From a virus: a DNA stretch of 42,177 bases. The stretch lies in the UHGV virus genome UHGV-0135963; one strand, given 5' to 3'. This document shows positions 1 through 42,177 of the stretch, piece by piece. Under the pieces are notes generated by a model. It saw nothing but the letters and a program-made list of their open reading frames with translations, did no database searches and was not told where the DNA came from. How positions within the stretch are numbered: the first letter of the stretch is position 1; every line of letters starts with the position of its first letter. A program made the translations under genes and the position numbers.

Positions 1-49
1 GCCACTATTCTAGTTGTTCTTAACTGGCTGATATTGATTCAAATCGTGT

Positions 50-2782
50 TCAGGTCTTTCTTATTAACCATGCTTCCAGAGCGGCAACACTGCGTGTAAT
101 TTCTTCGTGTGGAAGGGGGGCAGATAATGGCTGCTGCTCCAGTTGTGCGCATAGCTGGCTGGCGCTACGCATTCCCAGACTCGAGCAACTGCTTTTTAGC
201 TGATGCGCGGCACGCTTTATTTTCTCGCTATCCTCACTGGCGCGGGCAATGTCGATGTCATCGAGAAGCGGCAGGGCATGTTGTGTAAATAATACCAGCC
301 ATTCGTGGATCTTCTCCGTCCCCATTAACTGAGCATCTTCATTGAGTTGCGATACATCCAGCGGTTGTTCGTTATTAGCTGGCAGTTGGAGATAGTGCGC
401 CAGTAACTGACCGAGCACTTCACGCGGCACCGGTTTAGGGATAATCCCGCGAAATAGCGAACTGGTACGCTGGCGCAACGTTTCGTCGATGACATGGGCG
501 CTAAAGCCAATCAAAACCAGCGACGGATATTGCTGTGCCAGTTGTCGGGCAAGCGTAATGCCGTCGATATCCGGTAGATCAAAATCCACCAGTGCGGCAG
601 CAAACGGTTCGCTATTTTGCAGTGCCTCTAAAGCCTGCGCGGCATTGCCAACAGCAACGACCTGCGCACCACTGTTGTTCAGCATCTCAACGGTAATTCG
701 CTGGGTTAGCGGGTTATCTTCAATTAACAGCAAACGTAAACCGTGCAGACACACCGCCTGATTGACTGTTTTTGGCACGGGGGCAGTGGCAACACGTAAC
801 GGCAAGCGTAAACAAAAACAGCTTCCAACCTCCGGTGTGCTGGTGGCGCTCAGTTCGCCGCCCATCGCCTGGGCCAGACGGCTACTGATAGTCAGCCCCA
901 GCCCGGTGCCGCCGCGTTTGCCGCTAACCTGAACAAATGGCTGGAAGATTTCAGCCAGTTTCGTGGGATCAATACCGCAGCCGCTGTCTTCCACTTCGAC
1001 CAGCCATTGTTCGCCATCAGTGCGACTACGCAGGATAATGTGCCCTTCGTCGGTGAAACGCAGAGCGTTGCTCAACAGGTTGGTAATGACCTGACGAATA
1101 CGCCGCGGATCGCCCATTAACGCAGTCGGTACATCGTCGGCAATTTCTGTTGCCAGGTGAATCGGGCGACCTTTCACCCGTCCGCTCATTAATTGCAGGG
1201 TACTTTCCAGCAGCGGGCGCGGTTCAAAGGGTTCATCGCTGACCGAAACATTCTTGCCGCCTGCTTCGATAGCCGAATAATCGAGAATATCGTTGAGGAT
1301 GGTCAGCAACGATTCACCAGAGTCAGTAATTGCGCGCAAATCATCGCGCTGGGCGTTAAGTGCGGGGTTATCTGCCAGCAGCTGTGCGGTGCCGAGAATA
1401 CCGTACAGCGGTGTGCGGATCTCATGGCTCATCGCCGCCAGAAACGCCGATTTTGCCTGGCTGGCTTTTTCTGCTTCCGCCCGTGCCTGTCGGTGTTCTA
1501 TCACCAGTTCCTGCAATTCAGCTGTACGCGCTTTGACCTGTGCCGCCAGCTGTTCGCGGTGGCGATTCAGTGCATGAACACTGCTGCGAAACGCATCCAT
1601 CAGCCGCCCGATGGTGTCCAGCTCCCGCACGCCAGCGGTTTCCGGAAAAGGGGAGTCGATATCACCGTCCAGTAAGCGTTGCAGCGCCTGCGTTTGTTCG
1701 GCAAGTGGACGCGTGACTGAGCGATAAACCACGCGCCAGAGGATCAGAATCAGTGCGCAAAGTGAAACCATCCCCAGCAATAACAGGCTGTACTGCCCGC
1801 GTGCACTGGCTTTTTCCAGATGCGCCAGACCGTGCTGATTACGCAGCTCAATGGTGTCGACCAGTTGACTGACTTCGCTACTAAACTGCGCGAACTGGGC
1901 GATGTTATTTTGCGTGAGAGTTTGCAGGCGATGACTGATTTCACTGTCCTGCTGATACAGCGCCAGCAAATCGCTATATTGGCTAACGGAAGTTAACGTT
2001 GTTGCAACCTGAGCACGAACTCCCGGATCTTCAATGCGTATTTGCCGACGTTGCAGAATTTTCACCGCATTATTGAGCTGCTTTTCCAGCGTTGGCGCAT
2101 TTTTCTGGATCTGTTCCAGCCCCAGATTCATCACCATTTGCTGCACCCGCAGGGCGCTAAGGCGCAGTTCATTCATCTGGTTAACATACTCAAGATCGAT
2201 ATCAATCAGCCGATCGAGTGCACTTTCTGCGGCCTGACGCTGATGTTGTTCGATCAAATCGTAAATCCCGGCCTGGGTCGCTCCGGCGGAGGTTGCCGCA
2301 TTATTCGCCTGACCTTGCGCCAGGCGTGCGATCTCATCGGCGGCGGCGACTATCTGCTGACTGAGTCGCTGTTGTTGCTGGCGCAGTTGCAAACGCTGCC
2401 CCACCAGTTCCCCTTGCTGACGTAACGAACGGGAGATCTCCTGCTCCTGTTGTTCAATAGCGGTGGTATCAAAACCTTGTTCCCGTAACGCTTGCAGCAA
2501 CGCATTAATCTTCAGGCTTTGTGCGGTGAGCATTCGCCCCTGCGCCTGCCACATCTTTTCGTTATCGGCACTGGTCAGGTTCTGCGCGGCGAAAAGTTCC
2601 CAGGCGCTGGCTTCGCTCAACTGGCGCGCCATATTCATGGTAGGAATCAATGCCTGAGTGTTGTCTTTTTCCACCTGGCTGATAAAGCGCAGGTTGTACC
2701 ATCCCACCAGGGTACTGGTCAGGGTTAACAGCGCCATCAGGGCAAAGCCCATCCAGAGTCTTCGGGTCAGGGTTAAATTCAC
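50..2782 (-). CDS. torS: TMAO-responsive hybrid sensor histidine kinase TorS (host gene)
   Basis: 910-aa ORF. N-terminal TM/periplasmic region, H-box (SHEIRTPL), HATPase G-boxes, receiver domain (LLLIEDNPL...DFDLPDIDG) and C-terminal HPt domain. N-terminus [19 protein letters not shown] matches my memory of E. coli TorS. Confidence 0.93.
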
Positions 2783-2789
2783 GGTCGGT

Positions 2790-2880
2790 GCACTTAAGGT
2801 GAATAAGTTGTATATTTAAAATATCTTTTGTTATCAATGAATTAATGTAAGCAGGTCATTATTAGTCAAAATAAAATCAT
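2790..2880. other. attL (B-O-P') attachment junction with Int arm-type sites
   Basis: Sequence upstream of the int stop (caggtcattattagtcaaaataaaatcatttgtcgatttcaattttgtccca) closely parallels the lambda attP P' arm with three arm-type repeats (AGGTCATTAT, TAGTCAAAAT, AAATCATTTG). The core is probably near ggtgaataagttgta (about 2800..2815). Exact core boundary not determined. Confidence 0.6.
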
Positions 2881-3950
2881 TTGTCGATTTCAATTTTGTC
2901 CCATTCCCGTCCACGGCTGTCCCTATACCGCGCCGCCATTGAATCTGATTTATGCCCGAGAAGACGTTGAGCAAACTTATCGCCAATCTGGTTCCGGTAT
3001 AGCCTCGCTGACAGGCTACGCAGTTCATGGAATGTTGGCGGGTTTCCATCAAATGAGAGTCCAGATGCATTTCTCGCCTTTGTAAAATACTTTGATACTG
3101 TTTTCGGGGAAAGCGGATCGTGATGCTTTGATGCGATTATAGTTTCACTGCTGCTGGCCTCCCTGCATTTCTGTAGTGTATCAGCCAATGAGATATTGAG
3201 CGCGTCAATCGTTAGCGTTAGCGGAATGGCGAGTTTAGCCCCTGTTTTACTCTGTTCAATGTGAAGATGGTTGTCGTTTATGTCTGACCATTTCATTCTG
3301 CACAAATCGCCGACTCTCTGCCCTGTAACGACGGCCAAATCCATCGCCAGCCTTAGCCAGATAGGGAGAGGTTCGGCTGCATGGTAAATCTCGACATACT
3401 CATTAGCTGTCAGCCTTGAGCGCCTTACTTCTGACTTTGCTGTACGGGTTGCTGTTACCGGATTCGTTGCCACATGCCCCTCGGCTATTGCTTCACGAAA
3501 AACGTCAACAAGGGTTGACCTGATTAATTTTGCGGAAGCTGCTTTACCTTCCGCTACGTAGGTGTTTAGCATTGCTGCCACATCTTTCGTTGATATGTCA
3601 GTGAGCGGTTTGTCCGGCAATTTTCTTCGGATTGCCCTGATTTTGCTGGCGTAGTCGAGTAGAGTTTTCGGCCTGATCCCCCTTTCGGTGAGGATTCTTT
3701 CATATCGGTCAAGCCACACATGAAGAGTGATTGCGTCACCGCCTTTAATTCTGTCTATCAGTGATTTGCGTCCGCTGTCTGAGAGTAACTCAATATTGGC
3801 CTGTATTGCTTCAGTGATTGCTATCCTCCTGTCTCGGCCTAATCCAAACTCTTTACCCGTCCTTGGGTCCCTGTAGCAGTAATATCCATTGTTTCTTATA
3901 TAAAGGTTAGGGGGTAAATCCCGGCGCTCATGACTTCGCCTTCTTCCCAT
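2877..3950 (-). CDS. int: Tyrosine integrase, lambda Int family
   Basis: 357 aa; N-terminus MGRRRSHERRDLPPNLYIRNNGYYCYRDPRTGKEFGLGRDRRIA is near-identical to lambda Int as I recall it. C-terminal catalytic region (HELRSLSARLY) conserved. Stop overlaps the P' arm. Confidence 0.93.
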   Translation of the reverse strand: MGRRRSHERRDLPPNLYIRNNGYYCYRDPRTGKEFGLGRDRRIAITEAIQANIELLSDSGRKSLIDRIKGGDAITLHVWLDRYERILTERGIRPKTLLDYASKIRAIRRKLPDKPLTDISTKDVAAMLNTYVAEGKAASAKLIRSTLVDVFREAIAEGHVATNPVTATRTAKSEVRRSRLTANEYVEIYHAAEPLPIWLRLAMDLAVVTGQRVGDLCRMKWSDINDNHLHIEQSKTGAKLAIPLTLTIDALNISLADTLQKCREASSSETIIASKHHDPLSPKTVSKYFTKARNASGLSFDGNPPTFHELRSLSARLYRNQIGDKFAQRLLGHKSDSMAARYRDSRGREWDKIEIDK

Positions 3951-4146
3951 TTCTGATCCTCTTCAAAAGGCTACCTGTTACTGGTCGATTTAAGTCAACC
4001 TTTACCGCTGATTCGTGGAACAAATACTCTCTTCCATCCTTAACCGGAGGAGGGAATATCCTGCACTCGCGTACCCATCGACGAACTGTTTCAAGGCTTC
4101 TTGGACGTCGCTGGCGTGCGTTCCACTCCTGAAGTGTCAAGTACAT
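3928..4146 (-). CDS. xis: Excisionase Xis
   Basis: 72 aa MYLTLQEWNARQRRPRSLETVRRWVRECRIFPPPVKDGREYLFHESAVKVDLNRP... matches lambda Xis as recalled. Overlaps the int start as in lambda. Confidence 0.9.
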   Translation of the reverse strand: MYLTLQEWNARQRRPRSLETVRRWVRECRIFPPPVKDGREYLFHESAVKVDLNRPVTGSLLKRIRNGKKAKS

Positions 4147-4172
4147 CGCAAAGTCTCCGCAATTACACGCAA

Positions 4173-4195
4173 GAAAAAACCGCCATCAGGCGGCT
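4173..4195 (-). terminator. Candidate intrinsic terminator (stem CCGCC/GGCGG followed by U-run on minus strand) between orf55 and xis
   Basis: Plus strand aaaaaaccgccatcaggcggctt. On the minus strand this is a GC hairpin followed by TTTTTT. Hairpin overlaps the stop of the upstream small ORF. Confidence 0.4.
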
Positions 4196-4353
4196 TGGTG
4201 TTCTTTCAGTTCTTCAATTCGAATATTGGTTACGTCTGCATGTGCTATCTGCGCCCACAGCATCCAGTGGTCATAGCAGTCATTGATGTTCTCTGCTTCG
4301 ATAACTCTGTTGAATGGTTCTCCATTCCATTCACCTGTGACTCGGAAGTGCAT
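4186..4353 (-). CDS. Small conserved phage protein (55 aa, lambda b-region orf55-like)
   Basis: Hand-translated ORF MHFRVTGEWNGEPFNRVIEAENINDCYDHWMLWAQIAHADVTNIRIEELKEHQAA. Below the 60-aa cutoff of the ORF track. Position corresponds to the small ORF next to xis in lambda. Confidence 0.45.
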   Translation of the reverse strand: MHFRVTGEWNGEPFNRVIEAENINDCYDHWMLWAQIAHADVTNIRIEELKEHQAA

Positions 4354-4441
4354 TTATCATCTCCATAAAACAAAACTCGCCGTAGCGAGTTCAGATAAAA
4401 GAAATCCCCGCGAGTGCGAGGATTGTTATGTAATATTGGGT

Positions 4442-4723
4442 TTAATCATCTATATGTTTTGTACAGAGAGGGCAAGTATCGTTTCCACCGTACTCGTGAT
4501 AATAATTTTGCACGGTATCAGTCATTTCTCGCACATTGCAGAATGGGGATTTGTCTTCAGTAGACTTATAAACCTTCATGGAATATTTGTATGCCGACTC
4601 TATATCTATACCTTCATCTACATAAACACCTTCGTGATGTCTGCATGGAGACAAGACACCGGATCTGCACAACATTGATAACGCCCAATCTTTTTGCTCA
4701 GACTCTAACTCATTGATACGCAT
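4442..4723 (-). CDS. Ea8.5-like cysteine-rich protein (putative zinc-binding)
   Basis: 93 aa with Cys/His cluster (C19, C27, HH, FCNV, CPLC). Size and position match lambda Ea8.5. Identity recalled, not verified. Confidence 0.55.
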   Translation of the reverse strand: MRINELESEQKDWALSMLCRSGVLSPCRHHEGVYVDEGIDIESAYKYSMKVYKSTEDKSPFCNVREMTDTVQNYYHEYGGNDTCPLCTKHIDD

Positions 4724-4914
4724 TTATAAACTCCTTGCAATGTATGTCGTTTCAGCTAAACGGTATCAGCAATGTTTATGTAAAGAAACAGTAAGATAAT
4801 ACTCAACCCGATGTTTGAGTACGGTCATCATCTAACACTACAGACTCTGGCATCGCTGTGAAGACGACGCGAAATTCAGCATTTTCACAAGCGTTATCTT
4901 TTACAAAACCGATC

Positions 4915-5607
4915 TCACTCTCCTTTGATGCGAATGCCAGCGGCACGGGAATCATTCCATCGCTTTACTTCTTCACGAATTACGTCAATGCATTCTTTCG
5001 AATCCATTAGGTAATCTTCATCAAAAAGCCTTTCCTGTTCGTTTTCTATCGCAACAATGATTGCTTCAACTAACTTTTGTGCCTGAGAACCACTTTCTAA
5101 CTCTGCAATGCGCTTCTCTGCGGCTTCCAGCTTCTCGCGCATATCGTCAACGTACTCGACCAGAGATCCGCCAGCAGGAATTTCGCACTCCTCGACCAGT
5201 TGGAAGTAGATATCAGCTGCGGCCCGTGTGTTGCTATGCCTAGCGTCGCCCATCTCACCTTCACGAAGAGCATCGCGTTCGGCGGTAAGATTGGCTATCT
5301 TGCTGTCTTTGCCTTCCAGTTCAACGCGCAGCTTCCCTACCGTTAGCGCAATATCCTCGTTCTCCTGGTCACGGCGTTTTATGTATTGCTGGTTTCTTTC
5401 CCGTTCATCCAGTAGTGCCAAAGCAATCTTTGGATTAAAGGCAGCAATAAATTCAGCGTTGTTTTTCAGAACGTGTTGCGCAATGGCCTGACTACTTAGT
5501 CGGACCTCATAACCACGTGCGCCACGGTGTGGTTTATATGAGTCCCAGTCTCCCCACGTTGCTTTCTCTGCCGCCTCACGCAGTGCCTGATAGTCAATCT
5601 TGCTCAT
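4915..5607 (-). CDS. Ead/Ea22-like protein
   Basis: 230 aa, acidic with coiled-coil segments. Position downstream of ea8.5. 4-bp start/stop overlap with the upstream gene. Confidence 0.55.
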   Translation of the reverse strand: MSKIDYQALREAAEKATWGDWDSYKPHRGARGYEVRLSSQAIAQHVLKNNAEFIAAFNPKIALALLDERERNQQYIKRRDQENEDIALTVGKLRVELEGKDSKIANLTAERDALREGEMGDARHSNTRAAADIYFQLVEECEIPAGGSLVEYVDDMREKLEAAEKRIAELESGSQAQKLVEAIIVAIENEQERLFDEDYLMDSKECIDVIREEVKRWNDSRAAGIRIKGE

Positions 5608-6146
5608 TGGATGACTCCTTTACGAAGCTGTTCTGCGATATCTTCGAGAACGCCATCAGAGAATGAACGGTCAAAATCGCCTTCCGGCGCATTGGCCATA
5701 AACTCAGTAGAGGTAAGAATCATCCGGGCAATATCCGCAGCGTTCTTCGCAGTATCATCAATAAAACCAGCTTTCCAGGCTGCCAACATTCTGTTCGCCA
5801 CAAAATAAGCGCCTTCCTTGCGTGCTTCAGTCTTCCCTTCAGCCAGGAAAGCATCGGTGGCAGGGGTCCCTTCAACCTTCAGCCCTATAGGGGCCAGGTA
5901 ATCCTTCAGACCAGCATTCTCAGCAGTCAGCGCCGCGCATTTAGCCTCAAGGTTATCAATCGTGATTCCAGCAGAACGACACTCCCGCAACGCCGTTTCC
6001 AGTTTTGATTCAAGTTCACCGAACTTACGCACCAGATATTCAGTGTTTGTTTCGTTCACCTTTAAATCTCGGGGGATGCATTTACCTTTCAGAAAACCAT
6101 CCATCTCAATTAGTGACATTTGTTTCATTTCTTCCAACTCCGCCAC
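5604..6146 (-). CDS. Hypothetical phage protein (180 aa)
   Basis: Long ORF in the same orientation as the PL operon, with coupled stop/start to neighbours. Confidence 0.55.
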
Positions 6147-6322
6147 ATCGCATTCAGATATTTGTTTTGATTTACTGACGGAAAAGAATTTCTCTTAAGC
6201 AATTCCTCTCTCGATGGCATTGGCTTTACGCGTTGGCGAATAATCATTTCTGCCGGAAGAATGCCGGGATTGTATGCAAGTCCTCTCATGGTAAATTCCT
6301 CAGTCATTACTGATAGCGCCAT
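6125..6322 (-). CDS. Hypothetical small protein (65 aa)
   Basis: ORF overlapping both neighbours by about 22 nt. Could be real operon packing or spurious. Confidence 0.3.
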
Positions 6323-6596
6323 AGCGTGAGCGGTAATTACGCAGGCGCGGGTCGATATATTCAGGGAAGTGGTTATATGTGGCTTTGCGGAATGGTCGGA
6401 TTGATGTTTCGTTTATTCGGTCTTTTTCCTGTTTTTCTGCGAGTTGTATATCGCGTCGGTACATCCGTTCTGCTTTTGTTTCTGGTGTCAGAGCAAGAAA
6501 CGCGTCGAAATTGTTTTTGATATTTTCCAGCACCTCCGCCTTGGAGCTACCGGAACAGCGGCGCGGGTCATTCGCACCATACAGAGGCGCTGGCAT
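6300..6596 (-). CDS. Hypothetical phage protein (98 aa)
   Basis: ORF in operon orientation upstream of the recombination module. No recognisable motif. Confidence 0.5.
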
Positions 6597-6619
6597 AATG
6601 GAATCCTTATGTTGCTACT

Positions 6620-7003
6620 TTAGAAGGGAATTGAATCGTCGTATTCAGGATGATTTTGATGATTGCTACTTTGCTGCTGTTGGCTGTTTCCTGAAGTTGC
6701 AAATCCAATCTTTGCATTCAGTAATTCAAGAGTGATTGATTGACCATTTTGCCCCTGATAAACATCAACCCTGATGTTTTCTCCGGTAATTTCCACAATG
6801 CCACCTTCAACAAGAACACTACGGTAGTAATCCGCTTGCGCTCCAGGCTTGGCAAATACAACGGCGCTGTAGTTTGTCCATTCTTTCTTTTTTGTCTGGC
6901 GATCGTAATACTGAACGCCAGCACGGATGTTGAATCCGATATTTTCCCCTGCCTGAAACTCTCTTGCGGGCTTGTTTAGTCTTACAGTAATCGAATGTGC
7001 CAT
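6620..7003 (-). CDS. Single-stranded DNA-binding protein-like (OB fold with SSB-type acidic C-terminal tail)
   Basis: 127 aa. C-terminus ...QQQQSSNHQNHPEYDDSIPF carries the SSB tail motif D-D-x-I-P-F. Directly downstream of erf. Confidence 0.7.
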   Translation of the reverse strand: MAHSITVRLNKPAREFQAGENIGFNIRAGVQYYDRQTKKKEWTNYSAVVFAKPGAQADYYRSVLVEGGIVEITGENIRVDVYQGQNGQSITLELLNAKIGFATSGNSQQQQSSNHQNHPEYDDSIPF

Positions 7004-7608
7004 TAAGCAGCCGCTCCTTCTAATTCGTCTCGTCTGATGTTGTAAACGTCCTGCGCTTTGTGCTGCTCAGGTGTGCCTTCGAGCATCTTCCACGCTTTGG
7101 CGAACGCCTGTTTAAGCTCTTCTAAGGTGTTTTTCTGCATTGCTGCGTCAGTGAATGCTTTTAGAACCTGTTCAGGTGTAGGTGATGGTTTTGATTGCTT
7201 TGCTGCTGCGTTCTGCTGATGTTTATGCTCGTCGGTATCTGCATCTTTCGCATCATCAATGCCGAACAAACCATTGAGGCAATACTTGCGTGCATAAGAG
7301 CTTGTAGCTCCCGTAACTTGTGCAGAATCCATTCCTTTCTTGCTTTCTTCCTCTCGTGCAAGAGCGGTTGCTGTATGACTGTTTTCGCCATCGGTAATAG
7401 TTGCCGTGGCTTTCACGTAATACCGATCACCAATCAACACAACTTCATCGCTGATTGATAAAAACAGACCATTCAGTAACGGTTTAACGCCTTCAAGAAT
7501 ATCTTCGCAGCTTCTGTATTTATATTTACCGAATGAGTTGTACTGATTCTTTGGCGCGTTCAGATTTTCCTGAATAGCTGCCAGTCTTGCGTAAAATTCT
7601 TTGCTCAT
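7003..7608 (-). CDS. erf: Erf-family single-strand annealing recombinase
   Basis: MSKEFYARLAAIQENLNAPKNQYNSFGKYKYRSCEDILEGVKPLL matches P22 Erf as recalled. The ORF track extends 10 codons upstream (to 7638). I place the start at MSKEF. Confidence 0.8.
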   Translation of the reverse strand: MSKEFYARLAAIQENLNAPKNQYNSFGKYKYRSCEDILEGVKPLLNGLFLSISDEVVLIGDRYYVKATATITDGENSHTATALAREEESKKGMDSAQVTGATSSYARKYCLNGLFGIDDAKDADTDEHKHQQNAAAKQSKPSPTPEQVLKAFTDAAMQKNTLEELKQAFAKAWKMLEGTPEQHKAQDVYNIRRDELEGAAA

Positions 7609-7618
7609 ATGTTTGTTC

Positions 7619-7789
7619 TCAGAATGGACATGGCCCAAGGAAATAACGCTGATTTAATACTTCGACTCGGGACAAATTAAGGCATGCCCGCATTCCTTCG
7701 CGGTCGCCATTATGGCGATACCAGAGAGCTTTCTGCGTGTACATGCGTCTCTGTAACTTGCTCTCCTTCACTGTGGTTGCAAGTGACAT
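7619..7789 (-). CDS. Small ORF (56 aa), possible Arf-like accessory protein
   Basis: Hand-translated MSLATTVKESKLQRRMYTQKALWYRHNGDREG... Overlaps the neighbouring small ORF in another frame, so one of the two may be spurious. Confidence 0.25.
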   Translation of the reverse strand: MSLATTVKESKLQRRMYTQKALWYRHNGDREGMRACLNLSRVEVLNQRYFLGPCPF

Positions 7790-7868
7790 GAATATCTCCT
7801 TCGTTACCGATTAATTCTTTCATCTGACGAATGAATTCTTCGTCTGACCAGTTATCTGTAAAACTCAT
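7710..7868 (-). CDS. Small ORF (52 aa) translationally coupled to the kil-like gene
   Basis: Hand-translated MSFTDNWSDEEFIRQMKELIGNEGDIHVTC... Start ATG overlaps the upstream gene stop (ATGA). Confidence 0.35.
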   Translation of the reverse strand: MSFTDNWSDEEFIRQMKELIGNEGDIHVTCNHSEGEQVTETHVHAESSLVSP

Positions 7869-8017
7869 TTCCTGCGATACCACGGAAGATTGATGGCTGA
7901 TTTCATCGCTTTATTTGCTTCAAGCCACATTTTTGAATCACCAATAAATCTGGCTATTACTGCTTTGTTCTGTGCAGCACGAAGCATCTGGTGATTGATG
8001 GCTATTTCATTGCGCAT
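7865..8017 (-). CDS. kil: Kil-like small protein (50 aa)
   Basis: Hand-translated MRNEIAINHQMLRAAQNKAVIARFIGDSKMWLEANKAMKSAINLPWYRRK. Motif A-x-F-I-G-D-x-K-M resembles lambda Kil (recalled). Located between cIII and erf as in lambda/P22. Confidence 0.4.
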   Translation of the reverse strand: MRNEIAINHQMLRAAQNKAVIARFIGDSKMWLEANKAMKSAINLPWYRRK

Positions 8018-8133
8018 AATAAGACCTCAACTCTTTTCCATCCGTCACGTAATTTACGGGTGATTCGTTCAAGTAAAGATTCATTTAGTTGGAAGGCACC
8101 CATGCGAGCGCCTCCCGCGATTGCGTAAATCAT
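8002..8133 (-). CDS. cIII: CIII-like protease (FtsH) inhibitor
   Basis: Hand-translated MIYAIAGGARMGAFQLNESLLERITRKLRDGWKRVEVLLCAMK. Contains the conserved CIII core ESLLERITRKLRDGWKR. AAGGAA RBS upstream. Confidence 0.7.
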   Translation of the reverse strand: MIYAIAGGARMGAFQLNESLLERITRKLRDGWKRVEVLLCAMK

Positions 8134-8156
8134 GGGTGGTTCCTTATGTTGGTTTA

Positions 8157-9125
8157 TTAGTAGGTTATTTTTGTTGCGAATACTTCGCCTTTTACGATGG
8201 CTGTTATGATATTTTTAGCAACATCTTCTGATGCGCCAACCTTGATAAGGTCAGCAAGTATTTTGTTATTTACTTCTTTCCGGTGAGCTTTATCCTTTGC
8301 TCTACGCTCTTCTTCGTCCTTGATTCTTTTTTCTTCTGCTATTCTGGCTTGCTCTTTTGCTTCAGCCTCGCGCCGGATTCGTTCAGCCTCCTCCTGTGCT
8401 TTTCGGCGTTCTGCTTCAATTGCCGCATGCTTTTCTCTTTCAGCTCGTTCTGCTGCCTCTTTTGCTTCGCGCTGTGCTCGTTGCTCGGCTTCAATGCGTT
8501 CACGCTCTGCACGTTCCGCTGCGGCCCTAGCTTCTGCTTCTCGCCTTGCTGCTGCTTCAATTTCGGCTTTTGCCTTTGCTTCGGCTTCTGCTCTGGCTTT
8601 CTCTTCAGCTTCTCTTTTTAAGCGTTCTTCATGCTCTCGCTTTTCCTGCTCCGCTTTGAGTCTTGCCTCTTCTCTTTGGCGGTCAAATTCGCGATCCATC
8701 AAAATCGCTATTTCATGGTCAGACTCAATTTGCTTTGCGAGAGCTTCAGCTGCTGCCTTAGCTTCTTCTTCGGCTTTAATCCGCGCCTGTTCTTCCTCAT
8801 AATCAGTAAGAGGCTGGCGCGCCTTGGCTTTCAGTTCATCAAGGCGATCACGCACTGTCTTGCGGTTGGCATCAATTAGCTTTGGAATTTCCTTCAGTTC
8901 AGCAACAAGGTCTTTGCCAAGACCATCGAGATATGTTTTCGTCTGCGCAACTTTATACGCCAGAGAAGCGATCTCCTTTCTGCCCTTTGCCGTTGTGATA
9001 TCAGGCACAAAGGACATAACTTCACGTTCAACCTTTTGAAGGATTTCTTCAATCTGGTCGGCAGACTGAAATACAGTCATTGCATTTGCTTTTTCAATAA
9101 CAACTAAATCTGTTACTTCACTCAT
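8157..9125 (-). CDS. Highly charged E/K/A/R-rich coiled-coil protein (322 aa)
   Basis: Central about 180 residues are low-complexity AEEEAKAAAE/REAEAKA repeats. Globular N- and C-terminal ends. The DNA shows matching GC-rich periodic repeats. Confidence 0.6.
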   Translation of the reverse strand: MSEVTDLVVIEKANAMTVFQSADQIEEILQKVEREVMSFVPDITTAKGRKEIASLAYKVAQTKTYLDGLGKDLVAELKEIPKLIDANRKTVRDRLDELKAKARQPLTDYEEEQARIKAEEEAKAAAEALAKQIESDHEIAILMDREFDRQREEARLKAEQEKREHEERLKREAEEKARAEAEAKAKAEIEAAARREAEARAAAERAERERIEAEQRAQREAKEAAERAEREKHAAIEAERRKAQEEAERIRREAEAKEQARIAEEKRIKDEEERRAKDKAHRKEVNNKILADLIKVGASEDVAKNIITAIVKGEVFATKITY

Positions 9126-9159
9126 ATATCCTCCTTCGTTGTATTCTTTAAAAACGCCC

Positions 9160-9528
9160 TCAGGCGGCTTTGATAGTCATATCATCTGAATCAAATATTC
9201 CTGATGTATCGATATCGGTAATTCTTATTCCTTCGCTACCATCCATTGGAGGCCATCCTTCCTGACCATTTCCATCATTCCAGTCGAACTCACACACAAC
9301 ACCATATGCATTTAAGTCGCTTGAAATTGCTATAAGCAGAGCATGTTGCGCCAGCATGATTAATACAGCATTTAATACAGAGCCGTGTTTATTGAGTCGG
9401 TATTCAGAGTCTGACCAGAAATTATTAATCTGGTGAAGTTTTTCCTCTGTCATTACGTCATGGTCGATTTCAATTTCTATTGATGCTTTCCAGTCGTAAT
9501 CAATGATGTATTTTTTGATGTTTGACAT
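9160..9528 (-). CDS. Hypothetical protein (122 aa), possibly Ea10-like
   Basis: Size and position (upstream of cIII in the PL operon) match lambda ea10. Sequence identity not verified. AT-rich. Confidence 0.5.
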   Translation of the reverse strand: MSNIKKYIIDYDWKASIEIEIDHDVMTEEKLHQINNFWSDSEYRLNKHGSVLNAVLIMLAQHALLIAISSDLNAYGVVCEFDWNDGNGQEGWPPMDGSEGIRITDIDTSGIFDSDDMTIKAA

Positions 9529-9547
9529 CTATTCATATCCTCACAGA

Positions 9548-9585
9548 TAAAAAATCGCCCTCACATTGGAGGGCAAAGAAGATTT
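9548..9585 (-). terminator. Candidate intrinsic terminator within the PL operon
   Basis: Minus strand gccctccaatgtgagggc followed by gattttttat: 6-bp GC stem plus U-run, in the gap between the 156-aa and 122-aa genes. Confidence 0.4.
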
Positions 9586-9678
9586 CCAATAATCAGAACA
9601 AGTCGGCTCCTGTTTAGTTACGAGCGACATTGCTCCGTGTATTCACTCGTTGGAATGAATACACAGTGCTTATTCGTA

Positions 9679-10149
9679 CTAATAAAACACCCAATTTTCT
9701 GTTTCTTGGTTGTGTCCAAAGTTATATTCAATATCTGGTATTGATGTATCAATATTCTTCATCCCATCAACAAGAGTTGATACAACAGCCAAATCTTGTT
9801 TGATTCTCATCAAATGGTACTTCTTCCGGCGCAATAAACTTTCAATGGCAAGTTTCTTCGTCGGGAATGCAAAAGATCTTTCGGCATTTTTTGCTACTTT
9901 CTTAATTGCATATCTATTTCTCCTTTGTTTCCATTCCTGTAACCACTGATTTGGTGCTGGTTTAAAATTAACAATCCAATGCGCAGGAACCAACCATGCA
10001 TAATGATCTGTCTGATGAAAAGCTATATATTGAAGTGCGAATATTTTTATTCCATCTTCTTCAACTGTCGCTTGGAATCTCCAGAAAACAGGCATTCCAT
10101 CATGTTCAGTTTCTGATTCAGGAAAAGGTACGCTCCATGATTTTGTCAT
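9679..10149 (-). CDS. Hypothetical protein (156 aa), AT-rich accessory gene
   Basis: ORF with no recognisable motif; Trp-rich. AT-rich relative to the flanking lambda-like genes. Confidence 0.5.
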   Translation of the reverse strand: MTKSWSVPFPESETEHDGMPVFWRFQATVEEDGIKIFALQYIAFHQTDHYAWLVPAHWIVNFKPAPNQWLQEWKQRRNRYAIKKVAKNAERSFAFPTKKLAIESLLRRKKYHLMRIKQDLAVVSTLVDGMKNIDTSIPDIEYNFGHNQETENWVFY

Positions 10150-10214
10150 ATCTCACCTCAAATAATTCAGTGCTGTGTTTATTCTGTTGTTTATGCCAAA
10201 AATAAAGGCCACCG

Positions 10215-10415
10215 TCAGGCAGCCTTGTTATTCTGTTTACCAAGTTCTCTGGCAATCATTTCCGTCGTTCGAATTGCCCATTTATCGACATATTTCCCAT
10301 CTTCCATCACAGGAAACATTTCTTCAGGCTTAACCATGCATTCCGATTGCAGCTTGCATCCATTGCATCGTTTGAATTGTCCACACCATTGATTTTTATC
10401 AATAGTCGTAGTCAT
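10215..10415 (-). CDS. ral: Ral-like restriction-alleviation protein (66 aa, four Cys)
   Basis: MTTTIDKNQWCGQFKRCNGCKLQSECMVKPEE... Size (66 aa), position immediately downstream of N and Cys pattern match lambda Ral as recalled. Confidence 0.55.
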   Translation of the reverse strand: MTTTIDKNQWCGQFKRCNGCKLQSECMVKPEEMFPVMEDGKYVDKWAIRTTEMIARELGKQNNKAA

Positions 10416-10539
10416 ACGGATAGTCCTGGTATTGTTCCATCACATCCTGAGGATGCTCTTCGAACTCTTCAAATTCTTCTTCCATATATCACCTCAAATA
10501 AGTGGTTTTCCGCGAAAATAAATACGTTTAAGTTACCTG

Positions 10540-10677
10540 TTATTTATCCCACCAGGTTCCGTATCTATCTATCCAGTTACACCAATCATCGACACTCCAT
10601 TTTGTTGTGTCGCATTTTGGCAATTGGCATGAATATCTGCCTTCTTTGTAAAGTCGGCGTTTGATTTTCTTGAGCAT
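10540..10677 (-). CDS. Small Cys-containing ORF (45 aa) coupled to N
   Basis: Hand-translated MLKKIKRRLYKEGRYSCQLPKCDTTKWSVDDWCNWIDRYGTWWDK. Strong SD (GAGGTGG) 5 nt before the ATG, directly after the N stop. Confidence 0.35.
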   Translation of the reverse strand: MLKKIKRRLYKEGRYSCQLPKCDTTKWSVDDWCNWIDRYGTWWDK

Positions 10678-10684
10678 GACCACC

Positions 10685-11017
10685 TCAATCGTAATAAGCT
10701 GGAATTGATTTTCCGCGTTGCTTCTGGCGGCCTGAGCAAGTCACACCCATTTCACTGCGTGGCTTGCTGTACCATGTGCGCTGATTCTTGCGCTCAATAC
10801 GTTGCAGGTTGCTTTCAATCTGTTCGTGGTATTCAGCCAGCACTGTAAGGTCTATCGGATTCAGTGCGCTTTCTACTCGTGATTTCGGTTTGCGATTCAG
10901 CGAGAGAATAGGGCGGTTAACTGGTTTTGCGCTTACCCCAACCAACAGGGGATTTGCTGCTTTCCATTGAGCCTGTTTCTCTGCGCGACGTTCGCGGCGG
11001 CGTGTTTGTGCATCCAT
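10685..11017 (-). CDS. N: Antitermination protein N
   Basis: MDAQTRRRERRAEKQAQWKAANPLLVGVSAKPVNRPILSLNRKPKSRVESALNPIDLTVLAEYH... matches lambda N including the arginine-rich boxB-binding motif. The ORF track extends 30 codons upstream (to 11107); I place the start at MDAQ. Confidence 0.85.
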   Translation of the reverse strand: MDAQTRRRERRAEKQAQWKAANPLLVGVSAKPVNRPILSLNRKPKSRVESALNPIDLTVLAEYHEQIESNLQRIERKNQRTWYSKPRSEMGVTCSGRQKQRGKSIPAYYD

Positions 11018-11127
11018 CTGGATTCTCCTGTCAGTTAGCTTTGAGTAACGCGCCGTGATGCTTATCTCCACGGTTGCTGTCTTGCAGCTGCATTTCGCGC
11101 TATTCAAAGCTTTCTGCTTTGAATGCT

Positions 11128-11158
11128 GCCCTTCTTCAGGGCTTAATTTTTAAGAGCG
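11128..11158 (-). promoter_or_regulatory. nutL (boxA CGCTCTTA, boxB GCCCTGAAGAAGGGC)
   Basis: Reverse complement of 11128..11158 reads CGCTCTTAAAAATTAAGCCCTGAAGAAGGGC, the lambda nutL boxA and boxB hairpin. Confidence 0.85.
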
Positions 11159-11202
11159 TCACCTTCATGGTGGTTAGTGCGTCCTGCTGATGGCTTAAAA
11201 TT

Positions 11203-11270
11203 ACAAGAAAGATTGTATGTTGTAAACAAGAAATATTGTAAATGGAGGTGCAAAAAACAAACTCCATTGT
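11203..11270. promoter_or_regulatory. OL/PL region with three 434-type 14-bp operators
   Basis: ACAAGAAAGATTGT (11203..11216), ACAAGAAATATTGT (11226..11239), ACAAACTCCATTGT (11257..11270). The ACAA-6N-TTGT pattern is typical of phage 434 operators. Confidence 0.7.
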
Positions 11271-11320
11271 TTTTAAACGGAAAATAGTTTGTTTTTGGGT
11301 TACTGAGATTGAGGTGGGGA

Positions 11321-12673
<1,353 letters not shown>

Positions 12674-12681
12674 GACATTCC

Positions 12682-12713
12682 CGCTCTTACACATCCCAGC
12701 CCTGAAAAAGGGC
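12682..12713 (+). promoter_or_regulatory. nutR (boxA CGCTCTTA, boxB GCCCTGAAAAAGGGC)
   Basis: CGCTCTTACACATCCCAGCCCTGAAAAAGGGC downstream of cro, near-identical to lambda nutR. Confidence 0.85.
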
Positions 12714-12789
12714 ATTACCAGAAACAAATCTCTATGGTTTTGCGTTTCTTTGCGAAGCCAACTCTATCTAATCATTAAGGAAATTATCT

Positions 12790-13071
12790 ATGGGTACTAT
12801 TGCAACTAAAAGCAAGAAAGCGGCTCGCATCGAGTCAGCCTTGCTGAACAAACTGGCACTGATGGGGCAGAAGACATTCGCTCGAGCAATGGGGGTTCCT
12901 GAATATCAGGTAAGCCGATGGAAGAATGGTTTCTTCTCGCAGGTAAGCATGATGCTGGCTGTTCTGGAATACGGAATCGAAGACGATGAAATGGCTGAGC
13001 TGACTAAGCGGCTTGCCAATTACCTGACAAAAGAAAAAGCCCCGAAGAACGGCGAATTCTTCGAGGCCTGA
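12790..13071 (+). CDS. cII: CII transcriptional activator
   Basis: 93 aa. [18 protein letters not shown]...SRWK...[25 protein letters not shown] parallels lambda CII. AAGGA RBS upstream. Confidence 0.8.
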
Positions 13072-13105
13072 TGTAGAAAGACTGGATCAATCCACAGGAG
13101 TCATT

Positions 13106-13252
13106 ATGACAAAACAACTCAGTCCTTACCAGGACAAAATTCACAAACACATACTACGTGATCGCTTCCTGTCCAGCTTCAAGCAGCCTGGTCGATTCCG
13201 GGCTGAGTTGGAAAAAGTGAAGCTGATGCAGAAGGAGAAAGGTCATGAGTAA
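13106..13252 (+). CDS. Small ORF (48 aa) between cII and the O-like gene
   Basis: Hand-translated [48 protein letters not shown]. Strong SD CAGGAG 6 nt upstream. Stop overlaps the next gene's start. Confidence 0.4.
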
Positions 13253-14105
13253 TCTTGCAACCGTAACACATTTAAGGCCTTCACAACGGCCTGTGGAGCG
13301 TCGTGTGGCAGAAGTTGAAGATGGTTATACCCGTCTTGCAAATGCCCTGTATGAAGAGCTTATCGGCGCAGATTTAACGAAAAATCAGAGCAAGGTTGCC
13401 CACGCCATATGCCGTAAAACATACGGCTACGGTAAAAAGATGGATCGCATCTCTGATAGTCAGTTAGCTCAAATTACCAGGCTGCCAAGACAGAAGGTAA
13501 ACAAGGCCAAGAATGAGCTTATCGCGATGAAGGTAATCCTTCGCGAAGGCCAGCAAATCGGGCCTAACAAGAACATCGAGGAATGGCAAATCGAAGGGTG
13601 TCACTACTCTGGTGATAATGTCACTGCATTGGTGACAAAAAGTGTCACCAAAACGGTGACAGCCCTGTCACCAAAACAGGGACACACAAAAGAAACTATT
13701 ACAAAAGAAAAAAGAAATAATAAAAACACTATGTCCGAAAGTGTTCGGACGGAGTGTGAAAAATCATCTGACCGTCACGAAGAAACCGACAAGGCATTCG
13801 AGGAAATATTCTGGTGTGCAGGCATGCGGAAAGCCGGGAAGAAAAACGCAGCTTCGGCATTCAGAACACAGTTCAGGGAATGGCGTAAAACTACCAGGGG
13901 TACGGCAAGCGAGTTTGCCACGATGCTGGCAGAAGACATCGCATGCAGGAATGGTAAGCAGTTCGGATTCGACAGGTTGTTACCATCGAGCTACCTGAAC
14001 GGTCAACGCTGGAACGACGAGAAGCCAGAAACTATTCAACCACAATCCAAACCATCATCCGCAATCACCGTATCGAAAACTGGCTACGTGTTTTTCGACA
14101 GGTGA
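13245..14105 (+). CDS. O: Replication initiator, lambda O-like N-terminal domain
   Basis: N-terminal region ([57 protein letters not shown]) parallels lambda O. Iteron cluster lies inside the gene. C-terminal domain differs from lambda O. Confidence 0.8.
13600..13735. repeat. Replication origin: iterons plus AT-rich tract inside the O-like gene
   Basis: ggtgacaaaaagtgtcaccaaaacggtgacagccctgtcaccaaaacaggg (inverted GGTGAC/GTCACC repeats) followed by acaaaagaaactattacaaaagaaaaaagaaataataaaaac. Same layout as lambda ori. Confidence 0.65.
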
Positions 14106-14212
14106 ACCATGAAATCAAAAATCAAATCGCTACTGGTCGCTGGTTATAACCACGGCTGGTTAAGTATTTCTTTTGTCGATTTCTGGTTTAAAAATCTCAA
14201 TCTGAGGGAATC

Positions 14213-16093
14213 ATGACGCCAAGTGAACTTAGCGACCTGCTTTGGGCGCAGGTTGACAGGGTGGCTCCGCACCTGTTGCCAAACGGCAAGAAAGAGGGGC
14301 ATGAGTGGGTTGCCGGTAACGTCAACGGCGACAAGGGAAACAGCCTTAAGGTCAACCTTAGCGGCAAGAAAAAATGGGCTGATTTCGCTGAGGGAGACGG
14401 CGGTGACATGCTTGATTTGTGGATGGCATGTCGTGGAATTAACCTGCATCAGGCTATGCAGGAAGCGAAAGCATTTCTCGGTATCAAGGATGACGATCAC
14501 CATTTCGATGCCAAACGTGAGAAGAAATTCTCCAGACCTGATCGCAAGAAAATAGCCCGCTACGTTACCAGAACAGAATCCCATCTTGAGTACCTGCAAT
14601 CGCGTGGCATATCGCCAGAAGTCGTAAAGCGCTACGAGGTTGTCAGCGGCAAGGTGTGGAATGGAGAACGAGAACTTGATGCACTGGTGCTCCCGTACAA
14701 ACGCGATGGTGAGTTGTTGCAGGTCAAGCGAATCAGCACTGAGCGCCCGGACGGGAAGAAAGTCATTATGGCAGAAGGTGATTGTGAACCTTGTCTGTTC
14801 GGATGGCAGGCTCTGGACGCTGGCGTGAGGGCGGTTGTGCTTTGCGAAGGCGAAATTGATTGTATGAGCTATGCGCAATACGGCATCTCGGCGTTATCCG
14901 TGCCGTTTGGTGGAGGAAAAGGCGCTAAGCAACAGTGGATTGAGTTTGAGTATCACAACCTCGACAGGTTTGAGGAAATATTCATCTCGATGGACGTTGA
15001 TGATGTTGGTCGTGAAGCCGCAAGGGAAATCGCAAGCCGACTCGGTGAACATCGTTGCCGTCTTGTTACTCTGCCGTACAAAGACATCAACGAATGCCTG
15101 ATGAACGGTGTTACCGAGGATGAAATCTGGCAGTACATCGGCACGGCATCCTACTTCGATCCTGAAGAACTCTACAGCGCGCGAGAGTTTTACCAGGACA
15201 CTATCAACGCTTTCTACGGCAAGCAGCAGTATCTGTTTAATCCACCGTGGGAATCTCTGGCAGATAAATTCCAGTTCCGTGAGGCCGAGTTGACGCTGGT
15301 CAATGGTGTGAACGGTCACGGAAAAACGGAGGTTGTCGGGCATATGGCTCTTGAGGCAATGCGTCAGGGTGTGAAGACGTGCATCGCGTCACTTGAGCTG
15401 AAGCCTGGTATTCTCCTTAAGCGCCTTACCCGTCAGGCGACGTGCTGCAAGATGCCGCCAGTGCTGGAAATTGACTCTGCATTTAAATTTTATGACGAAA
15501 GACTTTGGGTGTTTGGTCTGACCGGAACGGCGAAATCCGACAGGCTGATCGAAATATTCGACTACGCTCGCCGCCGATACGGGATCCAGTTATTCATCAT
15601 CGACAGCCTGATGAAATGTGGCATAGGCGACGATGACTATAACGGGCAGAAGGCGTTTGTTGACTCGATTTGCGACTTCAAAAACAAAACAAACTCCCAC
15701 GTCATTCTCGTTACTCACTCGCGAAAAGGAGACAGCGAAGAAAAACCAACCGGGAAAATGGACGTAAAAGGCTCTGGAGCGATAACAGACCTGACAGACA
15801 ACCTTTTCATCATCTGGCGTAACAAGGCTCGCGAGAGAGCGTTACAGAGAGTTCAGAGTGGTGAAAAGATGTCAGAGAAGGACGAACAGCTACTGGCATC
15901 TCCGGCATCTATTTTGATGCTTGAAAAACAACGTAACGGCGAAGGTTGGGAAGGTGGTGTCCCGTTGTTCCTTGACGAGCAATCGCACCAGTTCCTGCAA
16001 CTTGAATCAGGATCGCCATATAGCTACATCGCCAATATGCCGAAATCGGAATATGACGAGGCGTGGCGACAGGAAAACGTGACGGAGTATTAA
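14213..16093 (+). CDS. Primase-helicase fusion (N-terminal Toprim primase, C-terminal DnaB/RecA-like helicase)
   Basis: 626 aa. Toprim acidic motifs (VVLCEGEIDCMSY...FISMDVDDVGREAA), Walker A (GVNGHGKTEV), Walker B (LFIIDSL). Takes the place of lambda P. Confidence 0.85.
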   Translation: MTPSELSDLLWAQVDRVAPHLLPNGKKEGHEWVAGNVNGDKGNSLKVNLSGKKKWADFAEGDGGDMLDLWMACRGINLHQAMQEAKAFLGIKDDDHHFDAKREKKFSRPDRKKIARYVTRTESHLEYLQSRGISPEVVKRYEVVSGKVWNGERELDALVLPYKRDGELLQVKRISTERPDGKKVIMAEGDCEPCLFGWQALDAGVRAVVLCEGEIDCMSYAQYGISALSVPFGGGKGAKQQWIEFEYHNLDRFEEIFISMDVDDVGREAAREIASRLGEHRCRLVTLPYKDINECLMNGVTEDEIWQYIGTASYFDPEELYSAREFYQDTINAFYGKQQYLFNPPWESLADKFQFREAELTLVNGVNGHGKTEVVGHMALEAMRQGVKTCIASLELKPGILLKRLTRQATCCKMPPVLEIDSAFKFYDERLWVFGLTGTAKSDRLIEIFDYARRRYGIQLFIIDSLMKCGIGDDDYNGQKAFVDSICDFKNKTNSHVILVTHSRKGDSEEKPTGKMDVKGSGAITDLTDNLFIIWRNKARERALQRVQSGEKMSEKDEQLLASPASILMLEKQRNGEGWEGGVPLFLDEQSHQFLQLESGSPYSYIANMPKSEYDEAWRQENVTEY

Positions 16094-16122
16094 ATGACCA
16101 TCTACATCACTGAGCTTGTAAC

Positions 16123-16155
16123 AGGCCTGCTGGTAATCGCAGGCCTTTTTATTTG
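16123..16155 (+). terminator. Intrinsic terminator after the replication genes
   Basis: aggcctgc tggtaatc gcaggcct followed by ttttatttg: 8-bp GC stem, 8-nt loop, U-run. Confidence 0.65.
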
Positions 16156-16169
16156 GGGGAGAGTAAATC

Positions 16170-16376
16170 GTGGTTGAGTTTATGCTCGTCGCATTCAAAT
16201 GCGTTGGCGTTGGATGGATTCTTCTGACGTTTTTTATTGTTCTGCATAGCTACATTCGTCTTGTGAATGACGGTAAAGACCCATGGTATACGTTGTTTGG
16301 CGCTGCATTTGTCTGGGTGATTATCGGTGTTATGCCTGTCGCTGTAGCAAAAATGGCGTGGCGTTTTTTGAGTTGA
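16170..16376 (+). CDS. Small hydrophobic membrane protein (68 aa)
   Basis: Two predicted TM segments (GWILLTFFIVL, FVWVIIGVMPVAV). GGGGGAGAG RBS. Start codon uncertain (GTG or internal ATG). Confidence 0.4.
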   Translation: MVEFMLVAFKCVGVGWILLTFFIVLHSYIRLVNDGKDPWYTLFGAAFVWVIIGVMPVAVAKMAWRFLS

Positions 16377-16393
16377 ACTGAGGGTAAGTACCG

Positions 16394-16714
16394 ATGGACG
16401 AATCAAGAAGGCAGTTTGAAGAAAGTTGGTTGCGACGTGGAGGCGAATCCTCAGACCTTATCCGTTACCCTGAAAATCACCATGAAATTGGCAGTGGTAA
16501 TATTGGTGGTCAATACGTGATGGACGATGTTCAAGGCCACTGGCAAACGTGGCAGGCATCGCGATCAGCTATTGAAATAACCGCGCCAAAGTTTATCGAC
16601 AGCAGAGAAGCATTAGCCAAAGGGTTTACTGTTGATTATTCCAATGGCTTCGGTGATGCAATGGATGCTTATGAGGAAAACATCCGCGCTGCTGGAATCA
16701 AAGTGAAGGAGTGA
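16394..16714 (+). CDS. Hypothetical protein (106 aa)
   Basis: ORF in early-right orientation with coupled stop/start to the next ORF. Confidence 0.5.
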   Translation: MDESRRQFEESWLRRGGESSDLIRYPENHHEIGSGNIGGQYVMDDVQGHWQTWQASRSAIEITAPKFIDSREALAKGFTVDYSNGFGDAMDAYEENIRAAGIKVKE

Positions 16715-16902
16715 GCATGAATCGACGAAGTAGCTTTTTGGGGTTTGTAATATTCCTGTCCTGCACTGGTTACATCGTAATCTGGTCAATTTCGAACATT
16801 GACCGTGGCGGGGAATATCTCATTGTAATGTTCTTTCCTTTGTTTCTTGGGTGGTACGCCGCAAGGTTGCTGGAAGAATGGGGTTACAGGCATAAAAAAT
16901 AA
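16711..16902 (+). CDS. Small membrane protein (63 aa)
   Basis: Two hydrophobic helices (FLGFVIFLSCTGYIVIW, LIVMFFPLFLGWYAA). Confidence 0.4.
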   Translation: MSMNRRSSFLGFVIFLSCTGYIVIWSISNIDRGGEYLIVMFFPLFLGWYAARLLEEWGYRHKK

Positions 16903-16913
16903 AGGAGTGTTCA

Positions 16914-17324
16914 GTGAAGCAAACAATATTCCTCCGAACTAAGCAACAACAGCAAGCCGCAATCAACGCCATCCTCGCAACTCCTCTCGATAAAGACAAG
17001 CCAGTCACCATCCGCATTACTGACTACAAGCGCAACCTTGACCAGAACGCAAAATTTCACGCGATGCTGGCGGATATCGCTTGTCAGGTTCAATGGTGCG
17101 GCAAATGGTTAAAACCAGAGCAATGGAAGGTTTTGTTGATAAGCGGTCATGCAGTGGCAACAAAGCAGGAAGCTGATGTTTTGCCCGGGCTTGAAGGCGA
17201 ATACGTCAACATTCGCGAAAGCAGCGCGCAGATGAGTGTGAAGCGTATGGCAAGTCTGATTGAGTACACGACAGCATGGGCTATTGGTCAGGGTGTCAGA
17301 TTTACCGACAGGAGGTACGAATGA
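16914..17324 (+). CDS. ninB: NinB (Orf-family recombination mediator)
   Basis: 136 aa. [31 protein letters not shown] parallels lambda NinB (SLDQNRKLWACLGDVSRQVEWHGRWLDAESWK). GTG start with AAGGAG RBS. Confidence 0.8.
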
Positions 17325-17503
17325 GACGACAGCGACGAAGTATCACCGACATCATCTGCGAAAACTGCAAATACCTTCCAACGAAACGCTCCAGAAATAA
17401 ACGCAAGCCAATCCCAAAAGAATCTGATGTAAAAACCTTCAACTACACGGCTCACCTGTGGGATATCCGGTGGCTTAGAGAACGTGCGAGGAAAACAAGG
17501 TGA
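17321..17503 (+). CDS. ninE: NinE
   Basis: [60 protein letters not shown] matches lambda NinE as recalled. The ORF track extends upstream to 17276. Confidence 0.75.
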
Positions 17504-17673
17504 TTGACCAAAATCGAAGTTACGAACAAGAAAGCGTCGAGCGAGCTTTAACGTGTGCTAACTGCGGTCAGAAGCTGCATGTGCTGGAAGTTCACGTGTG
17601 TGAGCACTGCTGTGCAGAACTGATGAGCGATCCGAATAGCTCAATGTACGAGGAAGAAGACGATGGTGATTAG
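17500..17673 (+). CDS. ninF: NinF
   Basis: Hand-translated from GTG: [56 protein letters not shown]. Matches lambda NinF as recalled. Confidence 0.7.
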
Positions 17674-18055
17674 CCGATACGGACAAATAACGTTTAAACA
17701 TTTTCAAGACAATCCAACATGGGCTGCTGCGGCTGGATATGACTTTAATTATTTTGATTGTCTGTCAGTCGCATGTATAGCAACTACCAATGTTGCTAAC
17801 AACATAATCGATGAATTCTTGGATTTTCCAGACTATCAGGTCAGAGAGTTGCCTGCATTTTTTGTGAAAGTATCTGTTGCTACAGCTCTGTTATTTATTT
17901 TGTTATTCGCATATCCATTGCTTGCCGTATTTGTTTATGTGAGATGCAAGCACTCACAAAATGAATACAGCGGAGAGCATACCGATATTACCAGCCAAAA
18001 TATGCGAGTGTGGTTGAGGAGATGCCAAGAGAAATGGGGGAGAAGTCATGGCTAA
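17663..18055 (+). CDS. Hypothetical protein with C-terminal TM helix (130 aa), AT-rich nin-region accessory gene
   Basis: Hydrophobic segment VKVSVATALLFILLFAYPLLAVFVYV. AT-rich codon usage. Sits where lambda has ninG. Confidence 0.5.
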   Translation: MVISRYGQITFKHFQDNPTWAAAAGYDFNYFDCLSVACIATTNVANNIIDEFLDFPDYQVRELPAFFVKVSVATALLFILLFAYPLLAVFVYVRCKHSQNEYSGEHTDITSQNMRVWLRRCQEKWGRSHG

Positions 18056-18338
18056 CCTACGCAAAGAAGCGCGCGGAAGAGAATGCCAGGTACGTATTTA
18101 CGGCATATGCAATGGAAATCCTGAAACTACAGTTCTGGCACATTACCGGATGGCTGGAATTTGCGGAACAGGAATGAAACCTGACGACATGATCGGCGCA
18201 TGGGCTTGTAGCGCGTGTCACGATGAAATCGACCGACGCACCCATAATCTCGACAACAAAGACGCCAGACTTTACCACCTCGAAGGCGTGATCAGGACGC
18301 AGTCGATACTGCTGAAGGAGGGGAAGATTAAGCCATGA
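18048..18338 (+). CDS. Cys-rich nin-region protein (DUF1364-like, putative zinc-binding)
   Basis: 96 aa with CQVRIYGICNG...CSACHDEIDRR cysteine pairs. Commonly found just upstream of rusA in lambdoid prophages. Confidence 0.6.
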   Translation: MANLRKEARGRECQVRIYGICNGNPETTVLAHYRMAGICGTGMKPDDMIGAWACSACHDEIDRRTHNLDNKDARLYHLEGVIRTQSILLKEGKIKP

Positions 18339-18697
18339 ACGAATATCAGTTTGTGCTTCCATATCCGCCGTCGCTGAACACCTACTGGCGAAGACGGGGA
18401 AGCCAATACTACATCAGCGATAAAGGCCAGAAATACCGAAAAGACGTTCAGCAAATCATCCGCCAACTCAAGTTAGACATTTTCACCAAATCACGACTCC
18501 GTATCAAAGTCATCGCAGACGTTCCAGACTCCCGCCGCCGCGACCTCGACAACATCCTGAAAGGTTTACTCGACTCCCTTATCCACGCCGGATTTGCGGA
18601 AGACGACGAGCAATTCGATGACATTCGCGTAATTCGTGGCGTGAAAGTACCAGGCGGAAGGCTTGGAATAAAAATCACCGAACTGGAGAACGTATGA
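18335..18697 (+). CDS. rusA: RusA Holliday-junction resolvase
   Basis: 120 aa. LPYPPSLNTYWRRRG...DSRRRDLDNILKGLLDSLIHAGF...RGVKVPGGRLGIKITELENV parallels E. coli RusA including the catalytic D-x-D-N region. Confidence 0.85.
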   Translation: MNEYQFVLPYPPSLNTYWRRRGSQYYISDKGQKYRKDVQQIIRQLKLDIFTKSRLRIKVIADVPDSRRRDLDNILKGLLDSLIHAGFAEDDEQFDDIRVIRGVKVPGGRLGIKITELENV

Positions 18698-18882
18698 ACG
18701 CCACAATTCAAACGATACCAGAGCTTCTTATCCAGACACGAGGCAATCAGACCGAAGTGGCGAGGATGCTTTCCTGCGCAAGAGGAACAGTGCTCAAGTA
18801 CAACCGAGACAGCAAAGGCGAGCGTCACGTAATAGTTAACGGCGTCCTGATGGTCACGCCAGGCAAAAAGGGAAGACGATGA
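18694..18882 (+). CDS. ninH: NinH
   Basis: IQTIPELLIQTRGNQTEVARMLSCARGTVLKYNRD parallels lambda NinH (KTIPDMLVEAYGNQTEVARRLKCSRGTVRKYVDD). Confidence 0.75.
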   Translation: MNATIQTIPELLIQTRGNQTEVARMLSCARGTVLKYNRDSKGERHVIVNGVLMVTPGKKGRR

Positions 18883-19502
18883 GACTCGAAAGCGTAGCTA
18901 AATTTCACTCGCCAAAAAGCCCGATGATGAGCGACTCACCACGGGCTACGGCTTCTGACTCTCTTTCCGGTACTGATGTGATGGCTGCTATGGGGATGGC
19001 GCAATCACAAGCCGGATTCGGAATGGCTGCATTCTGTGGTAAGCACGAACTCAGCCAGAACGACAAACAAAAGGCTATCAACTATCTGATGCAATTTGCA
19101 CACAAGGTATCGGGGAAATACCGTGGTGTGGCAAAGCTTGAAGGAAATACTAAGGCAAAGGTACTGCAAGTGCTCGCAACATTCGCTTATGCGGATTATT
19201 GCCGTAGTGCCGCGACGCCGGGCGCAAGATGCAGAGATTGTCACGGTACAGGCCGTGCGGTTGATATAGCCAAAACGGAGCAGTGGGGGAGAGTTGTTGA
19301 GAAAGAGTGCGGAAGATGCAAAGGCGTCGGCTATTCCAGGATGCCAGCAAGCGCCGCATATCGCGCTGTAACGATGCTAATCCCAAACCTTACTCAACCC
19401 ACCTGGTCACGCACTGTTAAGCCGCTGTATGACGCTCTGGTGGTGCAATGCCACAAAGAAGAGTCAATCGCAGACAACATTTTGAATGCGGTCACACGTT
19501 AG
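18879..19502 (+). CDS. Q: Late-gene antiterminator Q (lambda type)
   Basis: 207 aa, essentially identical to lambda Q as recalled (MRLESVAKFHSPKSPMMSDSPRATASDSLSGTDVMAAMGMAQSQAGF...). Confidence 0.92.
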   Translation: MRLESVAKFHSPKSPMMSDSPRATASDSLSGTDVMAAMGMAQSQAGFGMAAFCGKHELSQNDKQKAINYLMQFAHKVSGKYRGVAKLEGNTKAKVLQVLATFAYADYCRSAATPGARCRDCHGTGRAVDIAKTEQWGRVVEKECGRCKGVGYSRMPASAAYRAVTMLIPNLTQPTWSRTVKPLYDALVVQCHKEESIADNILNAVTR

Positions 19503-19544
19503 CGGCATGATTGCCACGGATGGCAACATATTAACGGCATGATA

Positions 19545-19573
19545 TTGACTTTTTGAATAAAGTTGGGTAAATT
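19545..19573 (+). promoter_or_regulatory. Late promoter PR' (-35 TTGACT, 17-bp spacer, -10 TAAATT) with overlapping qut
   Basis: ttgactttttgaataaagttgggtaaatt matches the lambda PR' layout. Confidence 0.75.
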
Positions 19574-19579
19574 TGACCC

Positions 19580-19776
19580 AACAATGGGTTAATTCGCTCG
19601 TTGTGGTAGTGAGATAAAAAGAGGCGGCGCTTACTACCGATTCCGCCTAGTTGGTCACTTCGACGTATCGTCTGGAACTCCAACCATCGCAGGCTGAGAG
19701 GTCTGTAAAATGCAATCCCGAAACAGTTCTCAGGTAATAGTTAGATCCTGCATAACGGTTTCGGGATTTTTTATTT
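19580..19776 (+). ncRNA. 6S-like leader RNA ending at terminator tR' (hairpin 19714..19768 plus U-run to 19776)
   Basis: Region co-linear with lambda PR'-tR'. Terminator aatcccgaaac...gtttcgggatttttt. Confidence 0.6.
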
Positions 19777-19851
19777 GGATCAGTCGTATAAAGGTCATTA
19801 CGGAAGGCTGTTAACCTTCTTATCGTGGTTCGAGTCCACGCTGTCCCGCCA
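19777..19851 (+). tRNA. tRNA-like gene, anticodon GTT (Asn); imperfect acceptor stem, possibly degenerate
   Basis: 75 nt ending GCCA. Perfect anticodon arm GAAGG-CTGTTAA-CCTTC, T arm CGTGG-TTCGAGT-CCACG, GG in D loop. Acceptor stem has 2 mismatches; D stem only 3 bp. Confidence 0.5.
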
Positions 19852-19856
19852 AACAT

Positions 19857-19932
19857 GCTGGTTTAGCTCTAATGGTAGAGCAGTCGCCTTGTAAGCGAAT
19901 GGGTAGCGGTTCAAGTCCGTTAACCAGCACCA
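19857..19932 (+). tRNA. tRNA, anticodon TGT (Thr)
   Basis: 76 nt. Acceptor stem GCTGGTT/AACCAGC (7 bp), D arm GCTC-TAATGGTA-GAGC, anticodon loop CTTGTAA, T arm AGCGG-TTCAAGT-CCGTT, encoded 3' CCA. Confidence 0.75.
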
Positions 19933-20174
19933 TAACTGAGCCGTAGCCACTGGCTATCCTGAATTCATCAGTGATAGTTACGCTGCGGCCTTCTACACAT
20001 GATCTTCGTGAAAGCGGGTGGCAGGAGGTCGCGCTAACAACCTCCTGCTGTTTTGCCCGTGCATATCGGTCACGAACAAATCTGATTACTAAACACAGTA
20101 GCCTGGATTTGTTCTATCAGTAATCGACCTTATTCCTAATTAAATAGAGCAAATCCCCTTATTGGGGGTAAGAC

Positions 20175-20498
20175 ATGAAGATGCCAGAAAAACATGACCT
20201 GTTAGCCGCCATTCTCGCGGCAAAGGAACAAGGCATCGGGGCAATCCTTGCGTTTGCAATGGCGTACCTTCGCGGCAGATATAATGGCGGTGCGTTTACA
20301 AAAACAGTAATCGACGCAACGATGTGCGCCATTATCGCCTGGTTCATTCGTGACCTTCTCGACTTCGCCGGACTAAGTAGCAATCTCGCTTATATAACGA
20401 GCGTGTTCATCGGCTACATCGGTACTGACTCGATTGGTTCGCTTATCAAACGCTTCGCTGCTAAAAAAGCCGGAGTAGAAGATGGTGGAAATCAATAA
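20175..20498 (+). CDS. S: Holin S (class I, dual start)
   Basis: 107 aa [35 protein letters not shown]... matches lambda S. Met1-Lys2-Met3 dual-start motif. Confidence 0.95.
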
Positions 20499-20958
20499 TC
20501 AACGTAAGGCGTTCCTCGATATGCTGGCGTGGTCAGAGGGAACTGATAATGGACGTCAGAAAACCAGAAATCATGGTTATGACGTCATTGTTGGCGGAGA
20601 GCTATTCACTGATTACTCCGATCACCCTCGCAAACTTGTCACGCTAAACCCCAAACTCAAATCAACAGCCGCCGGACGCTACCAGCTTCTTTCCCGTTGG
20701 TGGGATGCCTATCGTAAGCAGCTTGGCCTGAAAGACTTCTCTCCGAAAAGCCAGGATGCTGTGGCATTGCAACAGATTAAAGAGCGTGGCGCTTTGCCGA
20801 TGATTGATCGTGGTGATATTCGTCAGGCAATTGACCGTTGCAGCAATATCTGGGCTTCACTGCCGGGCGCTGGTTATGGTCAGTTCGAGCATAAGGCTGA
20901 CAGCCTGATTGCAAAATTCAAAGAGGCTGGCGGAACGGTCAGAGAGATTGAGGTATGA
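20482..20958 (+). CDS. R: Endolysin R (lytic transglycosylase)
   Basis: 158 aa [51 protein letters not shown]... matches lambda R. Confidence 0.95.
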
Positions 20959-21392
20959 GCAGAGTCACCGCGATTATCTCCGCTCTGGTTATCTGCATCA
21001 TCGTCTGCCTGTCATGGGCTGTTAATCATTACCGTGATAACGCCATGACCTACAAAGAGCAGCGCGATAAAGCCACATCCATCATCGCTGATATGCAGAA
21101 GCGTCAACGTGATGTAGCAGAACTCGACGCCAGATACACAAAGGAGCTTGCTGATGCTAACGCGACTATCGAAAGCCTCCGTGCTGATGTTTCTGCTGGT
21201 CGTAAGCGCCTGCAAGTCGCCGCCACCTGTGCAAAGCCAACGACCGGAGCCAGCAGCATGGGCGATGGAGAAAGCCCAAGACTTACAGCAGATGCTGAAC
21301 TCAATTATTACCGTCTCAGAAGTGGAATCGATAGGATAACCGCGCAGGTTAACTACCTGCAGGAATACATCAGGACTCAGTGCCTGAAATAA
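20955..21392 (+). CDS. Rz: Rz inner-membrane spanin
   Basis: 145 aa. N-terminal TM ([18 protein letters not shown]), coiled coil, lambda-Rz-like N-terminus. Confidence 0.9.
21148..21339 (+). CDS. Rz1: Rz1 outer-membrane lipoprotein spanin, embedded in +1 frame of Rz
   Basis: Lipobox LLVVSAC followed by a Pro-rich stretch ([13 protein letters not shown]). Fully nested within Rz. Confidence 0.8.
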
Positions 21393-21424
21393 TTTTTTTG
21401 CAAATCACAAAGTCCATTTAATGA

Positions 21425-21448
21425 GCCTCGCGATGCGGGGCTTTTTTT
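21425..21448 (+). terminator. Candidate intrinsic terminator after the lysis cassette
   Basis: gcctcgc gat gcggggc ttttttt: 7-bp stem (one G-U) followed by T7. Confidence 0.5.
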
Positions 21449-21597
21449 ACATCTGAATTTCACAGCGCATCTCACGCGCATATTACATCACCCGAGCCTT
21501 TCAGAAAGTTGAGCCTGAGAACTGCCGTATATGGTGGCGACCATCTCGGGGCGGCTTTTCTGTGAGACAGGCTCACTTTCTAAAAGGTAAAGACGCT

Positions 21598-22116
21598 ATG
21601 AATCATCAATTGGCTAATCTCGATTTCCGGGACATGGTGGTTGTTTCTGGTGATCGCGTGATCACAACCTCCCGCAAGGTAGCAGCTTACTTCGACAAGC
21701 AGCATCACCACATCATTCAGAAAATCGAAAAGCTAGACTGTTCGGATGAATTTCTAACCAGCAACTTTTCGCGGGTTACCTATGAACACAAGGGTAATCA
21801 GTATGTTGAATATGAAATTTCCAAAGACGGTGCGATGTACATCATCATGTCGTTTACCGGCAAAAAAGCTGCCGCCATCAAAGAGGCGTTTATCAAAGCA
21901 TTTAATTGGATGCGTGACAGGCTGATGGAGATGGCTCACTCATACCAAAGAGAGCACAACGAGTTAATGCTGGAGTTCATGAAGGAAAAGGATGTTGCCA
22001 GTATGTCAGGACGCTTGCTGAACCGCTGGGGCAGGATCAAAAAACCTCAACTCATAGCAAGAATCGAAAGGCTTGAGCAGCAGGCGCAAATATCGATCCC
22101 CGGACTGCCAAAGTGA
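21598..22116 (+). CDS. Rha-family phage regulatory protein
   Basis: VITTSRKVAAYFDKQHHHIIQKIEKL is typical of the Rha/pRha N-terminal domain. The ORF track begins 12 codons earlier (21562). Confidence 0.65.
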   Translation: MNHQLANLDFRDMVVVSGDRVITTSRKVAAYFDKQHHHIIQKIEKLDCSDEFLTSNFSRVTYEHKGNQYVEYEISKDGAMYIIMSFTGKKAAAIKEAFIKAFNWMRDRLMEMAHSYQREHNELMLEFMKEKDVASMSGRLLNRWGRIKKPQLIARIERLEQQAQISIPGLPK

Positions 22117-22468
22117 CCATTCCAAAGCCCATCTACGGGTGGGCTTGATAATGAAACCGTGATTTACATCCCCACAATCCGGGTATGTAAAAGATAGTTC
22201 AGGCGAGAACAGATTTAACTAAGTCTGTGCACCACCAGTTGCGGCAGTACCACGAAACAACCCAAGCCAGTAAGTGGGGAAATAACACTGGCAGCCACTG
22301 AAAGATGAACCTCCAGCCTTAAGGCAAAAAAGATTCTTTGTGGTGGCGGACTGATGGAAAGACATCGGTTATTGCAGAGACCATTCAATGAGTGGTCTCG
22401 ACAATGGCTTATACCCTACACGGGATAACTTAACTGATATCCCTTTTAACGGATAAACGGAGCCAACA

Positions 22469-22711
22469 ATGGCAGAGATTATTCCCATGACTGAAGAACA
22501 GAAATTCCAGTTAGAGATTTACAAGCTGGTCATGAACCAGAACGCAGCCGCAGAGGAAGCATTTCAATTTATTGGCACTGACGAGCTGAAGCTTGAGTTA
22601 TTCAAAATTCACTTCCAGTCAGGCGGCGCTAATTCAGATATCACGACCCGCACAATCGAAGCGGTGCGTAAATCGAAGGAAGCGTTAGACCTGTTCACTA
22701 CCGGAGCATAA
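22469..22711 (+). CDS. Hypothetical protein (80 aa) upstream of terminase
   Basis: ORF immediately preceding and nearly abutting the small terminase gene. Confidence 0.5.
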   Translation: MAEIIPMTEEQKFQLEIYKLVMNQNAAAEEAFQFIGTDELKLELFKIHFQSGGANSDITTRTIEAVRKSKEALDLFTTGA

Positions 22712-22713
22712 AC

Positions 22714-23154
22714 ATGGCGCGCCCAACAAAGTATCAAGAGGCGTATGCCGAACAGGCACGCAAACTGTGCTTGCTGGGCTACACCGATGCAGAACTTGCT
22801 GATTTCTTTGAAGTCAGTGAGTCAACTATTAACAAGTGGAAGATTGATTATCCTAAGTTTTCGGAGTCCATAAAAAAGGGTAAGGCCGTTGCTGATGCAG
22901 AAGTTAGTGATCGTCTTTATCAACGCGCTATGGGCTTCGTGGCTCCAGACATCGATATTCGTGTTATTGAAAATAGAATTGTCGAAACTCCGCTTGAGAA
23001 GTATTACCCGCCTGATACAACCGCTGCCATCTTCTGGCTTAAGAACCGACAGAAGGATAAATGGCGCGACAAGGTTGATCACGAGCTAACAGGCAAAGAC
23101 GGCGGCGCAATCCAGATTGAAACATCACCGATGAGCACTCTATTCGGAAAATGA
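22714..23154 (+). CDS. Terminase small subunit (Sf6 gp1-like)
   Basis: 146 aa. C-terminus ELTGKDGGAIQIETSPMSTLFGK matches the Sf6-type TerS C-terminus as recalled. Overlaps the TerL start. Confidence 0.8.
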   Translation: MARPTKYQEAYAEQARKLCLLGYTDAELADFFEVSESTINKWKIDYPKFSESIKKGKAVADAEVSDRLYQRAMGFVAPDIDIRVIENRIVETPLEKYYPPDTTAAIFWLKNRQKDKWRDKVDHELTGKDGGAIQIETSPMSTLFGK

Positions 23155-24566
23155 CCTCGATTAATCCTATCTTTGAACCGTTCATTGAGGCGCATCGCTA
23201 CAAAGTCGCCAAAGGCGGTCGAGGTAGCGGTAAATCATGGGCAATTGCGAGACTGCTTGTTGAAGCGGCGCGTCGGCAGCCAGTGCGTATTCTCTGCGCT
23301 CGTGAACTGCAAAACAGTATCAGCGATTCGGTAATCCGGTTGCTTGAAGACACCATAGAGCGGGAAGGGTATTCGGCCGAGTTTGAAATTCAGCGTTCCA
23401 TGATTCGTCATCTCGGAACGAATGCTGAATTCATGTTCTACGGCATCAAAAACAACCCGACGAAGATTAAATCGCTCGAAGGCATTGATATCTGCTGGGT
23501 GGAAGAAGCGGAAGCGGTAACGAAGGAATCATGGGATATCCTGATCCCAACCATCCGTAAGCCGTTCTCTGAAATATGGGTGAGCTTTAACCCGAAGAAC
23601 ATCCTCGACGATACCTATCAGCGATTCGTAGTAAACCCTCCCGATGATATTTGTCTGCTGACGGTGAACTACACCGACAACCCGCACTTTCCTGAAGTTC
23701 TCCGTCTGGAGATGGAAGAGTGTAAACGCAGAAATCCGACACTGTATCGTCACATCTGGCTTGGTGAGCCGGTAAGCGCAAGTGATATGGCAATCATCAA
23801 ACGTGAATGGCTTGAAGCCGCAACCGATGCGCACAAGAAACTCGGATGGAAAGCGAAAGGCGCTGTTGTCTCTGCGCATGACCCATCAGATACAGGGCCA
23901 GATGCTAAAGGTTATGCATCGCGTCACGGTTCGGTGGTTAAGCGCATTGCCGAAGGTCTACTGATGGACATCAACGAGGGTGCTGACTGGGCTACTTCTC
24001 TGGCGATTGAAGACGGCGCTGACCACTACCTGTGGGATGGCGATGGCGTTGGTGCCGGGCTACGCAGACAGACAACGGAAGCATTCTCCGGTAAGAAAAT
24101 CACCGCCACGATGTTTAAGGGCAGCGAATCGCCGTTCGATGAAGATGCACCGTATCAGGCCGGAGCATGGGCTGATGAAGTCGTGCAGGGCGACAACGTT
24201 CGCACTATTGGCGATGTGTTCCGCAATAAGCGAGCGCAATTCTATTACGCGCTGGCTGACAGGCTGTATCTGACATATCGGGCGGTTGTTTACGGTGAGT
24301 ATGCAGACCCCGACGACATGCTGAGTTTCGACAAAGAAGCGATAGGCGAGAATATGCTGGAGAAGCTGTTTGCAGAACTGACGCAGATTCAGCGCAAATT
24401 CAATAACAACGGGAAGCTGGAGCTTATGACTAAGGTCGAAATGAAGCAGAAGCTCGGTATTCCATCTCCTAACCTGGCTGATGCGCTGATGATGTGTATG
24501 CATTGCCCGGAGTCGGCTGCGCAACCCGACTATTCCAGTTACTCAATTCCTTGTGGTGTAGGTTGA
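23151..24566 (+). CDS. Terminase large subunit (ATPase/nuclease)
   Basis: 471 aa. Walker A KGGRGSGKS near N-terminus. P22/Sf6-type TerL. Confidence 0.93.
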   Translation: MTSINPIFEPFIEAHRYKVAKGGRGSGKSWAIARLLVEAARRQPVRILCARELQNSISDSVIRLLEDTIEREGYSAEFEIQRSMIRHLGTNAEFMFYGIKNNPTKIKSLEGIDICWVEEAEAVTKESWDILIPTIRKPFSEIWVSFNPKNILDDTYQRFVVNPPDDICLLTVNYTDNPHFPEVLRLEMEECKRRNPTLYRHIWLGEPVSASDMAIIKREWLEAATDAHKKLGWKAKGAVVSAHDPSDTGPDAKGYASRHGSVVKRIAEGLLMDINEGADWATSLAIEDGADHYLWDGDGVGAGLRRQTTEAFSGKKITATMFKGSESPFDEDAPYQAGAWADEVVQGDNVRTIGDVFRNKRAQFYYALADRLYLTYRAVVYGEYADPDDMLSFDKEAIGENMLEKLFAELTQIQRKFNNNGKLELMTKVEMKQKLGIPSPNLADALMMCMHCPESAAQPDYSSYSIPCGVG

Positions 24567-24567
24567 T

Positions 24568-26766
24568 ATGGCAGAAAAAAAGATGACTGACTGGCATCGC
24601 AAGGTGCTGTGCAACTTTGATAATGCCTGGTCAGCAACGCAGGATATGCGTGAGCAGATTATTGAGGCTCAACGTTTCGTCCGGGTGTCCGGCGCACAGT
24701 GGGAAGGTAGCACAAACGCTGGTTACTCATTTGATGAGGGCAGGTTTGAGCATTACCCGCGCTTTGAACTGAATAAGATTGCCCGTGAATGTGATCGCAT
24801 CATTGGCGAGTATCGACAGAATCGCATCAGCGTTAAATTCAGACCGAAGGACGATAAGGCATCGGAAGCGTTAGCCGAAAAGATGAACGGAAAATTCCGC
24901 GCTGACTATCAGGAAACATCCGGTGGCGAAGCGTGTGATAACGCATTTGATGATGCCGTAACGGGCGGATTCGGTTGTTTCCGCATGTGTGCCGATTACG
25001 AAGATGAAATGGATCCGAGTAACGAGCAGCGACGCATCAGTCTTCTTCCTGTTTACGACCCGGCGACATGCGTCTTCTTCGATCAGGACAGCAAGCAATA
25101 TGACCGCTCTGATGCTATGTGGGCTATGGAAATGTTCTCCATGACGCCTAAAGCGTTCGAGGCTGAATACCCTGATTCCATCGCGGCAAGTCTTTCTCGT
25201 GATGACACTGGTACTCAATATGACTGGTCAACACCTGATGCCATCTATGTTGGACGCTACTACGAAGTTCGCATAGAGAAGGTGAAGCTCACGGCGTGGC
25301 GCAACCCTGTTAGCGGAGAAACGGCAATCTATGATGAAGAGCAAATCAAAGATATTGTCGACGAGCTGACCGATGGTGCATTCGAACTGATTGGCGAGCG
25401 AACGGTGAAGAAGCGCCGCGTTTATTGCGGTCTTCTGTCTGGCGCTGAATGGCTGGAAGAACCGAAGCGTATTCCGGGCGAACATATTCCTCTCATCCCG
25501 GTATATGGGCGTCGCTCATTTGTTGATAATCAGGAGCGAATCGAAGGCCACGCAGCAAAAGCGATGGATGCACAGCGTCTTGAGAACCTGATGGTTTCCA
25601 TGATTGCAGATAACGCCACTCAGGCTGGCGGTGATGGCATTCCTATCGTGGATGTTGATTTCATTCCCGGCCCATTAATGAATCACTGGGCAGAGAGGAA
25701 TAAGAAAAGACCTGCAGTTCTTCCTATGACCAGCAAGAAGGACAAAAACGGAGCAGTCATTTCAGAAGCTCAGGTTGCTGGCTGGACACCTCCGACACAA
25801 ATGCCTCCAGCTCTTGCCGGGCTATTGCAGTACACCGGAACGGCTATTCAGCAAATTACAGGTGCGTCGCAGCTTGAGAACATGCCGAGCAACGTCGCCA
25901 CCGATACCGTTGATAGCATTTTTAACCGGATGGACACGCAGTCCTATATCTACATGGACAACATGGCTAAATCCATGCGTCGCGCTGGCGTTGTGTGGCT
26001 TTCTATGGCTCGTGAAGTCTATGGCAGCGATACGCCAATGCGCATCGTTAATGAGGACGGCAGCGATGACGTGGCGCTGATGACTGGTGAAGTGGTTGAC
26101 CGTCAGACAGGGCAGGTTATCGCGCTTAACGACCTTTCGCAGGGTAACTATGAAGTGACTGTCGATGTCGGTCAGTCGTTCGCTACTCGCCGTGACGCAA
26201 CGGTTAAGTCGTTACTTTCCATGCTGGCACTTATCCCACCAGGAACGCCGAAGCACGACCTTGTATCGTCGATGATTCTCGACAATATGGATGGCGAAGG
26301 GATGGACGACCTTAAAGAATACAACCGAAATCAGTTGCTTCTGTCTGGAGTTATCAAGCCGAGAACGCCAGAAGAGCAGCAAATGGTTGAGCAGGCGAAA
26401 CAACAACAGGCCAGTCAGCCAGATCCGGCTATGGTTGCTGCGCAAGGTCAGCTTCTTGCTGGTCAGGCTGAATTGCAGAAAGCGCAGAACGAACAAGCAG
26501 CCATTCAGGTTAAAGCATTCCAGGCACAGACGGATGCTCAGGTTGCAGCGGCAAATGTTGTGAAAATCCTCGCATCTGCCGATAGCCAGCAGAAATCTGA
26601 TATCCGCGAGGCTCTGAAACTGCTCGGACAGTTCCAGCAACAGCAAGGAGACAATGCCCGTGCTGATGCAGAGCTTGTCCTGAAAAGTCAGGCACAGGGC
26701 CATGCGCAGCGTATGGACATCAGCAGCATCCTGCAAAAATCAACTCAGCAACAACCACAACAGTAA
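24568..26766 (+). CDS. Portal protein (P22 gp1-like)
   Basis: 732 aa, directly downstream of TerL. Q/A-rich C-terminal helical barrel region typical of P22-like portals. Confidence 0.92.
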   Translation: MAEKKMTDWHRKVLCNFDNAWSATQDMREQIIEAQRFVRVSGAQWEGSTNAGYSFDEGRFEHYPRFELNKIARECDRIIGEYRQNRISVKFRPKDDKASEALAEKMNGKFRADYQETSGGEACDNAFDDAVTGGFGCFRMCADYEDEMDPSNEQRRISLLPVYDPATCVFFDQDSKQYDRSDAMWAMEMFSMTPKAFEAEYPDSIAASLSRDDTGTQYDWSTPDAIYVGRYYEVRIEKVKLTAWRNPVSGETAIYDEEQIKDIVDELTDGAFELIGERTVKKRRVYCGLLSGAEWLEEPKRIPGEHIPLIPVYGRRSFVDNQERIEGHAAKAMDAQRLENLMVSMIADNATQAGGDGIPIVDVDFIPGPLMNHWAERNKKRPAVLPMTSKKDKNGAVISEAQVAGWTPPTQMPPALAGLLQYTGTAIQQITGASQLENMPSNVATDTVDSIFNRMDTQSYIYMDNMAKSMRRAGVVWLSMAREVYGSDTPMRIVNEDGSDDVALMTGEVVDRQTGQVIALNDLSQGNYEVTVDVGQSFATRRDATVKSLLSMLALIPPGTPKHDLVSSMILDNMDGEGMDDLKEYNRNQLLLSGVIKPRTPEEQQMVEQAKQQQASQPDPAMVAAQGQLLAGQAELQKAQNEQAAIQVKAFQAQTDAQVAAANVVKILASADSQQKSDIREALKLLGQFQQQQGDNARADAELVLKSQAQGHAQRMDISSILQKSTQQQPQQ

Positions 26767-26856
26767 TTAACCCATAACGTGCAATGGCTGTCTTTATGAG
26801 GCCTGGCACCCTATTGCCTTCCGATGGGCTGAACATCGAGTAAACAGGGGTAACAA

Positions 26857-27750
26857 ATGGACCAGATGGCAGAAAACACACCAGAAGTTGAAATCGAAAC
26901 CGACGCATCAGAGCAGATTCCTGATGATGTCGAACTGGCTGAAGAAGTCGAAACAGAAGATGGCAGTGAGTCCTCCGGCAATGATGCAGAGGAAGCTACT
27001 GAAACTGATGACGACGAATCAGAACAGGAATTCTACTTTGGTGACGAAAAGCTGGATTCGCCAACCAGCGAAGATGGCGCTGAGCATGGACTGGTAAAAC
27101 ACCTGCGCAAGACGATTAAAGAGAAAGACCGCGAGCTGAAAGAGCTGATGCGTCAGTCTAAGAAACCCGTCGAGCAGCAGCCGGTAATCACTCAACCACC
27201 GCGAATGCCAAAACTGGATGATGAGGACATCGGTTTCGATGAAGAAATCTACCAGCAACGCATGGCTAAGTGGGCAGAGGATAACGGCAAGTACCAGCAA
27301 CAGGAGATGGCTCGCAAGCAGAAGGAGCAGGAGCTTCAGGCTGCCTATCAAGAGCGATTATCCAAATATCAGCAACGTGTTAAGGCTCTCAAAGTTCCTG
27401 GCTATCAGGAAGCTGAGCAGGCCGTACTCGAGGAAATCCCCATCGAGACACAAAACGCGATCCTGTTTGAGTCAGAGAAGCCGGAAATCGTTGTTCTGGC
27501 ACTAGGTCGCAACGCTGAACTGCGCAAGCAACTGGCAGAAGCTACCAACCCCGTAGCAATTGGTCGTCTGCTGGAACGTATCGAATCGAAGGCCAGAATC
27601 ATGCCAAAAGCAAAAACCACGGCAGCCACAACCCCGACAGTTAAGGGGAGCAACGGCGCAGTAATCAACAACCTCGACAAATTGAAAGCCAAGGCGCTGG
27701 AAACTGGTGACTGGACGCCGTATTTCGCCGCTAAAAAGGCAAAAAAATAA
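26857..27750 (+). CDS. Scaffolding protein (P22 gp8-like)
   Basis: 297 aa. Acidic N-terminus, long coiled coil, basic C-terminal coat-binding helix-turn-helix (GDWTPYFAAKKAKK). Confidence 0.85.
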   Translation: MDQMAENTPEVEIETDASEQIPDDVELAEEVETEDGSESSGNDAEEATETDDDESEQEFYFGDEKLDSPTSEDGAEHGLVKHLRKTIKEKDRELKELMRQSKKPVEQQPVITQPPRMPKLDDEDIGFDEEIYQQRMAKWAEDNGKYQQQEMARKQKEQELQAAYQERLSKYQQRVKALKVPGYQEAEQAVLEEIPIETQNAILFESEKPEIVVLALGRNAELRKQLAEATNPVAIGRLLERIESKARIMPKAKTTAATTPTVKGSNGAVINNLDKLKAKALETGDWTPYFAAKKAKK

Positions 27751-27768
27751 CCTATCGGAGCATTAAGC

Positions 27769-29022
27769 ATGGCTAACCAATTAGCAAAAGACCTTGAAAT
27801 CATGTTCGAAAACTACGTTGAAGGCTTTGAGGCCGCCTGCGTAGTTTCCCGTAACGCTAAAAAATTCCGTCCCGGTGATACAGCAATGCAGCGAGCAGGT
27901 GATGTTCTGTATCGTCCGCAGCATTACCACATGAACATTGAGGAAGGCCTCGATCTCAGCAGCAAAACGCCAACAGCACTGGTTCAGCGCCTTGTTCCTT
28001 CAGTGTTCAAGGAGCCGAAAAACATTCTGTACACTCTGGATGCGCGTGAAATGCGTGACCCTGAGCATAAAACTGAAGCTGGTCGCGCCGCAGGTATGCG
28101 CCTTGCTGCACAGATTGACTCTGACCTGATTTCCATGGTTACGCAGCGTGCTACTAACGTGATCACAATGTCTGACTCAACCACAGGTACACAGGGCCGT
28201 GATTTGTGGAACTGTGCGGCAGGTATTGATGCCACCATGACGGCGATTGGTGTACCTCAGGGTATCAACCGTCGCTCTTTCTGGAACCCCTTCAACTACA
28301 AAGACCTTGCTGGCGAGCTTGGTCACCGTGCCTATGCTCAGGGCGCAACCCTGACAGCATACGAAAAAGCGCAGATCCCTCCGGTTGCGTCCTTCGATAG
28401 CTACAAGACCGATATTTCTGGTCGTGTTCCGAAGGGTACAGCAACTTCCCTGACGCTGGCGGCTGAACCTGCGCACAAGGTTGAAGCGAAAGATGCCAAC
28501 GATATGCCAGTGGATAACCGACAGGGGACCATTACGGTATCTGCATCTGGTTTGCAGGTTGGCGATGCGTTCACCATTGCTGGCGTGAATTCCGTACACC
28601 AGATCACCAAAGATACCACCGGGCAGCCGCAGGTATTCCGCGTTCTGGCAGTAAGCGGAACGACAGTAACTATCTCCCCGAAAATTCTGCCTCCTGACAA
28701 CGCTGATGTCGCCAGCCGACCATATGCAAACGTTGATGCTAACGCGGCAAATGGTGCAGCAATTACTATTCTCAACAAAAATGCCGCACCGGCTAACCTG
28801 TTCTGGGCTGATGGTTCTGTTGAGCTGATGTACGGCAAACTGGCGTTCCCGACTGGTCAGGGGCCACAGGTAATGACAGCAACCACCGAGCAGGGCGCTA
28901 CGCTGATCATGTCTTACGCCTTCGACCACATCAAAGGCGTAACCACTGCTCGTTTCACCACTCTGTACGGTTGCTCTGTACTTGTTCCTGAATATACGGG
29001 CATCGTTATTGCCGGGCAGTAA
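27769..29022 (+). CDS. Major coat protein (P22/Sf6/CUS-3-like)
   Basis: 417 aa directly after scaffold. N-terminus MANQLAKDLEIMFENYVEGFEAACVVSRNAKKF resembles Sf6/CUS-3 coat as recalled. Confidence 0.9.
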   Translation: MANQLAKDLEIMFENYVEGFEAACVVSRNAKKFRPGDTAMQRAGDVLYRPQHYHMNIEEGLDLSSKTPTALVQRLVPSVFKEPKNILYTLDAREMRDPEHKTEAGRAAGMRLAAQIDSDLISMVTQRATNVITMSDSTTGTQGRDLWNCAAGIDATMTAIGVPQGINRRSFWNPFNYKDLAGELGHRAYAQGATLTAYEKAQIPPVASFDSYKTDISGRVPKGTATSLTLAAEPAHKVEAKDANDMPVDNRQGTITVSASGLQVGDAFTIAGVNSVHQITKDTTGQPQVFRVLAVSGTTVTISPKILPPDNADVASRPYANVDANAANGAAITILNKNAAPANLFWADGSVELMYGKLAFPTGQGPQVMTATTEQGATLIMSYAFDHIKGVTTARFTTLYGCSVLVPEYTGIVIAGQ

Positions 29023-29063
29023 TTTTGGTGGGGCTTCGGCCCCATTTTTATTGGGAGAAGACA

Positions 29064-29252
29064 ATGGCACGAACAATGCTCTATAAGCCGGGCAACATGA
29101 TCACCTGTGGTCAGTTTGTTGTCGATTACGTCATTGTTGATGACGAAGAAGTTAAACCTCACCTGAAAAAAGGTTGGGTAAAAACTCCTGAAGAAACCGC
29201 AACGAAGCAAAAAGTGGCTAAGGCGGAAGAAGATGGCGAAAACGAAGGGTGA
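29064..29252 (+). CDS. Small hypothetical protein (62 aa)
   Basis: Internal Met with GGGAGA RBS. Acidic C-terminus. Overlaps the gp4-like start. Confidence 0.4.
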   Translation: MARTMLYKPGNMITCGQFVVDYVIVDDEEVKPHLKKGWVKTPEETATKQKVAKAEEDGENEG

Positions 29253-29694
29253 TCTCGTTCTAAAGGCTTTACGAAAAGCCGGGTTGTATTCCAATGCCAC
29301 GTTGACAGATGCTGACCCTCAGGCAATTGAAGATGCCACTAATGACCTCGAAGACATGATGGCAGCATGGCAGGCTAAAGGTATCGAGCTTGGGTATCAG
29401 TTTGCTGATACAGAAAACGGCATCATGCCGTTACCTGACGATGATTCAGGTATCCCTGCATGGGCAAATGATGGCGTCGCTTTTAAACTCGCTGTGCAAG
29501 TGTGCATGGATAACGTCATTCAGCCGTCAGACGCTCTCCTTACCGCTGCTGACAGTGCATATCAGACAATCTGCATCGCTTTAACCAAAATACCACCACT
29601 TGAGCGGCGAAATGACATGCCTCGCGGTAGTGGTAACAAAAGCGCGTTTACGTGGAATCGGTTTTACATCGAGAAAGATGATCCGAGTACGTGA
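29233..29694 (+). CDS. Head-completion / tail accessory factor (P22 gp4-like)
   Basis: 153 aa. TKGDLVLKALRKAGLYSNATLTDADPQAIEDATNDLEDMMAAWQ parallels P22 gp4. Confidence 0.85.
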   Translation: MAKTKGDLVLKALRKAGLYSNATLTDADPQAIEDATNDLEDMMAAWQAKGIELGYQFADTENGIMPLPDDDSGIPAWANDGVAFKLAVQVCMDNVIQPSDALLTAADSAYQTICIALTKIPPLERRNDMPRGSGNKSAFTWNRFYIEKDDPST

Positions 29695-29703
29695 GGTGAA
29701 TAA

Positions 29704-31122
29704 ATGCCGATTCAGCAACTTCCGCTTATGAAAGGTGTCGGCAAAGATTTCCGAAACGCCGACTATATCGACTATCTGCCAGTGAATATGTTGGCTACAC
29801 CCAAAGAAATCCTGAACAGCAGCGGATATCTTCGCTCATTCCCGGGCATTGCCAAACGTTCTGATGTGAACGGTGTATCACGCGGCGTCGAGTACAACAT
29901 GGCGCAGAATGCTGTTTATCGCGTGTGTGGTGGCAAACTGTACAAAGGAGAAAGTGAAGTCGGTGACGTCGCCGGAAGTGGTCGCGTATCAATGGCGCAT
30001 GGTCGGACATCTCAGGCTGTAGGCGTTAATGGTCAACTGGTCGAGTATCGCTATGATGGCACGGTTAAAACCGTCTCAAACTGGCCTACAGACAGCGGAT
30101 TCACGCAGTATGAGTTAGGCTCAGTCCGCGACATTACGCGCTTACGTGGGCGCTATGCGTGGTCAAAAGACGGAACTGATTCATGGTTTATCACTGACCT
30201 TGAAGACGAATCGCACCCTGACCGATACAGCGCACAATATCGTGCAGAGTCTCAGCCTGACGGCATCATCGGCATCGGAACATGGCGAGACTTCATCGTC
30301 TGCTTTGGTTCATCGACGATTGAATATTTCTCCCTGACTGGCGCAACCACCGTTGGTGCTGCTTTGTATGTCGCACAGCCATCGCTGATGGTGCAGAAAG
30401 GCATTGCCGGAACTTACTGCAAAACGCCGTTTGCTGATTCTTATGCGTTTATCAGCAATCCGGCAACAGGTGCGCCGTCTGTGTATATCATCGGCTCCGG
30501 TCAGGTATCACCAATCGCCAGCGCGAGCATTGAGAAAATACTACGCTCCTACACTGCTGATGAACTGGCTGATGGCGTGATGGAATCGTTGCGCTTTGAT
30601 GCGCATGAGTTGCTGATTATTCACCTTCCGCGCCATGTCCTAGTATACGACGCATCTTCAAGCGCCAATGGTCCACAATGGTGTGTGCTGAAAACAGGAC
30701 TGTATGATGATGTGTACCGCGCTATCGACTTCATTTTCGAAGGCAATCAGATAACGTGCGGCGATAAGCTGGAGTCCGTGACCGGGAAATTGCAGTTCGA
30801 CATCAGCAGCCAGTATGGGCTACAGCAAGAACACCTGCTGTTTACTCCACTCTTCAAAGCAGATAACGCCAGATGCTTTGATCTGGAGGTGGAATCATCG
30901 ACGGGTGTTGCGCAGTATGCTGACCGCCTGTTCCTCTCTGCAACTACTGACGGCATCAATTACGGGCGTGAGCAGATGATTGAGCAGAATGAACCGTTCG
31001 TTTACGACAAACGCGTTTTGTGGAAGCGTGTCGGGCGAATCAGGAAAAATGTCGGCTTCAAATTGCGCGTTATCACGAAGTCACCTGTCACTCTGTCTGG
31101 CTGCCAGATAAGGATTGAGTAA
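29704..31122 (+). CDS. Tail hub protein (P22 gp10-like)
   Basis: 472 aa. [49 protein letters not shown] is near-identical to P22 gp10 as recalled. Confidence 0.9.
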
Positions 31123-31823
31123 TGGCTGATTCGAATCTCAATGAGCCGGTAATCATTCAGACTACACGACTCGACACATCAGTCCTTCCACGCAATATAT
31201 TCAGCCAGTCTTACCTGTTGTATGTCATTAATCAGGGGGCTGATGTCGGCGCAATTGCCGGGAAGGCAAATCAGGCTGGTCAGGGCGCTTACGATGCCCA
31301 GGTAAAAAACGATGAACAGGATGTCGAACTGGCTGATCACGACGCAAGAATCACCGCAAACACAAAAGCGATAAATCTCCTTGAGGTCAGGTTAACAACC
31401 GCCGAAGGGAAGATAGTCGTACTGCGTAGCGATGTTGATTACTTGCTGGATGAGGTTATCGATATTCAGGCGCATCTGGTCACTGTTGACCAAAGACTGG
31501 ATGACGTAGAAAACGATGTCTCTGGCATTAAGAGTGATTACGTATCGAAAACCGTAACCGAATCGCAGTCTCTTGCGTCACCGCTGGATGTAAAAACGTC
31601 ATATTCAGTTGATGGAATTCAGGTCGTTGGAGCAAGAAATACCGGATGGACTGCAGCCACAGGTACACCTCTTCTTGGCTCATTCAACGCTAACCAGTCA
31701 TACACGGTCGGCACTACGTACACACAATCCGAAGTCGCGGCTCTCGCTACAGGTTTGCAGCAGGCGCGGCAGCGTATTCTGGCGCTTGAAACAGCACTTA
31801 GATTACATGGGCTGATTGACTGA
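31122..31823 (+). CDS. Tail needle protein (P22 gp26-like)
   Basis: 233 aa. N-terminus [36 protein letters not shown] and trimeric coiled-coil core parallel P22 gp26. Confidence 0.85.
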
Positions 31824-32278
31824 TGATTACATTCAAACCAACGCGAAACATCGACCTGATCGAAGCAGTAGGAAATCACCCTGACATCATCGCCGGGAGC
31901 AACAACGGTGATGGATACGACTACAAACCTGATTGCCGTTACTTTGAGGTGAACGTGCACGGTCAGTTTGGCGGCATTGTTTACTATCAGGAGATTCAGC
32001 CGCTGACATTCGATTGCCACGCCATGTACCTGCCAGAGGTGCGTGGATTCAGCAAGGAAATCGGGCTGGCGTTCTGGCGATACATTCTGACTAACACCAC
32101 TGTTCAGTGTGTCACATCGTTCGCTGCACGCAAATTCCGCCACGGGCAGATGTACTGCGCAATGATTGGCCTTAATCGTGTAGGAACCATCAAGAAATAC
32201 TTCAAAGGCGTGGATGACGTGACGTTTTACAGCGCCACACGCGAAGAACTAATCGACATCCTGAATCACAGGAGATAG
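31823..32278 (+). CDS. gp14-like head/ejection-associated protein
   Basis: 151 aa, in the P22 gene-14 position between the needle and ejection proteins. Confidence 0.55.
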   Translation: MITFKPTRNIDLIEAVGNHPDIIAGSNNGDGYDYKPDCRYFEVNVHGQFGGIVYYQEIQPLTFDCHAMYLPEVRGFSKEIGLAFWRYILTNTTVQCVTSFAARKFRHGQMYCAMIGLNRVGTIKKYFKGVDDVTFYSATREELIDILNHRR

Positions 32279-32280
32279 CC

Positions 32281-32976
32281 ATGTTATATGCATTTAAGCT
32301 GGGCAGAAAACTGCGTGGCGAGGAACCTTATTGCCCTGAAAAAGGTGGGAAAGGTGGCAGTTCTGATAGAAGCGCAAAGTATGCAGCAGAAGCTCAGAAG
32401 TATGCCGCAGACCTGCAAAATCAGCAGTTCAACACCATCATGAATAACCTGAAGCCGTTTACTCCTCTGGCTGAGAAGTATGTCGGCAGCCTCGAGAACT
32501 TATCGTCTCTGGAGGGGCAAGGTCAGGCACTTAACCAGTATTACAACTCTCAGCAGTACAAAGACCTTGCTGGTCAGGCGCGCTATCAGAGTCTGGCGGC
32601 AGCGGAAGCAACAGGTGGATTAGGTTCCACCGCAACCAGTAATCAGTTAGCAACAATCGCACCAACTCTTGGCCAGCAATGGCTATCTGGACAAATGAAC
32701 AACTACCAGAATCTGGCAAATATTGGTCTTGGCGCTCTTCAGGGACAGGCAAACGCCGGGCAAACATATGCCAACAACATGAGCCAGATTTCACAGCAAA
32801 GCGCGGCACTGGCGGCGGCAAACGCTAATAGACCTTCCGGCCTTCAATCTGCAATAGGCGGGGCTGCCTCTGGAGCAATTGCTGGAGCACAACTTGGCAG
32901 CATTGTTCCTGGTATTGGTACTGGTATTGGTGCCGCTGTTGGTGGCGGTCTTGGTCTGCTTGGCTCGTTGTTTTAA
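32281..32976 (+). CDS. Ejection (injection) protein, P22 gp7-like
   Basis: 231 aa. Q/A/G-rich low-complexity protein in the gp7 position. Confidence 0.8.
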   Translation: MLYAFKLGRKLRGEEPYCPEKGGKGGSSDRSAKYAAEAQKYAADLQNQQFNTIMNNLKPFTPLAEKYVGSLENLSSLEGQGQALNQYYNSQQYKDLAGQARYQSLAAAEATGGLGSTATSNQLATIAPTLGQQWLSGQMNNYQNLANIGLGALQGQANAGQTYANNMSQISQQSAALAAANANRPSGLQSAIGGAASGAIAGAQLGSIVPGIGTGIGAAVGGGLGLLGSLF

Positions 32977-32985
32977 GGGGTAATC

Positions 32986-34335
32986 ATGGCTACGTGGCAA
33001 CAGGGTATTAATTCTGGTGGTTTTCTGGCTGGCATCGGTACGCAAAATGAGAATGCGCCAAAGGCAAGCGACATTAACGCAACGCTTGGTCTGATCCGCG
33101 AAAACAATGAATTGGCTCGATCAGGTGCAAATAACGTTGGTCTGACCGCGTTACGTGGTCTGGCTGGAGTTGCTGATATTTACAATCAGGAACAGCAACA
33201 GAAAGCGATTAGTGCGTTCAATAAGGTTCATGCTGATGCATGGGCTTCTGGTGATCCATCGGGACTATTTAAGTTTGCCCAGGAAAATCCAGCGTTTGTT
33301 GCACAGGCACAACAGGCGTTTTCAGGTCTTAATGATCAGCAACGCAACGATATGGGCGATTTAGCCATGAGAGCTAACGTCGCTCTTTCTCAGGGACCGG
33401 AAGCCTACAGTAAATTCATTACTGACAACAAGGACAGGTTAAATCGCGTTGGCGCTAATGCTGACTGGATGATTCAGACAGGTATCCAGAATCCAGAGCA
33501 GCTATCACACATGCTGACTACTATGTCTCTCGGTGCGCTTGGACCAGAAAAGGCGTTTGCTGTTCAGGATAAGATGGTTGGTCGCCAGCAGGAGCAGCAA
33601 AGAATTAACGAAACCATTCGCAATAATGACATGACGAATGCGAGGGCTATTAGGGGGCAGGATCTTTCCTATAAGGCTCAAATGGCAAGACTGAATCACG
33701 ACAAGTATGTGTTTAAGCAGTCACAGGCGGCCCTTGAAAGAGCAGGACAACTTCAGGATATGGATGTTTTGTCTCTTAACTCACAGATAGCAACGACGGG
33801 AATTGATCCTCTAACCGGTAAAGCTGCAACGTCAGCCAGAATGTCTCAGGCTAAGAGATGGCTTGATGGCAACAATAATTACAACAATGCGTTGATTACT
33901 GGTGAGCGAGGGATAGAGAAAATTGATTCTTTGCTTGGTAAGAAGGAGCTTGAAGGTATCGGTCGCTTCGAAGGAAGAAATATAGATGGCTTCACAAGTG
34001 CTGAAGGGCTTGCAAACCGTAATGCGATAGAAGAATTAAAGTCGGGTGCGTTTGTCCAGAACGTGCAGACTATGCGAGGTATGGGTAGCCTCTCCAATGC
34101 TGAAGGCCAAAAACTGGAAAACCTGATCGCGAAACTCGATATAACACAGCCTGAAGAGGTCGTCAGAAAACAGTTATCTGAAATCCGATCGCAATATTCT
34201 GTATTTCAAAAGGTTGCAGCAAGGGAGGCTGAATCAATGGGATATAGTTCATCAGGTTATGACACATATGTTAGTGAGCGAAAATCAGGAAGCGACAGCA
34301 ATAAGTCCGGTTTCTCGTCTTTATGGGGTGATTAA
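32986..34335 (+). CDS. Ejection protein, P22 gp20-like
   Basis: 449 aa in the gp20 position. Confidence 0.8.
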
Positions 34336-36494
34336 TGGCTAAAGCATGGAAAGATGTTATCGCTTCTCCACAGTATCAGGCGTTAACTGAAGAACAGAAA
34401 GCACAGGCTCAAGCGCAATATTTTGATGAGGTTGTTGCCCCTAAGGCTGGTGACAAATGGGCTGAAGCAAGAGATCAGTTTTATGCAGCATACCCTCCGC
34501 CTCAGCAGCAGAAAGAAGAACCATCATTGATGCAACAAGCTGGTGATTGGCTCACAGGTGGTCAAAGTGCAGGGCAAATTGCAGAACAGGCTGGTCGTGG
34601 TCTGGTAAACATACCATTTGACGTATTGCAGGGTGGCGCAAGTCTGATTAATGCAATCAGCCAGGGGCTTGGCGGCCCCAAGGTTTTGGATGATGTTTAT
34701 CGCCCTGTCGAGCGACCGACAGACCCTTACGCGCAAGCCGGTGAAACAATTGGTGGGTATCTCCTGCCAATTGGCACAGCGGCAAAAGCTGCTGGAGCGA
34801 CAGCAAAGCTCGCTGGAGATATCGGTTCCGCAGGAAACATGATTGCAGGTTCTCTTGCTGATGCTGCAAATCAGGAGGGCGACTTTGCACAAAATGCTGC
34901 CATTAACGGTGGTATCAATATTGGTGCTCAAGGCGTTCTTTCAGGTGTCGGGCGCGTTATTGCGCCAAGGGTTTCACAGGCTCTTGGTGGTGCAGCACTG
35001 AATTCTGCTAATGATGTTTCCAGGATGGCAAAGTCAGGTGCTGGGCGTCAGTCAATTGCCAGTCAGGCCGCTAATGTGTCCGAAGATGTAGCAAAAGCGG
35101 CTGAGTCTGCTGGAATTGATATAAACGCATTAACACCAGGAATGCGATCTGGAAGTCGTGGAATTGCACAAGCCGAAGGCGCATTGGCATCAACACCAGG
35201 GATTGTTCAGGATGCCCATCAGGCAGCATTTAACGAAATATCATCAAAGTTAAGTCGAAACCTTGATGAATTTGGGGCCGCATCTGGAACGGCATCAGAA
35301 AAAAGTGCGGCTATAAAACAAAGGATTCTTCAAAATCTTGATCAGATGAAGGATGCTGAGCGCGCGGCATGGGATGACGTGCGGTCAACAATGCCAAATC
35401 AAAAAGCAAGAATGCTAAATGGTAATGCCGTTATTCAGGCAGAGCGATCTGCTGGCATACCGCTTACTCCTGAAATGAAACAGTTTGTTCAGGCAAACAA
35501 TCAAGGTGGAGTAACATTTGATGGCATGAAAGCATGGAGAGCGAAATTTGCTGATGCGGAGCAAAAATATAAGCGTAGCGGAGAGGCAAATGCGGCAAGG
35601 AGAGCAGGGGAAATACGCCGGGCAATTACTGATGATATGCGCACAATGGCGGAAAACGGCGGATTTCTTGATGACTGGCAAAAAGCTAATGATCTGTCTA
35701 AAGCGAGGTTATCAGCACAAGAGAGTGCAGAGTCTGTTTTCGGGCGTGATTTGGCAACAGATGCACTGATTACGAATGGAGTAAAATCCCTTCAATCATC
35801 GTCAGCTAAAGGTCTTAATGGTCCTTCTGGATTCCATTCTATGATCCGCGCGCTGCCAGAATCAGAGCGTGTTCCTGCTATATCATCAATGTTGCAAGAT
35901 GCTATCTCGCATGGTGTACGTGGTGGCAAAGCTGATGCAGCAGGAATTAACCATATCGCAGAGATACTCACTCCACAAAATGTAAAAGCCATTAGCCGAT
36001 ATTCCTCAGAGCTTGGAAGAATTGCTGATGCATATGGCACTCTTGCAAGAGCAGCAGTGAAACCTCAGCAGTATATTGAAAGAACAGGGAGAACTGCCAA
36101 TGTACTACGCGATCTGGATGCTGGTTTATCCAACGTCACATCAACAGTGTTAAATGCAATTGCCAACTCAACATCAGGTGCCATTGTTGGTGGCGCTGGA
36201 GGAGGCATTGCAGGTGCTGCCGCAGGTGCTTTAGTTGGCGCTGGGTTAAAAGGCGCTGTATCTAAAATTGCCACCACACGTAGTGGTCGGTATGCGATAG
36301 AGAAAGCAGTTCAGGAAGCAACTAAAGCAGTAAGAGCAGGCGGAAGCAAAGAAGCATTAGTGGCGGCTGAACGCAGATTTATGGCAAATAAATCTGCCGT
36401 AAAAGCGATACGTGATACAGTCGGAAACGAAGAGTTCAATCGCTTAGCGAGGGCTGGGATTGTGGCATCGCTAAGCGGAATAGCACAGGAGTAA
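34335..36494 (+). CDS. Ejection / DNA-transfer protein, P22 gp16-like
   Basis: 719 aa in the gp16 position. Gly/Ala-rich C-terminal stretch. Confidence 0.8.
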
Positions 36495-36818
36495 TTAATC
36501 ATCCATGGATGGATTGAGATTATCTCGTGTTGATGTGGCGATTTGTCCTACATTTCTAAGCCAAGATTTCAAATCCTTGATATTGTCATTGATTTCATGA
36601 ATATCTTCTTTTTTTAATCTGTTAATATTATTTTCAATAATTTCAATGGATTGCTCAATATCAGATATAGTGAATGATAGTTTGTTCTTCTCATCTTTTA
36701 TTGAGTTTTTAAGTGCTTCGTTCTCAGTCTTGAGGTCAGATATCTTTTGTTTTAAAGATGCCAGTTGGTACTGAACCACAATGAGTGCGATAGCTATCAC
36801 GATAACTGTTGTATACAC
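36495..36818 (-). CDS. Small membrane-anchored coiled-coil protein (107 aa); third gene of accessory cassette
   Basis: N-terminal TM helix (TTVIVIAIALIVVQY) followed by heptad-like coiled coil. Strongly AT-rich. Convergent with gp16. Confidence 0.55.
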   Translation of the reverse strand: MYTTVIVIAIALIVVQYQLASLKQKISDLKTENEALKNSIKDEKNKLSFTISDIEQSIEIIENNINRLKKEDIHEINDNIKDLKSWLRNVGQIATSTRDNLNPSMDD

Positions 36819-36840
36819 ACCAACCTCCTTAGTTGATATT

Positions 36841-37260
36841 TTATTTGTATGAAATCAACGAGTTAAGCTCCCTCTCATTTAGAGATTGGAATCTTTTTTC
36901 AGTTATATCAATGATGGTTGGCAATAGTTTTTTTACCTTCTCATGACCATCAGGTTTAATGATAGCAATGATCTGGATATGAATTGGATATGTGTTGTGT
37001 ACCGCAAATATCAAAAAGTTATCGCTAACTCTACGATGTATTGGCGTTGTTTTTAACCAAGGATCATCTACTCCAGGGATCCTGATGTGCGACTTGTAAA
37101 TTCCCGATAAGACGGCGTGATGGTTTCTCTCAAACCCACCAATCTTACCAAGATAAGCTGAAACGGTGCCTCTGTTTTTGTAGTTTGCAAGAGCCTTCGC
37201 AAAGTATTGTTCTAATGGTCCAGCCGCTGCATCTACAACAATGCTTATGCGGTTTTCCAT
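36841..37260 (-). CDS. YafO-like toxin-domain protein (139 aa); second gene of accessory cassette
   Basis: C-terminal region FLIFAVHNTYPIHIQIIAIIKPDGHEK resembles the YafO core (HLVYC...AWLLIAILKPEPHK) as I recall it. Needs profile search. Confidence 0.55.
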   Translation of the reverse strand: MENRISIVVDAAAGPLEQYFAKALANYKNRGTVSAYLGKIGGFERNHHAVLSGIYKSHIRIPGVDDPWLKTTPIHRRVSDNFLIFAVHNTYPIHIQIIAIIKPDGHEKVKKLLPTIIDITEKRFQSLNERELNSLISYK

Positions 37261-37844
37261 TTTGGTGCTTCCATGCCAAATCTTTTATGTGAATCTTCAA
37301 CTGATTTCTTGAATGAAGCCAACTCTTCTTCAGTGAACTCTTCAGGTTCAGCATATGATAGTGGTATGTGCTGCATTGCTAGCGTCACAAGCCCCATAGT
37401 TAGCCTTTTGTATTCTATAAAAGTATTTATTGAGTGGTTTTTCATTGTTGTAAGAGTTGACATATGGGGCTTCCACGCATCGCTGTTCTCAGCGATGAAG
37501 AAGGTATACAACAGTTTCGCGATACCATAATCAAGCTTAGATATCTGATCGCTCAACATATCTACATCGTCATGTTGAATATCAAGTGAGGAAATATCTT
37601 CTTCCGTACCATTACTTAATATGTCAATGAATGTAATGTACTTTTTGCAAACTTCCTCTACAGGTGACATAACGCAGTAGATCTTGCTAAGAGCTTCAGA
37701 AGCCTGTTTTTTAGACAAAGAGCCGCTATGACTGCGATCAAAGTCTGAAATTGAACGCTCGATAGATGTTGATATGTCAGAAAAAACGTTTTCAATTTTT
37801 CCTGGCTCTTGATTCAGGATGGCCATAACGCCTATCTCAATCAC
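37245..37844 (-). CDS. Acidic hypothetical protein (193-199 aa); first gene of accessory cassette
   Basis: No TM or recognisable motif. Start is either GTG (37844) or ATG (37826). 16-nt overlap with the downstream gene. Confidence 0.55.
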   Translation of the reverse strand: MIEIGVMAILNQEPGKIENVFSDISTSIERSISDFDRSHSGSLSKKQASEALSKIYCVMSPVEEVCKKYITFIDILSNGTEEDISSLDIQHDDVDMLSDQISKLDYGIAKLLYTFFIAENSDAWKPHMSTLTTMKNHSINTFIEYKRLTMGLVTLAMQHIPLSYAEPEEFTEEELASFKKSVEDSHKRFGMEAPKWKTA

Positions 37845-37886
37845 AATGTATACCTTGTTATTTTATATCAACGAACAAACATTGAC

Positions 37887-38135
37887 CTATCTGGTCTCGT
37901 ACATTTTTTTCAGGGTTTCAAACACCATCTTCTTAACAATTTCTGCTTGCTGATCAGCCATGCGTTCTGCTTCGTCGCGGTAACCTGCAATCGGCGATGG
38001 CTTTGAGAGAGCATCCTGAACGATTTGTAATAACTCAGAGTTCATTGACCTTCCGTTAGCCTCGGCTCTTAATTTCAATTTTTCTCTTACTTCCAAAGGC
38101 ATACGGAAGTTAAAGTGCGGCTCATCTCTAGCCAT
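37887..38135 (-). CDS. mnt: Mnt repressor (ribbon-helix-helix)
   Basis: 82 aa MARDEPHFNFRMPLEVREKLKLRAEANGRSMNSELLQIVQDALSKPSP... is near-identical to P22 Mnt as recalled. Confidence 0.85.
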   Translation of the reverse strand: MARDEPHFNFRMPLEVREKLKLRAEANGRSMNSELLQIVQDALSKPSPIAGYRDEAERMADQQAEIVKKMVFETLKKMYETR

Positions 38136-38158
38136 GCCATCACTCCAAGTTAGTATCT

Positions 38159-38443
38159 CTAACTTTCGTCTTTATTGTTGCCATACATGCATTTCAATTT
38201 CTCAACATCATGTTCAAGATCTATCAATCGTGATGCTATAGTTGCAAGGTCTAGTGCTTGAATGTGTTTATTTTTTTCGGTCCATGCTTCAAGTGCCGCG
38301 ACCATCTCAGCATTTAATGAACGAGAATTAGCCTCAGCCAGTTCAATAAGACGTTCCTTTATCTCTACAGGAAGCCTCAGATTCACTTGAGGGTTTTTGT
38401 ACTTACGATCAGACATCGGCACATCCTGAATAATTTTTACCAC
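38159..38443 (-). CDS. Second Mnt-like ribbon-helix-helix repressor
   Basis: 94 aa. RHH core PQVNLRLPVEIKERLIELAEANSRSLNAEMVAALEAW with C-terminal coiled coil. 23 bp upstream of mnt. Confidence 0.7.
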   Translation of the reverse strand: MVKIIQDVPMSDRKYKNPQVNLRLPVEIKERLIELAEANSRSLNAEMVAALEAWTEKNKHIQALDLATIASRLIDLEHDVEKLKCMYGNNKDES

Positions 38444-38520
38444 AGGATATGTAGGTATCTATTGACTATCAATGCGTACCTAAATACTATGTATGCGTAC
38501 CACATACAACGGAGGATGCA
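38444..38520. promoter_or_regulatory. Divergent promoter/operator region of the immI-like locus
   Basis: Palindrome ATTGACTATCAAT and direct repeat ATGCGTACC x2 between divergent RHH genes. GGAGG RBS for arc. Confidence 0.5.
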
Positions 38521-38661
38521 ATGAAGGTAAAAACACTGCGTATGCCAGAGAAGCTAGAAAAAATTCTTGAAGAAAAAGCAAAGGAAGAGTGTCGCTCATT
38601 CAGCGCAGAAGTAATTAAACGGGTGCTGGACAGCCTGAAGAGGGAGGGGGTAACGGTATGA
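38521..38661 (+). CDS. arc: Arc-like ribbon-helix-helix repressor (46 aa)
   Basis: Hand-translated MKVKTLRMPEKLEKILEEKAKEECRSFSAEVIKRVLDSLKREGVTV. RHH pattern comparable to P22 Arc. Position upstream of ant. Confidence 0.6.
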   Translation: MKVKTLRMPEKLEKILEEKAKEECRSFSAEVIKRVLDSLKREGVTV

Positions 38662-38861
38662 GTAAAGAATGTTGTTTCTGCGGCATTAGCGAATCAGACG
38701 CTGATCAAACATACATTTACTCTAAAGAAACAGGTCGGATGCTGTGTAGTGACTGCGTGTTGGACATCATAAGATACAAGCATCTTGGATGTTCTGCCAG
38801 CATTAGCAATATAGGTGAAGTATATGAAGGGAAAGATATAACTGATAGAGCAGAAAGTTGA
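38658..38861 (+). CDS. Small Cys-rich protein (67 aa, CxxC...CxxC zinc-ribbon-like)
   Basis: CCFCG...CSDC motifs. Start overlaps arc stop (ATGA). Confidence 0.45.
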   Translation: MSKECCFCGISESDADQTYIYSKETGRMLCSDCVLDIIRYKHLGCSASISNIGEVYEGKDITDRAES

Positions 38862-38924
38862 AGCCCCAACTGCGGCAACAGTCAGGGCTTCGGTATCGTA
38901 AAACCACGCATAGGAATTAACGAC

Positions 38925-39848
38925 ATGAAAAGTATAGCAACAGCAGTATCTACTATCAATGTGCCATTCCACGGCGCAGAGCTTTATGTTGTCAATCACA
39001 ACGGCGAACCGTACACCCCAATGAAACCTATCGTTGAGGGAATGGGGCTAGACTGGAAATCTCAACATAAGAAGATTTCTCAACGCTTCTCGAAGGGTAT
39101 GGTGGAAATCACCATACCTTCTGCCGGTGGGGTGCAAGCCATGATTTGTATGGCTTTACGAAAATTGGCAGCTTGGTTGAACAGCATCAGTCCTAACAAA
39201 GTCCGCCCTGAAATCCGCGACAAGGTAATCCAGTATCAGGAAGAGTGTGACGATGTGCTCTACGAGTACTGGACTAAAGGCCATGTAGTTAACCCACGCA
39301 AAGCTAAAAAGGCGTTGCCGGGTAAAATCACCACTGAACAGCAGGAAGCCATTAAACAACTCGTCATGAGTCGCGGTCAGTCTCTGCCAAAAGAAAAACA
39401 GGCTAAGGCGATGATCACCATGTGGTCGTCACTGAAATCCCATTTTGGATGTTCGTACAAAGAAATCAGTGAGGAGCAGTTTACCGAAGCACTGTCACTT
39501 GCAGCTCGAGTTCCACTTGAAGGTGAGTTCATCGGCAAACAAGAGAAGAAAACCAACGAGCTTTCTGCAAAAGAAGCAAACAGCCTTGTATGGCTATGGG
39601 ACTATGCCAACCGCTCACAGGCATTATTCCGCGAATTGTATCCGGCGCTAAAACAAATTCAATCGAACTATTCCGGCAGATGTCATGACTGCGGTTATGA
39701 GTTCTCCCGTATTATCGATATGGCGAGAGATGTTTTAATCAATCACACACGAGATGTTGATATCAATGAGCCAGACGGACCAACGAATCTTTCCGCATGG
39801 ATGAGACTTAAGAATAAAGAATTACCTCCTTCAGTACATAACTACTGA
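38925..39848 (+). CDS. ant: Antirepressor (Ant-like)
   Basis: 307 aa, in the ant position of the immI arrangement (mnt / arc / ant). N-terminal AntA-like region. Family assignment from position and general resemblance only. Confidence 0.65.
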   Translation: MKSIATAVSTINVPFHGAELYVVNHNGEPYTPMKPIVEGMGLDWKSQHKKISQRFSKGMVEITIPSAGGVQAMICMALRKLAAWLNSISPNKVRPEIRDKVIQYQEECDDVLYEYWTKGHVVNPRKAKKALPGKITTEQQEAIKQLVMSRGQSLPKEKQAKAMITMWSSLKSHFGCSYKEISEEQFTEALSLAARVPLEGEFIGKQEKKTNELSAKEANSLVWLWDYANRSQALFRELYPALKQIQSNYSGRCHDCGYEFSRIIDMARDVLINHTRDVDINEPDGPTNLSAWMRLKNKELPPSVHNY

Positions 39849-39866
39849 CAGATAACCAACGCAACG

Positions 39867-39890
39867 ACCCAGCTTCGGCTGGGTTTTTTT
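39867..39890 (+). terminator. Intrinsic terminator after ant
   Basis: acccagc ttcg gctgggt followed by tttttttat. Confidence 0.7.
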
Positions 39891-40026
39891 ATGCCCAAAA
39901 TTCACCGCAGCAACTAAGCGGCGATGGCCTTGATGGATAGCACTACACAAAAAGTGTAGTGCAAAAAGCAAACAAATACTCACCGTAGCTACGCTGCGGC
40001 GATTCATTGTATCTGGAGCAAATTAA

Positions 40027-42177
40027 ATGACAGACATTACAGCCAATGTGATCGTATCGATGCCTTCGCAACTCTTCACTATGGCGCGTTCTTTTAAAGC
40101 CGTAGCCAATGGCAAAATTTATATCGGTAAAATTGACACTGATCCTGTAAATACAGAAAACCAGATTCAGGTCTATGTGGAGAATGAAGACGGTTCTCAC
40201 GTTCCTGTTTCGCAACCAATAATCATTAACGCTGCTGGATATCCGGTATATAACGGACAGATTGCCAAATTCGTTACCGTGCAAGGCCATTCTATGGCTG
40301 TTTATGATGCGTATGGTGCGCAGCAGTTCTATTTTCCTAATGTGCTGAAGTATGACCCTGATCAACTACGGCAGCAATTAGAAGACCCGGATGGAGCTAA
40401 AAAATATCCTGAATTGCAGATATCTCGGTGGAGGGACGATTGTGATGTAAGAGGGTGGGGGGCAAAAGGCGATGGTATAACAGATGATACATCTGCATTG
40501 ATCTTGGCTGCAGAATATGCACGAGAATCATCCAAAACATTACGAGCGGAAGGTAATTTTATTATTACGGAGACATTAAATCTTCGTAATGTCAGCCTCG
40601 AAATGACCAATGCTGTTTTTACCATATCCCACTCAGGAATAGGGGTATTGCTTGGCGGGGATGCATCAAACCCTAACAACCCAAGACAAAACTTCGGAAC
40701 GATTATCAGAAATTCTGGTATTTCATCTGAAACGACACCGGATATTCGTATTATTGGGGCAAAAGGGCAGCATATAAACATTGAGCGTTGCGACTACTTA
40801 CAGTTATATGCAAATTATAATGCTTCGGTGGCATCGACGGATTATTCAATAGCATACTCAACCTTTAACCTGAAAAAGGTCGATACAATTCATTTTCTTG
40901 GAGTTGAGAACGGATGGATAAATGAAAACTATTTTTATCTGAATCGTACGAATAATATCATTTTCGCTGATAATCCATATCATCATAACCACAATAAGTT
41001 TTATGGTGGAACTATGGAGGGGGCAGGTAAAATTGATATTCAAAGAGGTGATAACAATTACTTCTACGGGTTTCGTTTTGAACGATATCCATCATCCCCA
41101 ACTAACCAACAGTTGATAATTAACTTTGGTGAATATACGTGGAATAACTCAATTGAGGCTTCATGGTTAAGTTCTCCTTACTATACAAATGAACCATACA
41201 ATCCATCACCTTACACTTATGTAGAGGTAACTGATAATGGCAAGGGGAATGCAGTATTTCATGTTCAGGAAAATATATCCGATGAAGTAACATTGTTTTC
41301 TTTAAATGCTAACACCCCATTTATATCCAGTGCCAACAATGGAGAAGTTGGTGCATTAGCATATCAAACAGATGTAGATGGTTTATATAATATCCGTCAC
41401 CTAGTTTCTTCTAAGTTTGCTTTTATGCGGAATTTTGGGTTGTTATGGGAATCTGGAGATGTACCAGTAAGAAATGGTGATATGTTTACATTCTCAGCAG
41501 ATACGGCATCGTTTCGCATTTACCTGTATGCATTAGATGGAGATGGGAATGTCATAACTTCACAAACAGAAGCAATAACTTCTTCTATGCAATGGGATTC
41601 ATCTAACCATAGATATGCTACTGTTGCTAACATTTCTTCCATTAAGATCAGGATTAATAATGAAGGGGTTCCAGTTAGTGCAATTCGTTTAGCTGTGTAT
41701 TCTGGTGGTAATGTAGCGAATACTGCATTTTCATGGCTATGCTTAACTGGTAGATATTACAAAAATAGCACATCCTTGCCAAGGAAAAGCAAAGATAACT
41801 TCACCTTAAAACAAGGAAAAGCAATTACTTATTATAGTGATACTGATATTAGTATGGCTAACATTGGTTCAGGAATTACCTGTTATAAAACCGATTTATC
41901 TGAAATCAAAATTAATCTTGTAAGGGGCAGGTATGTAGTGAAATCAATTTCAGGCAGTGAAATATATGTATACCAAGGAACAGTCACTTATTACCCTCCA
42001 TTCAGTGATGTCAAATTGGTATATACGGATGGGGTTGAAAATAAATTATTAGATGTGCAAAACATCTCTTCAGGAAAGATTACTCTTGCAGATACAGTAC
42101 CATCAGCTATATCTGCAGGTGATTTTGTAGATGTTATTGTTACGAAGACGAAGTCTATTTTATCCAGTGCGCCGTAA
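40027..42177 (+). CDS. Tailspike protein (P22-type N-terminal head-binding domain plus divergent receptor-binding domain)
   Basis: 716 aa. N-terminus [58 protein letters not shown] matches the P22 gp9 head-binding domain. Remainder is an AT-rich, Asn/Ser/Tyr-rich beta-rich domain. Stop codon is the last 3 nt of the window. Confidence 0.9.

Follow-up and report, generated by a model that had tools for sequence, protein, structure and literature searches.

The attL of phage HK022 in Escherichia coli K-12 was reportedly described by Yagil et al. in 1989. The HK022 site separates torS from an IscR-regulated promoter, and in HK022 lysogens the expression of a torS-lacZ fusion is raised and torT is unchanged, the driver being an outward-facing phage promoter (Carey et al. 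2019, eLife 8:e49081, PMC6814406). These lysogens lose aerobic torCAD expression, and with it the bet-hedging that it supports; extra TorT restores the expression, and torS is no longer transcribed once an omega terminator has been inserted at attL (PMC6814406). The sequence upstream of the phage start is highly conserved and contains no clear -10 or -35 element (PMC6814406). A natural lysogen, NRG 857C, shows a torCAD pattern like that of the HK022 lysogen, with the caution that prophages at torS-torT need not all behave alike (PMC6814406). Among complete E. coli genomes, about 5% have a prophage at torS-torT, VR50 and NRG 857C being examples, and Sf101-, Sf6- and HK620-like prophages are already listed there, the one in VR50 as Sf101-like in Supplementary file 1 (PMC6814406).

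The promoters that are lost on integration have also been described. P1torS is the stronger of the two native torS promoters; its start precedes that of P2torS by 42 bp, it has its -10 element in common with PtorT, and it is repressed by IscR (Mettert et al. 2026, PMC13644379). The elements of P2torS are embedded in attB, its -10 element matches the consensus at four of six positions, and an A-11T substitution abolishes either native promoter, P1torS or P2torS (PMC13644379). The P2torS start lies at most 3 bp from the GTG codon of torS, at a G or an A (PMC6814406), of which the A is taken as +1 (PMC13644379).

Here we analysed the window, which is the whole stretch of 42,177 nucleotides of UHGV virus genome UHGV-0135963, at the point where torS meets the integrase gene of a prophage. 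Our reading, to which we assign a probability of about 0.8, is that a prophage carrying the HK022 integration module forms attL at this point, that the native torS promoters have been displaced, and that torS is transcribed from within the prophage.

Structure of the attL core and the phage arm

The initial annotation had placed a prophage junction immediately upstream of torS, with torS starting at 2782 and int ending at 2877; both of these ends are right according to the ORF list. It had also stated that HK022 attaches in the torS-torT intergenic region, which is what the K-12 sequence and the published account show (PMC6814406), and had proposed an alignment with an unoccupied torS-torT site. 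When the window was aligned with K-12 attB and HK022 attP, the exact core was located as a hybrid HK022-type attachment core at window 2790–2810 (Table 1). The unoccupied K-12 core, between torS and torT, reads GCACTTT-AGGTGAA-AAAGGTT, HK022 attP reads ATCCTTT-AGGTGAA-TAAGTTG, and the window reads GCACTTA-AGGTGAA-TAAGTTG, so that it follows K-12 attB in its left half and HK022 attP in its right half. K-12 attB diverges from the window at the C' site (2804–2810). The junction is upstream of the torS start, as had been claimed, but the distance of 20–90 bp did not hold, as the exchange region is 15–21 bp from the annotated GTG and 45–51 bp upstream of ATG 2752, the experiment-supported start. 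Phage-only DNA begins 22 bp upstream of the GTG. The torT-torS spacing in K-12 is 82 bp.

Of the 5,426 complete E. coli genomes that were searched by BLAST with window 2400–3100, 5,415 matched the torS side. In most genomes, whose site is unoccupied, the match covers query positions 1–411, that is, it ends at window 2810, whereas in 193 genomes it runs through the whole query into int. The RefSeq names under these matches are TorS and tyrosine recombinase. The match to HK022, mEp235 and their relatives starts at window 2793 with approximately 95.5% identity, and window 2783–4200 is 95–99% identical by BLAST to HK022, mEp235, H19J, Gally and several Stx1a phages, the HK022 match spanning its annotated attP, integrase and excisionase. 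No 100% match to the junction region was found by BLAST among complete RefSeq E. coli genomes. A pattern search found no second att core within the window, and native torT-side (B') DNA is absent from the 39.4 kb of the window past the junction.

With a single junction in the window, and the attR of its own genome beyond it, one could read the junction as an assembly chimera or a chance resemblance and not as a true integration. We regard this as next to impossible, for the same junction, joined at the same base, is present in 181–193 independent genomes of the 5,426 complete ones and in 46 published lysogens, the window has one copy of the core pattern CTTWAGGTGAAWAAG where chance would give 0.02, and related lysogens carry the reciprocal attR. 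Judged from its sequence, window 2790–2883 is attL (B-O-P'), formed by site-specific integration at the HK022 attB between torS and torT.

The reciprocal site also brackets the exchange. The window itself ends at the tailspike stop codon, short of attR, and attR is missing from it for that reason. In VR50, attL has a T directly left of the overlap, and attR, which adjoins torT, reads ATCCTTA-AGGTGAA-AAAGGTT. In strain 100248, attL has an A left of the overlap and attR, again adjoining torT, has a T there; in this strain about 0.5 kb separates the tailspike stop from the attR overlap beyond it, and the tailspike region is 95.8% identical to that of the window. Both strains likewise show a switch at the base immediately right of the overlap, between T of the phage and A of the host. 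Because the flanking bases on both sides thus differ between attL and attR, the exchange is confined to AGGTGAA (2797–2803). The attR of the prophage described here would be expected beyond 42177 as GTCATCCTT[A/T]AGGTGAAAAAGGTTGAGTCGC, at roughly 0.5 kb from the end of the tailspike gene and with torT after it. The phage C arm is itself polymorphic, ATCCTTA in the VR50 prophage and ATCCTTT in HK022 and the 100248 prophage (seen at L003 6270–6300 for the VR50 attR and at L006 6855–6885 and L007 210–235 for 100248), and, judging by partial 30-base matches, A would be present in about 15 attR sites and T in about 167. The sequence GGAATCAATGCCTGAGTG of HK022-P1, a published PCR primer for attHK022 integration, is unchanged in torS at window 2642–2659, so this strain should be amenable to the standard junction PCR.

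The P' arm measures 73 bp between the overlap and the stop codon of int, and in HK022 the int stop is likewise 73 bases from the junction (Carey et al. 2019, PMC6814406). The arm carries six substitutions relative to HK022 (at 2823, 2829, 2830, 2837, 2839 and 2852) and is base for base that of the VR50 prophage. Positions 2853–2900 are identical between the window and HK022, and this block is nearly invariant across 46 aligned lysogens (PMC6814406). Alignment with the P' arm of lambda is possible column for column, including a probable IHF site and three putative arm-type Int sites that stand in tandem at 2853–2882 and run into the end of int. We take the names and the consensus of the H' and P'1–P'3 sites to be those of lambda attP. 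The integrase encoded next to the arm is identical to HK022 Int at 344 of 357 residues (96%) over its full length and without gaps. Upstream of xis, two strong terminator-like hairpins were observed on the int/xis strand, at 4177–4196 (-) and 4373–4392 (-), with the sequences AAGCCGCCTGATGGCGGTTT and GAACTCGCTACGGCGAGTTT, each followed by a T-run; as long as the prophage is uninduced, they could restrict the leftward transcription that enters xis-int-torS.

Table 1. Features of the torS–attL–int–xis region of the window.
Feature	Position	Strand	Basis
torS as annotated, GTG start at 2782, 910 aa	50–2782	-	ORF list, RefSeq annotation
torS in-frame ATG, experiment-supported start in K-12, ten codons downstream of the GTG	2752–2750	-	String search
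Equivalent of the native P2torS start, A 2785 / G 2786	2785–2786	-	Inferred from the texts of PMC6814406 and PMC13644379
P2torS -10 remnant, TTAAGT (TAAAGT in K-12)	2792–2797	-	Sequence
attL B arm, host core-type Int site GCACTTA	2790–2796	+	Alignment with K-12 attB and HK022 attP
7-bp overlap (strand-exchange region) AGGTGAA, common to attB and attP	2797–2803	+	Alignments
C' core-type Int site TAAGTTG, earliest phage-only bases	2804–2810	+	Same in HK022 attP and lambda attP
P' arm, 73 bp, overlap to int stop	2804–2876	+	Alignment and string search
Probable IHF H' site TATCAATGAATTA, pattern WATCAANNNNTTR	2832–2844	+	Aligns with lambda P' TATCAATTTGTTG
Putative arm-type Int site P'1 AGGTCATTAT	2853–2862	+	Aligns with lambda AGGTCACTAT
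Putative arm-type Int site P'2 TAGTCAAAAT	2863–2872	+	Aligns with lambda CAGTCAAAAT
Putative arm-type Int site P'3 AAAATCATTT	2873–2882	+	Aligns with lambda AAAATCATTA
Best consensus phage promoter candidate, TCGACA (2887–2882)-18 bp-AATAAT (2863–2858), start ~2851	2858–2887	-	Scan
int stop codon	2877–2879	-	String search
int, HK022-type tyrosine integrase, 357 aa, transcribed toward torS	2877–3950	-	ORF, BLAST annotation
xis, excisionase, 72 aa, overlaps the int start	3928–4146	-	ORF; HK022, mEp235 and H19J matches annotated as excisionase

The torS start, the native promoters and base 2796

RefSeq still annotates the GTG start of torS. Fusions to the two candidate starts in K-12 gave 10.5 Miller units for the ATG and 0.35 for the GTG (PMC6814406), and GTG 2782 was rejected as the true start because a GTG fusion is without activity. 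The functional start is probably ATG 2752, and the annotated GTG is probably wrong. A published torS primer, GGGTCAGGGTTAAATTCACGG, corresponds to window 2765–2785. At the other end of the gene (window 50–80), TorS terminates in ...EAWLIRKT* (910 aa), compared with ...EAWLHKKDLNAI* (914 aa) in K-12 and VR50.

The native promoter DNA is divided by the integration. In K-12 the P1torS start and the IscR site lie on the torT side of attB (position according to PMC13644379), and neither of them, nor torT, was found within the 39.4 kb of the window beyond the junction. The start position of P2torS is retained on the torS side. Counting from the A start, TAAAGT is the only hexamer at -12 to -7 with a 4/6 match, which we used to place the -10 element, and the -35 element inferred for K-12 is TTGCGA (4/6, 16-bp spacer), situated in the B' flank. 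At the corresponding position the window has phage TTAAAT. With the -35 element lost and a T in place of A at -11, P2torS should be inactive in this lysogen, only its -10 element and start remaining. The claim of the initial annotation that native torS promoter DNA has been replaced is borne out, as P1torS and the IscR DNA are absent and the putative -35 position of P2torS is now P' DNA. The native promoter is not wholly contained between the core and torS, which supports the interpretation of a displaced promoter.

The T at -11 derives from base 2796, which is A on the + strand of the window (GCACTTA) and T in K-12 (GCACTTT; L001 1897). By the mapping of the -10 element, 2796 A would be the natural equivalent of the engineered A-11T substitution in P2torS. 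An exact-allele search of complete E. coli genomes found A in 1,943 unoccupied attB sites (~39%) and T in 3,049, and among lysogens A in 98 attL sites and T in 83; clonal STEC lineages enter these numbers uncorrected, and little should be read into the more frequent occupancy of sites with A. Both alleles serve for integration, which fits the C' half-site, where the equivalent position is an A (CAACTTA). That 2796 A came with the phage, or is a sequencing error, was considered and rejected on the basis of the attL and attR sites of VR50 and 100248 and of the 1,943 unoccupied A genomes. The base is host-derived, because it lies outside the exchanged segment in VR50 and 100248 and is present in unoccupied genomes. 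If 2796 A does act as A-11T, many natural E. coli would be without a working P2torS and would depend on the IscR-repressed P1torS alone, torS in a lysogen would be entirely dependent on the phage, and the polymorphism might have been shaped by phage and host. We put this forward tentatively, at somewhat less than even odds; the polymorphism may reflect a phage–host interaction because it is located in a core-type Int site.

Transcription of torS from the prophage

The published experiments on HK022 delimit where the phage promoter can be. From the published recombineering primers, the omega insertion point is exactly AGGTGAA/TAAGTTG, at window 2803|2804, and the published in vitro template reached the equivalent of window 2983, at -231 from the torS ATG (PMC6814406). 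Given the omega insertion and the limit of the template, the phage promoter would lie within 2804–2983. Within 2804–2900 this interval differs from HK022 by six substitutions, and the best promoter candidate is kept. This candidate, TCGACA-18-AATAAT, is the only promoter-like site in 2600–4400, and the same site is present in HK022. The scan was not enriched over shuffled sequence, with one site found and 2.6 expected, and the published region has no clear -10 or -35 element; for these two reasons we do not take the candidate as established. A second HK022 candidate, ATGACC-18-GATAAT (equivalent to 2859–2830), is weakened here to GATAAC by a P' substitution.

That last change bears on the idea that torS has been silenced, with the native promoters lost or dead, the HK022 outward promoter destroyed by the six P' substitutions and torCAD uninducible as a result. 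The displacement of P1torS, and a P2torS that has no -35 element and carries the natural A-11T, would agree with such silencing, as would the step from GATAAT to GATAAC. We consider it improbable, as the conserved block upstream of the phage start (PMC6814406) is identical here to that of HK022, and the arm of NRG 857C also differs in the variable block, yet this strain has an HK022-like phenotype (PMC6814406). The torS ORF is, moreover, intact, and such lysogens are frequent (181–193 genomes).

A transcript could also reach torS from int. The two genes are on one strand, 94 bp separate the int stop from the GTG, and a hairpin scan found no intrinsic terminator between them. Because this gap is free of terminators, read-through from int could add to torS transcription. 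A stronger version would have torS transcribed mainly by read-through of the int transcript, from the int promoter or, after induction, from pL, like the gal escape synthesis of lambda. The shared strand, the short distance and the hairpin-free gap speak for it, and if lambda is a guide, the terminator that follows int in the free phage would presumably span the att site and end up at attR in the prophage, which again favours read-through. The omega insertion blocks both sources alike. As the main source of torS transcription we nevertheless find int read-through unlikely, and prefer an outward promoter within the prophage.

The exchange in AGGTGAA makes all DNA upstream of torS beyond 2803 phage DNA, and on this preferred reading it would have carried P1torS, the IscR operator and torT to the opposite prophage end, at a distance of more than 39 kb. 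As in the HK022 lysogen, torS would then be transcribed from the prophage. The source would be an outward sigma-70 promoter situated either in the P' arm or at the 3' end of int, to which read-through from int might contribute, especially after induction. The outcome would be an IscR-independent, raised level of TorS relative to TorT. An excess of TorS would favour the dephosphorylation of TorR, leaving aerobic torCAD expression off and anaerobic induction intact. The initial annotation had suggested a change in torS regulation, and such a change has been shown for HK022 lysogens and one natural lysogen (PMC6814406); we infer by analogy that the same phage promoter would operate, and the same phenotype would appear, in the present strain.

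The rewiring of torS by a prophage is already known, in mechanistic detail since 2019, and a prophage with the identical attachment arm, that of VR50, is already catalogued (PMC6814406). What the window adds is another natural instance, in which a P22-like mosaic uses the HK022 integration module, and, as a small addition, 2796 A, an allele common among hosts and, by our mapping, equivalent to the laboratory A-11T. It illustrates that a prophage can rewire host signalling by its insertion point and an arm promoter, without a cargo gene, the pathway affected being TMAO respiration under TorS, TorT and TorR. For annotation, the DNA upstream of torS in such strains is phage DNA and the torS start is probably ATG 2752. 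The K-12 pattern of TMAO-reductase regulation should not be assumed for this strain.

Comparison with known prophages

Outside the integration module, the late genes of the prophage are nearest to those of the P22-like phage CUS-3 (89% of 22 kb at 96.6% identity), and the early genes are nearest to Sf101 and mEp043. By these matches the HK022 int-xis-attP module belongs here to a mosaic podovirus prophage of the P22-like kind. Window 38000–40000 matches a P22-like immI-type region, which in relatives contains two Arc-family repressor genes and an antirepressor gene (Ant) upstream of the tailspike. The tailspike (716 aa, window 40027–42177) matches P22-like phages in its head-binding N-terminus and differs from VR50 and CUS-3 in its receptor-binding part; among E. 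coli genomes, only a few from human stool contain close copies of the tailspike region (95.8–97.8% identity).

The VR50 prophage (NZ_CP011134) shares the P22-like architecture and is collinear with the window through torS, attL, int and xis over window 1–4173 at 97.5% identity. It differs in a T at the equivalent of 2796, a tailspike of 981 aa instead of 716 aa, a largely different early region and an IS3 insertion. That the window is the VR50 prophage itself was rejected, as the match is limited to the torS-att-int-xis module and scattered blocks and the tailspikes differ. The Stx1a-converting and other lambdoid prophages at torS-torT in STEC (for example LC744179–LC744184, and phage H19J) have the same insertion point and a 95–99% identical int-xis-att module, and many of their hosts have the GCACTTA B arm found here, whereas their stx1 cargo, morphogenesis genes and P' variable block differ from the window.

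Lambda attL on the gal side has the same layout, with C', H' and a tandem of three arm-type sites that extends into the end of int, and int is likewise transcribed outward across attL into host DNA. The overlap sequence and the location of attB differ from those of the HK022-type site. We know of no removal of a host promoter at the lambda site, whereas the HK022 site sits inside P2torS. The HK022 attL differs from the one described here in its B arm (GCACTTT compared with GCACTTA) and at the six P' positions, and HK022 is a siphovirus whereas the present phage is a P22-like podovirus mosaic. The two share attB, the overlap AGGTGAA, the C' site, the 73-bp length of P' and the orientation of int, and the consequence is alike in both, with the native torS promoters removed and phage DNA in their place.

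Follow-up and report, generated by a model that had tools for sequence, protein, structure and literature searches.

The interval of the phage lambda PL operon between ea10 and ral encodes a small RNA, PreS (also named LPR1), which is bound by Hfq and whose 3' end is the terminator tL2a. This RNA is made during lytic growth, when it activates dnaN translation in the host (bioRxiv 10.1101/2024.10.31.621285). The authors of that work assign to PreS/LPR1 the sequences with at least 92% identity and at most 3 gaps relative to lambda LPR1. In the literature, lambda Ea10 figures as a non-essential early protein of high abundance. A third element is known from HK97, as gp45, and from 933W, as L0079 (ST933Wp19). 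A literature search found no functional study of L0079, of HK97 gp45, or of DUF2528, the Pfam family that Ea10 matches.

We present the case of a viral genome of 42,177 nts (UHGV-0135963, referred to below as the window) in which these elements stand next to each other. The region is a case of ordinary lambdoid phage mosaicism, and not a new system; all of its parts are already annotated or published.

Anatomy of the interval between ral and cIII

The window belongs to a phage of the P22-like/lambdoid type, with Sf101, vB_EcoP-720R6, phiv205-1, mEp043, HK633 and CUS-3 as the best overall matches. In Table 1, we report the features of the PL operon around the segment under study. The anatomy of this region and the identities of its genes are direct observations.

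Table 1. Position, strand and supporting evidence for the PL operon features of the window.
Feature	Position	Strand	Evidence or remark
cI	11722-12354	minus	PL operon
N-like gene	10685-11107	minus	PL operon
ral, 5' neighbour of orf156	10215..10415	minus	Pfam PF11058 Ral, E 1.4e-48
Terminator-like hairpin just 3' of ral	10205..10226	minus	terminator scan: 9 pairs, then TATTTTTGG
orf156 leader, 14 nt, with Shine-Dalgarno	10150..10163	minus	alignment: ATTTGAGGTGAGAT
orf156 (156 aa)	9679..10149	minus	homologue of HK97 gp45 and 933W L0079; phrog_1636
Conserved non-coding block, 121 nt	9549..9669	minus
Conserved 12-bp hairpin	9637..9664	minus	directly 5' of the 88-nt PreS species
PreS/LPR1 sRNA, 88 nt, 3' end = tL2a	9549..9636	minus	identity to lambda; terminator scan
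tL2a terminator	stem 9555-9576, U-run 9549-9554	minus	terminator scan: 8 pairs (5 G-C), then TTTTTT
ea10 (122 aa, DUF2528)	9160..9528	minus	identity to lambda Ea10; Pfam PF10800, E 1.8e-47
orf322 (322-aa Lys/Ala/Glu-rich coiled-coil ORF, phrog_1376)	8157..9125	minus	between ea10 and cIII
cIII, kil, erf, SSB-like gene	beyond orf322	minus	PL operon order

A first-pass annotation of this DNA had described an AT-rich pair of accessory genes, of 156 and 122 aa, lying in the PL operon between ral and the cIII/kil/erf module. Both ORFs are present, both are on the minus strand, and the low GC content is real (36% for the cassette of the 156-aa ORF, which we name orf156, and 38.5% for the 122-aa gene, versus 47% for the whole window). 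The 122-aa gene had been compared to lambda ea10 on the basis of size and position, and it is indeed ea10, with 122 of 122 residues identical. The upstream neighbour is a true Ral, matching PF11058 at positions 1-66 of 66 and identical to lambda Ral at 65 of 66 residues, and both ORFs are, as proposed, accessory genes of a non-essential type. The placement holds on the ral side; on the other side, orf322 intervenes between ea10 and cIII. In other phages orf322 comes directly after the PreS block, the place held here by ea10. The profile searches and the comparison with lambda and other lambdoid PL regions, which had been suggested as checks, give the identity of ea10 and also reveal what had been missed, that orf156 is already annotated as HK97 gp45 and 933W L0079.

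The Ea10 protein aligns to Pfam DUF2528 (PF10800) along profile positions 1-104 of 104, with 160.6 bits for a cutoff of 22. As in lambda, a distance of 20 nt separates the U-run from its start codon. Many records carry for ea10 the legacy label "ssb" (single-stranded DNA-binding protein). This label is unsupported, since the AF2 model of Ea10 (pLDDT 94.4) is an alpha+beta sandwich and not an OB fold, and there is no Pfam match to an SSB/OB-fold family. We also considered an SPFH/Band-7 domain, as found in HflC, HflK, stomatin and prohibitin, for which comparison with HflC and HflK gives no profile support. We give a low probability to the reading in which Ea10 is a soluble SPFH-domain mimic that would interfere with HflK/HflC-FtsH and that, together with its near neighbour cIII, would tune CII stability and the lysis-lysogeny decision.

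The hairpin followed by a U-run that had been noticed between the two ORFs is recovered by a terminator scan. What had escaped notice is its identity: it is tL2a, the 3' end of PreS, and it is part of the 121-nt non-coding block rather than of a simple spacer. Across the window, lambda, HK97 and 933W, this block varies at a single loop base. Its last 88 nt agree at 87 of 88 positions, with no gaps, with the stretch that separates ea10 and ral in lambda, and are a PreS/LPR1 copy by the definition of its authors. The RNA fold of the PreS stretch is much more stable than that of shuffled controls (z = -4.2 and -4.7). The 12-bp hairpin that abuts the 5' end of PreS is 100% conserved in the same four sequences, and may be a processing signal. 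In Rfam 15, we find no family matching positions 8000-13000 at E ≤ 1; PreS has no model there. Given the near-identity to the lambda RNA, which is the sole experimental case, we would expect PreS to be made in the window phage as it is in lambda, and likewise to bind Hfq and to activate dnaN. The annotation of the intergenic hairpin should read PreS/tL2a, and not gene-pair spacer.

The alignment with lambda also delimits orf156. In lambda, ral and its hairpin are followed by ...AAACACT/GCACTGTGTATTC..., where the slash marks the junction, and then by PreS; the window carries the orf156 cassette between these two segments. The post-ral hairpin, common to lambda and the window, is the left edge of the lambda homology before the insertion. 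Relative to lambda, the cassette is a clean insertion of approximately 0.5 kb between the post-ral hairpin and the PreS block, and it consists of the 14-nt leader, the coding sequence, and a 9-nt spacer. The leader ATTTGAGGTGAGAT is the 5' boundary of the mobile cassette; HK97 and 933W have it too, irrespective of what precedes it. They also have the same 9-nt spacer, which leads from the orf156 stop codon to the PreS block.

Gene neighbours of orf156 and of the PreS block

We collected the neighbours of orf156 in IMG/VR contigs, where 71 loci have enough downstream sequence and 76 are informative about the upstream gene. The PreS block comes after orf156 in 71 of the 71 loci, either immediately (63) or after a short insert (8). 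The gene that comes next after orf156 and PreS varies: 28 of the 71 loci (39%) have ea10 there, 8 have orf322, and the other 35 have something different. The gene upstream of orf156 is ral in just 3 of 76 cases, and otherwise an N of several types or other genes. An independent sample, of contigs anchored on an exact 30-nt core of PreS, provides 98 PreS blocks. Upstream of these we observe ral (27), orf156 (15), and for the remainder ORFs of about 20 further clusters, some of which are unlikely to be genes. Nine of these other upstream ORFs were scanned, none of which has a functional PHROG annotation, and two have weak partial matches to transcription-regulation families. Downstream of the PreS blocks, we find ea10 (36), as well as orf322, kil, cIII-type genes, genes similar to P22 gene 17, and others. 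Conserved itself, the PreS block serves as a recombination anchor between two hotspots of accessory genes, whose occupants include ral and homologues of P22 gene 17.

As a recombinant, the order ral-orf156-PreS-ea10 is rare: with positions 9100-10450 of the window as the query, 1 of 5426 E. coli genomes has one single stretch that matches 96% of it, and no record of the phage collection has such a stretch. The region is probably best described as three independent mosaic modules of the lambdoid PL operon, each of them transcribed leftward: orf156, the PreS block, and ea10.

The orf156 gene and the possible roles of its product

The orf156 protein has a full-length match to phrog_1636 (E 1e-111, positions 1-156 of 156), and it is 98.1% identical to HK97 gp45 and 98.7% identical to the copies in Stx phages. 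Among 5426 complete E. coli genomes, 598 (about 11%) carry the gene, in up to 4 copies each; it is absent from lambda and P22. All records inspected annotate it as "hypothetical protein". Disruption of the ORFs in close relatives had been named in the first-pass annotation as a sign against its proposal; for orf156, 29 of 29 distinct alleles are intact. Of the 26 variable sites among them, 23 are at third codon positions, and the changes are 22 synonymous versus 4 non-synonymous. Because all alleles are intact, variation concentrates at third positions, and synonymous changes are in excess, orf156 is a real gene under purifying selection and not a chance ORF.

Close homologues of orf156 (55-98% identity) are confined to prophages of Enterobacterales: Escherichia, Pectobacterium, Brenneria, Rosenbergiella, Symbiopectobacterium, Cronobacter and Serratia. 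In 19 homologues down to 55% identity, 42 residues are invariant, many of them Trp, and the invariant set includes residues of a basic core (RYAIKKVAKSAERSFAFPxKxLAxESLLRRKKYHLMRLKQD) and of a C-terminal tail (YNFGHNxETExWxF). A profile search of 1.84 billion representatives identifies 83 proteins at E ≤ 1e-3. Most of them are 130-155 aa long and have the same layout (phrog_13631, phrog_25384), and all are unannotated. The family extends across phages of widely different hosts, among them Vibrio, Rhizobium, Delftia, Cellulophaga and Tenacibaculum. Two long matches from this deep search (P0181 and P0193), candidates for domain fusions, are repetitive and we discarded them as spurious. The earlier observation that the 156-aa protein has no recognisable motif extends to the family: sequence searches of Pfam, NCBIfam, PADLOC and the PDB, with orf156 and with an alignment of 42 members of the superfamily, return no match. 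In PADLOC-DB, neither orf156 nor Ea10 has a match, and the 42 family members have scattered single matches, at E ≥ 0.001. Both sequences are also absent from the supplementary files of one published phage accessory-gene screen.

The gene has its own Shine-Dalgarno sequence, and neither a promoter nor a terminator of its own; no promoter-like site is found upstream of it on its own strand. In HK97, in 933W and in many contigs, the gene directly 5' of orf156 is N. In the contigs with the type of N ending in ...GRQKMKLGSKPLI, the N stop codon falls inside the orf156 Shine-Dalgarno, and the 58-nt spacer between N and orf156 in HK97 and 933W is a remnant of an N 3' end of that type. HK97 has no terminator-like hairpin between N and orf156, and N, orf156 and PreS would there form one immediate-early unit. 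In the window, the post-ral hairpin is upstream of orf156, and for this reason the expression of orf156, PreS and ea10 would require PL together with N-mediated read-through of that hairpin.

All the observed placements of orf156 relatives are in an early region. Distant homologues occur in four unrelated prophages at 0-2 small genes upstream of xis/int, and in one of the four the operon of the homologue includes an Acb2/Tad1-like gene and an orphan DNA methylase. The Rosenbergiella homologue is at the head of the left operon, that of a Vibrio phage comes after a Cro-like HTH gene and before Rha, and that of a Salmonella phage is ahead of a ParB-HTH gene. Near the Salmonella-phage homologue we found a "DNA polymerase III beta subunit" label, which drew attention because PreS targets dnaN; the label has no Pfam support and was dropped. 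None of the distant homologues has a DUF2528 neighbour, and in Pectobacterium, Brenneria and Rosenbergiella, where the homologues are 56-63% identical, the gene is not followed by a PreS block.

The orf156 product is a protein of 18.6 kDa, and it is rich in Trp, as had been remarked before, with 7 of these residues. Its N-terminal beta region is acidic and its centre very basic; it also has a long helix, and it ends in a conserved tail of acidic/aromatic character. The centre (residues 61-125) has a pI of 11.1, with 17 K+R in 65 residues, and the AF2 model has a beta-hairpin region and a 34-residue helix. There is no membrane segment, and a clamp-binding motif is absent on inspection. The motif SRFAF-TKEEA prompted a comparison with AP2-like and lambda Int arm-type domains, which we rejected at hhalign probabilities of 0.5% and 0.7% (against reference sequences entered by hand). 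From this layout we infer a biochemical activity tentatively: orf156 may be a small soluble early protein that uses its basic centre and long helix to bind nucleic acid or a nucleic-acid-bound host factor, and that has a dispensable function directed to the host or its defences rather than a core phage function. A separate and somewhat less probable reading takes the HK97 gp45 family for a new and widespread class of phage proteins, immediate-early in expression, that would neutralise a defence or a conserved factor of the host.

Other explanations of orf156 start from its neighbours. In the window and in Stx phages orf156 and ea10 are adjacent and co-oriented, both are AT-rich, and here ral is next door, all of which would suit a two-gene functional unit, such as a joint anti-restriction or anti-defence pair downstream of ral. 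The framing as a gene pair fails, however, on inheritance: the two genes are inherited independently, with ea10 following in only 28 of 71 loci, lambda carrying ea10 without orf156 and HK97 carrying orf156 without ea10. Together with the lack of DUF2528 neighbours among the distant homologues, and with a conserved sRNA/terminator block standing between the two genes, this makes a functional pair extremely improbable. That same block could instead be the partner, if orf156 were an RNA-binding protein aiding the processing, stability or target choice of PreS. The Arg/Lys-rich centre, the presence of PreS after orf156 in all 71 informative E. coli-type loci, and a conserved hairpin that sits precisely after the orf156 stop codon and before the 5' end of PreS would agree with such a role, which we still find quite unlikely: PreS is made and functional in lambda, which has no orf156, only 15 of the 98 PreS blocks of the independent sample have orf156 upstream, and the 56-63% homologues do without the block. 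The tight linkage reflects instead the 9-nt distance and common descent.

The remaining explanations differ in what the protein would act on. A strict counter-defence protein, inhibiting one specific host immune or exclusion system in the manner of Ral, P22 gp17, Ocr or the Acb2/Tad1-type sponges, is conceivable though doubtful. An anti-restriction or anti-defence function had also been raised in the first-pass annotation, on grounds of position. The slot of orf156 holds ral in other phages and the slot across PreS can hold homologues of P22 gene 17; in many phages orf156 is the first gene after N with no hairpin between them, so that very early expression is expected; one distant homologue shares its operon with the Acb2/Tad1-like gene and the orphan methylase; and the gene is dispensable and patchy in distribution. 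Yet orf156 has no similarity to any known anti-defence protein, it is absent from the supplementary text of the published accessory-gene screen, and the breadth of hosts of the family, from Vibrio to Tenacibaculum, fits a universal target better than one defence system. A regulator or DNA-transaction cofactor directed to the phage itself (in transcription, excision/integration or replication) would make use of the basic centre and long helix, and would account for the distant homologues near xis/int in four prophages, near the Cro-like HTH gene and Rha in Vibrio, and near the ParB-HTH gene in Salmonella. We consider it unlikely, as in E. coli lambdoids orf156 is far from int/xis and adjoins N, close phages with the same regulatory circuitry have no orf156, and the protein gives no HTH, RHH or AP2/Int-arm signal. 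Finally, orf156 could be a "moron" expressed from the prophage for defence or superinfection exclusion, like sieB or rexAB nearby in lambda; it is AT-rich and patchy, it reads as an inserted cassette, and sieB occupies neighbouring positions in lambda and P22. Such a role is highly improbable for a gene that lies within the repressed PL operon and has neither a promoter-like site nor its own terminator, that in some phages has the N stop codon inside its Shine-Dalgarno, and whose product has neither a PADLOC match nor a membrane segment. As a conserved early gene that many Shiga-toxin phages carry, and as a member of a broad uncharacterised family, orf156 is a reasonable candidate for anti-defence or host-takeover screens.

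Comparison with lambda, HK97, 933W and P22

No part of the region falls below 98% identity to what has been annotated or published for lambda, HK97 and 933W, and the knowledge of lambdoid phages is left unchanged. The ea10 gene of the window encodes the same protein as lambda ea10 (lambdap45), on the same strand, in the same Shine-Dalgarno context, and directly downstream of tL2a/PreS as in lambda. The layout around it differs from that of lambda: the 322-aa ORF lies here between ea10 and cIII, and orf156 between ral and the PreS block. The PreS copy has the same GC-rich hairpin and poly-U as the lambda RNA, a 3' end of the Hfq type, whereas its surroundings are different: in the window a coding gene ends 9 nt upstream of the block, and the precursor would then be the 3'UTR of orf156 and not that of ral. 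The counterparts of orf156 in HK97 (gp45) and 933W (L0079) directly follow N, while in the window the gene follows ral and the ral hairpin. In P22, gene 17 is found in the same operon interval (ral to c3), and some E. coli contigs carry homologues of it in the slot that follows PreS. As a candidate homologue of Ea10 or of orf156, P22 gp17 was rejected, with hhalign probabilities under 2%, and the likeness is positional only. Gene 17, annotated in P22 as "allows growth on phage Fels2 lysogen", is the one characterised counter-exclusion gene in the equivalent interval.

The accessory slot downstream of PreS

Homologues of P22 gene 17 are found in some E. coli phage contigs (IMG/VR L028, L062, L070, L085 and others) in the slot that follows the PreS block, the conserved non-coding stretch that carries the PreS sRNA and the terminator tL2a. 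This is the site that ea10, the DUF2528 gene, has in the window. The post-PreS hotspot is therefore used by at least one characterised counter-exclusion gene. In other phages, the same place directly after the PreS block is taken by an ORF of the type of the 322-aa coiled-coil ORF, homologues of which some records label "TolA" or "coiled-coil".

Table. Features of the early-left region and of the compared loci
Feature	Location	Strand	Remarks
322-aa coiled-coil ORF	window 8157-9125	-	phrog_1376; rich in Lys/Ala/Glu; between ea10 and cIII
12-bp hairpin	window 9637-9664	-	
GCACTG hexamers	window 9664-9669, 10167-10172	-	orf156-insertion junctions
47-aa small ORF	window 10540-10683	-	rich in Cys/Trp; between N and ral
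158-aa ORF	window 11321-11797	-	phrog_2651 match; immediately downstream of cI
P22 gene 17	L217 (P22) 2415-2726		"allows growth on Fels-2 lysogen"
N-orf156 spacer	L086 (HK97) 2443-2500; L001 (933W) 5002-5059		also several IMG/VR loci
Distant orf156 homologues	L003 6001-6477; L004 6001-6477; L212 5001-5438; L214 5001-5444		
178-aa protein	L089 (Salmonella phage vB_SpuS_NX263) 5365-5901		near orf156 homologue

Linkage of N, orf156 and PreS

In HK97 and 933W, the spacer between N and orf156 (the gene for the 156-aa protein) is what remains of another N type at its 3' end (...GRQKMKLGSKPLI); in loci with a complete copy of that N type, the Shine-Dalgarno sequence of orf156 contains the TGA stop of N. 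We found no terminator-like hairpin between N and orf156 in HK97. Because of this arrangement, N, orf156 and PreS may form a single immediate-early transcript that ends at tL2a. The 12-bp hairpin is perfectly conserved and adjoins the 88-nt PreS species on its 5' side; it may serve as a signal for an RNase to free PreS from the PL transcript.

Distant homologues of orf156

More distant homologues of orf156, with about 21-63% identity, are found in four unrelated prophages, 0-2 small genes upstream of xis/integrase. The L214 operon also includes genes for an Acb2/Tad1-hairpin protein and a DNA methylase. The 178-aa protein in L089 is annotated as "DNA polymerase III beta subunit", a label that is probably wrong, as no Pfam support for it was found.

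Insertion junctions and other small ORFs

The orf156 insertion has the hexamer GCACTG at each of its two junctions, in place of the one copy that lambda has at the matching site. The doubling could be a recombination microhomology, or chance. In another viral contig, a 45-aa ORF near-identical to the window's 47-aa ORF lies upstream of the PreS block. The 158-aa ORF includes a hydrophobic, signal-like stretch after an internal Met, and may be an envelope protein expressed in the lysogen; its position is the same as that of rexAB in lambda.

Follow-up and report, generated by a model that had tools for sequence, protein, structure and literature searches.

Probable replication cassette of a P22-like Escherichia coli prophage with a lambda-O-type initiator and a T7 gp4-type primase-helicase

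Identity and distribution of the cassette

The lambda-O-type initiator gene in region 13245-16160 of the viral DNA analysed here (UHGV-0135963; 42,177 nucleotides, referred to at its full length as the window) is followed by a gene encoding a primase-helicase, and no lamP match was found in any locus of this module, which raises the question of how a replicative helicase is brought to the origin of such a phage. Results of our analysis indicate that the region is quite probably the replication cassette of the early-right region in a P22-like (CUS-3/HK620-like) prophage of E. coli, in which the initiator would bind iterons located in its own gene and recruit the phage's own gp4-type primase-helicase, most likely via the C-terminal tail of the initiator.

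The arrangement as such is already known, and the GenBank record of phage ES18 has been annotated accordingly since 2005: it calls gp59 O-like, includes a rep_origin feature, and describes gp61 as 'primase/helicase similar to T7 gene 4'. In P22-like phages the module was described in a paper of 2023. The corresponding regions of phages mEp043 and Sf101 are 98-99% identical to the module of the window (98.8% over the whole, N-domain and iterons included), and the module is present in 296 of 5426 complete E. coli genomes (~5%). As a finding, the cassette carries little weight, being a catalogued lambdoid module that is widespread in prophages of E. coli, Shigella, and Salmonella, including Stx2 phages.

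Initiator and origin of replication

The first gene of the cassette comprises the following features:
13245-14105, plus strand: initiator gene, encoding a lambda-O-type origin-binding protein of 286 aa (open reading frame, PF04492, TIGR01610)
13302-13586, plus strand: N-terminal winged-helix origin-binding domain, aa 20-114 (Pfam Phage_rep_O, profile positions 1-95 of 95)
13599-13684, no strand assigned: four iterons of 19 bp, all of them inverted repeats of the form TGTCAC-N7-GTGACA (pattern scan)
13685-13735, no strand assigned: A+T-rich, A-rich tract, presumed DNA-unwinding element, in which mosaic joints fall (composition, alignment)
13726-13757, no strand assigned: tentative inverted repeat, short and with 14-nt arms of 86% complementarity, right of the A+T tract (repeat scan; weak evidence)
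13767-14021, plus strand: generic helical core of the C-terminal domain, aa 175-259, with the motif AFExFWxAGMRK..K.KA..AF ... FGFD.L.P..YLNxxRWxDE
14022-14102, plus strand: C-terminal tail, aa 260-286, candidate helicase-docking motif (comparison across loci)

The lambda-O-like character of the N-terminal domain, claimed in the original prediction, is confirmed by domain searches, in which Phage_rep_O (PF04492) matched aa 20-114 with an E value of 1.1e-37 (128.8 bits vs. a cut-off of 28.7) and TIGR01610 phage_O_Nterm scored 105.4 bits (cut-off 45.5). In BLASTP, the similarity of the initiator to lambda O (49% identity) is confined to aa 1-157, and past aa 157 nothing significant was found, in agreement with the claim of a non-lambda C-terminus. 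The protein is 99% identical to 'replication protein O' of mEp043 and Sf101.

An internal iteron/AT-rich origin had been placed at 13600-13735, and both of its elements, four iterons and a tract of 78-83% A+T, were found there, inside the coding sequence and at the boundary of the protein domains. The iterons start at positions 13599, 13619, 13643, and 13666, that is, at spacings of 20, 24, and 23 bp. Four of the five matches to the pattern TGTCAC-N7-GTGACA in the 42-kb window fall within this 86-bp stretch, with 1.5 matches expected window-wide. In alignment, the iterons differ from those of lambda and ES18 (ATCCCTCAAAACGAGGGA). The A+T content of the adjoining tract is 78% over 13685-13735 and 83% over 13685-13725, where 71% of the plus-strand bases are A, and the alignment reveals the sequence CAAAACAGGG..ACACAAAAGA.ACTATTACAAAAGAAAAAA as common to the window, lambda, and ES18. 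Homology to ES18 starts at position 13672 and that to Min27-type phages at 13721. The tentative inverted repeat at 13726-13757 is similar in position to the palindrome that borders lambda ori on the right. The iterons and the A-rich tract are presumed to be the initiator-binding and unwinding sites, respectively.

Primase-helicase and the adjacent small genes

Downstream of the initiator gene the following features were identified:
14109-14216, plus strand: conserved gene of a 35-aa microprotein, homologue of ES18 gp60 (phrog_21848, E 4e-26)
14213-16093, plus strand: gene of a 626-aa primase-helicase of the T7 gp4 / Twinkle family (phrog_239 'DNA primase/helicase', E 1e-170; PDB phmmer)
14837-15100, plus strand: Toprim domain, aa 209-296 (Pfam Toprim_2, E 3e-12; alignment to T7 gp4)
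15275-15994, plus strand: SF4 (RecA-like) helicase domain, aa 355-594 (Pfam, T7 gp4 alignment)
16094-16177, plus strand: ninA, 27 aa (phrog_5907)
16123-16155, plus strand: intrinsic terminator inside ninA, where the nin region begins (scan, fold)

The two long open reading frames, 13245-14105 (286 aa) and 14213-16093 (626 aa), are located as originally described. The conserved 35-aa open reading frame at 14109-14216 and the location of the terminator inside the 27-aa ninA frame had been overlooked.

The proposal that a 626-aa fusion of Toprim and a DnaB-like helicase takes the place of P is upheld by the Toprim_2 match, the SF4 helicase motifs, and the homology to T7 gp4. In the PDB phmmer search, T7 gp4 (5ikn, 6n7i) was matched over aa 192-539 (E 2e-23), and Twinkle was matched as well (E 9e-14). 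Residue-by-residue alignment to T7 gp4 indicates the conservation of the Toprim catalytic residues E (EGEID), DxD (DVDD), and D (KDIN), which are aligned with T7 E157, D207/D209, and D237. The helicase motifs are Walker A (GVNGHGKT), Walker B (LFIIDSL), H3 (VTHSRK), and H4 (KGSGAITDLTD); of two Pfam profiles, both with a cut-off of 27 bits, AAA_25 passed with 27.8 bits and DnaB_C fell slightly short with 23.6 bits. The finger residue Arg522 of T7 is replaced by a Lys, invariant in 10 aligned members of the family, which may be a functional substitute. For residues 1-196, Pfam at E<=10 gave nothing, and a weak DnaG-like alignment extends over aa 26-143.

The stop codon of the microprotein gene overlaps the start codon of the helicase gene (ATGA). 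Annotated in ES18 and LMessi, the microprotein has an intact frame in 18 lineages, which share the motif LL(V/I)AGYNHG, and its median pN/pS is 0.41; the frame is missing in 3 of the 22 enterobacterial loci of the genome scan that have a full-length helicase homologue.

Residues 1-23 of NinA are identical to those of P22 NinA. A terminator at 16123-16155 had been called strong; its presence is confirmed by the scan, which detected a hairpin with an 8-bp stem and six G-C pairs (16123-16146) followed by a T-run, while the predicted fold of -15.9 kcal/mol deviates from shuffled sequences by z = -2.0 only. Its DNA is identical to that of a terminator annotated inside P22 ninA and labelled 'L2; similar to phage lambda'. 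An Rfam search of 11000-17500 gave no match.

Comparison with known replication systems

The same three-gene cassette, with ninA and the terminator further downstream, is present in ES18 (gp59-gp60-gp61, AY736146), epsilon34 (gp50-52), mEp043 (gp054-055), Sf101, and SEN22. In the ES18 group the C-domain, microprotein, and helicase are 88-99% identical to those of the window at the DNA level. However, the N-domain of ES18 and epsilon34 is of the lambda type, as are their iterons, which in the window are of the TGTCAC-N7-GTGACA type, and in ES18 an additional gene, gp62, precedes ninA.

The window resembles lambda O/ori/P in its homologous N-domain (49% identity), in the location of the origin in the initiator gene, in its four iterons (19-bp inverted repeats) with an A-rich tract after them, in its place in the pR operon, behind cII, and in the two-domain logic of the initiator. 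It differs in iteron sequence, in its unrelated C-domain, and in encoding a helicase-primase in place of the P loader that hijacks host DnaB. Phage P22, with its genes 18 and 12, shares with the window an O-like initiator (44% N-domain identity), a phage-encoded replicative helicase, and the identical ninA terminator, but its gp12 is a DnaB-family helicase (DnaB and DnaB_C, E 1e-75) without primase, and the C-domain of gp18 is of a third, unrelated type.

The fusion of a Toprim primase domain to an SF4 helicase, with aligned catalytic motifs, is common to the window protein, T7 gp4, and Twinkle. The identity is about 25%, and the window protein differs in its DnaG-like N-terminal subdomain, which lacks the four zinc ligands, and in the Lys for the Arg finger. 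T7 replication starts from promoters, not from an iteron-binding initiator.

The Eru5 group of Stx phages (Stx2a_F403; PMC8951638) shares its helicase and its C-domain (95-97% aa identity) with the window, but the Eru5 initiator carries an HTH_36 N-domain with GGAGAAR-coded repeats where the window has Phage_rep_O. Membership of Eru5 is defined by an HTH_36 protein followed by a primase gene downstream of cI, and the window has only the C-domain and helicase in common with this group. Many Eru5 helicase genes carry an intein; a literature search found no paper on an intein in the helicase of Stx phages.

C-terminal domain of the initiator

No match to the C-terminal domain was found by Pfam at E<=10, and tblastn with lamO_C gave none in any related locus. 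Among the IMG/VR helicase loci that have upstream DNA, this C-domain is located directly upstream of the helicase in 79 of 79. Three unrelated origin-binding N-domains are fused to the same C-domain before the same helicase, and the origin is where the joints lie; Stx phages of the Min27/24B/F403 type, for instance, combine an HTH_36 N-domain and GGAGAAR-coded repeats with this C-domain and helicase. Lambda and ES18 have N-domains that are 98% identical and identical iterons, while their C-domains and partner genes are wholly different. A strict pairing of the C-domain with the helicase was rejected, as distant homologues of the core adjoin other partners: a DnaC-like loader in Skulduggery, DnaB-like helicases, lambda-P-like proteins, and an unclassified protein of 213-220 aa in Vibrio phages.

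The helical core is a widespread generic module, and therefore any matching to the helicase most likely resides in the last ~27 residues. This tail, which follows YLNxxRWxDE, is predicted to be disordered (pLDDT about 50-66). Its ending, [IV]T[VI]SKxG[YL]VF, is present in all 15 window-type loci (44-99% identity), each followed by a primase-helicase, and the linker preceding it is variable; the genera sampled were Shimwellia, Pantoea, Erwinia, Citrobacter, Providencia, Xenorhabdus, and Arsenophonus. The ending occurs in 15 of 24 loci in which the helicase follows and in 0 of 24 in which the partner is a different one (p = 2e-6 by Fisher test, the loci being phylogenetically non-independent). 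A different ending, P[DEQ]W[AM], is found in 7 of 7 loci with a DnaC-like partner and in none of any other class. In a second helicase-linked subgroup (Fraca, LMessi, four genomes) the tail is different and longer, and only an (E/Q)VF(I/V) element is common. The proposal that the C-terminus has been matched to the helicase thus fits the comparative data as regards the divergence of lambda and ES18 in C-domain and partner, the constant neighbourhood, and the tail, which co-varies with the partner class across genera, but not as regards the core, which is generic and not partner-specific.

Proposed mechanism and alternatives

We propose that the N-terminal winged-helix domain of the initiator binds the four iterons in its own gene to form an O-some, which would destabilise the adjoining A-rich tract. 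Where lambda captures host DnaB via P, this phage would supply a fusion of a T7-gp4-type hexameric helicase and a DnaG/Toprim-type primase. The initiator most likely recruits this protein by its short disordered C-terminal tail, carried on a generic four-helix core, probably with the help of the 35-aa protein, whose translation is apparently coupled to that of the helicase. Downstream, a tR2-like terminator within ninA would limit read-through. Such a cassette would be independent of DnaB, DnaC, DnaG, and chaperones.

Alternatively, the initiator might only open the origin. T7 gp4 loads itself on single-stranded DNA, so that an adaptor may be unneeded, and a gp4-like helicase could do the same here; the C-domain and helicase would then travel together because they are adjacent and because the conserved A-rich ori tract acts as a recombination hot spot, and the tail would have another role, e.g., in oligomerisation or turnover. 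The joints within a tract common to lambda, ES18, and the window are consistent with such a course, as is the occurrence of the generic core with four other partner types, and, as the initiator and helicase genes are adjacent, part of their co-inheritance is simple linkage. However, the tail ending is kept at 44% overall identity across genera, which is beyond the reach of recent linkage, although the linker before it varies, and the partner classes have tail signatures of their own, such as the PxW confined to the DnaC-like loci. We consider linkage as the sole explanation unlikely. Very unlikely, in our view, is that the microprotein itself acts as the adaptor or loader that links the initiator to the helicase, comparable to a miniature lambda P or to T4 gp59. 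The location of its gene between the two, with overlapping stop and start codons, its conservation with the AGYNHG motif, and its presence in both the window-type and Fraca-type subgroups would suit this role, but it is missing from loci of Providencia and Xenorhabdus in which initiator tail and helicase are both retained, is without a match to any known family, and may mainly serve translational coupling.

Recruitment of the helicase through the short tail remains, on comparative grounds, the most likely course. Whether the recruited protein also primes is less certain. That the phage brings its own helicase and primase is borne out as far as the presence of the Toprim and SF4 domains is concerned, but the fused protein may not be active as a primase, since its N-terminal primase part lacks the four Cys/His zinc ligands: only H20 and H30 are present there, with no Cys before C73. 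At the ligand positions, as assigned from the sequence and the CHC2 motif, the sequence presumably reads N/G/D/E, within GNVNGD…ADFAEGDGG. The 626-aa protein could accordingly be a helicase only, its primase half inactive or altered by the loss of zinc-ribbon ligands as in metazoan Twinkle, with host DnaG providing the primers; the Cys-free residues 1-72 and the invariance of D57 and E60 in the family point in this direction. We regard it as rather unlikely, since all the Toprim acidic residues (E, DxD, D) are kept, the motif II/III region is DnaG-like by eye, and the clear conservation of the N-domain argues for retained function.

Implications

The co-variation of tail and partner may reflect a modular code in a large family of C-domains absent from Pfam, a proposal that we put forward tentatively and with somewhat less than even confidence. 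In such a code, a swappable winged-helix N-domain would read the origin, a generic four-helix core would follow, and a C-terminal motif would specify the helicase or loader. The N-domains may include Phage_rep_O, HTH_36, DUF1376, DnaD_N, and others, and the motifs may correspond to partners as follows: ITVSKxGYVF to gp4-like primase-helicases, PxW[AM] to DnaC-like loaders, DPSLIPEYL to lambda-P-like loaders, and a long extra domain to DnaB-like helicases. Residues 274-284 of the initiator described here would then be the first docking peptide to be defined for the loading of a T7-gp4-family helicase onto a duplex origin by an origin-binding protein; the 35-aa protein might act as a cofactor.

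The remaining value of the cassette is that of an uncharacterised system, as the loading of a gp4-type primase-helicase by an iteron-binding initiator has apparently never been shown, and according to PMC8951638 nothing is yet known on the replication proteins of Eru phages. The co-variation of the tail with the partner provides a cheap and testable handle on the specificity of initiators for helicases, and the efficiency of replication of Stx phages bears on toxin production.

Layout of the region and its origin

The region under study is part of a lambdoid early-right operon, and every coordinate of the original prediction (ORFs, iterons, and terminator scan) is correct. The features are arranged as follows.

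11722-12354, minus strand: cI-like repressor
Between the cI-like repressor and cII: cro-like ORF
12790-13071: cII (Pfam Phage_CII)
13106-13252: DUF2740 ORF of 48 aa, between cII and the initiator gene
13245-14105: initiator ORF of 286 aa
14213-16093: primase-helicase ORF of 626 aa

The DUF2740 ORF and the start codon of the initiator gene overlap (ATGA). The overlapped feature in mEp043, Sf101, and SEN22, apparently a homologue of this ORF, is labelled "tail protein" in RefSeq, which looks like a misannotation of a gene of the early-right operon. A strong terminator-like hairpin with 14 pairs and a T-run (13037-13069, minus strand) is antisense to the cII 3' end, at the position that the terminator of the oop antisense RNA has in lambda; it had no match in Rfam.

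The lambda-O-like character of the initiator N-terminus is borne out by Phage_rep_O (residues 20-114, E 1.1e-37) and TIGR01610. Residues 1-157 are 49% identical to lambda O, and beyond residue 157 the two proteins are unrelated, as predicted. The expected intragenic origin comprises four iterons, the 19-bp inverted repeats TGTCAC-N7-GTGACA (starts at 13599, 13619, 13643, and 13666), which represent four of the five matches to this pattern in the whole window, and, 3' of them, a tract of 78-83% A+T with A on the plus strand.

Primase-helicase, microprotein, and terminator

The domain search and structural alignments agree with the assignment of the 626-aa product as a Toprim primase (aa 209-296) fused to a RecA-like SF4 helicase (aa 355-594), with solved T7 gp4 aligning at E 2e-23 and Twinkle at 9e-14. 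By alignment to T7 gp4, the protein keeps the Glu, DxD, and Asp of Toprim as well as motifs Walker A, Walker B, H3, and H4, with Lys at the Arg-finger position. None of the four zinc ligands of the primase N-subdomain is found, and there is no Cys upstream of residue 73; by our reading, their positions hold N, G, D, and E, and D57 and E60 are invariant across the family. Because of this loss, the priming specificity or activity may differ from that of T7.

Two features were overlooked in the original prediction: a 35-aa ORF between the initiator and helicase genes (14109-14216), and the location of the terminator inside ninA. The ORF, a member of phrog_21848, corresponds to gp60 of phage ES18; its stop codon and the start codon of the helicase gene overlap. 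Eighteen lineages, with helicases only 59-98% identical to that of the window, have it intact. The motif LL(V/I)AGYNHG is conserved, and the median pN/pS is 0.41. The ORF thus has the appearance of a genuine gene, the third member of the cassette; three Providencia and Xenorhabdus loci lack it. The terminator scan detected a hairpin (16123-16146) with a T-run within the 27-aa ninA ORF (16094-16177), identical in DNA sequence to the terminator annotated within P22 ninA. Taken alone, the fold of the terminator described as strong is only moderately better than that of shuffles (z = -2.0); conservation is the better argument for it.

Mobile endonucleases evidently target the helicase gene. In many Stx phages, about 429 aa (ACPLNEP…VATHN, followed by TEVV) are inserted directly behind the Walker-A GHGK (Min27, EU311208, 2495-5077; L093, L103, and L116; Stx phages 24B, F403, and F451). 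Judging from its matches to LAGLIDADG_3 and Hom_end-associated Hint, the insert is a homing-endonuclease intein located in the P-loop, its first residue being apparently Ala, not Cys. In Min27, a frameshift separates the last 111 aa of the helicase as "ORF31". Other loci (L060, 3510-4004; also L072, L075, L078, L112, L138, L147, and L160) have 491 bp inserted after the 35-aa ORF and ahead of the helicase gene, encoding a free-standing NUMOD4 and HNH_3 homing endonuclease. Insect-symbiont genomes (Candidatus Symbiopectobacterium, L182; Arsenophonus endosymbiont, L186 and L187) have a helicase gene split into several ORFs, and the reading frame of the L182 initiator extends into the sequence of the microprotein; these copies seem to belong to decaying prophages.

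A known module with exchanged N-terminal domains

The combination of an O-type initiator with a primase-helicase is already known and common. By megablast, the whole 3.4-kb region is 98.8% identical in mEp043 and Sf101, 98.2% in vB_EcoP-720R6, and 91% in SEN22. In the ES18 GenBank record, gp59 is labelled "similar to phage lambda gpO" and gp61 "putative primase/helicase; similar to phage T7 gene 4", and a rep_origin is marked as "similar to lambda ori". The replication type Eru5 of Stx phages has the same C-domain and helicase (PMC8951638); Stx2a_F403, of this type, is among the megablast matches. The segment from C-domain to helicase is present in 296 of 5426 complete E. coli genomes. The remainder of the window is that of a P22-like podovirus (96.7% identity with CUS-3).

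In ES18, the N-domain of the initiator shares 98% identity with that of lambda, the iterons are those of lambda, and from the last iteron on the sequence turns into that of the window, whereas lambda continues into its own C-domain and then P. In Min27-like Stx phages, an unrelated HTH_36 domain, accompanied by GGAGAAR-coded repeats of varying number, is fused to the same C-domain. The mosaic joints, at window positions 13672 and 13721, fall in or just past a tract common to lambda, ES18, and the window. HTH_36-type initiators (the L024 type of Stx phages, e.g., L028, L063, and L032) vary in how many GGAGAA(R/L) repeats they contain; these are presumably translated iterons, in which case iteron copy number would differ between otherwise near-identical prophages.

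Initiator C-domain and its partner

Among 80 IMG/VR helicase loci, the C-domain lies directly upstream of the helicase in all 79 with upstream DNA. All IMG/VR loci with the window N-domain carry the C-domain, and all but one (L144) with enough downstream DNA carry the helicase, in some interrupted by an insertion. L144 and L116, both of window-type N-domain, are interrupted: the C-domain of L144 is limited to its first 56 aa, and the best match to the helicase in L116 is displaced downstream by about 2 kb relative to its usual place. Both may reflect insertions or rearrangements.

The C-domain core (aa 175-259; 366 representative clusters at E<=1e-3) is joined to HTH_36, Phage_rep_O, DUF1376, DnaD_N, and Lin1244_N domains and is not partner-specific. 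Across 185,579 species genomes scanned, with reference partners checked against Pfam, it preceded the primase-helicase in 22 loci (and in phages Fraca and LMessi), DnaB-like helicases in eight, DnaC/IstB-like loaders in six (and phage Skulduggery), lambda-P-like proteins in three, and an unclassified Vibrio protein in four (and two Vibrio phages). The partner is tracked by the tail following the YLNxxRWxDE motif, not by the core. The ending [IV]T[VI]SKxG[YL]VF, preceded by a hypervariable linker, occurs in 15/15 window-type loci (44-99% identity, Shimwellia to Arsenophonus) and in 0/24 loci with other partners. Counted over all loci followed by the helicase (15/24), the contrast has a Fisher p of 2e-6, a value that treats related loci as if they were independent. 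The ending P[DEQ]W[AM] is that of the DnaC-linked tails (7/7) and DPSLIPE[YF]L that of the lambda-P-linked tails, and DnaB-linked tails are 90-125 aa long. In a second subgroup linked to the helicase (Fraca type), the tail is different, with an (E/Q)VF(I/V) element common to both subgroups. Any matching of the initiator C-terminus to the helicase therefore most likely lies in the tail, as the core also accompanies DnaB-, DnaC-, and lambda-P-like partners. The observation is confirmed and its interpretation supported in outline. The new content is modest: a candidate rule linking tail to partner, a microprotein that is conserved, and a primase domain devoid of zinc ligands.

In lambda, O binds the iterons through its N-domain and P-DnaB through its C-domain, and unwinding of the A+T tract is the work of the O-some. 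By analogy, the initiator of the window would open the origin, and its C-terminal tail would recruit the phage's own gp4-type helicase-primase. The parts of the cassette and the co-variation of tail and partner are observed; we infer an initiator-helicase contact and host independence. Alternatively, the helicase could load itself, or the 35-aa microprotein may act as an adaptor. If recruitment by the tail is true, initiation would proceed without DnaB, DnaC, or the DnaK/DnaJ/GrpE step that releases P, and it may be independent of DnaG too.

Follow-up and report, generated by a model that had tools for sequence, protein, structure and literature searches.

What is the gene that lies between ninF and the nuclease genes of this virus genome, and does it stand there instead of ninG? 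The window, i.e., the whole stretch of 42,177 nucleotides of UHGV virus genome UHGV-0135963 that was analysed, carries on the plus strand at 17663-18055 an open reading frame, here called gene X, which the first-pass annotation had described as a membrane-protein gene that was inserted into the nin region and took the place of ninG. The best overall explanation, to which we assign a probability of roughly 0.55, is that gene X is a conserved accessory gene found only in phages and carried as an interchangeable cassette, whose product would be a membrane protein acting early in a conflict at the cell envelope. In terms of what has been catalogued before, gene X is an ordinary accessory cassette of the nin region, and its phage family is already on record although uncharacterised.

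Gene X starts with ATG and encodes 130 amino acids. Its extent, its AT-richness and the overlap of its start with the ninF stop had been annotated correctly, as seen from the list of open reading frames, a GC content of 39.7% and an overlap of 11 nt. Upstream lie the genes for NinB (16914-17324) and NinE (17276-17503), both recognized by Pfam, and the adjoining ninF (17500-17673, plus strand; Pfam NinF, E=1.7e-12), the product of which shares 98% amino acid identity with lambda NinF in tblastn. Downstream and on the same strand, the ninG position is occupied by ybcO (18048-18338; DUF1364, a His-Me finger nuclease; Pfam YbcO, E=2.2e-44), followed by rusA (18335-18697; Pfam RusA, E=2.4e-16), which we take to encode a Holliday-junction resolvase in agreement with the Pfam name of the match, and then by the genes for NinH (18694-18882) and Q (18879-19502). 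The lysis cassette (20175-21392) is located about 2 kb downstream of gene X, past Q and two tRNAs, and consists of Phage_holin_3_1, a 158-aa open reading frame without a Pfam match that is the presumed endolysin, and Rz. No Rfam family was found to overlap the gene X region.

Gene X shares codons with its neighbours on both sides. A Shine-Dalgarno-like GAGGA (17650-17654, plus strand) is situated within the ninF coding sequence 9 nt 5' of the gene X ATG, which itself sits in the final ninF codons within the string GACGATGGTGATTAG. The left junction (17663-17673, plus strand), ATGGTGATTAG, thus lays the gene X start over the ninF stop codon TAG at 17671-17673, and this 11-nt overlap suggests that translation of the two genes is coupled. 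At the right junction (18048-18055, plus strand) the octamer ATGGCTAA lays the gene X stop over the ybcO start in an overlap of 8 nt; the 3' end of gene X, CATGGCTAA, read as CAT GGC TAA, includes the ATG of ybcO at 18048.

Gene X is a genuine gene, i.e., it is coding, conserved and under purifying selection. Its product matches the profile of PHROG 2638, a group of unknown function, along its full length (E=6.8e-55, 185.6 bits, residues 9-127 on profile positions 2-120 of 120). A search with the single sequence returned 12 homologues with 38-97% identity, a profile search returned 126 cluster representatives of similar length, all of them termed hypothetical, and a scan of genome contigs yielded only 8 loci; IMG/VR contains 159 relatives. 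Comparison of gene X with homologues of about 50% identity gave dN of 0.35-0.5 with saturated dS. In the alignment of 117 sequences, five residues are invariant (F14, G25, Y26, F28, and D32) and fourteen are conserved at 90% or more, and of 50 distinct start contexts among the homologues 40 have a Shine-Dalgarno core upstream, the exceptions belonging mainly to the P1-like group. The first-pass annotation would have given up the gene for lack of conservation and of translation signals, and the 126 representatives and the 40 ribosome-binding sites provide both. The chance that an AT-rich non-coding spacer is open by accident here is practically nil: the absence of annotation names is all that favours a spurious frame, and it is contradicted by the full-length family, the invariant residues, the purifying selection and the conserved ribosome-binding sites.

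The family is small and compact. When 1.84 billion representatives were searched exhaustively by HMM, only 45 were obtained at 50% clustering, 58-131 aa long and without fused domains, except for four weak matches to longer, apparently repetitive proteins. Because these representatives carry no fused domains, the predicted product of gene X is best described as a stand-alone effector. Three prophage copies have premature stops in the part encoding the C-terminal tail, and therefore the gene can be lost.

The position of gene X turned out to be a defined one. The lambda ninF/ninG joint reads GAAGATGATGGCTAAACCAGCG, in which ATGGCTAA combines the ninF stop with the ninG start. In the window, the ninF/gene X joint reads GAAGACGATGGTGATTAG and the gene X/ybcO joint GTCATGGCTAACCTACGC, while in an E. 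coli prophage (locus L002) gene X passes into ninG through GTCATGGCTAAACCAGCG; the octamer ATGGCTAA is thus common to the lambda ninF/ninG, the L002 gene X/ninG and the window gene X/ybcO joints. In-silico removal of 17667-18051, the 385 nt between two ATGG tetramers, restores a lambda-like joint of ninF, ATGGCTAA and the nuclease gene. Lambda itself has the empty ninF/ninG state. A synthetic query for the empty ninF/ybcO site found both flanks in 310 E. coli genomes, and among the best 25 of these none had the empty site; all carried either gene X or another cassette. The distance from flank to flank in these 25 was 621, 635, 685 or 801 nt, of which 801 nt is consistent with gene X, and one example of each of the other spans was found to hold an unrelated gene of 70, 72 or 89 aa (PHROGs 3973, 3379, and 1258), effectively of unknown function. 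These alternative cassettes begin with ATGAGTGATT over the ninF stop and finish at or beside ATGGCTAA, and the ninF and ybcO flanks around them are near-identical, which upholds the earlier view of this point of the nin region as a place where accessory genes integrate. The PHROG 1258 protein (89-97 aa) occurs both beside gene X, in P1-like phages and in locus L005, and instead of it, in locus L101.

The ninF/nuclease junction is therefore a precisely defined cassette slot, in which the ATGGCTAA joint is conserved and for which at least four different genes are alternatives. Lambdoid and P22-like phages carry small genes interchangeably at this point, between ninF and either ninG or ybcO-rusA, and gene X is one of these cassettes. 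Conserved boundary sequences are reported, by Clark et al. 2001, to mediate the exchange of modules, and the slot pattern fits this idea; our literature search on the "linker sequence" idea in HK620 found nothing. The slot also behaves as expected from published work, in which nin regions draw on 30-50 dispensable genes and each phage carries about 10 of them (PMC5630979).

The claim that gene X stands in place of ninG did not survive comparison with other loci. Other E. coli prophages carry gene X at 98-99% nucleotide identity directly ahead of a full-length ninG, with ninF on its other side. Among 96 loci surveyed, about 24 have NinG after gene X (L002 and L007 show this order), about 24 have YbcO, with or without RusA, 24 have a P1-specific protein and the others vary. 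In the window, YbcO/DUF1364 together with RusA takes the position and the role of ninG. NinG and YbcO alike belong to the His-Me finger nucleases, and YbcO typically has RusA and Q as neighbours (PMC5714182); RusA itself acts as a junction resolvase. Gene X resembles the lambda nin genes in its location between ninF and ninH/Q, in its overlapping stop and start codons and in the use of the very joint that links lambda ninF to ninG. Unlike them, it has no similarity to any lambda nin product, as the first reading had already noted (tblastn against the lambda nin region, best E=1.1), and the comparison with NinG/Rap (PF05766) was likewise negative, with no Pfam match better than E=0.17 and no hit of tblastn against lambda ninG. 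Moreover, its product is a predicted membrane protein, whereas NinG is a soluble His-Me finger nuclease with which it co-occurs. For the catalogue this means a correction: gene X is no substitute for ninG.

The other part of that description, a recent insertion, is contradicted by the joint with the downstream nuclease gene, which is retained as ATGGCT(A/G)A in gene X loci that have diverged to about 36-50% amino acid identity. Because the joint persists in such diverged loci, gene X appears to be a long-standing occupant of the slot, not a recent random insertion. The morons of lambdoid phages in the sense of Juhala and Hendrix are extra genes with an autonomous promoter and terminator, through which they can be expressed while the prophage is repressed, and a foreign, AT-rich gene for lysogenic conversion of this kind, recently inserted in place of ninG, could be imagined here, as gene X is present or absent between otherwise near-identical neighbours at a known variable point of the nin region, its close version occurs in just 37 of 5426 complete E. 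coli genomes, and its base composition deviates. The GC content of 39.7% compares with 47.0% for the window; in 200-nt windows it amounts to 0.375-0.38 at 17700-18000 and to 0.47-0.53 on either side, and gene X in this copy lies 9.4 points below its flanks, with its minimum of 33% in the transmembrane segment. The F, I, L, V, and Y codons of this segment are AT-rich. Low GC is, however, a trait of the whole family, as gene X is below its flanks in 93% of the 96 loci, with a mean difference of 5.4 points. We consider a recent moron highly improbable, given that gene X is found together with intact ninG, that YbcO and RusA fill the ninG role in the window, that overlapping codons tie the gene to both neighbours, that the 25 best relatives hold other genes and not an empty site, and that no promoter or terminator of its own was recognized in the consensus scan.

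That scan, limited to the sigma-70 consensus, revealed no plus-strand sigma-70-like site at 16000-19544. Likewise, no terminator-like hairpin was found to flank gene X, the nearest plus-strand terminator-like sites being at 16123-16358, 5' of the nin genes. With neither a promoter nor a terminator recognized for it in the scan, and with overlaps on both sides, gene X is quite likely a member of the delayed-early, rightward operon together with the nin genes and translationally coupled to ninF and ybcO. It would then be read through on the rightward delayed-early transcript, its translation being linked to that of both neighbours.

The predicted protein has three parts. An acidic N-terminal domain (codons 1-64, 17663-17854, plus strand) contains the conserved motif H13 F14 D16 P18 W20-AAAAGYDFN29 D32 C33. 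It is followed by a single transmembrane helix (codons 65-94, 17855-17944, plus strand), on which the Kyte-Doolittle and Hessa scales, the alignment and AlphaFold2 agree, and by a basic C-terminal tail with an amphipathic helix (codons 95-130, 17945-18052, plus strand), in which C95, Y102, N113, and W117 are conserved. The Kyte-Doolittle maximum over 19 residues is 2.61 at residues 75-93, and the Hessa-scale sum of -1.87 for the same residues predicts insertion. A second transmembrane helix at residues 31-49, the next-best segment, was considered and rejected on account of a Hessa sum of +8.3 and conserved charged residues inside it. That gene X is a genuine gene for a membrane protein was annotated correctly. 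The strongly hydrophobic helix reported in the first-pass annotation is real, but its placement at the C-terminus is not accurate, as it spans residues ~65-94 and a basic tail of 36 aa follows it.

Alignment columns 70-93 are nearly free of charge in the 117 sequences, and at the N-terminal edge K or R occupies columns 66 and 69 in 15-18% of members, with K69 in the window protein. A W-P pair is conserved in mid-helix and is represented by Y-P in the window protein. The AlphaFold2 model, built with the 117-sequence alignment (pLDDT 88, pTM 0.71), opens with a beta-hairpin (residues 2-9) and two short helices (11-16 and 18-23), has GYDFN on a loop, and continues with helices at 30-53, 60-101 (the long one), and 108-128. 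The hydrophobic moment of the consensus C-terminal helix is 0.65 compared with 0.28 in shuffled sequences, and the helices flanking the membrane segment are amphipathic. Distant members retain F14, P18, G25, Y26, the D-C pair (32-33), the VRELP motif ahead of the helix and PF.FW.WG inside it, and lack H13, C95 and most of the tail, the least conserved part of the protein. A metal site or catalytic triad formed from H13, D16, D32, C33, and C95 was considered and set aside, as H13 and C95 are not conserved in the distant members and the residues retained there (F14, P18, G25, and Y26) look structural. Since the conservation of W-P and PF.FW.WG within the helix persists in the most distant members, the helix appears to be more than an anchor. 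This suggests that the conserved core, i.e., the N-terminal domain plus a helix of specific sequence, is a binding module operating within or at the membrane and neither an enzyme nor a simple anchor.

The gene X protein very probably inserts in the inner membrane. As to its orientation, the consensus flank is acidic on the N side (PDTEVRELP) and strongly basic on the C side (RCKRxRRKY); the 12-residue flanks contain on average 1.26 K+R (N) versus 3.8 (C), with C exceeding N in 92% of members, and the mean net charge across the family is -3.3 for the N-terminal domain and +6.6 for the tail. By the positive-inside rule, a cytoplasmic tail with a periplasmic N-terminal domain (N-out/C-in) is the arrangement that we would somewhat favour. 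Moving a 64-aa N-terminal tail with about five K/R across the membrane without a signal peptide is possible, though atypical, and speaks against the N-out orientation. Less probable, but a serious alternative, is that the hydrophobic stretch of 29 residues, which has a proline at its centre, forms a re-entrant hairpin, both termini then being cytoplasmic.

Searches for families, folds and literature returned no informative relative. The best Pfam match of the gene X protein was Kinocilin at E=0.17, and Pfam on all 117 members gave only sub-threshold matches of the transmembrane type. Among these, LapA_dom, KleE, and the CptA toxin reached at best E ~1e-3 in other members, below threshold and on largely transmembrane proteins, while the window protein matched none of the three at E<=0.1. 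NCBIfam proposed ATP synthase c at E=0.014, far short of the cutoff, the sequence profile search of the PDB gave E>=0.12 throughout, and no holin-family profile was matched. No PADLOC-DB family, all of which model defence and not anti-defence proteins, appeared at E<=10. With the AlphaFold2 model as a query, Foldseek gave E>1 for all PDB entries and, in BFVD, a single 109-aa viral protein at E=2.4e-3; the fold-search matches are generic helical hairpins only. None of the superinfection-exclusion families Imm, Sp, SieA, HK97 gp15, and Cor/Llp was matched in Pfam, PHROG, NCBIfam or the PDB and BFVD fold searches. PHROG 2638, of which gene X is a full-length member, is a group without assigned function, structure or literature; no paper that we found mentions it, and our literature search on a membrane protein in the nin region returned nothing specific. 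The database names of the homologues are all hypothetical except "conotoxin" and "ribonucleotide reductase large subunit", which are evident mis-annotations.

Gene X is restricted to phages, prophages and P1-like phage-plasmids, and no copy outside a phage context was seen among the loci examined. The close version (at least 95% nucleotide identity) is chromosomal in every one of the 37 E. coli genomes, the EPEC strain E2348/69 among them, and is also present in Klebsiella phage phiKp_30. The exact protein is recorded from E. coli, and its 90% cluster takes in Salmonella. Distant members with 30-57% identity reside in prophages of Buttiauxella, Enterobacter, Klebsiella, Citrobacter, Yersinia, Serratia, Rahnella, Pantoea, Pectobacterium, Xenorhabdus, Providencia, and Morganella, and in the P1-like phages RCS47 and SJ46. 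Relatives also occur in the Yersinia phage vB_YenS-P840 and Proteus Gorganvirus phages, which are siphoviruses; in these and in the P1-like phage-plasmids they are situated in regions for early functions or DNA metabolism. A match was obtained for 258 plasmid records from Escherichia, Salmonella, and Shigella, nearly all non-mobilizable and of ~80-115 kb, the size of P1-like phage-plasmids. Among the Enterobacterales, the order of all its named hosts, the family is thus widely distributed over both lambdoid and P22-like prophages and has hundreds of carriers among P1-like phage-plasmids. The phages with gene X include podovirus, siphovirus and myovirus types and differ in their replication modules. 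In every context the gene points in the same direction as the early, replication, recombination or methylase genes beside it and is closely packed with them; a partner gene common to all contexts was looked for and none was found.

How such a protein might serve the phage can be outlined only tentatively. We hypothesize that the target of gene X is shared by the Enterobacterales and is acted upon in the inner membrane or envelope while the phage grows lytically, and that its conserved N-terminal domain and helix bind a conserved component of the envelope or inner membrane of these hosts. The binding would serve a conflict between phages or between phage and host, most plausibly early exclusion or envelope protection of the kind provided by T4 Imm and Sp. 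These are small stand-alone inner-membrane proteins for exclusion, encoded by early genes and dispensable for growth. The gene X protein is likewise small, stand-alone, predicted to reside in the inner membrane and encoded among early genes, but it has no sequence, profile or fold relation to Imm or Sp, and it occurs in phages with very different entry machines. Our preferred reading is an envelope-directed conflict function, with early exclusion or protection of the infected cell as its most plausible form, which we consider less likely than not. The exclusion hypothesis is drawn from the architecture of the protein and the context of the gene. Most of the exclusion proteins described so far concern a single route of entry, and this counts against exclusion for a gene shared by podovirus, siphovirus and myovirus types.

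A related explanation is counter-defence, in which the protein would neutralise a membrane-associated abortive-infection or defence effector, comparable to T4 rII versus RexAB, or shield the membrane of the infected cell from collapse triggered by defence. In its favour are the hypervariable accessory slot in the early region, the presumably early expression and the conservation within the helix, which would suit the binding of another membrane protein, and anti-restriction functions are common nearby (Lar, Dam or N6-methyltransferases in loci L002, L005, and L009). The methylases, however, are present in nin regions irrespective of gene X, and PADLOC returned 0 matches, a weak counterargument since its models represent defence and not anti-defence proteins. 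We regard this explanation as rather unlikely. The small size, the one transmembrane helix and the highly charged C-terminal tail give the protein a generic holin-like look, and it may alternatively contribute to host take-over or the timing of lysis by perturbing the membrane, the division machinery or holin triggering, as SPO1 gp56, Kil-type division inhibitors and antiholins do. The sub-threshold matches of some members to LapA_dom, KleE, and the CptA toxin point in the same direction, as do the nonsense-truncated prophage copies, which are expected if leaky expression is costly. But the Pfam matches are limited to the transmembrane segment, the strongly conserved soluble domain of 55 aa is unexpected for a simple membrane-damaging peptide, and gene X, though compatible with holins in architecture, is encoded outside the lysis cassette, which has a complete set of holin, presumed endolysin, and Rz at 20175-21392; such a role thus seems improbable.

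The neighbouring genes raise the question of a role in phage DNA metabolism. Phage phi29 p16.7 organises phage DNA replication at the membrane and has an N-terminal transmembrane helix and a C-terminal DNA-binding domain. Gene X likewise specifies an early phage protein of ~130 aa with one transmembrane helix, encoded among replication genes, and it might tether phage DNA replication or recombination to the membrane together with NinG or YbcO-RusA. In about half of the 96 loci the gene directly after X is that for NinG or YbcO, joined to it by an overlap that is conserved; elsewhere gene X is found among genes for helicase, exonuclease, primase, RdgC, and Dam, and the basic amphipathic tail of its product could bind DNA. 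Against this, the tail is conserved less than the rest of the protein, and distant members have only a short one. The P1-like copies lack NinG and YbcO as neighbours, none of the partner genes is kept across contexts, and unrelated soluble small proteins fill the slot beside the same nucleases. In contrast to p16.7, the transmembrane helix is central and accompanied by a conserved acidic N-terminal domain, and there is no sequence or fold match between the two. We consider a tether more doubtful still than a function in take-over or lysis timing.

In its most specific form, the proposal would be that gene X represents a family of bitopic inner-membrane proteins found only in phages and without detectable fold relatives, in which the invariant N-terminal domain (HF.D.P.WAAAGY.FN..DC) and the sequence-specific transmembrane helix bind a conserved component of the host envelope and thereby provide a previously undescribed exclusion or counter-defence function early in lytic growth; in this detail it is speculative and may well prove wrong. 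The family is clean, compact and restricted to phages, and with a confident AlphaFold2 model (pLDDT 88) it is tractable for plasmid expression combined with an assay on a phage panel. The slot itself offers a tidy example of how lambdoid phages are built as mosaics and a place to look for further conflict genes. The carriers of gene X include many clinically relevant E. coli and Salmonella prophages as well as P1-like phage-plasmids.

Sequence comparison shows a cassette slot at the ninF|ybcO junction, in the window occupied by gene X (17663-18055, + strand), which encodes a 130-aa, predicted single-pass membrane protein of PHROG 2638. In the E. coli prophage loci L100, L101 and L102, X is substituted by unrelated genes, whereas the flanks are near-identical to those of the window (17500-18338). 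The alternative occupants encode proteins of 70 aa (PHROG 3973), 72 aa (PHROG 3379, labelled "endonuclease") and 89 aa (PHROG 1258; L101, 1704-1973), and all three genes start with ATGAGTGATT, which overlies the ninF stop. An empty ninF|ybcO site was not found among the best 25 hits.

The PHROG 1258 protein (89-97 aa), which stands in for X in the lambdoid slot of L101, is also encoded beside X elsewhere: a family member lies directly upstream of X in P1-like phages (L008, 3698-3991), and in contig L005 another (6399-6692) lies two genes downstream of X. The recurring association of this protein with X may be functional or coincidental.

In E. coli E2348/69 (NC_011601.1, 732389-740781), X is intact amid a decayed region, where ninF is duplicated with an HNH fragment between both copies, rusA has an internal stop, the antiterminator is truncated and the lpxR gene for lipid A deacylase is inserted on the opposite strand. 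Three IMG/VR prophage copies, 95-97% identical, carry premature stops in the C-terminal tail, i.e., at codon 112 in L036 and L037 and at codon 121 in L041, and the N-domain and the TM helix are intact in all of them. The IMG/VR contig IMGVR_UViG_2737471818_000002 (42138 nt), which nearly equals the window in length, encodes an X identical to that of the window with the same flanking junction sequences, and is probably the same prophage as the window. Database records name X homologues "conotoxin" and "ribonucleotide reductase large subunit" (OQ716682.1 ORF53, 3998-4357 in locus L009, and YP_009600589.1 of Proteus phage VB_PmiS-Isfahan); clearly, neither name fits a membrane protein of ~120 aa.

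A sar RNA, which in P22 regulates the immI/ant region as an antisense RNA, was detected at 38856-38923 on the minus strand (Rfam, 83.6 bits). This RNA and the sizes of the ORFs that follow the lysis genes suggest that the phage is P22-like, with an early right arm that is partly lambda-like (identity to the lambda counterparts 99.5% for Q and 98% for NinF). Unlike lambda with its P-type loader, the window carries downstream of the O-like gene a 626-aa Toprim and DnaB-like primase-helicase fusion (14213-16093, +), which is followed by a terminator-like hairpin (16123-16146).

Between this hairpin and ninB lies an ORF for a 106-aa protein of PHROG 343 with unknown function (16394-16714, +). By eye, its product resembles a protein of Proteus phage PM-CJR whose gene (L010, 3724-4014) directly precedes the X homologue there, and the two proteins share the pattern RQQFE…W..WQASR…GIKVK. 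Besides X, two small ORFs upstream of ninB are hydrophobic, one of 68 aa (16170-16376, +; PHROG 1165) and one of 63 aa without a family match (16711-16902, +), and each seems to contain two hydrophobic stretches. With X counted, the nin region of this phage may thus contain genes for three small membrane proteins.

Follow-up and report, generated by a model that had tools for sequence, protein, structure and literature searches.

Two tRNA-like genes lie directly behind the late terminator of the prophage UHGV-0135963. Are they functional tRNA genes, how did they come to stand there, and what could a temperate phage gain from them? We analysed the whole stretch of DNA available for this phage (42,177 nucleotides, hereafter the window). 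It is an E. coli prophage integrated beside torS. Our reading is that both are functional tRNA genes and form a phage 21/Sf6-type late-leader cassette, carried here on a lambda-type Q-PR'-qut-tR' module, and that they would supply cleavage-resistant copies of tRNAs attacked by the defence nucleases P2 Old and PARIS AriB. We give this reading a probability of about 0.6.

Identity of the two tRNA genes

ARAGORN found exactly two tRNAs in the 42 kb of the window, both on the plus strand (Table 1). With Rfam RF00005, tRNA-Asn scores 49.9 bits (E = 7e-8) and tRNA-Thr 63.2 bits (E = 1.5e-11). The gathering score of this model is 29 bits, and both genes are far above chance. The first-pass annotation had described tRNA-like genes with anticodons GTT (Asn) and TGT (Thr) at 19777-19932, and had proposed tRNA callers as the check. 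Both programs score both genes and the cloverleaf is supported, so that the genes are genuine.

The conserved tRNA core is present in both: U8, G18-G19, the T-loop GTTCRA, a 7-nt anticodon loop, U33, a purine at position 37 and CCA. The core sequences are GGTTCGAGTCC and GGTTCAAGTCC. The anticodon loops are CUGUUAA in tRNA-Asn and CUUGUAA in tRNA-Thr, on the stems GAAGG/CCUUC and GUCGC/GCGAA. The bases G1-C72, C2-G71 and A73 of tRNA-Thr match what we take to be the identity elements of E. coli ThrRS. Likewise, G73 and GUU of tRNA-Asn presumably satisfy E. coli AsnRS.

The covariance alignment flags three non-standard pairs in tRNA-Asn. They are 3-70 (A·C), 4-69 (U·U) and the innermost D-stem pair 13-22 (U·U). 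These correspond to the two acceptor mismatches and the weak D stem already noticed in the first gene. In contrast, the acceptor stem of tRNA-Thr is fully paired, and its sole flagged pair is 27-43 (G·A), which cuts the anticodon stem to 4 bp. Position 14 of tRNA-Thr is U, where relatives have C and the usual tRNA base is A. This D-loop T (base 19870) is a minor allele.

Table 1. Features of the late-leader locus, in window coordinates
Feature	Position	Strand	Details and support
Q, lambda-type late antiterminator	18879-19502	+	Pfam PF03589 Antiterm, E = 1.3e-57; annotated as Q in the co-linear HK446, mEp506 and Kapi1
PR' late promoter	19545-19573	+	TTGACT / 17-nt spacer / TAAATT; HK446 annotation 'similar to coliphage lambda PR''; lambda identity 96.7%
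tR', lambda-type terminator	19714-19776	+	stem AAUCCCGAAAC / GGUUUCGGGAUU; U-run 19767-19772, then AUUU
tRNA-Asn(GUU)	19777-19851	+	75 nt; encoded CCA; discriminator G73; anticodon 19810-19812; ARAGORN and Rfam
Inter-tRNA spacer	19852-19856	+	AACAT, 5 nt; read from the sequence
tRNA-Thr(UGU)	19857-19932	+	76 nt; encoded CCA; G1-C72, C2-G71, A73; anticodon 19890-19892; ARAGORN and Rfam
Leader before the holin gene, common to lambda, phage 21 and Sf6	19934-20174	+	alignment
Holin gene S, first protein-coding gene of the late operon	20175-20498	+	ORF list; holin in CUS-3, Kapi1 and HK446

Junctions with lambda

The window from 19500 to 20200 matches lambda 44507-45211 in two pieces, with 96.7% identity. 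The left piece ends at 19774 (...GGGATTTTTTAT) and the right one, AACTGAGCCGTAGCCACTG, starts at 19934. A block of 159 bp (19775-19933) takes the place of 163 bp of lambda (44782-44944), between the tR' U-run and AACTGAGCC. The segment PR'-qut-tR' had been described as co-linear with lambda up to the U-run, and the shared left anchor bears this out. Lambda homology was also said to return right after the second gene, and it does so one base past tRNA-Thr.

No relatedness between the two blocks is detectable by global alignment (z = 1.2; 288 of 2000 shuffles score as well). In the lambda block, no tRNA is found by ARAGORN or by Rfam at E <= 1. Non-tRNA DNA of lambda has been replaced by the tRNAs, as the first-pass annotation proposed. 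We considered the lambda block as a decayed copy of both tRNAs and rejected it. The lengths are nearly equal and both blocks share CAGCAC, but they align no better than expected by chance, and no tRNA signal appears even at E <= 1. Recombination at the terminator U-run is the best explanation for how the cassette was joined to the lambda-type module.

The cassette lies between tR' (19714-19776) and S (20175). The RNA of 19700-19776, which contains tR', folds with -22.7 kcal/mol (z = -4.2). Downstream, the common leader has a hairpin with stems at 20021-20029 and 20040-20048, followed by UGUUUUG (fold of 20010-20060, -26.3 kcal/mol, z = -3.7). A simple terminator scan of the plus strand flagged neither tR' nor this hairpin; both are supported by folding instead. 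The leader stretch is annotated in CUS-3 as 'bsq3 boundary sequence', and the annotation of phage L places a terminator 3' of its tRNAs.

Relatives of the cassette

The tRNA-Asn/tRNA-Thr cassette is already known, and the window copy is an ordinary member. The records of Sf6, SfI, mEp506 and Kapi1 annotate the pair (98-99% identity), as do those of S137 and Oslo, and PGAP calls it in E. coli prophages. Phage 21 has the pair too, and hundreds of E. coli prophages contain it. Published work places it "downstream of Q". The cassette has been annotated since the Sf6 record was deposited and is common in prophages of E. coli, Shigella and Salmonella; for genome annotation it is routine.

Over 171 bp, the window copy is 98.8% identical to both Sf6 (tRNA features at AF547987 36065-36139 and 36145-36220) and phage 21 (AJ237660). 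The order, the 5-nt spacer and the right flank AACTGAGCC leading to a lambda-type holin are the same, and the tRNA likewise starts 4-5 nt past the terminator U-run. The window differs from both phages in A3 of tRNA-Asn and in T at D-loop position 14 of tRNA-Thr. It also differs in the upstream module, which is lambda-type here and a phage 21-type Q/qut/tR' in theirs. The lambda-type module is found again in HK446, mEp506, Kapi1 and 86 complete E. coli genomes. Among 119 loci, the terminator upstream of the cassette is phage 21-type in 96 and lambda-type in 23. A further locus outside this set (L136) has the cassette without an upstream terminator. We treat the lambda-type module as a context variant and keep the tRNAs in the phage 21/Sf6-type family.

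Recent capture from the host was rejected. Only 53 of 76 bases are shared between tRNA-Thr and thrU, and 44 of 76 between tRNA-Asn and asnT.

Another temperate coliphage, P1, carries a tandem with the same two anticodons in the same order, Asn then Thr, with a 2-nt spacer. However, its tRNA-Thr is only about 80% identical, its tRNA-Asn is different, and it is located outside a late leader. P1 carries its Asn-Thr tandem independently.

Expression from the late leader

PR' is the sole sigma-70-like site in 19450-20250, and the promoter scan of this interval gave no separate promoter between PR' and the tRNAs. By co-linearity with lambda, qut would overlap PR' and continue past it. With no promoter-like site other than PR' and a gap of just about 4 nt from the U-run to position 1 of tRNA-Asn, Q read-through of tR' seems to be the only transcription route that the sequence offers.

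In lambda, PR' is constitutive and the passage of tR' depends on Q. By the same co-linearity, PR' would fire constitutively in this prophage and RNA polymerase would halt at tR' unless modified by Q. Q-modified polymerase, or a small read-through fraction, would then make both tRNAs first in the late transcript. Host RNase P and 3'-end nucleases would free them; CCA addition would be unneeded because CCA is encoded. During late protein synthesis, tRNA-Thr(UGU) would read ACA, and tRNA-Asn(GUU) would read AAC and AAU.

In the prophage BTP1, two tRNA genes at the same position are listed apart from five other genes with TPM > 100 (PMC7067206). This listing implies that both are highly represented in the RNA-seq of lysogenic cultures.

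Conservation of the family and a private allele of tRNA-Asn

We compared the diversity of the tRNAs with that of the surrounding DNA in a MAFFT alignment of 69 haplotypes. Pi is 0.009 for nucleotides 1-48 of tRNA-Asn and 0.016 for tRNA-Thr. In the spacer it is 0.112, and in the 80 nt downstream 0.106. The diversity of the tRNAs is 7-12x below that of the flanking non-coding DNA, and the segregating sites differ between tRNAs and non-coding DNA (Fisher p = 9e-5 and 6e-4). A pseudogene would show a substitution rate like its flanks; here, 0.009 and 0.016 stand against 0.106-0.112. Moreover, tRNA-Thr presents a compensated change, G5-C68 to U5-A68, in 5 loci. Because the tRNAs are 7-12x more conserved than flanking non-coding DNA, the Asn gene as a family is not decaying and is under strong constraint.

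These values bear on whether the genes could be functionless, either passenger DNA or recombination landmarks at the boundary between the late-regulation and lysis modules. The cassette does stand exactly at the module joint, behind at least two unrelated terminators (96 phage 21-type and 23 lambda-type loci), in L136 without any upstream terminator, and adjoining the 'boundary sequence' of CUS-3. Nevertheless, passenger DNA should not be 7-12x less diverse than the non-coding DNA next to it, nor carry a compensatory pair change. The equivalent genes of BTP1 appear expressed (PMC7067206), and the Thr allele of phage 21 is biologically active (PMC12445682). We consider this explanation very improbable, and the published rescue experiment described below has already largely refuted it.

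The constraint applies to the family, and the window copy of tRNA-Asn must be considered apart. The first gene had been called decaying or unusual. Decay does not hold for the family, whose pi is 0.009 against 0.106 in the flank, and U4·U69 is the family-wide state. Unusual does hold, since A3·C70 is private to the window. A3 (base 19779) is a G-to-A change present in 0 of 118 related loci, and also absent from HK446, mEp506, Kapi1, PEC011 and L007. It had 0 matches in IMG/VR and 0 in 185,579 species genomes. No compensating change at position 70 was found.

The consensus allele G3 scores 55.3 bits in the covariance model and A3 49.9 bits, a cost of 5.4 bits. The minimum free energy goes from -21.6 to -17.6 kcal/mol, with about 4 kcal/mol lost. 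The predicted register slips and leaves a 5-nt 3' overhang, and the fold z-score of the A3 tRNA-Asn is only -0.4. According to these models, the A3·C70 mismatch may impair the window tRNA-Asn.

Could this copy then be crippled and heading to a pseudogene, with tRNA-Thr still functional? A3 beside U4·U69 makes two adjacent unpaired acceptor positions. The privacy of A3 across all searched loci and viral and species genomes fits such a course, as do the losses in covariance score, free energy and fold. Further private changes occur near the cassette, notably at 19730, and an integrated prophage (here by torS) can build up mutations without selection. On the other hand, the A3 copy clears the gathering threshold by 21 bits, and its anticodon and G73 are intact. 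Recognition by AsnRS rests on these two elements, and acceptor mismatches are often tolerated in phage tRNAs. Relatives also show U·C at 4-69, apparently tolerated. Finally, a single base could be a sequencing error. A crippled copy is unlikely in our view, and we retain two functional tRNAs as the preferred reading. A3 is a natural acceptor-stem variant for comparison.

Nuclease determinants in the anticodon stems

P2 Old and AriB of the PARIS system are Toprim tRNA nucleases. Old kills by cleaving tRNA-Thr(UGU) of the host; the cut falls 3' of the C in paired C-N-G motifs of its anticodon stem. Slower substrates of Old are Asn(GUU), Lys(UUU) and Val(UAC) (PMC12445682). The targets of AriB are Lys(UUU), Thr(UGU) and Asn(GUU), cleaved at U36-A-A-U39-C40|N41, and cleavage is lost when U39 is changed (PMC12409363). 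The anticodons of the window fit the targets of Old, UGU being the preferred one and GUU a secondary one.

The C-N-G motifs were compared at nucleotides 28-30 and 40-42. The window tRNA-Thr has UCG/CGA (U28 for C28, CGA for CAG) and a 4-bp stem, where the host thrU has CUG/CAG. In the window tRNA-Asn, AAG/CUU contains neither motif, whereas the host asnT (CGG/CCG) has both. At position 39, the window presents G39 in tRNA-Thr (UAAGCG) and C39 in tRNA-Asn (UAACCU), against UAAUCA and UAAUCC in the host. Neither window tRNA has any of the published cleavage determinants of P2 Old and PARIS AriB, all of which are present in thrU and asnT. The anticodon-stem states of the window are kept in 115 of 119 Asn genes. 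U39 is absent in 108 of 119 Thr genes, 103 of them with the exact window sequence.

Previous work gives the Thr part experimental backing. The tRNA-Thr(UGU) of phage 21 'also protected against P2-OLD'; in vitro, Site 1 of this tRNA was almost fully resistant (PMC12445682; Govande et al. 2025, NAR). The resistance is due to changes in the C-N-G motifs and a shortened anticodon stem; rescue needs the UGU anticodon class, and extra host tRNA-Thr does not rescue Old toxicity (PMC12445682). The need for this anticodon class indicates, indirectly, that the phage 21 tRNA-Thr is matured, charged and active in translation. The rescue was partial, with plasmid expression and a 'remaining growth defect' (PMC12445682). 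The window tRNA-Thr is one D-loop base off the sole tRNA-Thr(UGU) seen in the phage 21 record AJ237660. The 'tRNA-Thr21' of that work is probably the AJ237660 gene, and the published allele apparently lies one D-loop base from the window copy. The two tRNAs are alike in the UGU anticodon, the C-N-G changes on both strands, the shortened stem and the family. They differ in setting, since the work of PMC12445682 used plasmid expression and the window gene sits in a phage late leader beside tRNA-Asn, in a lambda-Q hybrid.

For PARIS, the comparison is with T5, whose Lys(UUU)/Thr(UGU)/Asn(GUU) set acts against AriB (PMC11464382; PMC12409363). Two of these three isoacceptors are shared with the window. 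In the rescuing T5 set, Thr and Asn carry G39, and the window tRNAs also lack U39. However, T5 is virulent, has 20-plus tRNAs, and its tRNA sequences are no close relatives of those in the window. A resistant tRNA-Lys(UUU) was required for PARIS bypass in the T5 work (PMC12409363), and ARAGORN found no tRNA-Lys(UUU) in the whole window, only the two tRNAs.

Cleavage-resistant copies of this kind would probably counter Old of P2 prophages and AriB of PARIS on P4-like satellites. Counteraction of P2 Old is experimentally backed for the phage 21 Thr allele, and would extend to the Asn partner and to PARIS by the loss of determinants. A counter-defence role for the Asn partner seems a reasonable inference from its anticodon stem. 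The prophage also encodes Abc2, an anti-RecBCD protein, which is a plausible trigger of RecBCD-guarding systems.

Several observations speak against counter-defence. Nine related loci have a hybrid tRNA-Thr with a host-like anticodon stem. The P1 tRNA-Thr keeps both C-N-G motifs, and its tRNA-Asn keeps UAAUCA. From the late leader the tRNAs would arrive late, perhaps after Old and PARIS have already acted. Taken alone, the motif argument is weak, because a diverged tRNA often differs at positions 39-42 by chance.

Codon usage of the late genes

The Stx phages (933W-type) have the tRNA genes ileZ-argN-argO downstream of PR'/tR', ahead of the lysis genes. The arrangement is alike: in a lambdoid phage, the late leader under Q control carries tRNA genes before the lysis genes. 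Unlike the window, these are Ile and Arg isoacceptors, and rare codons are the classical explanation.

In the traditional view, the tRNAs of the window would also serve codon supplementation only, in a phage richer than its host in A/T-ending codons. We made the comparison of late genes with the host that had been suggested for ACA and the Asn codons. In the late genes, 31% of Thr codons are ACA, against 10.5% in 40 E. coli K-12 genes. Per 1000 codons, its excess in the late genes is 3.1-fold (p = 2e-14), and only two codons are more enriched. For Asn codons the enrichment is 1.4x, and for AAT 2x. In the E. coli K-12 annotation, thrU is tRNA-Thr(UGU), and it is the only E. coli tRNA with a UGU anticodon (PMC12445682). 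The authors of the SfI paper found the same ACA bias (17.3% vs 7.1%), and the phage L paper argues from the Asn codons of the coat gene (PMC8022706). For the Thr gene, the ACA bias could be explanation enough.

Nevertheless, AGA (8.1-fold), AGG (6.6-fold), TCA and ATA are enriched as much or more, and the matching tRNAs are absent from the window. In the SfI study no bias towards Asn codons was seen, and its authors had no explanation for the Asn tRNA. The bias of the early genes is as strong (ACA share 32%), and these are translated before the late leader is transcribed. Codon supply leaves unexplained why both tRNAs depart from their host counterparts precisely where the nucleases have their determinants. 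It also leaves unexplained why the phage 21 allele, and not extra host tRNA-Thr, rescues Old toxicity. As the whole explanation, it is rather doubtful. An extra supply of a scarce ACA-decoding tRNA to an ACA-rich phage could well be a second benefit, compatible with functional tRNAs that resist cleavage.

Implications for temperate coliphages

Taken further, the whole Asn(GUU)-Thr(UGU) tandem could be a compact counter-defence cassette of temperate coliphages, holding resistant copies of two top substrates shared by Old and AriB. Its capture would have happened more than once: in the late leaders of lambdoids, where at least two unrelated terminators precede it, and in P1. Q read-through would switch the lambdoid copies on. 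The Asn partner would then explain part of the 'remaining growth defect' left by tRNA-Thr alone, and lambda 44786-44870 would be a decayed copy of a P1-type element. We put this forward tentatively, as a proposal less likely than not. In P1 the tandem precedes a tRNA-like element, and the lambda block that is displaced in the window is homologous to this element. There are hints that lambda 44786-44870 is a decayed copy of this structured, T-arm-bearing RNA element directly 3' of the P1 tandem, and that the three parts once formed an older module.

Beyond what was known of the cassette, our analysis adds the loss of determinants in both tRNAs, the 7-12x conservation, the private A3 as against the family-wide U4·U69, and the same tandem in P1. 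The interest of the cassette stems from the recent work on Old and PARIS, which are widespread defence nucleases of P2-like prophages and P4-like satellites. Host tRNA-Thr(UGU) is a target of both nucleases, and tRNA-Asn(GUU) is cut at a slower rate. A lambdoid prophage with candidate resistant copies of this very pair, presumably under Q control, lends itself to asking whether temperate phages win conflicts with other phages by means of small tRNA cassettes. It could also show whether the classic P2 sensitivity of lambda reflects the absence of this cassette.

A P22-like mosaic prophage carrying two tRNA genes

The window begins in host DNA. A torS ORF adjoins a lambda-type integrase, which places the prophage insertion next to torS. 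In the late half, identity to CUS-3, a P22-like E. coli phage, is 96.6%. A sar antisense RNA adjoins the antirepressor gene, and the prophage therefore has a secondary immunity region (immI). Together, these features define a P22-like mosaic prophage, which carries a lambda-type Q (PF03589), PR', qut and tR'. Its recombination genes are of the P22 type (abc2, erf), instead of lambda gam/red.

Two other regions deserve mention. Three leftward ORFs, located between the genes for DNA injection and immI, could represent a moron of the toxin-antitoxin or defence kind. A Rha-family regulator lies between the lysis and terminase genes, a common moron position.

Table. Features of the window.
Feature	Position	Strand	Support
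Host torS (910-aa ORF, TorS sensor kinase)	50-2782	-	PF21689, E = 4e-89
Lambda-type integrase	2877-3950	-	
abc2 (anti-RecBCD)	6300-6596	-	E = 2e-48
erf	7003-7638	-	
PR'	19545-19573		
tR' hairpin and U-run	19714-19776		z = -4.2 (fold)
tRNA-Asn(gtt)	19777-19851	+	ARAGORN; Rfam tRNA model 49.9 bits
tRNA-Thr(tgt)	19857-19932	+	ARAGORN; Rfam tRNA model 63.2 bits
Second hairpin, then UGUUUUG	20014-20060	+	-26.3 kcal/mol, z = -3.7
Rha-family regulator, ORF11CD3 domain	21562-22116	+	
Three leftward ORFs	36495-37844	-	
Middle ORF, YafO type II toxin family match	36841-37260	-	PF13957, E = 1e-11
P22-type sar antisense RNA	38856-38923	-	Rfam 83.6 bits
Antirepressor gene ant	38925-39848	+	Adjoins sar

ARAGORN calls two tRNA genes and no others in the whole window, and both score above the Rfam tRNA model threshold (29 bits). 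Both encode their CCA ends. The first-pass annotation had described an Asn (GTT) and a Thr (TGT) gene here, the first with acceptor mismatches and a weak D stem. This finding is real and was correctly read. The covariance alignment flags pairs 3-70 (A·C), 4-69 (U·U) and 13-22 (U·U) in tRNA-Asn, and 27-43 (G·A) in tRNA-Thr.

The pair belongs to a known, mobile cassette

The tRNA-Asn/tRNA-Thr cassette is already known. Phage 21 (AJ237660) and Sf6 have a 171-bp block 98.8% identical to that of the window. The Sf6 record annotates "tRNA-Asn ... similar to phage 21" and "tRNA-Thr" straight after "t R'". Both genes are annotated downstream of a lambda-type Q in mEp506 and Kapi1, and are present without annotation in HK446. 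The SfI paper also puts the pair downstream of Q and records it in Sf6, ST64T, PS3 and p21 (PMC3636060). The phage L paper places tRNAs at the same site and left their excision from the late mRNA as unknown (PMC8022706). Among 5426 complete E. coli genomes, 652 match the query, with tRNA-Asn and tRNA-Thr annotated there by PGAP; the full lambda-tR'/tRNA joint occurs in 86. Thus the window pair is an ordinary, previously annotated member of this cassette; for the Thr half, a function has now been published.

An exact-match scan of IMG/VR gave at least 120 stretches. We compared the window with 118 related loci (n = 119), including the Sf6, phage 21 and phage L reference loci. Among the matches listed, the upstream terminator is of the phage 21 type in 96/119 and of the lambda type in 23/119. 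In L136, a locus outside the 119 and without a terminator, the upstream sequence departs exactly at tRNA position 1. The two terminator types and this divergence indicate that the cassette is a mobile module, its left edge placed by these alignments at the tRNA 5' end. The microhomology used at the lambda-type joint is TTTTTTAT, present in both terminators.

The second slot varies. Nine of the listed IMG/VR loci (L010, L029, L064, L065, L073, L080, L081, L091, L092) have a hybrid tRNA. Its 5' third is that of the phage Thr gene, and the anticodon and T arms resemble those of host thrU. As in the host, it has U39-C40-A41; C-N-G is present on the 5' strand, and a single locus has it on both. A glyT-like tRNA-Gly(UCC) lies 2 nt downstream. 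The structure resembles a product of recombination with the host thrU-tyrU-glyT-thrT operon. In Salmonella phage L / ST64T (L004:888-959) and in L074, the slot holds a 72-nt "tRNA-Leu(TAA)" (42.1 bits). The acceptor arm is still of the Thr type and A73 is retained, but the anticodon arm is different, the D region is 4 nt shorter and a long variable arm is absent. This gene may derive from the Thr gene by remodelling.

Comparison with lambda

Window 19500-20200 and lambda 44507-45211 align in two pieces with 96.7% identity. The left homology stops at 19774 (...GGGATTTTTTAT) and the right one restarts at 19934 (AACTGAGCCGTAGCCACTG). The replaced block is 159 bp in the window (19775-19933) and 163 bp in lambda (44782-44944). 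Since these lengths are nearly equal, we tested the lambda block for decayed tRNAs. The global alignment was at chance (z = 1.2, 288/2000 shuffles), and lambda 44782-44944 gave no tRNA by ARAGORN and none by Rfam at E <= 1. From these boundaries and the absence of lambda tRNAs, the earlier description of a substitution between the tR' U-run and the resumed homology is accurate to within two bases.

Inside the displaced block, lambda NC_001416 44786-44870 (L001:580-664) is homologous to about 95 nt directly after the tRNA-Asn/tRNA-Thr tandem of P1 (OP279344 65552-65650; L137:1579-1676; GCACAACAGGTAAG...CCGTTGTG.TGAAT). In the fold of the P1 element, GAGGGTTCGAATCCCT, a canonical T-arm motif, is enclosed by a long terminal stem (-41.6 kcal/mol, z = -5.0). 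The lambda copy lost 16 nt of the T arm and kept the stem (z = -3.9). Neither a tRNA nor an Rfam family matched this element. It lies under the CDS "plp" in P1 NC_005856, and Enterobacter phage BUCT554 has an 86% copy.

Acceptor mismatches and constraint

The two acceptor mismatches of tRNA-Asn differ in history. U4·U69 is the usual state of the family in the 119 listed sequences; rare variants are G4·U69 (1 locus), U4·G69 (2) and U4·C69 (2). On the other hand, A3 (19779) occurs only in the window. G3, pairing with C70, is present in 118/118 other listed loci. It is also found in HK446, mEp506, Kapi1, prophage PEC011 and L007, the locus sharing the window's rare T at 19746. Exact matching of the A3 allele gave nothing in IMG/VR or among 185,579 species-representative genomes, and none of the listed loci compensates for it at position 70. 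Its cost is 5.4 bits (55.3 to 49.9) and about 4 kcal/mol.

In the tR' leader, 19730 and 19746 are G-to-T changes relative to lambda, HK446, mEp506 and Kapi1. Among the listed matches, T at 19746 is otherwise only in L007 and the 19730 change is private. With A3, they form a local cluster of rare changes. What is specific to the window is the private G3-to-A, together with the lambda-type upstream module, though many relatives have the latter.

Nucleotide diversity (MAFFT alignment, 69 distinct haplotypes) was 0.009 in tRNA-Asn, over nt 1-48 because the search pattern held the remainder fixed, and 0.016 in tRNA-Thr. It reached 0.112 in the 5-nt spacer and 0.106 in the next 80 nt, a mosaic flank where part of the diversity is recombination. 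The tRNAs differ from the downstream flank (Fisher p = 9e-5 for Asn, 6e-4 for Thr). In addition, five listed loci have a compensated change in tRNA-Thr, G5-C68 to U5-A68. From the low diversity and this compensated pair, both genes are kept by selection. The first-pass annotation suggested that the first tRNA may be decaying or unusual; as a family it is not decaying (0.009 vs 0.106), and A3 is private to the window copy.

Expression

PR' is the sole promoter-like site in 19450-20250, including the stretch upstream of the tRNAs, which start about 4 nt past the tR' U-run. A second strong hairpin (GCAGGAGGU / ACCUCCUGC), conserved in lambda, separates the tRNAs from the holin gene. Phage L has a terminator annotated at the equivalent place, and the hairpin could be a second terminator bracketing the tRNAs. 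This suggests that transcripts leaking past tR' could yield tRNAs and stop short of the lysis genes. Q-modified polymerase would read past both structures. In prophage BTP1, two tRNA genes at the same position are listed separately from five other genes with TPM > 100, implying a high signal in lysogenic cultures (PMC7067206). Kapi1 lysogens show an antisense signal opposite the tRNAs (PMC12922286).

Codon supply or counter-defence

Of the Thr codons in late genes, 31% are ACA, vs 10.5% in 40 E. coli K-12 genes (17.3 vs 5.5 per 1000 codons; p = 2e-14). The frequency of Asn codons is 1.4 times that of the K-12 sample. Codon supply is thus plausible for the Thr tRNA and weak for the Asn one. The SfI paper also saw the ACA bias and termed the Asn tRNA unexplained (PMC3636060). 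However, AGA, AGG, TCA and ATA show an equal or greater enrichment with no matching phage tRNA, and early genes have an equal ACA bias (32%). Therefore, codon supply leaves the choice of these two tRNAs unexplained.

Defence nucleases offer another possible explanation. P2 Old is the effector in classic P2-lambda interference; it kills through cleavage of host tRNA-Thr(UGU), 3' of the cytosine in paired C-N-G motifs of the anticodon stem. Lys(UUU), Asn(GUU) and Val(UAC) are slower substrates (Govande et al. 2025, PMC12445682). Phage tRNA-Thr(UGU) genes rescue cells; that of phage 21, partially, from a plasmid. In vitro, its Site 1 resists cleavage almost completely, which was ascribed to changed C-N-G motifs and a shorter anticodon stem (PMC12445682). 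PARIS AriB cleaves Lys(UUU) and Thr(UGU), and Asn(GUU) less efficiently. The cut falls between nt 40 and 41 in U36-A-A-U39-C40, and changing U39 abolishes cleavage (2025, PMC12409363). T5 Lys, Thr and Asn tRNAs together neutralise PARIS (PMC12409363).

Table. Anticodon stems of host and window tRNAs.
tRNA	nt 28-30 / 40-42	nt 39	Anticodon stem
Host thrU	CUG / CAG	U	5 bp
Host asnT	CGG / CCG	U	5 bp
Window tRNA-Thr	UCG / CGA	G	4 bp (G27·A43)
Window tRNA-Asn	AAG / CUU	C	5 bp

Both host tRNAs have the paired C-N-G motifs and U39, and neither window tRNA has any of these. Among the matches listed, the window's nt 36-41 sequence is in 115/119 Asn genes, and U39 is missing from 108/119 Thr genes (103 with the exact window sequence). 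The window tRNA-Thr is one D-loop base (19870) from the phage 21 gene, an allele in 7/119 listed loci and PEC011.

Several observations count against counter-defence. The hybrid Thr genes of nine listed loci have a host-like stem. P1 Thr keeps both C-N-G motifs and P1 Asn keeps UAAUCA, unlike the window. Moreover, chance differences at these positions are frequent in any diverged tRNA. The two tRNAs of the window do not include the tRNA-Lys that was necessary against PARIS in the T5 work (PMC12409363), which limits the reading.

The Old and PARIS studies do not mention the phage 21 tRNA-Asn or a tRNA cassette of lambdoid or temperate phages (PMC12445682, PMC12409363), and a counter-defence role for the Asn gene may be a new proposal. 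We give about one chance in three that the Asn-Thr pair serves as a unit against Toprim nucleases, and it is worth an experiment. Old reacts to RecBCD inhibition (PMC12445682), and the abc2/erf type of the prophage bears on whether RecBCD-guarding defences such as P2 Old would be triggered.

What the first reader, a model, noticed from the sequence alone, without database searches (positions are those of the whole stretch)
36495..37844. AT-rich three-gene cassette with a YafO-like toxin domain at the P22 superinfection-exclusion position
Between the last ejection gene (gp16-like, ends 36494) and mnt (37887) lies a minus-strand operon of three genes: an acidic 193-199 aa protein, a 139-aa protein whose C-terminal half resembles the YafO toxin core (IAIIKPDGH versus YafO IAILKPEPH), and a 107-aa protein with one N-terminal TM helix and a long coiled coil. 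The genes overlap or nearly abut (16-nt overlap, 22-nt gap), are much more AT-rich than the flanking structural genes, and sit 42 nt downstream of mnt in the same orientation, so they could be co-transcribed from the mnt promoter in the lysogen. In P22 this slot holds sieA; here the content is different. A toxin-like domain flanked by a non-canonical acidic partner and a membrane coiled-coil protein is not a standard yafNO pair, so this may be an uncharacterised abortive-infection or exclusion module.
Basis: partly seen in the sequence, partly recalled or inferred. Interest (0 to 1): 0.82.

Follow-up and report, generated by a model that had tools for sequence, protein, structure and literature searches.

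The report
Prophage YafO toxin with new antitoxin
This stretch of a CUS-3-like E. coli prophage holds a two-gene toxin-antitoxin-type pair (a YafO-family RNase toxin plus an undescribed helical partner) placed just after the phage's maintenance repressor, and next to it an unrelated small membrane gene (hkcB); it is a modest new variant of a well-known kind of module, not a new three-gene system.

Summary
Three minus-strand ORFs sit at the stated coordinates, with the stated 16-nt overlap and 22-nt and 42-nt gaps. They are AT-rich (32-39% GC against 47%).

Gene B is a true Pfam YafO_toxin member (45.3 bits, cutoff 25), and RefSeq already names it so.

The "three-gene cassette" is really two independent units:
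- **hkcB (gene C)** always abuts gene 16. 22 related phage loci carry it without A-B.
- **A-B** always travels as an overlapping pair. It occurs without hkcB in other P22-like phages and as a stand-alone insert among housekeeping genes in Pectobacterium and Xenorhabdus. Distant pairs sit directly behind a CI-type repressor, the rexAB position.

A is acidic (pI 4.9), helical, and has no Pfam, NCBIfam or PADLOC match. Its family is tiny (18 representatives in 1.84 billion proteins). Its roughly 35-residue C-terminal tail comes in two types, and tail type predicted the partner in every case looked up: YafO, or a second unnamed family (phrog_5954).

Best reading: a type II toxin-antitoxin pair with a new modular antitoxin, expressed in the lysogen. 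Toxicity, neutralisation and any anti-phage role are untested. This is a new variant of a known kind, of moderate interest.

The parts
37245..37844 (-). Gene A: 199-aa acidic all-helical protein, the proposed antitoxin. It belongs to an undescribed family (phrog_18235).
37248..37352 (-). C-terminal tail of A (residues ~165-199: low-confidence linker, helix 172-188, then ...GMEAPKW). Proposed toxin-neutralising segment.
   Evidence: Tail type co-varies with partner family in every case looked up. The tail is 64% identical to P0035 while the N-domain is 14%. A low-pLDDT linker at 161-170 separates it from the bundle.
36841..37260 (-). Gene B: 139-aa basic YafO-family (PF13957, BECR/RelE-ParE superfamily) putative mRNA endoribonuclease toxin.
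   Evidence: Pfam 45.3 bits against cutoff 25. hhalign to K-12 YafO E 4.5e-5 over 84 columns. Residues invariant with K-12 YafO: F43 E44 R45 H58 P67 R77 D80 L83 I98 P103 H106. pI 9.6. RefSeq name. dN/dS 0.07-0.12.
37245..37260 (-). 16-nt A/B overlap. B's ATG lies inside A's ...AAA-TGG... codons, an arrangement that suggests translational coupling.
   Evidence: The same 16-nt overlap is kept in Pectobacterium and Xenorhabdus. Overlaps of 1-17 nt or a short gap occur in distant pairs.
37862..37870 (-). TGaTATAAA extended -10-like element, 17 nt upstream of the A start. Possible own promoter of A-B (inference only).
   Evidence: Read from the sequence. Similar TGnTATAA(A/T) or TATAAT elements sit just upstream of the A ribosome-binding site in L017, L009 and L043. 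The consensus scan, which requires a -35 hexamer, did not report it.
37887..38135 (-). mnt (Arc + Repressor_Mnt domains), the lysogen-expressed maintenance repressor immediately upstream of A. Probable source of read-through transcription.
   Evidence: Pfam Arc 94.6 bits and Repressor_Mnt 56.3 bits. mnt at 98% identity always accompanies A-B in L011-L016. No terminator between mnt and A.
38159..38416 (-). Second Arc-family repressor gene, first gene of the leftward operon. The ORF runs to the GTG at 38443, but the start used is probably the ATG at 38416, as annotated in CUS-3.
   Evidence: Pfam Arc 39.8 bits. CUS-3 annotation. Promoter-like site 38472-38444 on the minus strand.
36495..36818 (-). 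hkcB (gene C): 107-aa single-TM, coiled-coil protein. This is a separate module linked to gene 16 and occupies the position of P22 sieA. It is not part of the A-B unit.
   Evidence: Annotated hkcB in CUS-3, HK620 and epsilon34. Always <=6 nt from gene 16 and present in 22 loci without A-B. Homology to epsilon34 and SEN22 ends 16 nt upstream of its start. Strong AAGGAGG ribosome-binding site. phrog_5962, function unknown. No similarity to SieA.

Best explanation
Genes A and B form a self-contained, mobile type II toxin-antitoxin-type pair. B is a YafO-family (BECR-fold, RelE/ParE superfamily) mRNA endoribonuclease. A is a new kind of antitoxin: an N-terminal helical bundle plus a C-terminal helix and tail of about 35 residues that binds and neutralises B. 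The pair is translationally coupled through a 16-nt overlap. In this prophage it is expressed in the lysogen, by read-through from the arc-like/mnt operon and possibly from its own extended -10 promoter.

If A is lost or titrated, free B would cleave mRNA and stop translation. That could happen on loss of the prophage, or when an infecting phage shuts off host transcription or triggers A's degradation. The outcome would be prophage addiction, abortive infection, or both.

hkcB is an independent neighbour tied to ejection gene 16. It is not a third subunit.

Shown here: family membership of B, conservation and mobility of the pair, independence from hkcB, co-variation of A's tail with partner type, and placement behind repressors. 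Inferred: toxicity, neutralisation by the tail, the trigger, and the defence role.
For: - B passes the Pfam YafO_toxin gathering score with near full-length coverage and aligns to K-12 YafO with conserved polar residues. PF_YafO is one of the 13 BECR-fold mRNase toxin families and has antitoxin-then-toxin gene order (PMC11980606).
- A/B charge complementarity: pI 4.9 and 9.6.
- The pair is kept with the same 16-nt overlap as a stand-alone insert between housekeeping genes in Pectobacterium fontis and three Xenorhabdus genomes.
- A-B is present and intact in 44 of 5426 complete E. coli genomes, never one gene without the other.
- Strong purifying selection on both genes.
- A-B assorts independently of hkcB.
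- Distant A homologs (N-domain 14-21% identical) still precede a YafO gene.
- Tail type predicted partner family in 4 of 4 type-II cases, and every type-I case looked up pairs with YafO. The N-domain and tail have discordant similarity patterns.
- Placement directly downstream of lysogeny repressors: mnt here and in L009 and L017; CI-type repressors in L041 and L043, with a terminator right after the YafO gene in L043.
- The same slot in SEN22 holds a HicA/HicB-type TA pair.
Against: - There is no experimental evidence that B is toxic or that A neutralises it.
- B's fold could not be checked: the model reached only pLDDT 41 and no YafO-family structure is solved.
- A has no recognisable DNA-binding domain, so classic autoregulation is not evident. 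At 199 aa it is large for an antitoxin. Its fold matches are generic.
- A and B have no hit in PADLOC.
- The tail co-variation rests on about 14 sequences and 28-35 aligned positions, and the N-domain alignments are at low identity.
- No complex prediction could be run.
- Co-transcription with mnt is inferred only from the absence of a predicted terminator.
Confidence: 0.65

Rival explanations
1. One reading: A, B and hkcB form one tripartite abortive-infection or exclusion system, in which the membrane coiled-coil protein acts as sensor or effector together with the toxin pair.
For: All three genes are co-oriented with 22 nt or less between them and no predicted terminator. The three-gene block is conserved at 99% in 36 E. 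coli genomes.
Against: hkcB occurs without A-B in 22 related loci. A-B occurs with a 48-50% identical hkcB allele (L013-L016), with an unrelated 140-aa gene (L011, L012), with nothing (L017), or outside phages entirely. The homology break lies between the B stop and the hkcB ribosome-binding site. hkcB has its own strong ribosome-binding site.
Confidence: 0.07
2. A-B is a real toxin-antitoxin pair but acts purely as an addiction or selfish-stabilisation module, or has no benefit to the host at all, with no anti-phage role.
For: Stand-alone chromosomal copies sit among core genes with no defence-island neighbours. There are no PADLOC hits. K-12 yafNO is stress- and SOS-linked rather than defence-linked (PMC7781912).
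Against: The pair is repeatedly placed in lysogen-expressed moron positions behind mnt or CI, like rexAB, and in a slot that elsewhere carries sieA or hicAB. That pattern is typical of prophage-encoded defence, though it is also compatible with addiction.
Confidence: 0.25
3. A is not an antitoxin. It could be a chaperone or adaptor, or an enzyme or sensor, and B could be a domesticated non-toxic RNase that tunes phage or host gene expression, for example immI/ant control or the level of late transcripts reaching the tailspike gene.
Against: The pair also occurs outside phages, where there is no immI to regulate. The fold matches are generic helical bundles. Gene order, overlap, charge pattern and obligate co-occurrence are the classic toxin-antitoxin signature. 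The ERSISDFDRSH motif is absent from several YafO-paired members.
Confidence: 0.1
4. The three proteins are virion, ejection or assembly accessories, given that they sit inside the late gene cluster next to gene 16.
For: Position between ejection gene 16 and the tailspike. Some A-partner pairs lie among tail genes (L042, L055, L009).
Against: They are on the opposite strand to the late operon and AT-rich. The slot is absent or replaced in many P22-like phages with identical structural genes (PMC2629481). A-B is present in non-phage chromosomal sites. B belongs to a toxin family.
Confidence: 0.02

Closest known systems
E. coli K-12 yafN-yafO type II toxin-antitoxin system (dinB operon)
   Same: The toxin belongs to the same Pfam family, PF13957, with the conserved ...FER..., AHI and IAI(I/L)KPxxH core. 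The gene order is antitoxin then toxin. The toxin is small and basic.
   Different: B is only about 19-23% identical to YafO and scores far below the NCBIfam equivalog cutoff (14 bits against 153). The partner is a 199-aa helical protein with no similarity to the 97-aa YafN. There is no dinB/yafP or SOS operon context. Here the pair is prophage-borne behind mnt.
Partner-swapping type II TA networks (NetFlax / PanA-type promiscuous antitoxin domains; PMC10440598)
   Same: One antitoxin-like family is paired with two unrelated toxin-sized families, and the part that contacts the toxin changes with the partner.
   Different: A has no match to any described antitoxin domain in Pfam, including DUF4065/PanA. 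Here the exchanged element appears to be a short C-terminal tail on a conserved helical bundle. The family is very small.
Lambda cI-rexA-rexB (lysogen-expressed abortive-infection operon downstream of the repressor)
   Same: A two-gene accessory operon sits immediately downstream of, and co-oriented with, the prophage repressor and ends in a terminator (L043, L041). Here it follows mnt.
   Different: No Pfam family, RexA/RexB included, matched A or B. The proposed effector is an RNase rather than a membrane channel. The defence phenotype is untested.
P22 SieA superinfection exclusion protein (PMC10883804)
   Same: hkcB occupies the same genomic position, abutting gene 16 in convergent orientation, and is membrane-anchored.
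   Different: hkcB shows no sequence similarity to SieA. It has a single TM plus coiled coil, whereas SieA has several predicted transmembrane helices (PMC10883804). It lacks the FxRYPxEAxxFNK motif. Its function is unknown. CUS-3 itself is fully excluded by P22 SieA and has no sieA.
The 'ant moron' of P22-like phages (Villafane et al. 2008, PMC2629481)
   Same: This is that region. The paper lists CUS-3, UTI-1 and APEC-1 as one six-gene type and notes rapid gene flux, which the present locus survey reproduces.
   Different: The paper assigned no function to these genes. The TA-type identity of A-B and its independence from hkcB are additions made here.

Membership tests
Pfam PF13957 YafO_toxin (BECR-fold RelE/ParE superfamily) | Profile score above the curated gathering threshold with near full-length domain coverage | tested here: met
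   45.3 bits against 25, E 1e-11, profile positions 2-98 of 101.
Pfam PF13957 YafO_toxin (BECR-fold RelE/ParE superfamily) | Conserved core residues shared with the characterised E. coli YafO | tested here: met
   hhalign E 4.5e-5 over 84 columns. F43 E44 R45 H58 P67 R77 D80 L83 I98 P103 H106 are invariant, including in K-12 YafO.
Pfam PF13957 YafO_toxin (BECR-fold RelE/ParE superfamily) | BECR (RelE-like) three-dimensional fold | tested here: inconclusive
   The AF2 model from 8 sequences reached only pLDDT 41.5. No solved YafO-family structure exists to compare by sequence.
Pfam PF13957 YafO_toxin (BECR-fold RelE/ParE superfamily) | mRNA endoribonuclease activity and growth inhibition | not testable with these tools
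   Requires expression and cleavage assays.
YafO proper (NCBIfam NF007377 equivalog) / yafNO system | Equivalog-level similarity to K-12 YafO | tested here: not met
   14.2 bits against a cutoff of 153. 19% identity by BLASTP.
YafO proper (NCBIfam NF007377 equivalog) / yafNO system | Cognate antitoxin of the YafN type | tested here: not met
   No alignment between A and YafN at E<=100. A has no Pfam antitoxin domain.
YafO proper (NCBIfam NF007377 equivalog) / yafNO system | dinB-yafN-yafO-yafP operon context | tested here: not met
   The K-12 locus against the prophage immI context here.
Type II toxin-antitoxin module (generic) | Two small co-oriented genes, overlapping or nearly abutting, antitoxin first, conserved and mobile as a unit | tested here: met
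   16-nt overlap here and in Pectobacterium and Xenorhabdus. The pair is found in at least five unrelated context types. There are no orphan copies in 44 E. coli genomes.
Type II toxin-antitoxin module (generic) | Acidic antitoxin and basic toxin | tested here: met
   pI 4.9 and 9.6.
Type II toxin-antitoxin module (generic) | Antitoxin binds and neutralises the toxin; antitoxin is proteolytically labile | not testable with these tools
   Only indirect support: A's C-terminal tail co-varies with partner family.
Type II toxin-antitoxin module (generic) | Antitoxin carries a DNA-binding domain for autoregulation | tested here: inconclusive
P22 SieA superinfection exclusion | Homology to SieA types A-C, including the FxRYPxEAxxFNK motif | tested here: not met
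   hkcB against P22 SieA gives no significant alignment. The motif is absent from the A, B and C translations.
P22 SieA superinfection exclusion | Gene abutting gene 16 in convergent orientation, inner-membrane protein | tested here: met
   Position is met by hkcB only. hkcB has one predicted TM helix, whereas SieA has several predicted transmembrane helices (PMC10883804).
Catalogued anti-phage defence systems (PADLOC-DB v2.0.0) | Profile match to a component of a known or candidate defence system | tested here: not met
   A and B have 0 families at E<=1. C gives only low-scoring coiled-coil matches to SMC-like proteins.
Lambda RexAB-type lysogen-expressed abortive infection | Two-gene operon immediately downstream of the prophage repressor | tested here: met
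   Behind mnt here and in L009 and L017. Behind CI-type repressors in L041 and L043, with a terminator after the pair in L043.
Lambda RexAB-type lysogen-expressed abortive infection | Homology to RexA/RexB | tested here: not met
   The Pfam scan of A and B returned only YafO_toxin, for B.

The most novel reading that the evidence does not exclude
The A family is a modular sensor-antitoxin scaffold that defines a small, undescribed class of lysogen-expressed, Rex-like abortive-infection modules. A conserved helical bundle would sense an infecting phage, possibly through the ERSISDFDRSH / W-P-H patch. An exchangeable C-terminal tail would hold either of two toxins in check: YafO-type RNases, or the uncharacterised phrog_5954 family, which would then be a new toxin family.
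Probability: 0.2. Interest if true: 0.65.

Novelty: new variant of a known kind. Interest (0 to 1): 0.42.

Why it matters
If the model is confirmed, it would add a new antitoxin family. That family shows clear evidence of exchange of its proposed toxin-binding tail, and it points to a candidate new toxin family (phrog_5954).

It would also assign a function to part of the long-unexplained "ant moron" of P22-like phages. This module is carried by about 0.8% of complete E. coli genomes, including neonatal-meningitis, uropathogenic and avian-pathogenic strains (RS218/CUS-3, UTI89, IHE3034, APEC O18).

The pair's recurrent placement directly behind prophage repressors (mnt or CI) makes it a tractable test of whether YafO-type RNases act in prophage-mediated defence or in prophage retention.

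Separating hkcB from A-B also singles out hkcB as the actual sieA-position gene, and therefore as the candidate to test for exclusion.

Tried and rejected
- **Structure of B:** the AF2 model from 8 homologs gave pLDDT 41.5, which is unusable, so no fold search was run on it. Both prediction jobs were then spent, so no deeper-alignment retry or complex prediction was possible.
- **Sequence searches against the PDB** for A, B, the YafO alignment and the phrog_5954 alignment found nothing meaningful.
- **Is the phrog_5954 partner a cryptic YafO?** hhalign with the B alignment and with the wider YafO alignment was negative. Pfam and NCBIfam were negative too. I noticed a loose H-x-H / V-H-Y / ...H-P-P pattern reminiscent of RelE-like toxins, but I treat that as unsupported.
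- **Truncated A (P0024) with intact B?** This falsification test failed because the record was not retrievable. I replaced it with a survey of complete E. coli genomes, which showed only intact pairs.
- **PADLOC** gave no hits for A or B.
- **HEPN-like reading of A's R...H motif:** rejected. The spacing is Rx8H or RxH, not Rx4-6H, and the motif sits at the end of helix 1.
- **TAC (toxin-antitoxin-chaperone) reading with hkcB or A as chaperone:** rejected. Nothing is SecB-like, and hkcB assorts independently.
- **RNA antitoxin or repeats in the A-B region:** none. The only Rfam hit above threshold is sar, outside the region.
- **The search for related loci with the widest YafO alignment** failed because no conserved stretch was available. 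A narrower alignment added only one new locus.
- **Literature:** searches found no characterisation of this pair or of hkcB.
Full report
**1. What is there**

The window is a CUS-3-like, P22-family (Lederbergvirus) prophage of E. coli. The region 36300-38200 is 98% identical to phage CUS-3 (CP000711). The 1350-bp finding is present at about 99% identity in 36 complete E. coli genomes, including UTI89, NU14, IHE3034, APEC O18 and PMV-1.

The three minus-strand ORFs are exactly as described:
- A: 37245-37844, 199 aa from GTG.
- B: 36841-37260, 139 aa.
- C: 36495-36818, 107 aa.

The 16-nt A/B overlap, the 22-nt B-C gap and the 42-nt gap after mnt are all correct. Gene 16 ends one base before the stop of C. 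The genes are AT-rich: 38.7%, 39.0% and 32.1% GC, against 47.0% for the window. A is acidic (pI 4.9) and B is basic (pI 9.6). C has one N-terminal hydrophobic helix followed by sequence that matches only coiled-coil models below threshold.

Orthologs of A start with ATG at the upstream position behind an AAGG(A/T)G ribosome-binding site, so the 199-aa form is the likely product. A and B evolve under strong purifying selection (dN/dS 0.07-0.12).

**2. Identity of the proteins**

B passes the Pfam YafO_toxin (PF13957) gathering threshold at 45.3 bits against 25, E 1e-11, covering 2-98 of 101 profile positions. A profile of B homologs aligns to K-12 YafO over 84 columns (E 4.5e-5). In a joint alignment, F43, E44, R45, H58, P67, R77, D80, L83, I98, P103 and H106 are invariant, K-12 YafO included.

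B is not an ortholog of YafO proper. It is 19% identical by BLASTP, and the NCBIfam equivalog scores 14 bits against a cutoff of 153. RefSeq already names B "type II toxin-antitoxin system YafO family toxin".

According to Gerdes' 2025 survey, PF_YafO is one of 13 BECR-fold RelE/ParE-superfamily mRNase toxin families and has antitoxin-then-toxin gene order (PMC11980606). E. coli YafO is a ribosome-associated mRNA endonuclease (PMC7781912).

C is hkcB, as annotated in CUS-3, HK620 and epsilon34. It belongs to phrog_5962, function unknown, and has homologs only in E. coli and Salmonella.

**3. The "cassette" is two modules**

A tblastn matrix over 40 fetched loci shows two linkage groups.

- **hkcB and gene 16.** hkcB always lies 6 nt or less from gene 16 and tracks the gp16 type. 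It is present in 22 P22-like loci that lack A-B.
- **A-B and mnt.** In phages, A-B always follows mnt (98% identical in L011-L016). It is combined with the CUS-3/epsilon34-type hkcB (window, CUS-3), with an HK620-type hkcB only 48-50% identical (L013-L016), with an unrelated 140-aa gene (L011, L012), or with nothing (L017).

The DNA homology to epsilon34 and SEN22 stops 16 nt upstream of the hkcB start, between the B stop and the hkcB ribosome-binding site.

Outside phages, A-B is a stand-alone insert between housekeeping genes, with the same 16-nt overlap and no hkcB. In Pectobacterium fontis it lies between an ABC-transporter operon and gcvP. In Xenorhabdus it lies between slt and an ABC-F gene, or between prfC and rimI/holD.

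In E. coli, A-B is found in 44 of 5426 complete genomes. It is always full length and single copy, with both genes annotated as intact.

In P22, the gene that abuts gene 16 in convergent orientation is sieA. It is therefore hkcB, not A-B, that sits in the sieA position. hkcB has no similarity to SieA.

**4. The slot is a cargo hotspot**

Between the immI regulators and hkcB, related phages carry a range of unrelated cargo:
- a lipoprotein (epsilon34 gp15 type);
- a HicA/HicB-type pair (SEN22);
- a Clp-protease-like protein;
- a P63C-domain protein;
- pairs of a 121-136-aa protein (Cys-rich in L023/L038) with a C-terminal-TM XhlA-like protein;
- larger inserts.

This reproduces the published description of the "ant moron" as a region in rapid flux with unknown functions. 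That paper lists CUS-3, UTI-1 and APEC-1 as one six-gene type (PMC2629481). The SieA paper reports that only 22 of 66 P22-like phages carry sieA, and that CUS-3 is fully excluded by P22 SieA (PMC10883804).

**5. The A family and its partners**

An exhaustive profile search found only 18 representatives at 50% clustering among 1.84 billion proteins.

Context look-ups show that very distant A homologs still precede an overlapping or abutting YafO_toxin gene: P0035, P0037, P0038, P0039 and the L055 protein. Four others (P0025, P0030, P0027, P0036) precede a different 125-130-aa family, phrog_5954. Its members are 47-50% identical to one another, have no Pfam, NCBIfam or PDB match, and show no profile similarity to YafO.

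The A alignment shows two C-terminal tail types. Type I, "...SHK+xGxxxPxW", goes with YafO. Type II, "...PEWVKSGDDFVKWI...", goes with phrog_5954. I made this prediction after seeing five cases, and it held for the four further members examined.

The two parts of A have discordant similarity:
- Window A against P0035: 14% identical in the N-domain, 64% in the tail.
- Window A against the type-II member P0027: 36% in the N-domain, 21% in the tail.
- Group means, N-domain: window group to type II 28%, to the other type-I members 18%.
- Group means, tail: window group to type II 20%, to the other type-I members 35%.

The simplest reading is a modular protein whose C-terminal ~35 residues contact the partner. 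This is the arrangement usual in type II antitoxins. It is an inference from few sequences and short aligned stretches, not a demonstrated interface.

**6. Expression context**

On the minus strand the order is: promoter-like site (38472-38444), Arc-family gene, mnt, A, B, hkcB. Gaps are 23, 42, -16 and 22 nt, and no terminator-like site is predicted. A divergent promoter-like site on the plus strand faces a small Arc-domain ORF, a 67-aa ORF, the sar antisense RNA and ant. This is a complete P22-type immI layout.

In two lambdoid prophages the A-YafO pair lies directly downstream of a CI-type (HTH_3 + Peptidase_S24) repressor. In L043 no terminator separates cI from A, and a strong terminator follows the YafO stop. 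That is the cI-rexA-rexB arrangement. In L009, a different phage type, an A/phrog_5954 pair again follows mnt with a 43-nt gap.

A TGnTATAA(A/T)-type extended -10-like element sits just upstream of the A ribosome-binding site here (37862-37870) and in L017, L009 and L043. It may give the pair its own promoter. This is unverified.

**7. Interpretation**

The most likely explanation, at about 0.65, is that A-B is a type II toxin-antitoxin-type pair. It would combine a YafO-family RNase toxin with a new helical antitoxin that neutralises through its C-terminal tail. It would be expressed in the lysogen as a moron behind the maintenance repressor.

Whether it serves abortive infection, prophage addiction or both cannot be decided here. 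Its position behind repressors, in a slot that elsewhere holds sieA or hicAB, leans towards a lysogen-benefit or defence role. The stand-alone chromosomal copies and the absence of PADLOC hits are neutral or contrary.

hkcB is a separate gene of unknown function. Its position and membrane anchor make it the better candidate for an exclusion protein, but nothing tests that.

The tripartite model is largely refuted by independent assortment. A structural role is refuted for A-B by its non-phage occurrences.

**8. Novelty**

The YafO domain, its RefSeq annotation, the variable ant moron, and the existence of YafO_toxin hits with unknown partners in E. coli (13 partner clusters, 8% known; PMC10790755) are all on record.

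New here:
- A-B is a conserved mobile pair, independent of hkcB.
- A represents an unannotated antitoxin-like family.
- A's tail switches with the partner family.
- A second candidate toxin family, phrog_5954.
- The recurrent placement of the pair behind repressors.

This is a new variant of a known kind, of moderate interest.

**9. Limits**

- No experiment bears on toxicity, neutralisation or defence.
- B's fold prediction failed, and no complex prediction was possible.
- The co-variation rests on about 14 sequences.
- Promoter and terminator calls are consensus scans only.

Noticed in passing
window 38521-38661 (+): An unannotated 46-aa ORF just upstream of ant is a genuine Arc-domain protein (Pfam Arc 33.6 bits, cutoff 20.4). 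In CUS-3 this stretch is labelled only as 'bsq2 boundary sequence', and the 2008 epsilon34 paper states that CUS-3 apparently lacks arc. The immI circuit therefore looks complete.
   Followed up: partly
window 38856-38923 (-): A sar antisense RNA sits immediately upstream of the ant start (Rfam RF00262, 83.6 bits, gathering score 43), as in P22.
   Followed up: yes
window 38658-38861 (+): A 67-aa ORF with CxxC...CxxC spacing, possibly a zinc ribbon, lies between the arc-like ORF and ant and overlaps the arc-like ORF by 4 nt. It has no Pfam match, and its function is unknown.
   Followed up: partly
window 38159-38443 (-) and 37887-38135 (-): Two tandem ribbon-helix-helix repressor genes, an Arc-family gene followed by a true Mnt, sit on the leftward strand. 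Both are annotated 'mnt' in CUS-3. The closest relatives that lack A-B (L023, L026, L032, L038) keep only the first one.
   Followed up: partly
L009:2065-2457, L042:2333-2716, L047:889-1266, L046:881-1123: phrog_5954 family: 125-130-aa proteins with an invariant GLPGRNK...HYH(I/V)G...WTS..VHYQ...HPP pattern. They are always encoded right after a type-II-tail A homolog. They have no Pfam, NCBIfam or PDB match. This is a candidate new toxin family.
   Followed up: partly
window 36495-36818 (-), compared with L036, L037, L039 and HK620 (L003): hkcB shows dN/dS of 0.5-0.9 among near-identical alleles and 0.25 against HK620, much higher than A and B. This could mean relaxed or diversifying selection, but the substitution counts are small.
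   Followed up: partly
L004/L036 (phage SEN22), between the regulator gene and hkcB: The same slot carries a HicA toxin (PF07927) together with a 217-aa protein that has a DUF1902 domain. This looks like a HicB-type pair, so a second TA-type cargo occupies this hotspot.
   Followed up: partly
L023:3286-3979, L038:3092-3785, L037/L039:3224-3980: In the closest relatives of the window, the A-B position holds a two-gene pair in the same orientation: a 121-136-aa protein (Cys-rich in L023/L038) followed by an overlapping 111-117-aa protein with a coiled coil and a C-terminal TM (XhlA/holin-like). Function unknown.
   Followed up: no
L025:1181-1717: One P22-like contig carries a 178-aa Clp-protease-family protein (PF00574, 46.7 bits) as cargo in the same slot.
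   Followed up: no
L043:2290-2311: A strong intrinsic-terminator-like hairpin (8-bp stem, 6 GC pairs, T-run) directly follows the YafO stop codon. It closes a cI-A-YafO unit, analogous to lambda cI-rexAB.
   Followed up: partly

Follow-up and report, generated by a model that had tools for sequence, protein, structure and literature searches.

The immI region of phages P22 and epsilon34 is arranged in the order mnt, Pmnt/Pant with the operators Oarc and Omnt, arc, sar, and ant. The "ant moron" of phage CUS-3 was reportedly treated by King et al. in 2007. This element is discussed in PMC2629481, and the conclusion of a 2008 comparison was that CUS-3 has no arc. Phages L, ST64T, and ST104 have kept a lone P22-type Mnt-family gene without a cognate ant (PMC2629481, PMC8022706); the whole arc-ant part is missing there, whereas in the locus described here ant is present, apparently under another repressor.

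The DNA analysed here is a viral genome sequence of 42,177 nucleotides, UHGV-0135963 (the window). Its antirepressor locus is probably a mosaic immunity-I region of a CUS-3-like Lederbergvirus, a P22-family E. coli phage. A preliminary description had reported an immI-type locus with a tandem Mnt-family pair, an Arc-family gene, an additional Cys-rich ORF, and ant; this composition was borne out, and each of the five ORFs was found at the position given (Table 1). Comparison with P22 and epsilon34 revealed that (i) the locus likewise lies between the gene 16 homologue and the tailspike gene; (ii) it likewise has a leftward Mnt-family repressor and a rightward operon that starts with an Arc-family gene and ends with ant; (iii) the sar RNA, Psar, and the terminator after ant are shared, and mnt and ant are about 90% identical in DNA; (iv) by contrast, the promoter/operator segment and arc are unrelated sequence here, without Omnt and Oarc; (v) three phased direct 9-mers are found here and two adjacent palindromic operators there; (vi) the −35 boxes are back-to-back here; and (vii) a second Mnt-family gene, designated RHH2, lies between mnt and the promoters, and an additional ORF lies between arc and sar.

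Table 1. Genes, RNA, predicted signals, and 9-mer sites of the locus and its left cassette (window coordinates)
Feature	Position	Strand	Remarks
hkcB homologue, 107 aa, coiled-coil	36495..36818	-	hkcB in CUS-3 annotation; phrog_5962
YafO-family toxin-like gene, 139 aa	36841..37260	-	Pfam PF13957, 1e-11, 45.3 bits vs cut-off 25
199-aa gene	37245..37844	-	phrog_18235; overlaps YafO-like gene by 16 nt
mnt, P22-type, 82 aa	37887..38135	-	Pfam Arc 3e-27 and Repressor_Mnt 2.5e-15
RHH2, 85 aa	38159..38416	-	Mnt-architecture repressor; Arc-like reading head PQVNLRLP
P_L, predicted promoter, TTGATA-17-TATCCT	38444..38472	-	for RHH2 and mnt; consensus match
9-mer site A, GTAGGTATC	38451..38459	+	degenerate; inside P_L spacer; 21 bp from site B
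P_R, predicted promoter, TTGACT-17-TACTAT	38462..38490	+	for arc46, Cys ORF, and ant; Pant equivalent; consensus match
9-mer site B, ATGCGTACC	38472..38480	+	in P_R spacer; abuts P_L −35
9-mer site C, ATGCGTACC	38493..38501	+	over predicted P_R start point
arc46, 46-aa Arc-family gene	38521..38661	+	first gene of rightward operon; Pfam Arc 3.4e-8
Cys4 ORF (CxxC...CxxC), 67 aa	38658..38861	+	ATGA start/stop overlap with arc46; phrog_7150, 3e-50
sar antisense RNA	38856..38923	-	covers ant ribosome-binding site; Rfam RF00262
Psar, predicted, TTGATA-17-TATACT, extended TG	38931..38959	-	10/12; best promoter match in region
ant, antirepressor, 307 aa	38925..39848	+	Pfam P22_AR_N 5.7e-45, P22_AR_C 2.3e-28; phrog_245
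Predicted intrinsic terminator after ant	39866..39885	+	same position in epsilon34 and Emek

A foreign module between P22-type flanks

Homology to P22-type loci ends at ~38154 and is back at ~38854. Between the P22-type mnt (37887–38135) on the left and the P22-type sar and ant (38856–39848) on the right lies a foreign module (~38155–38853) that contains RHH2, a 104-bp control region, the 46-aa Arc-family gene (arc46), and a translationally coupled Cys4 ORF. The interval 37800–39911 is 97.5% identical to published phage CUS-3, in which two "mnt" genes are already annotated. CUS-3 (CP000711) has essentially the same locus, with the left cassette and ant also in common; the tailspike of the window differs from that of CUS-3 beyond the N-terminal domain, and arc46 and the Cys ORF are unannotated in the CUS-3 record, where they lie within a "boundary sequence". 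In APEC E19035, the same hkcB/YafO/199-aa/mnt cassette adjoins a canonical TTGACA-Oarc-Omnt segment and a P22-type arc. The Salmonella phage SEN22, the P22-like prophage of E. coli O104:H4, and many Enterobacterales prophages share with the window the reading head of RHH2, the core of the control region, and the N-terminus of arc46. These loci contain no Mnt-type gene other than RHH2. The Cys ORF is missing from SEN22, and its slot is filled by another small ORF in the O104:H4 prophage. The Kapi1 transcriptome was set aside as a comparison because the immI type is different.

The arc46 product matches Pfam Arc with 33.6 bits (cut-off 20.4) and is 36% identical to P22 Arc; the gene has a GGAGG Shine-Dalgarno sequence and carries the PGAP label "Arc family protein" in E. 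coli genomes. A homologue of the Cys ORF in locus L010 is 37% identical, conserves all Cys residues, and occupies the same arc-X-ant slot; the ORF is frameshifted in the O157/O145 copies. Searches with Pfam, PADLOC, PDB sequences, phmmer against 1.8 billion proteins, and an AF2 model with Foldseek gave no significant assignment of this ORF, and its long phmmer matches, to fish immunoglobulin-repeat proteins, were spurious. A ClpX-type C4 zinc-binding domain was considered and rejected: Pfam gave no zf-C4_ClpX match at E ≤ 10, the sole weak match being unrelated, and BLASTP against an approximate query for the E. coli ClpX N-terminus aligned 11 residues only. Foldseek placed 2ds8_B at rank 7 (E 0.57) for a low-confidence model (pLDDT 55), and the agreement with the ClpX zinc-binding domain is limited to the CxxC...CxxC spacing and a treble-clef-like topology.

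On the right flank, sar matches RF00262 over its full length (83.6 bits, gathering threshold 43, E 2.7e-17), and the predicted Psar occupies the position of the annotated Psar in epsilon34. The sar RNA was absent from the gene list of the preliminary description.

These joints suggest that a complete foreign control module was swapped in for the P22-type Pant/Pmnt-Oarc-Omnt-arc segment. The incoming module would have carried, in order, RHH2, divergent promoters with a three-site operator array, arc46, and the Cys4 cargo ORF, and the swap would have taken place between two short conserved joints, at ~38155 and ~38854. P22-type sar and ant would have been retained on the right side, and the old P22-type mnt, with its Shine-Dalgarno sequence only, on the left.

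The control region and its candidate repressor RHH2

The RHH2 protein matches Pfam Arc (4e-10) and phrog_795, the same family as Mnt, and its profile matches Arc and Mnt structures. It is 33% identical to Mnt over the full length, with BLASTP and PHROG alignments that reach the C-terminus and include the LKxMY motif. The AF2 model (pLDDT 78) has helices at residues 17–29 and 34–48 and a C-terminal helix at residues 57–79; the pLDDT of the last, 23 residues long, is about 85–90, and Repressor_Mnt (PF11423) was not detected by Pfam. A gene at 38159–38443 had been described; the gene stands, but its start is almost certainly the ATG at 38416 (85 aa, AGGA Shine-Dalgarno sequence) and not the GTG at 38443, because a 1-nt indel in CUS-3 between both codons puts the GTG out of frame and because the transcription start of the predicted leftward promoter is downstream of the GTG. 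The control region is therefore 38417–38520; its right end agrees with that given before (38444–38520), and its left end is revised. RHH2 is intact in CUS-3 and in 45 complete E. coli genomes, neither absent nor a pseudogene in these relatives, and its pN/pS against SEN22 is about 0.1.

The core of the control region (38451–38508) differs from that of SEN22 at 1 of ~57 positions, despite an RHH2 synonymous divergence of 0.75, and is nearly invariant as far as Photorhabdus, Xenorhabdus, and Arsenophonus. Across 15 diverse loci the P_L −35 is invariant and the −10 retains TAnnnT; P_R is conserved in the same cross-genus alignment. The direct repeat of ATGCGTACC noted earlier is real (38472–38480 and 38493–38501), has no other exact copies in the window, and represents two members of a phased array of three copies (consensus rTGCGTACC) at 21-bp spacing. 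The degenerate site A aligns with a perfect GTGCGTACC in a Photorhabdus locus (L019). Site C lies inside an imperfect palindrome, TGTATGCGTACCACATACA (38490–38508), at the position that Omnt has in P22 when the epsilon34 layout is compared. The exact 9-mer pair at 21-bp spacing occurs beside RHH2 homologues in 69 fetched loci; it was not found in L024 and L070, where RHH2 is away from its own control region.

Other symmetrical elements of this region have simpler explanations. The palindrome ATTGACTATCAAT, proposed as an operator, is present, but it is explained by the back-to-back −35 hexamers TTGACT (+) and TTGATA (−), both invariant across genera. A 39-bp imperfect palindrome was rejected: its arms consist mostly of the near-palindromic GGTAC core of the direct repeats, and its left site is a perfect direct copy in Photorhabdus. 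The hairpin at 38490–38508 was likewise rejected as a minus-strand terminator, because the P_L start lies downstream of it and the 9-mer is the part that is conserved.

In most of 88 loci, from Escherichia to Photorhabdus, the same control region separates RHH2 from a facing arc46-type gene; these loci were retrieved by RHH2 homology using peptide patterns that include the RHH2 reading head. Its position, and the absence of any other Mnt-type gene from many loci, lead us to infer that RHH2 represses Pant and maintains lysogeny. By analogy with P22, RHH2 is probably the resident, cognate maintenance repressor of this control region, and position and the same analogy suggest that the 9-mers belong to RHH2 rather than to Arc46. 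Counting against the latter, the reading residues Q/N/R are common to RHH2 and Arc, yet the 9-mer is unlike the Arc half-site.

The earlier description of the locus as an expanded one, with an additional Mnt gene upstream of mnt, is not supported, because SEN22, the O104:H4 prophage, and most loci examined have RHH2 as a single gene together with arc46 and the same putative operators. It is the P22-type mnt that does not fit: the window nowhere contains its operator, and the same allele and cassette adjoin canonical Omnt, Oarc, and arc in APEC E19035. A search of all 42 kb that allowed up to 3 mismatches found neither Omnt nor Oarc, and the window holds one stray GGTCCAC half-site only; we therefore designate the P22-type Mnt an operator-less passenger.

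The repeats had also been read as operators for the two RHH proteins, and nothing points to such joint use by Mnt and RHH2. A two-repressor maintenance switch, in which both tandem repressors act on this control region through one repeat type each, is improbable. Both genes are intact, adjacent, and probably co-transcribed, and TAGGT...ACCTA in the control region equals the outer 5 bp of the Omnt half-sites. However, the distance between these pentamers exceeds that in Omnt by 12 bp, and the inner CCACGGTGG is absent. They are equally conserved where no P22-type Mnt exists (SEN22, the O104:H4 prophage, and Xenorhabdus) and are therefore not an adaptation to Mnt. Moreover, this mnt allele normally pairs with canonical Omnt, and RHH2, when stacked behind another repressor type, has no operators of its own there; stacked genes are therefore in general without local sites.

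The passenger mnt and repressor stacking

The reading-head residues R2/H6/N8/R10 of the window mnt agree with P22-type alleles. The gene has its own Shine-Dalgarno sequence and no predicted promoter of its own; 19 nt of its 5′ leader are left before homology to canonical loci ends (~38154), and it is probably co-transcribed with RHH2. From RHH2 to hkcB the leftward gaps are 23, 42, −16, and 22 nt, no terminator was predicted in this unit, and no stable hairpin follows mnt. The spacing is compatible with a five-gene leftward operon, of which the hkcB homologue is possibly the last gene; a promoter-like match precedes this homologue at 36866..36838(−). The YafO-like gene has a homologue in L012 annotated by PGAP as "YafO family toxin". 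Its neighbour, the 199-aa gene, is possibly its partner or antitoxin; this gene gave no Pfam or PADLOC match, and neither a YafN-like nor any other antitoxin domain was found in it. Other tandem loci have a different cassette behind mnt.

Fifteen tandem loci encode 12 distinct Mnt protein alleles, every one of them intact (82–84 aa) with R2/H6/N8/R10 invariant, and the pN/pS of the passenger RHH domain is 0.03–0.1. In one allele (L022) the S of the conserved GRS motif is replaced by L. RHH2 hardly varies among the tandem loci (pS ≤ 0.04), whereas pS between the adjacent mnt alleles reaches 0.3; the purifying selection on mnt may therefore stem from recombination with solo mnt genes and not from the tandem context. 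Most likely, the passenger Mnt is retained for repression in trans of Pant of phages with a P22-type immI, which would shield the prophage from their antirepressor.

Alleles that are all full length, do not vary in the reading head, and show very few non-synonymous changes in the DNA-binding domain are difficult to reconcile with a functionless scar, that is, with an incoming repressor that was added rather than swapped and an old gene that has not yet decayed. We regard such a scar as possible, if rather unlikely. The exchange would have used homology in sar/ant at the right and mere microhomology just upstream of mnt at the left. Independent stacks do have joints immediately upstream of the Shine-Dalgarno sequence of the passenger, the region left of mnt is hypervariable (see also PMC2629481), and the tandem-locus mnt alleles look recombined in. 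Stacking could be a mechanical by-product of recombination, as homology left of mnt is lacking, and the lone mnt of phage L, without ant, has been discussed as a possible remnant (PMC8022706). Yet intact passengers of at least 5 repressor types occur in different genera, one of the stacks being triple, and no truncated or frameshifted passenger was seen among the loci examined.

The strict conservation of the DNA-reading residues would also be left unaccounted for if the passenger modulated RHH2 directly, for example through mixed tetramers formed via related C-terminal helices and not through its own DNA binding. A (T)LKxMYGKD-like motif and a predicted helix are common to Mnt-family C-termini; however, the C-terminal regions are weakly similar and, as noted, RHH2 has no detectable Repressor_Mnt domain. 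We therefore consider direct modulation very improbable. Stacks were also found elsewhere: other Mnt types lie behind RHH2 in L031/L032, L088, L014, and L092, RHH2 itself is a passenger behind a third type in L070, and it is likewise a passenger in L024, where the deepest row seen holds three repressors. Tentatively, Mnt-family genes may be stacked serially, each immI module swap leaving the previous maintenance repressor in the leftward operon and the stack forming a growing archive of immI immunities.

Proposed working and significance

By analogy with P22, the lysogen would make RHH2 from P_L. RHH2 would bind the phased 9-mers, of which the strong sites B and C cover the spacer and the start point of P_R, and would keep arc46, the Cys ORF, and ant off; binding to the degenerate site A inside P_L would provide autoregulation of RHH2. 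After infection P_R would fire; Arc46 would then turn the region down, and sar would limit translation of ant.

A published phage genome already contains this locus, and the gain is interpretive. The view that CUS-3-type ant regions lack arc is corrected. A second, widespread immI specificity class is defined, with a conserved array of three sites that are putative operators, and old Mnt repressors are found to be repeatedly retained, intact, behind new ones. Such an archive of repressors, if true, would keep the antirepressor promoters of several superinfecting or co-resident heterotypic phages shut off, and the resident prophage would be shielded from trans-induction. If passengers do repress foreign antirepressor promoters, they would constitute a simple, previously undescribed layer of prophage-versus-phage defence, and the stack order would, in addition, be a record of past module exchanges.

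Mosaic structure of the locus

By sequence, the genome is assigned to the CUS-3-like phages of the P22 family (Lederbergvirus); it matches phage CUS-3 at ~97% over 17200–40496 and at 97.5% over 37800–39911, and the locus is placed between the ejection-protein gene and the tailspike. The tailspike has only its N-terminal head-binding domain in common with CUS-3, the match stopping near 40496; therefore, the K1 endosialidase is not carried by this phage, and its target is presumably another surface polysaccharide. The gene content listed in a preliminary description of the DNA, namely mnt, a second ribbon-helix-helix repressor gene (RHH2), an Arc-family gene (arc46), a Cys-rich ORF, and ant, was largely confirmed, with the addition of sar, which had been overlooked.

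Features of the locus (window) and of the comparison loci (L-numbers)
Feature	Locus	Position	Strand	Remarks
hkcB	window	36495-36818	-	
YafO-like gene	window	36841-37260	-	
199-aa gene	window	37245-37844	-	phrog_18235; no hit in Pfam or PADLOC
mnt, P22-type	window	37887-38135	-	
RHH2	window	38159-38416	-	85 aa
P_L, predicted	window	38472..38444	-	TTGATA-17-TATCCT
Site A	window	38451-38459		GTAGGTATC (perfect GTGCGTACC in Photorhabdus); within P_L spacer
Site B	window	38472-38480		ATGCGTACC; within P_R spacer
Site C	window	38493-38501		ATGCGTACC; over predicted P_R start, the place of Omnt in P22
arc46	window	38521-38661	+	46 aa
Cys4 ORF	window	38658-38861	+	67 aa
sar	window	38856-38923	-	Rfam RF00262, 83.6 bits, full model covered
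Psar, predicted	window	38959..38931	-	strong match
ant	window	38925-39848	+	
Terminator	window	39866-39885	+	
Tailspike	window	40027-42177		
Small ORFs, arc-to-sar/ant slot	L004; L005; L012; L006	2542-2763; 2588-2809; 2495-2764; ~2997-3170		73 aa, 89 aa, 57 aa (GTG start)
611R6/O157-type repressor behind RHH2	L031, L032			
Other repressor types behind RHH2 homologues	L088, L014 (Arsenophonus), L092/L093			
RHH2 behind third type (reading head SPLGIRIP)	L070	2059-2567		two Mnt-family genes
Triple stack: type 3, RHH2, P22-type Mnt	L024	2244-3036		
ClpP-family gene	L010; L024; L070	1968-2504; 3036-3572; 2567-3103		start/stop codons overlap or abut repressor gene

Comparison with epsilon34, P22-type loci, and E. 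coli prophages revealed two joints: (i) on the left, homology covers mnt together with 19 nt of leader, including the GGAG Shine-Dalgarno, and ends at ~38154, the exact place of the -35 element of the P22 ant promoter (Pant) in canonical loci; (ii) on the right, it restarts at ~38854, at AAGTTGAAGCCCC, the start of the sar terminator hairpin. The hkcB/YafO/199-aa/mnt cassette is shared with the APEC E19035 prophage (L012), whose Mnt is 98% identical; there, mnt is followed by the canonical TTGACA-ATGATAGAAGCACTCTACTAT-...-TAGGTCCACGGTGGACCTA and a P22-type arc. No match to the P22 operators Omnt and Oarc within 3 mismatches was found in the whole 42-kb window; thus, the P22-type Mnt, with its unaltered DNA-reading residues, would have no site in this genome, and it also appears to lack a promoter of its own.

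No terminator or stable hairpin was predicted on the minus strand from 38443 to 36495 and the gaps between the leftward genes are short, so that read-through from P_L into mnt is likely; its continuation into the YafO cassette is possible. In other tandem loci, the genes behind mnt are convergent and unrelated, and thus only RHH2-mnt is conserved as a unit. The YafO-family toxin-like gene (PF13957) overlaps the end of the 199-aa gene by 16 nt. This toxin-antitoxin-like or defence-like pair occupies the slot of P22 sieA, and also lies behind the canonical mnt of APEC E19035.

RHH2 and the adjacent control region

RHH2, regarded in the preliminary description as the extra gene, is best read as the cognate repressor of the inserted module, the P22-type Mnt being the one without a site. 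From end to end, RHH2 shares 33% identity with Mnt, and both fall in one PHROG. The RHH2 model comprises a ribbon-helix-helix domain and a 23-residue C-terminal helix; the reading head (KNPQVNLRLP) comes closer to that of Arc (KMPQFNLRWP). The proposed GTG start at 38443 gave way to ATG 38416, which has AGGA 8 nt upstream, as a 1-nt indel in CUS-3 breaks the frame of the longer form; the predicted P_L would also start transcription downstream of that GTG. RHH2 is common across Enterobacterales, labelled “Arc family” or “Mnt” protein. A homology search with RHH2 yielded 88 loci: 80 IMG/VR contigs and 8 contigs from genomes of Arsenophonus, Phlomobacter, Xenorhabdus, Photorhabdus, and Chimaeribacter. 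Most have an arc46-type gene opposite RHH2, ~105 bp off, and in most of these RHH2 is the sole Mnt-type gene, as it also is in phage SEN22 and the O104:H4 prophage. Against SEN22 (pS 0.75, pN 0.075), RHH2 is under purifying selection. A frameshift splits RHH2 in IMG/VR contigs L095 (2501-2754) and L098 (471-717), where arc46 is intact, as is the mnt behind RHH2 in L095.

Alignment of 15 diverse control regions revealed a core (38451–38508) nearly invariant between genera, with 1 difference from SEN22 in ~57 positions. The -10 elements of P_L and of the predicted rightward promoter P_R (TTGACT-17-TACTAT) are variable, with TAnnnT always kept. The palindrome previously proposed as a possible operator is explained by two back-to-back -35 hexamers (TTGACTATCAA). 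The reported direct repeat is real, corresponding to sites B and C, but belongs to an array of three 9-mers phased at 21-bp spacing. No further exact copy of the B/C 9-mer exists within the window, and the B–C pair is present in 69 loci, RHH2 adjoining every time. Position and P22 logic make the 9-mers candidate sites of RHH2 rather than Arc46. The strong sites would repress P_R, the weak site would serve autoregulation of P_L, and Arc46, too, would work within this short stretch.

Two “mnt” genes are annotated in the CUS-3 record, whose GenBank “bsq2 boundary sequence” (L001 4636-5117) holds the control region together with arc46 and the Cys ORF, neither gene being annotated. CUS-3 was apparently without arc in a 2008 comparison (PMC2629481), because arc46 had been left unannotated; PGAP now labels the 46-aa gene in E. 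coli genomes as an Arc family protein.

The Cys ORF and the arc-to-ant slot

Several features support the Cys ORF (phrog_7150) as a gene: its start overlaps the arc46 stop (ATGA), which couples the two in translation, GGAGG lies upstream, and another P22-like prophage has a homologue (37% identity) in the corresponding arc-X-ant slot, with the four motif cysteines all kept. In Emek/611R6, APEC E19035, and the O104:H4 prophage, this slot is filled by small ORFs that are unrelated and likewise coupled. The small ORFs of L004, L005, L012, and L006 each overlap the arc stop codon, which suggests that the slot is a site for cargo genes expressed together with ant as soon as infection begins. The Cys ORF had no significant domain or fold match; its motif and a low-confidence model (pLDDT 55) suggest a treble-clef zinc finger resembling the ClpX zinc-binding domain, a likeness that is not significant either.

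Cys-ORF DNA also occurs in ~400 O157:H7/O145 E. coli genomes, in which a Mnt-like/Arc-like/ant module lies between lambdoid tail genes L and K. In these copies, a +1 frameshift in a T-run (codons 6–8) destroys the first CxxC, and the stretch has no gene call by PGAP (O157:H7 prophage L007, 2538-2802; O145 prophage L008, 2582-2846). Protein P0001 from Logan assemblies is a 112-aa in-frame arc46–Cys ORF fusion through a small indel at the ATGA junction, either real or an assembly error.

Stacking of Mnt-family repressors

Among 5,426 complete E. coli genomes, 45 carry the RHH2-mnt tandem, which is also present in 11 IMG/VR loci. Fifteen tandem loci hold 12 distinct Mnt protein alleles, all intact and with R2/H6/N8/R10 invariant, and the passenger mnt (the gene behind another repressor gene) has a pN/pS of 0.03–0.1 in the DNA-binding domain. 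RHH2 is almost identical among these loci. The diversity of mnt was probably imported by recombination, so that its conservation does not cleanly demonstrate selection within the tandem.

Other repressor types also occur in stacks, including a third type behind which RHH2 is itself the passenger (L070 and L024). This type comes with a separate arc and a separate control region, the latter containing no 9-mers. The reading heads of its Mnt-like and Arc-like proteins are nearly equal (SPLGIRIP and APLGIRIP). In three P22-like prophage loci, the final Mnt-type gene is directly followed by a 178-aa ClpP-family gene (PF00574) in the same orientation. At the joints of each stack, the genes are ~17–23 nt apart, passenger Shine-Dalgarno included, a pattern that reads as the signature of serial control-module replacement with the previous repressor retained.

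The locus (CUS-3) and its kind (the P22 immunity region immI) were already known; new here are the alternative operator architecture, an arc gene that had been missed, and the observation that Mnt-family repressors are stacked repeatedly. A lone mnt without ant in phages L and ST64T is a known parallel (PMC2629481, PMC8022706). Retention of the passenger may be a by-product of recombination; we modestly favor its retention by selection, whereby trans-repression of heterotypic Pant promoters would shield the prophage from foreign antirepressors.
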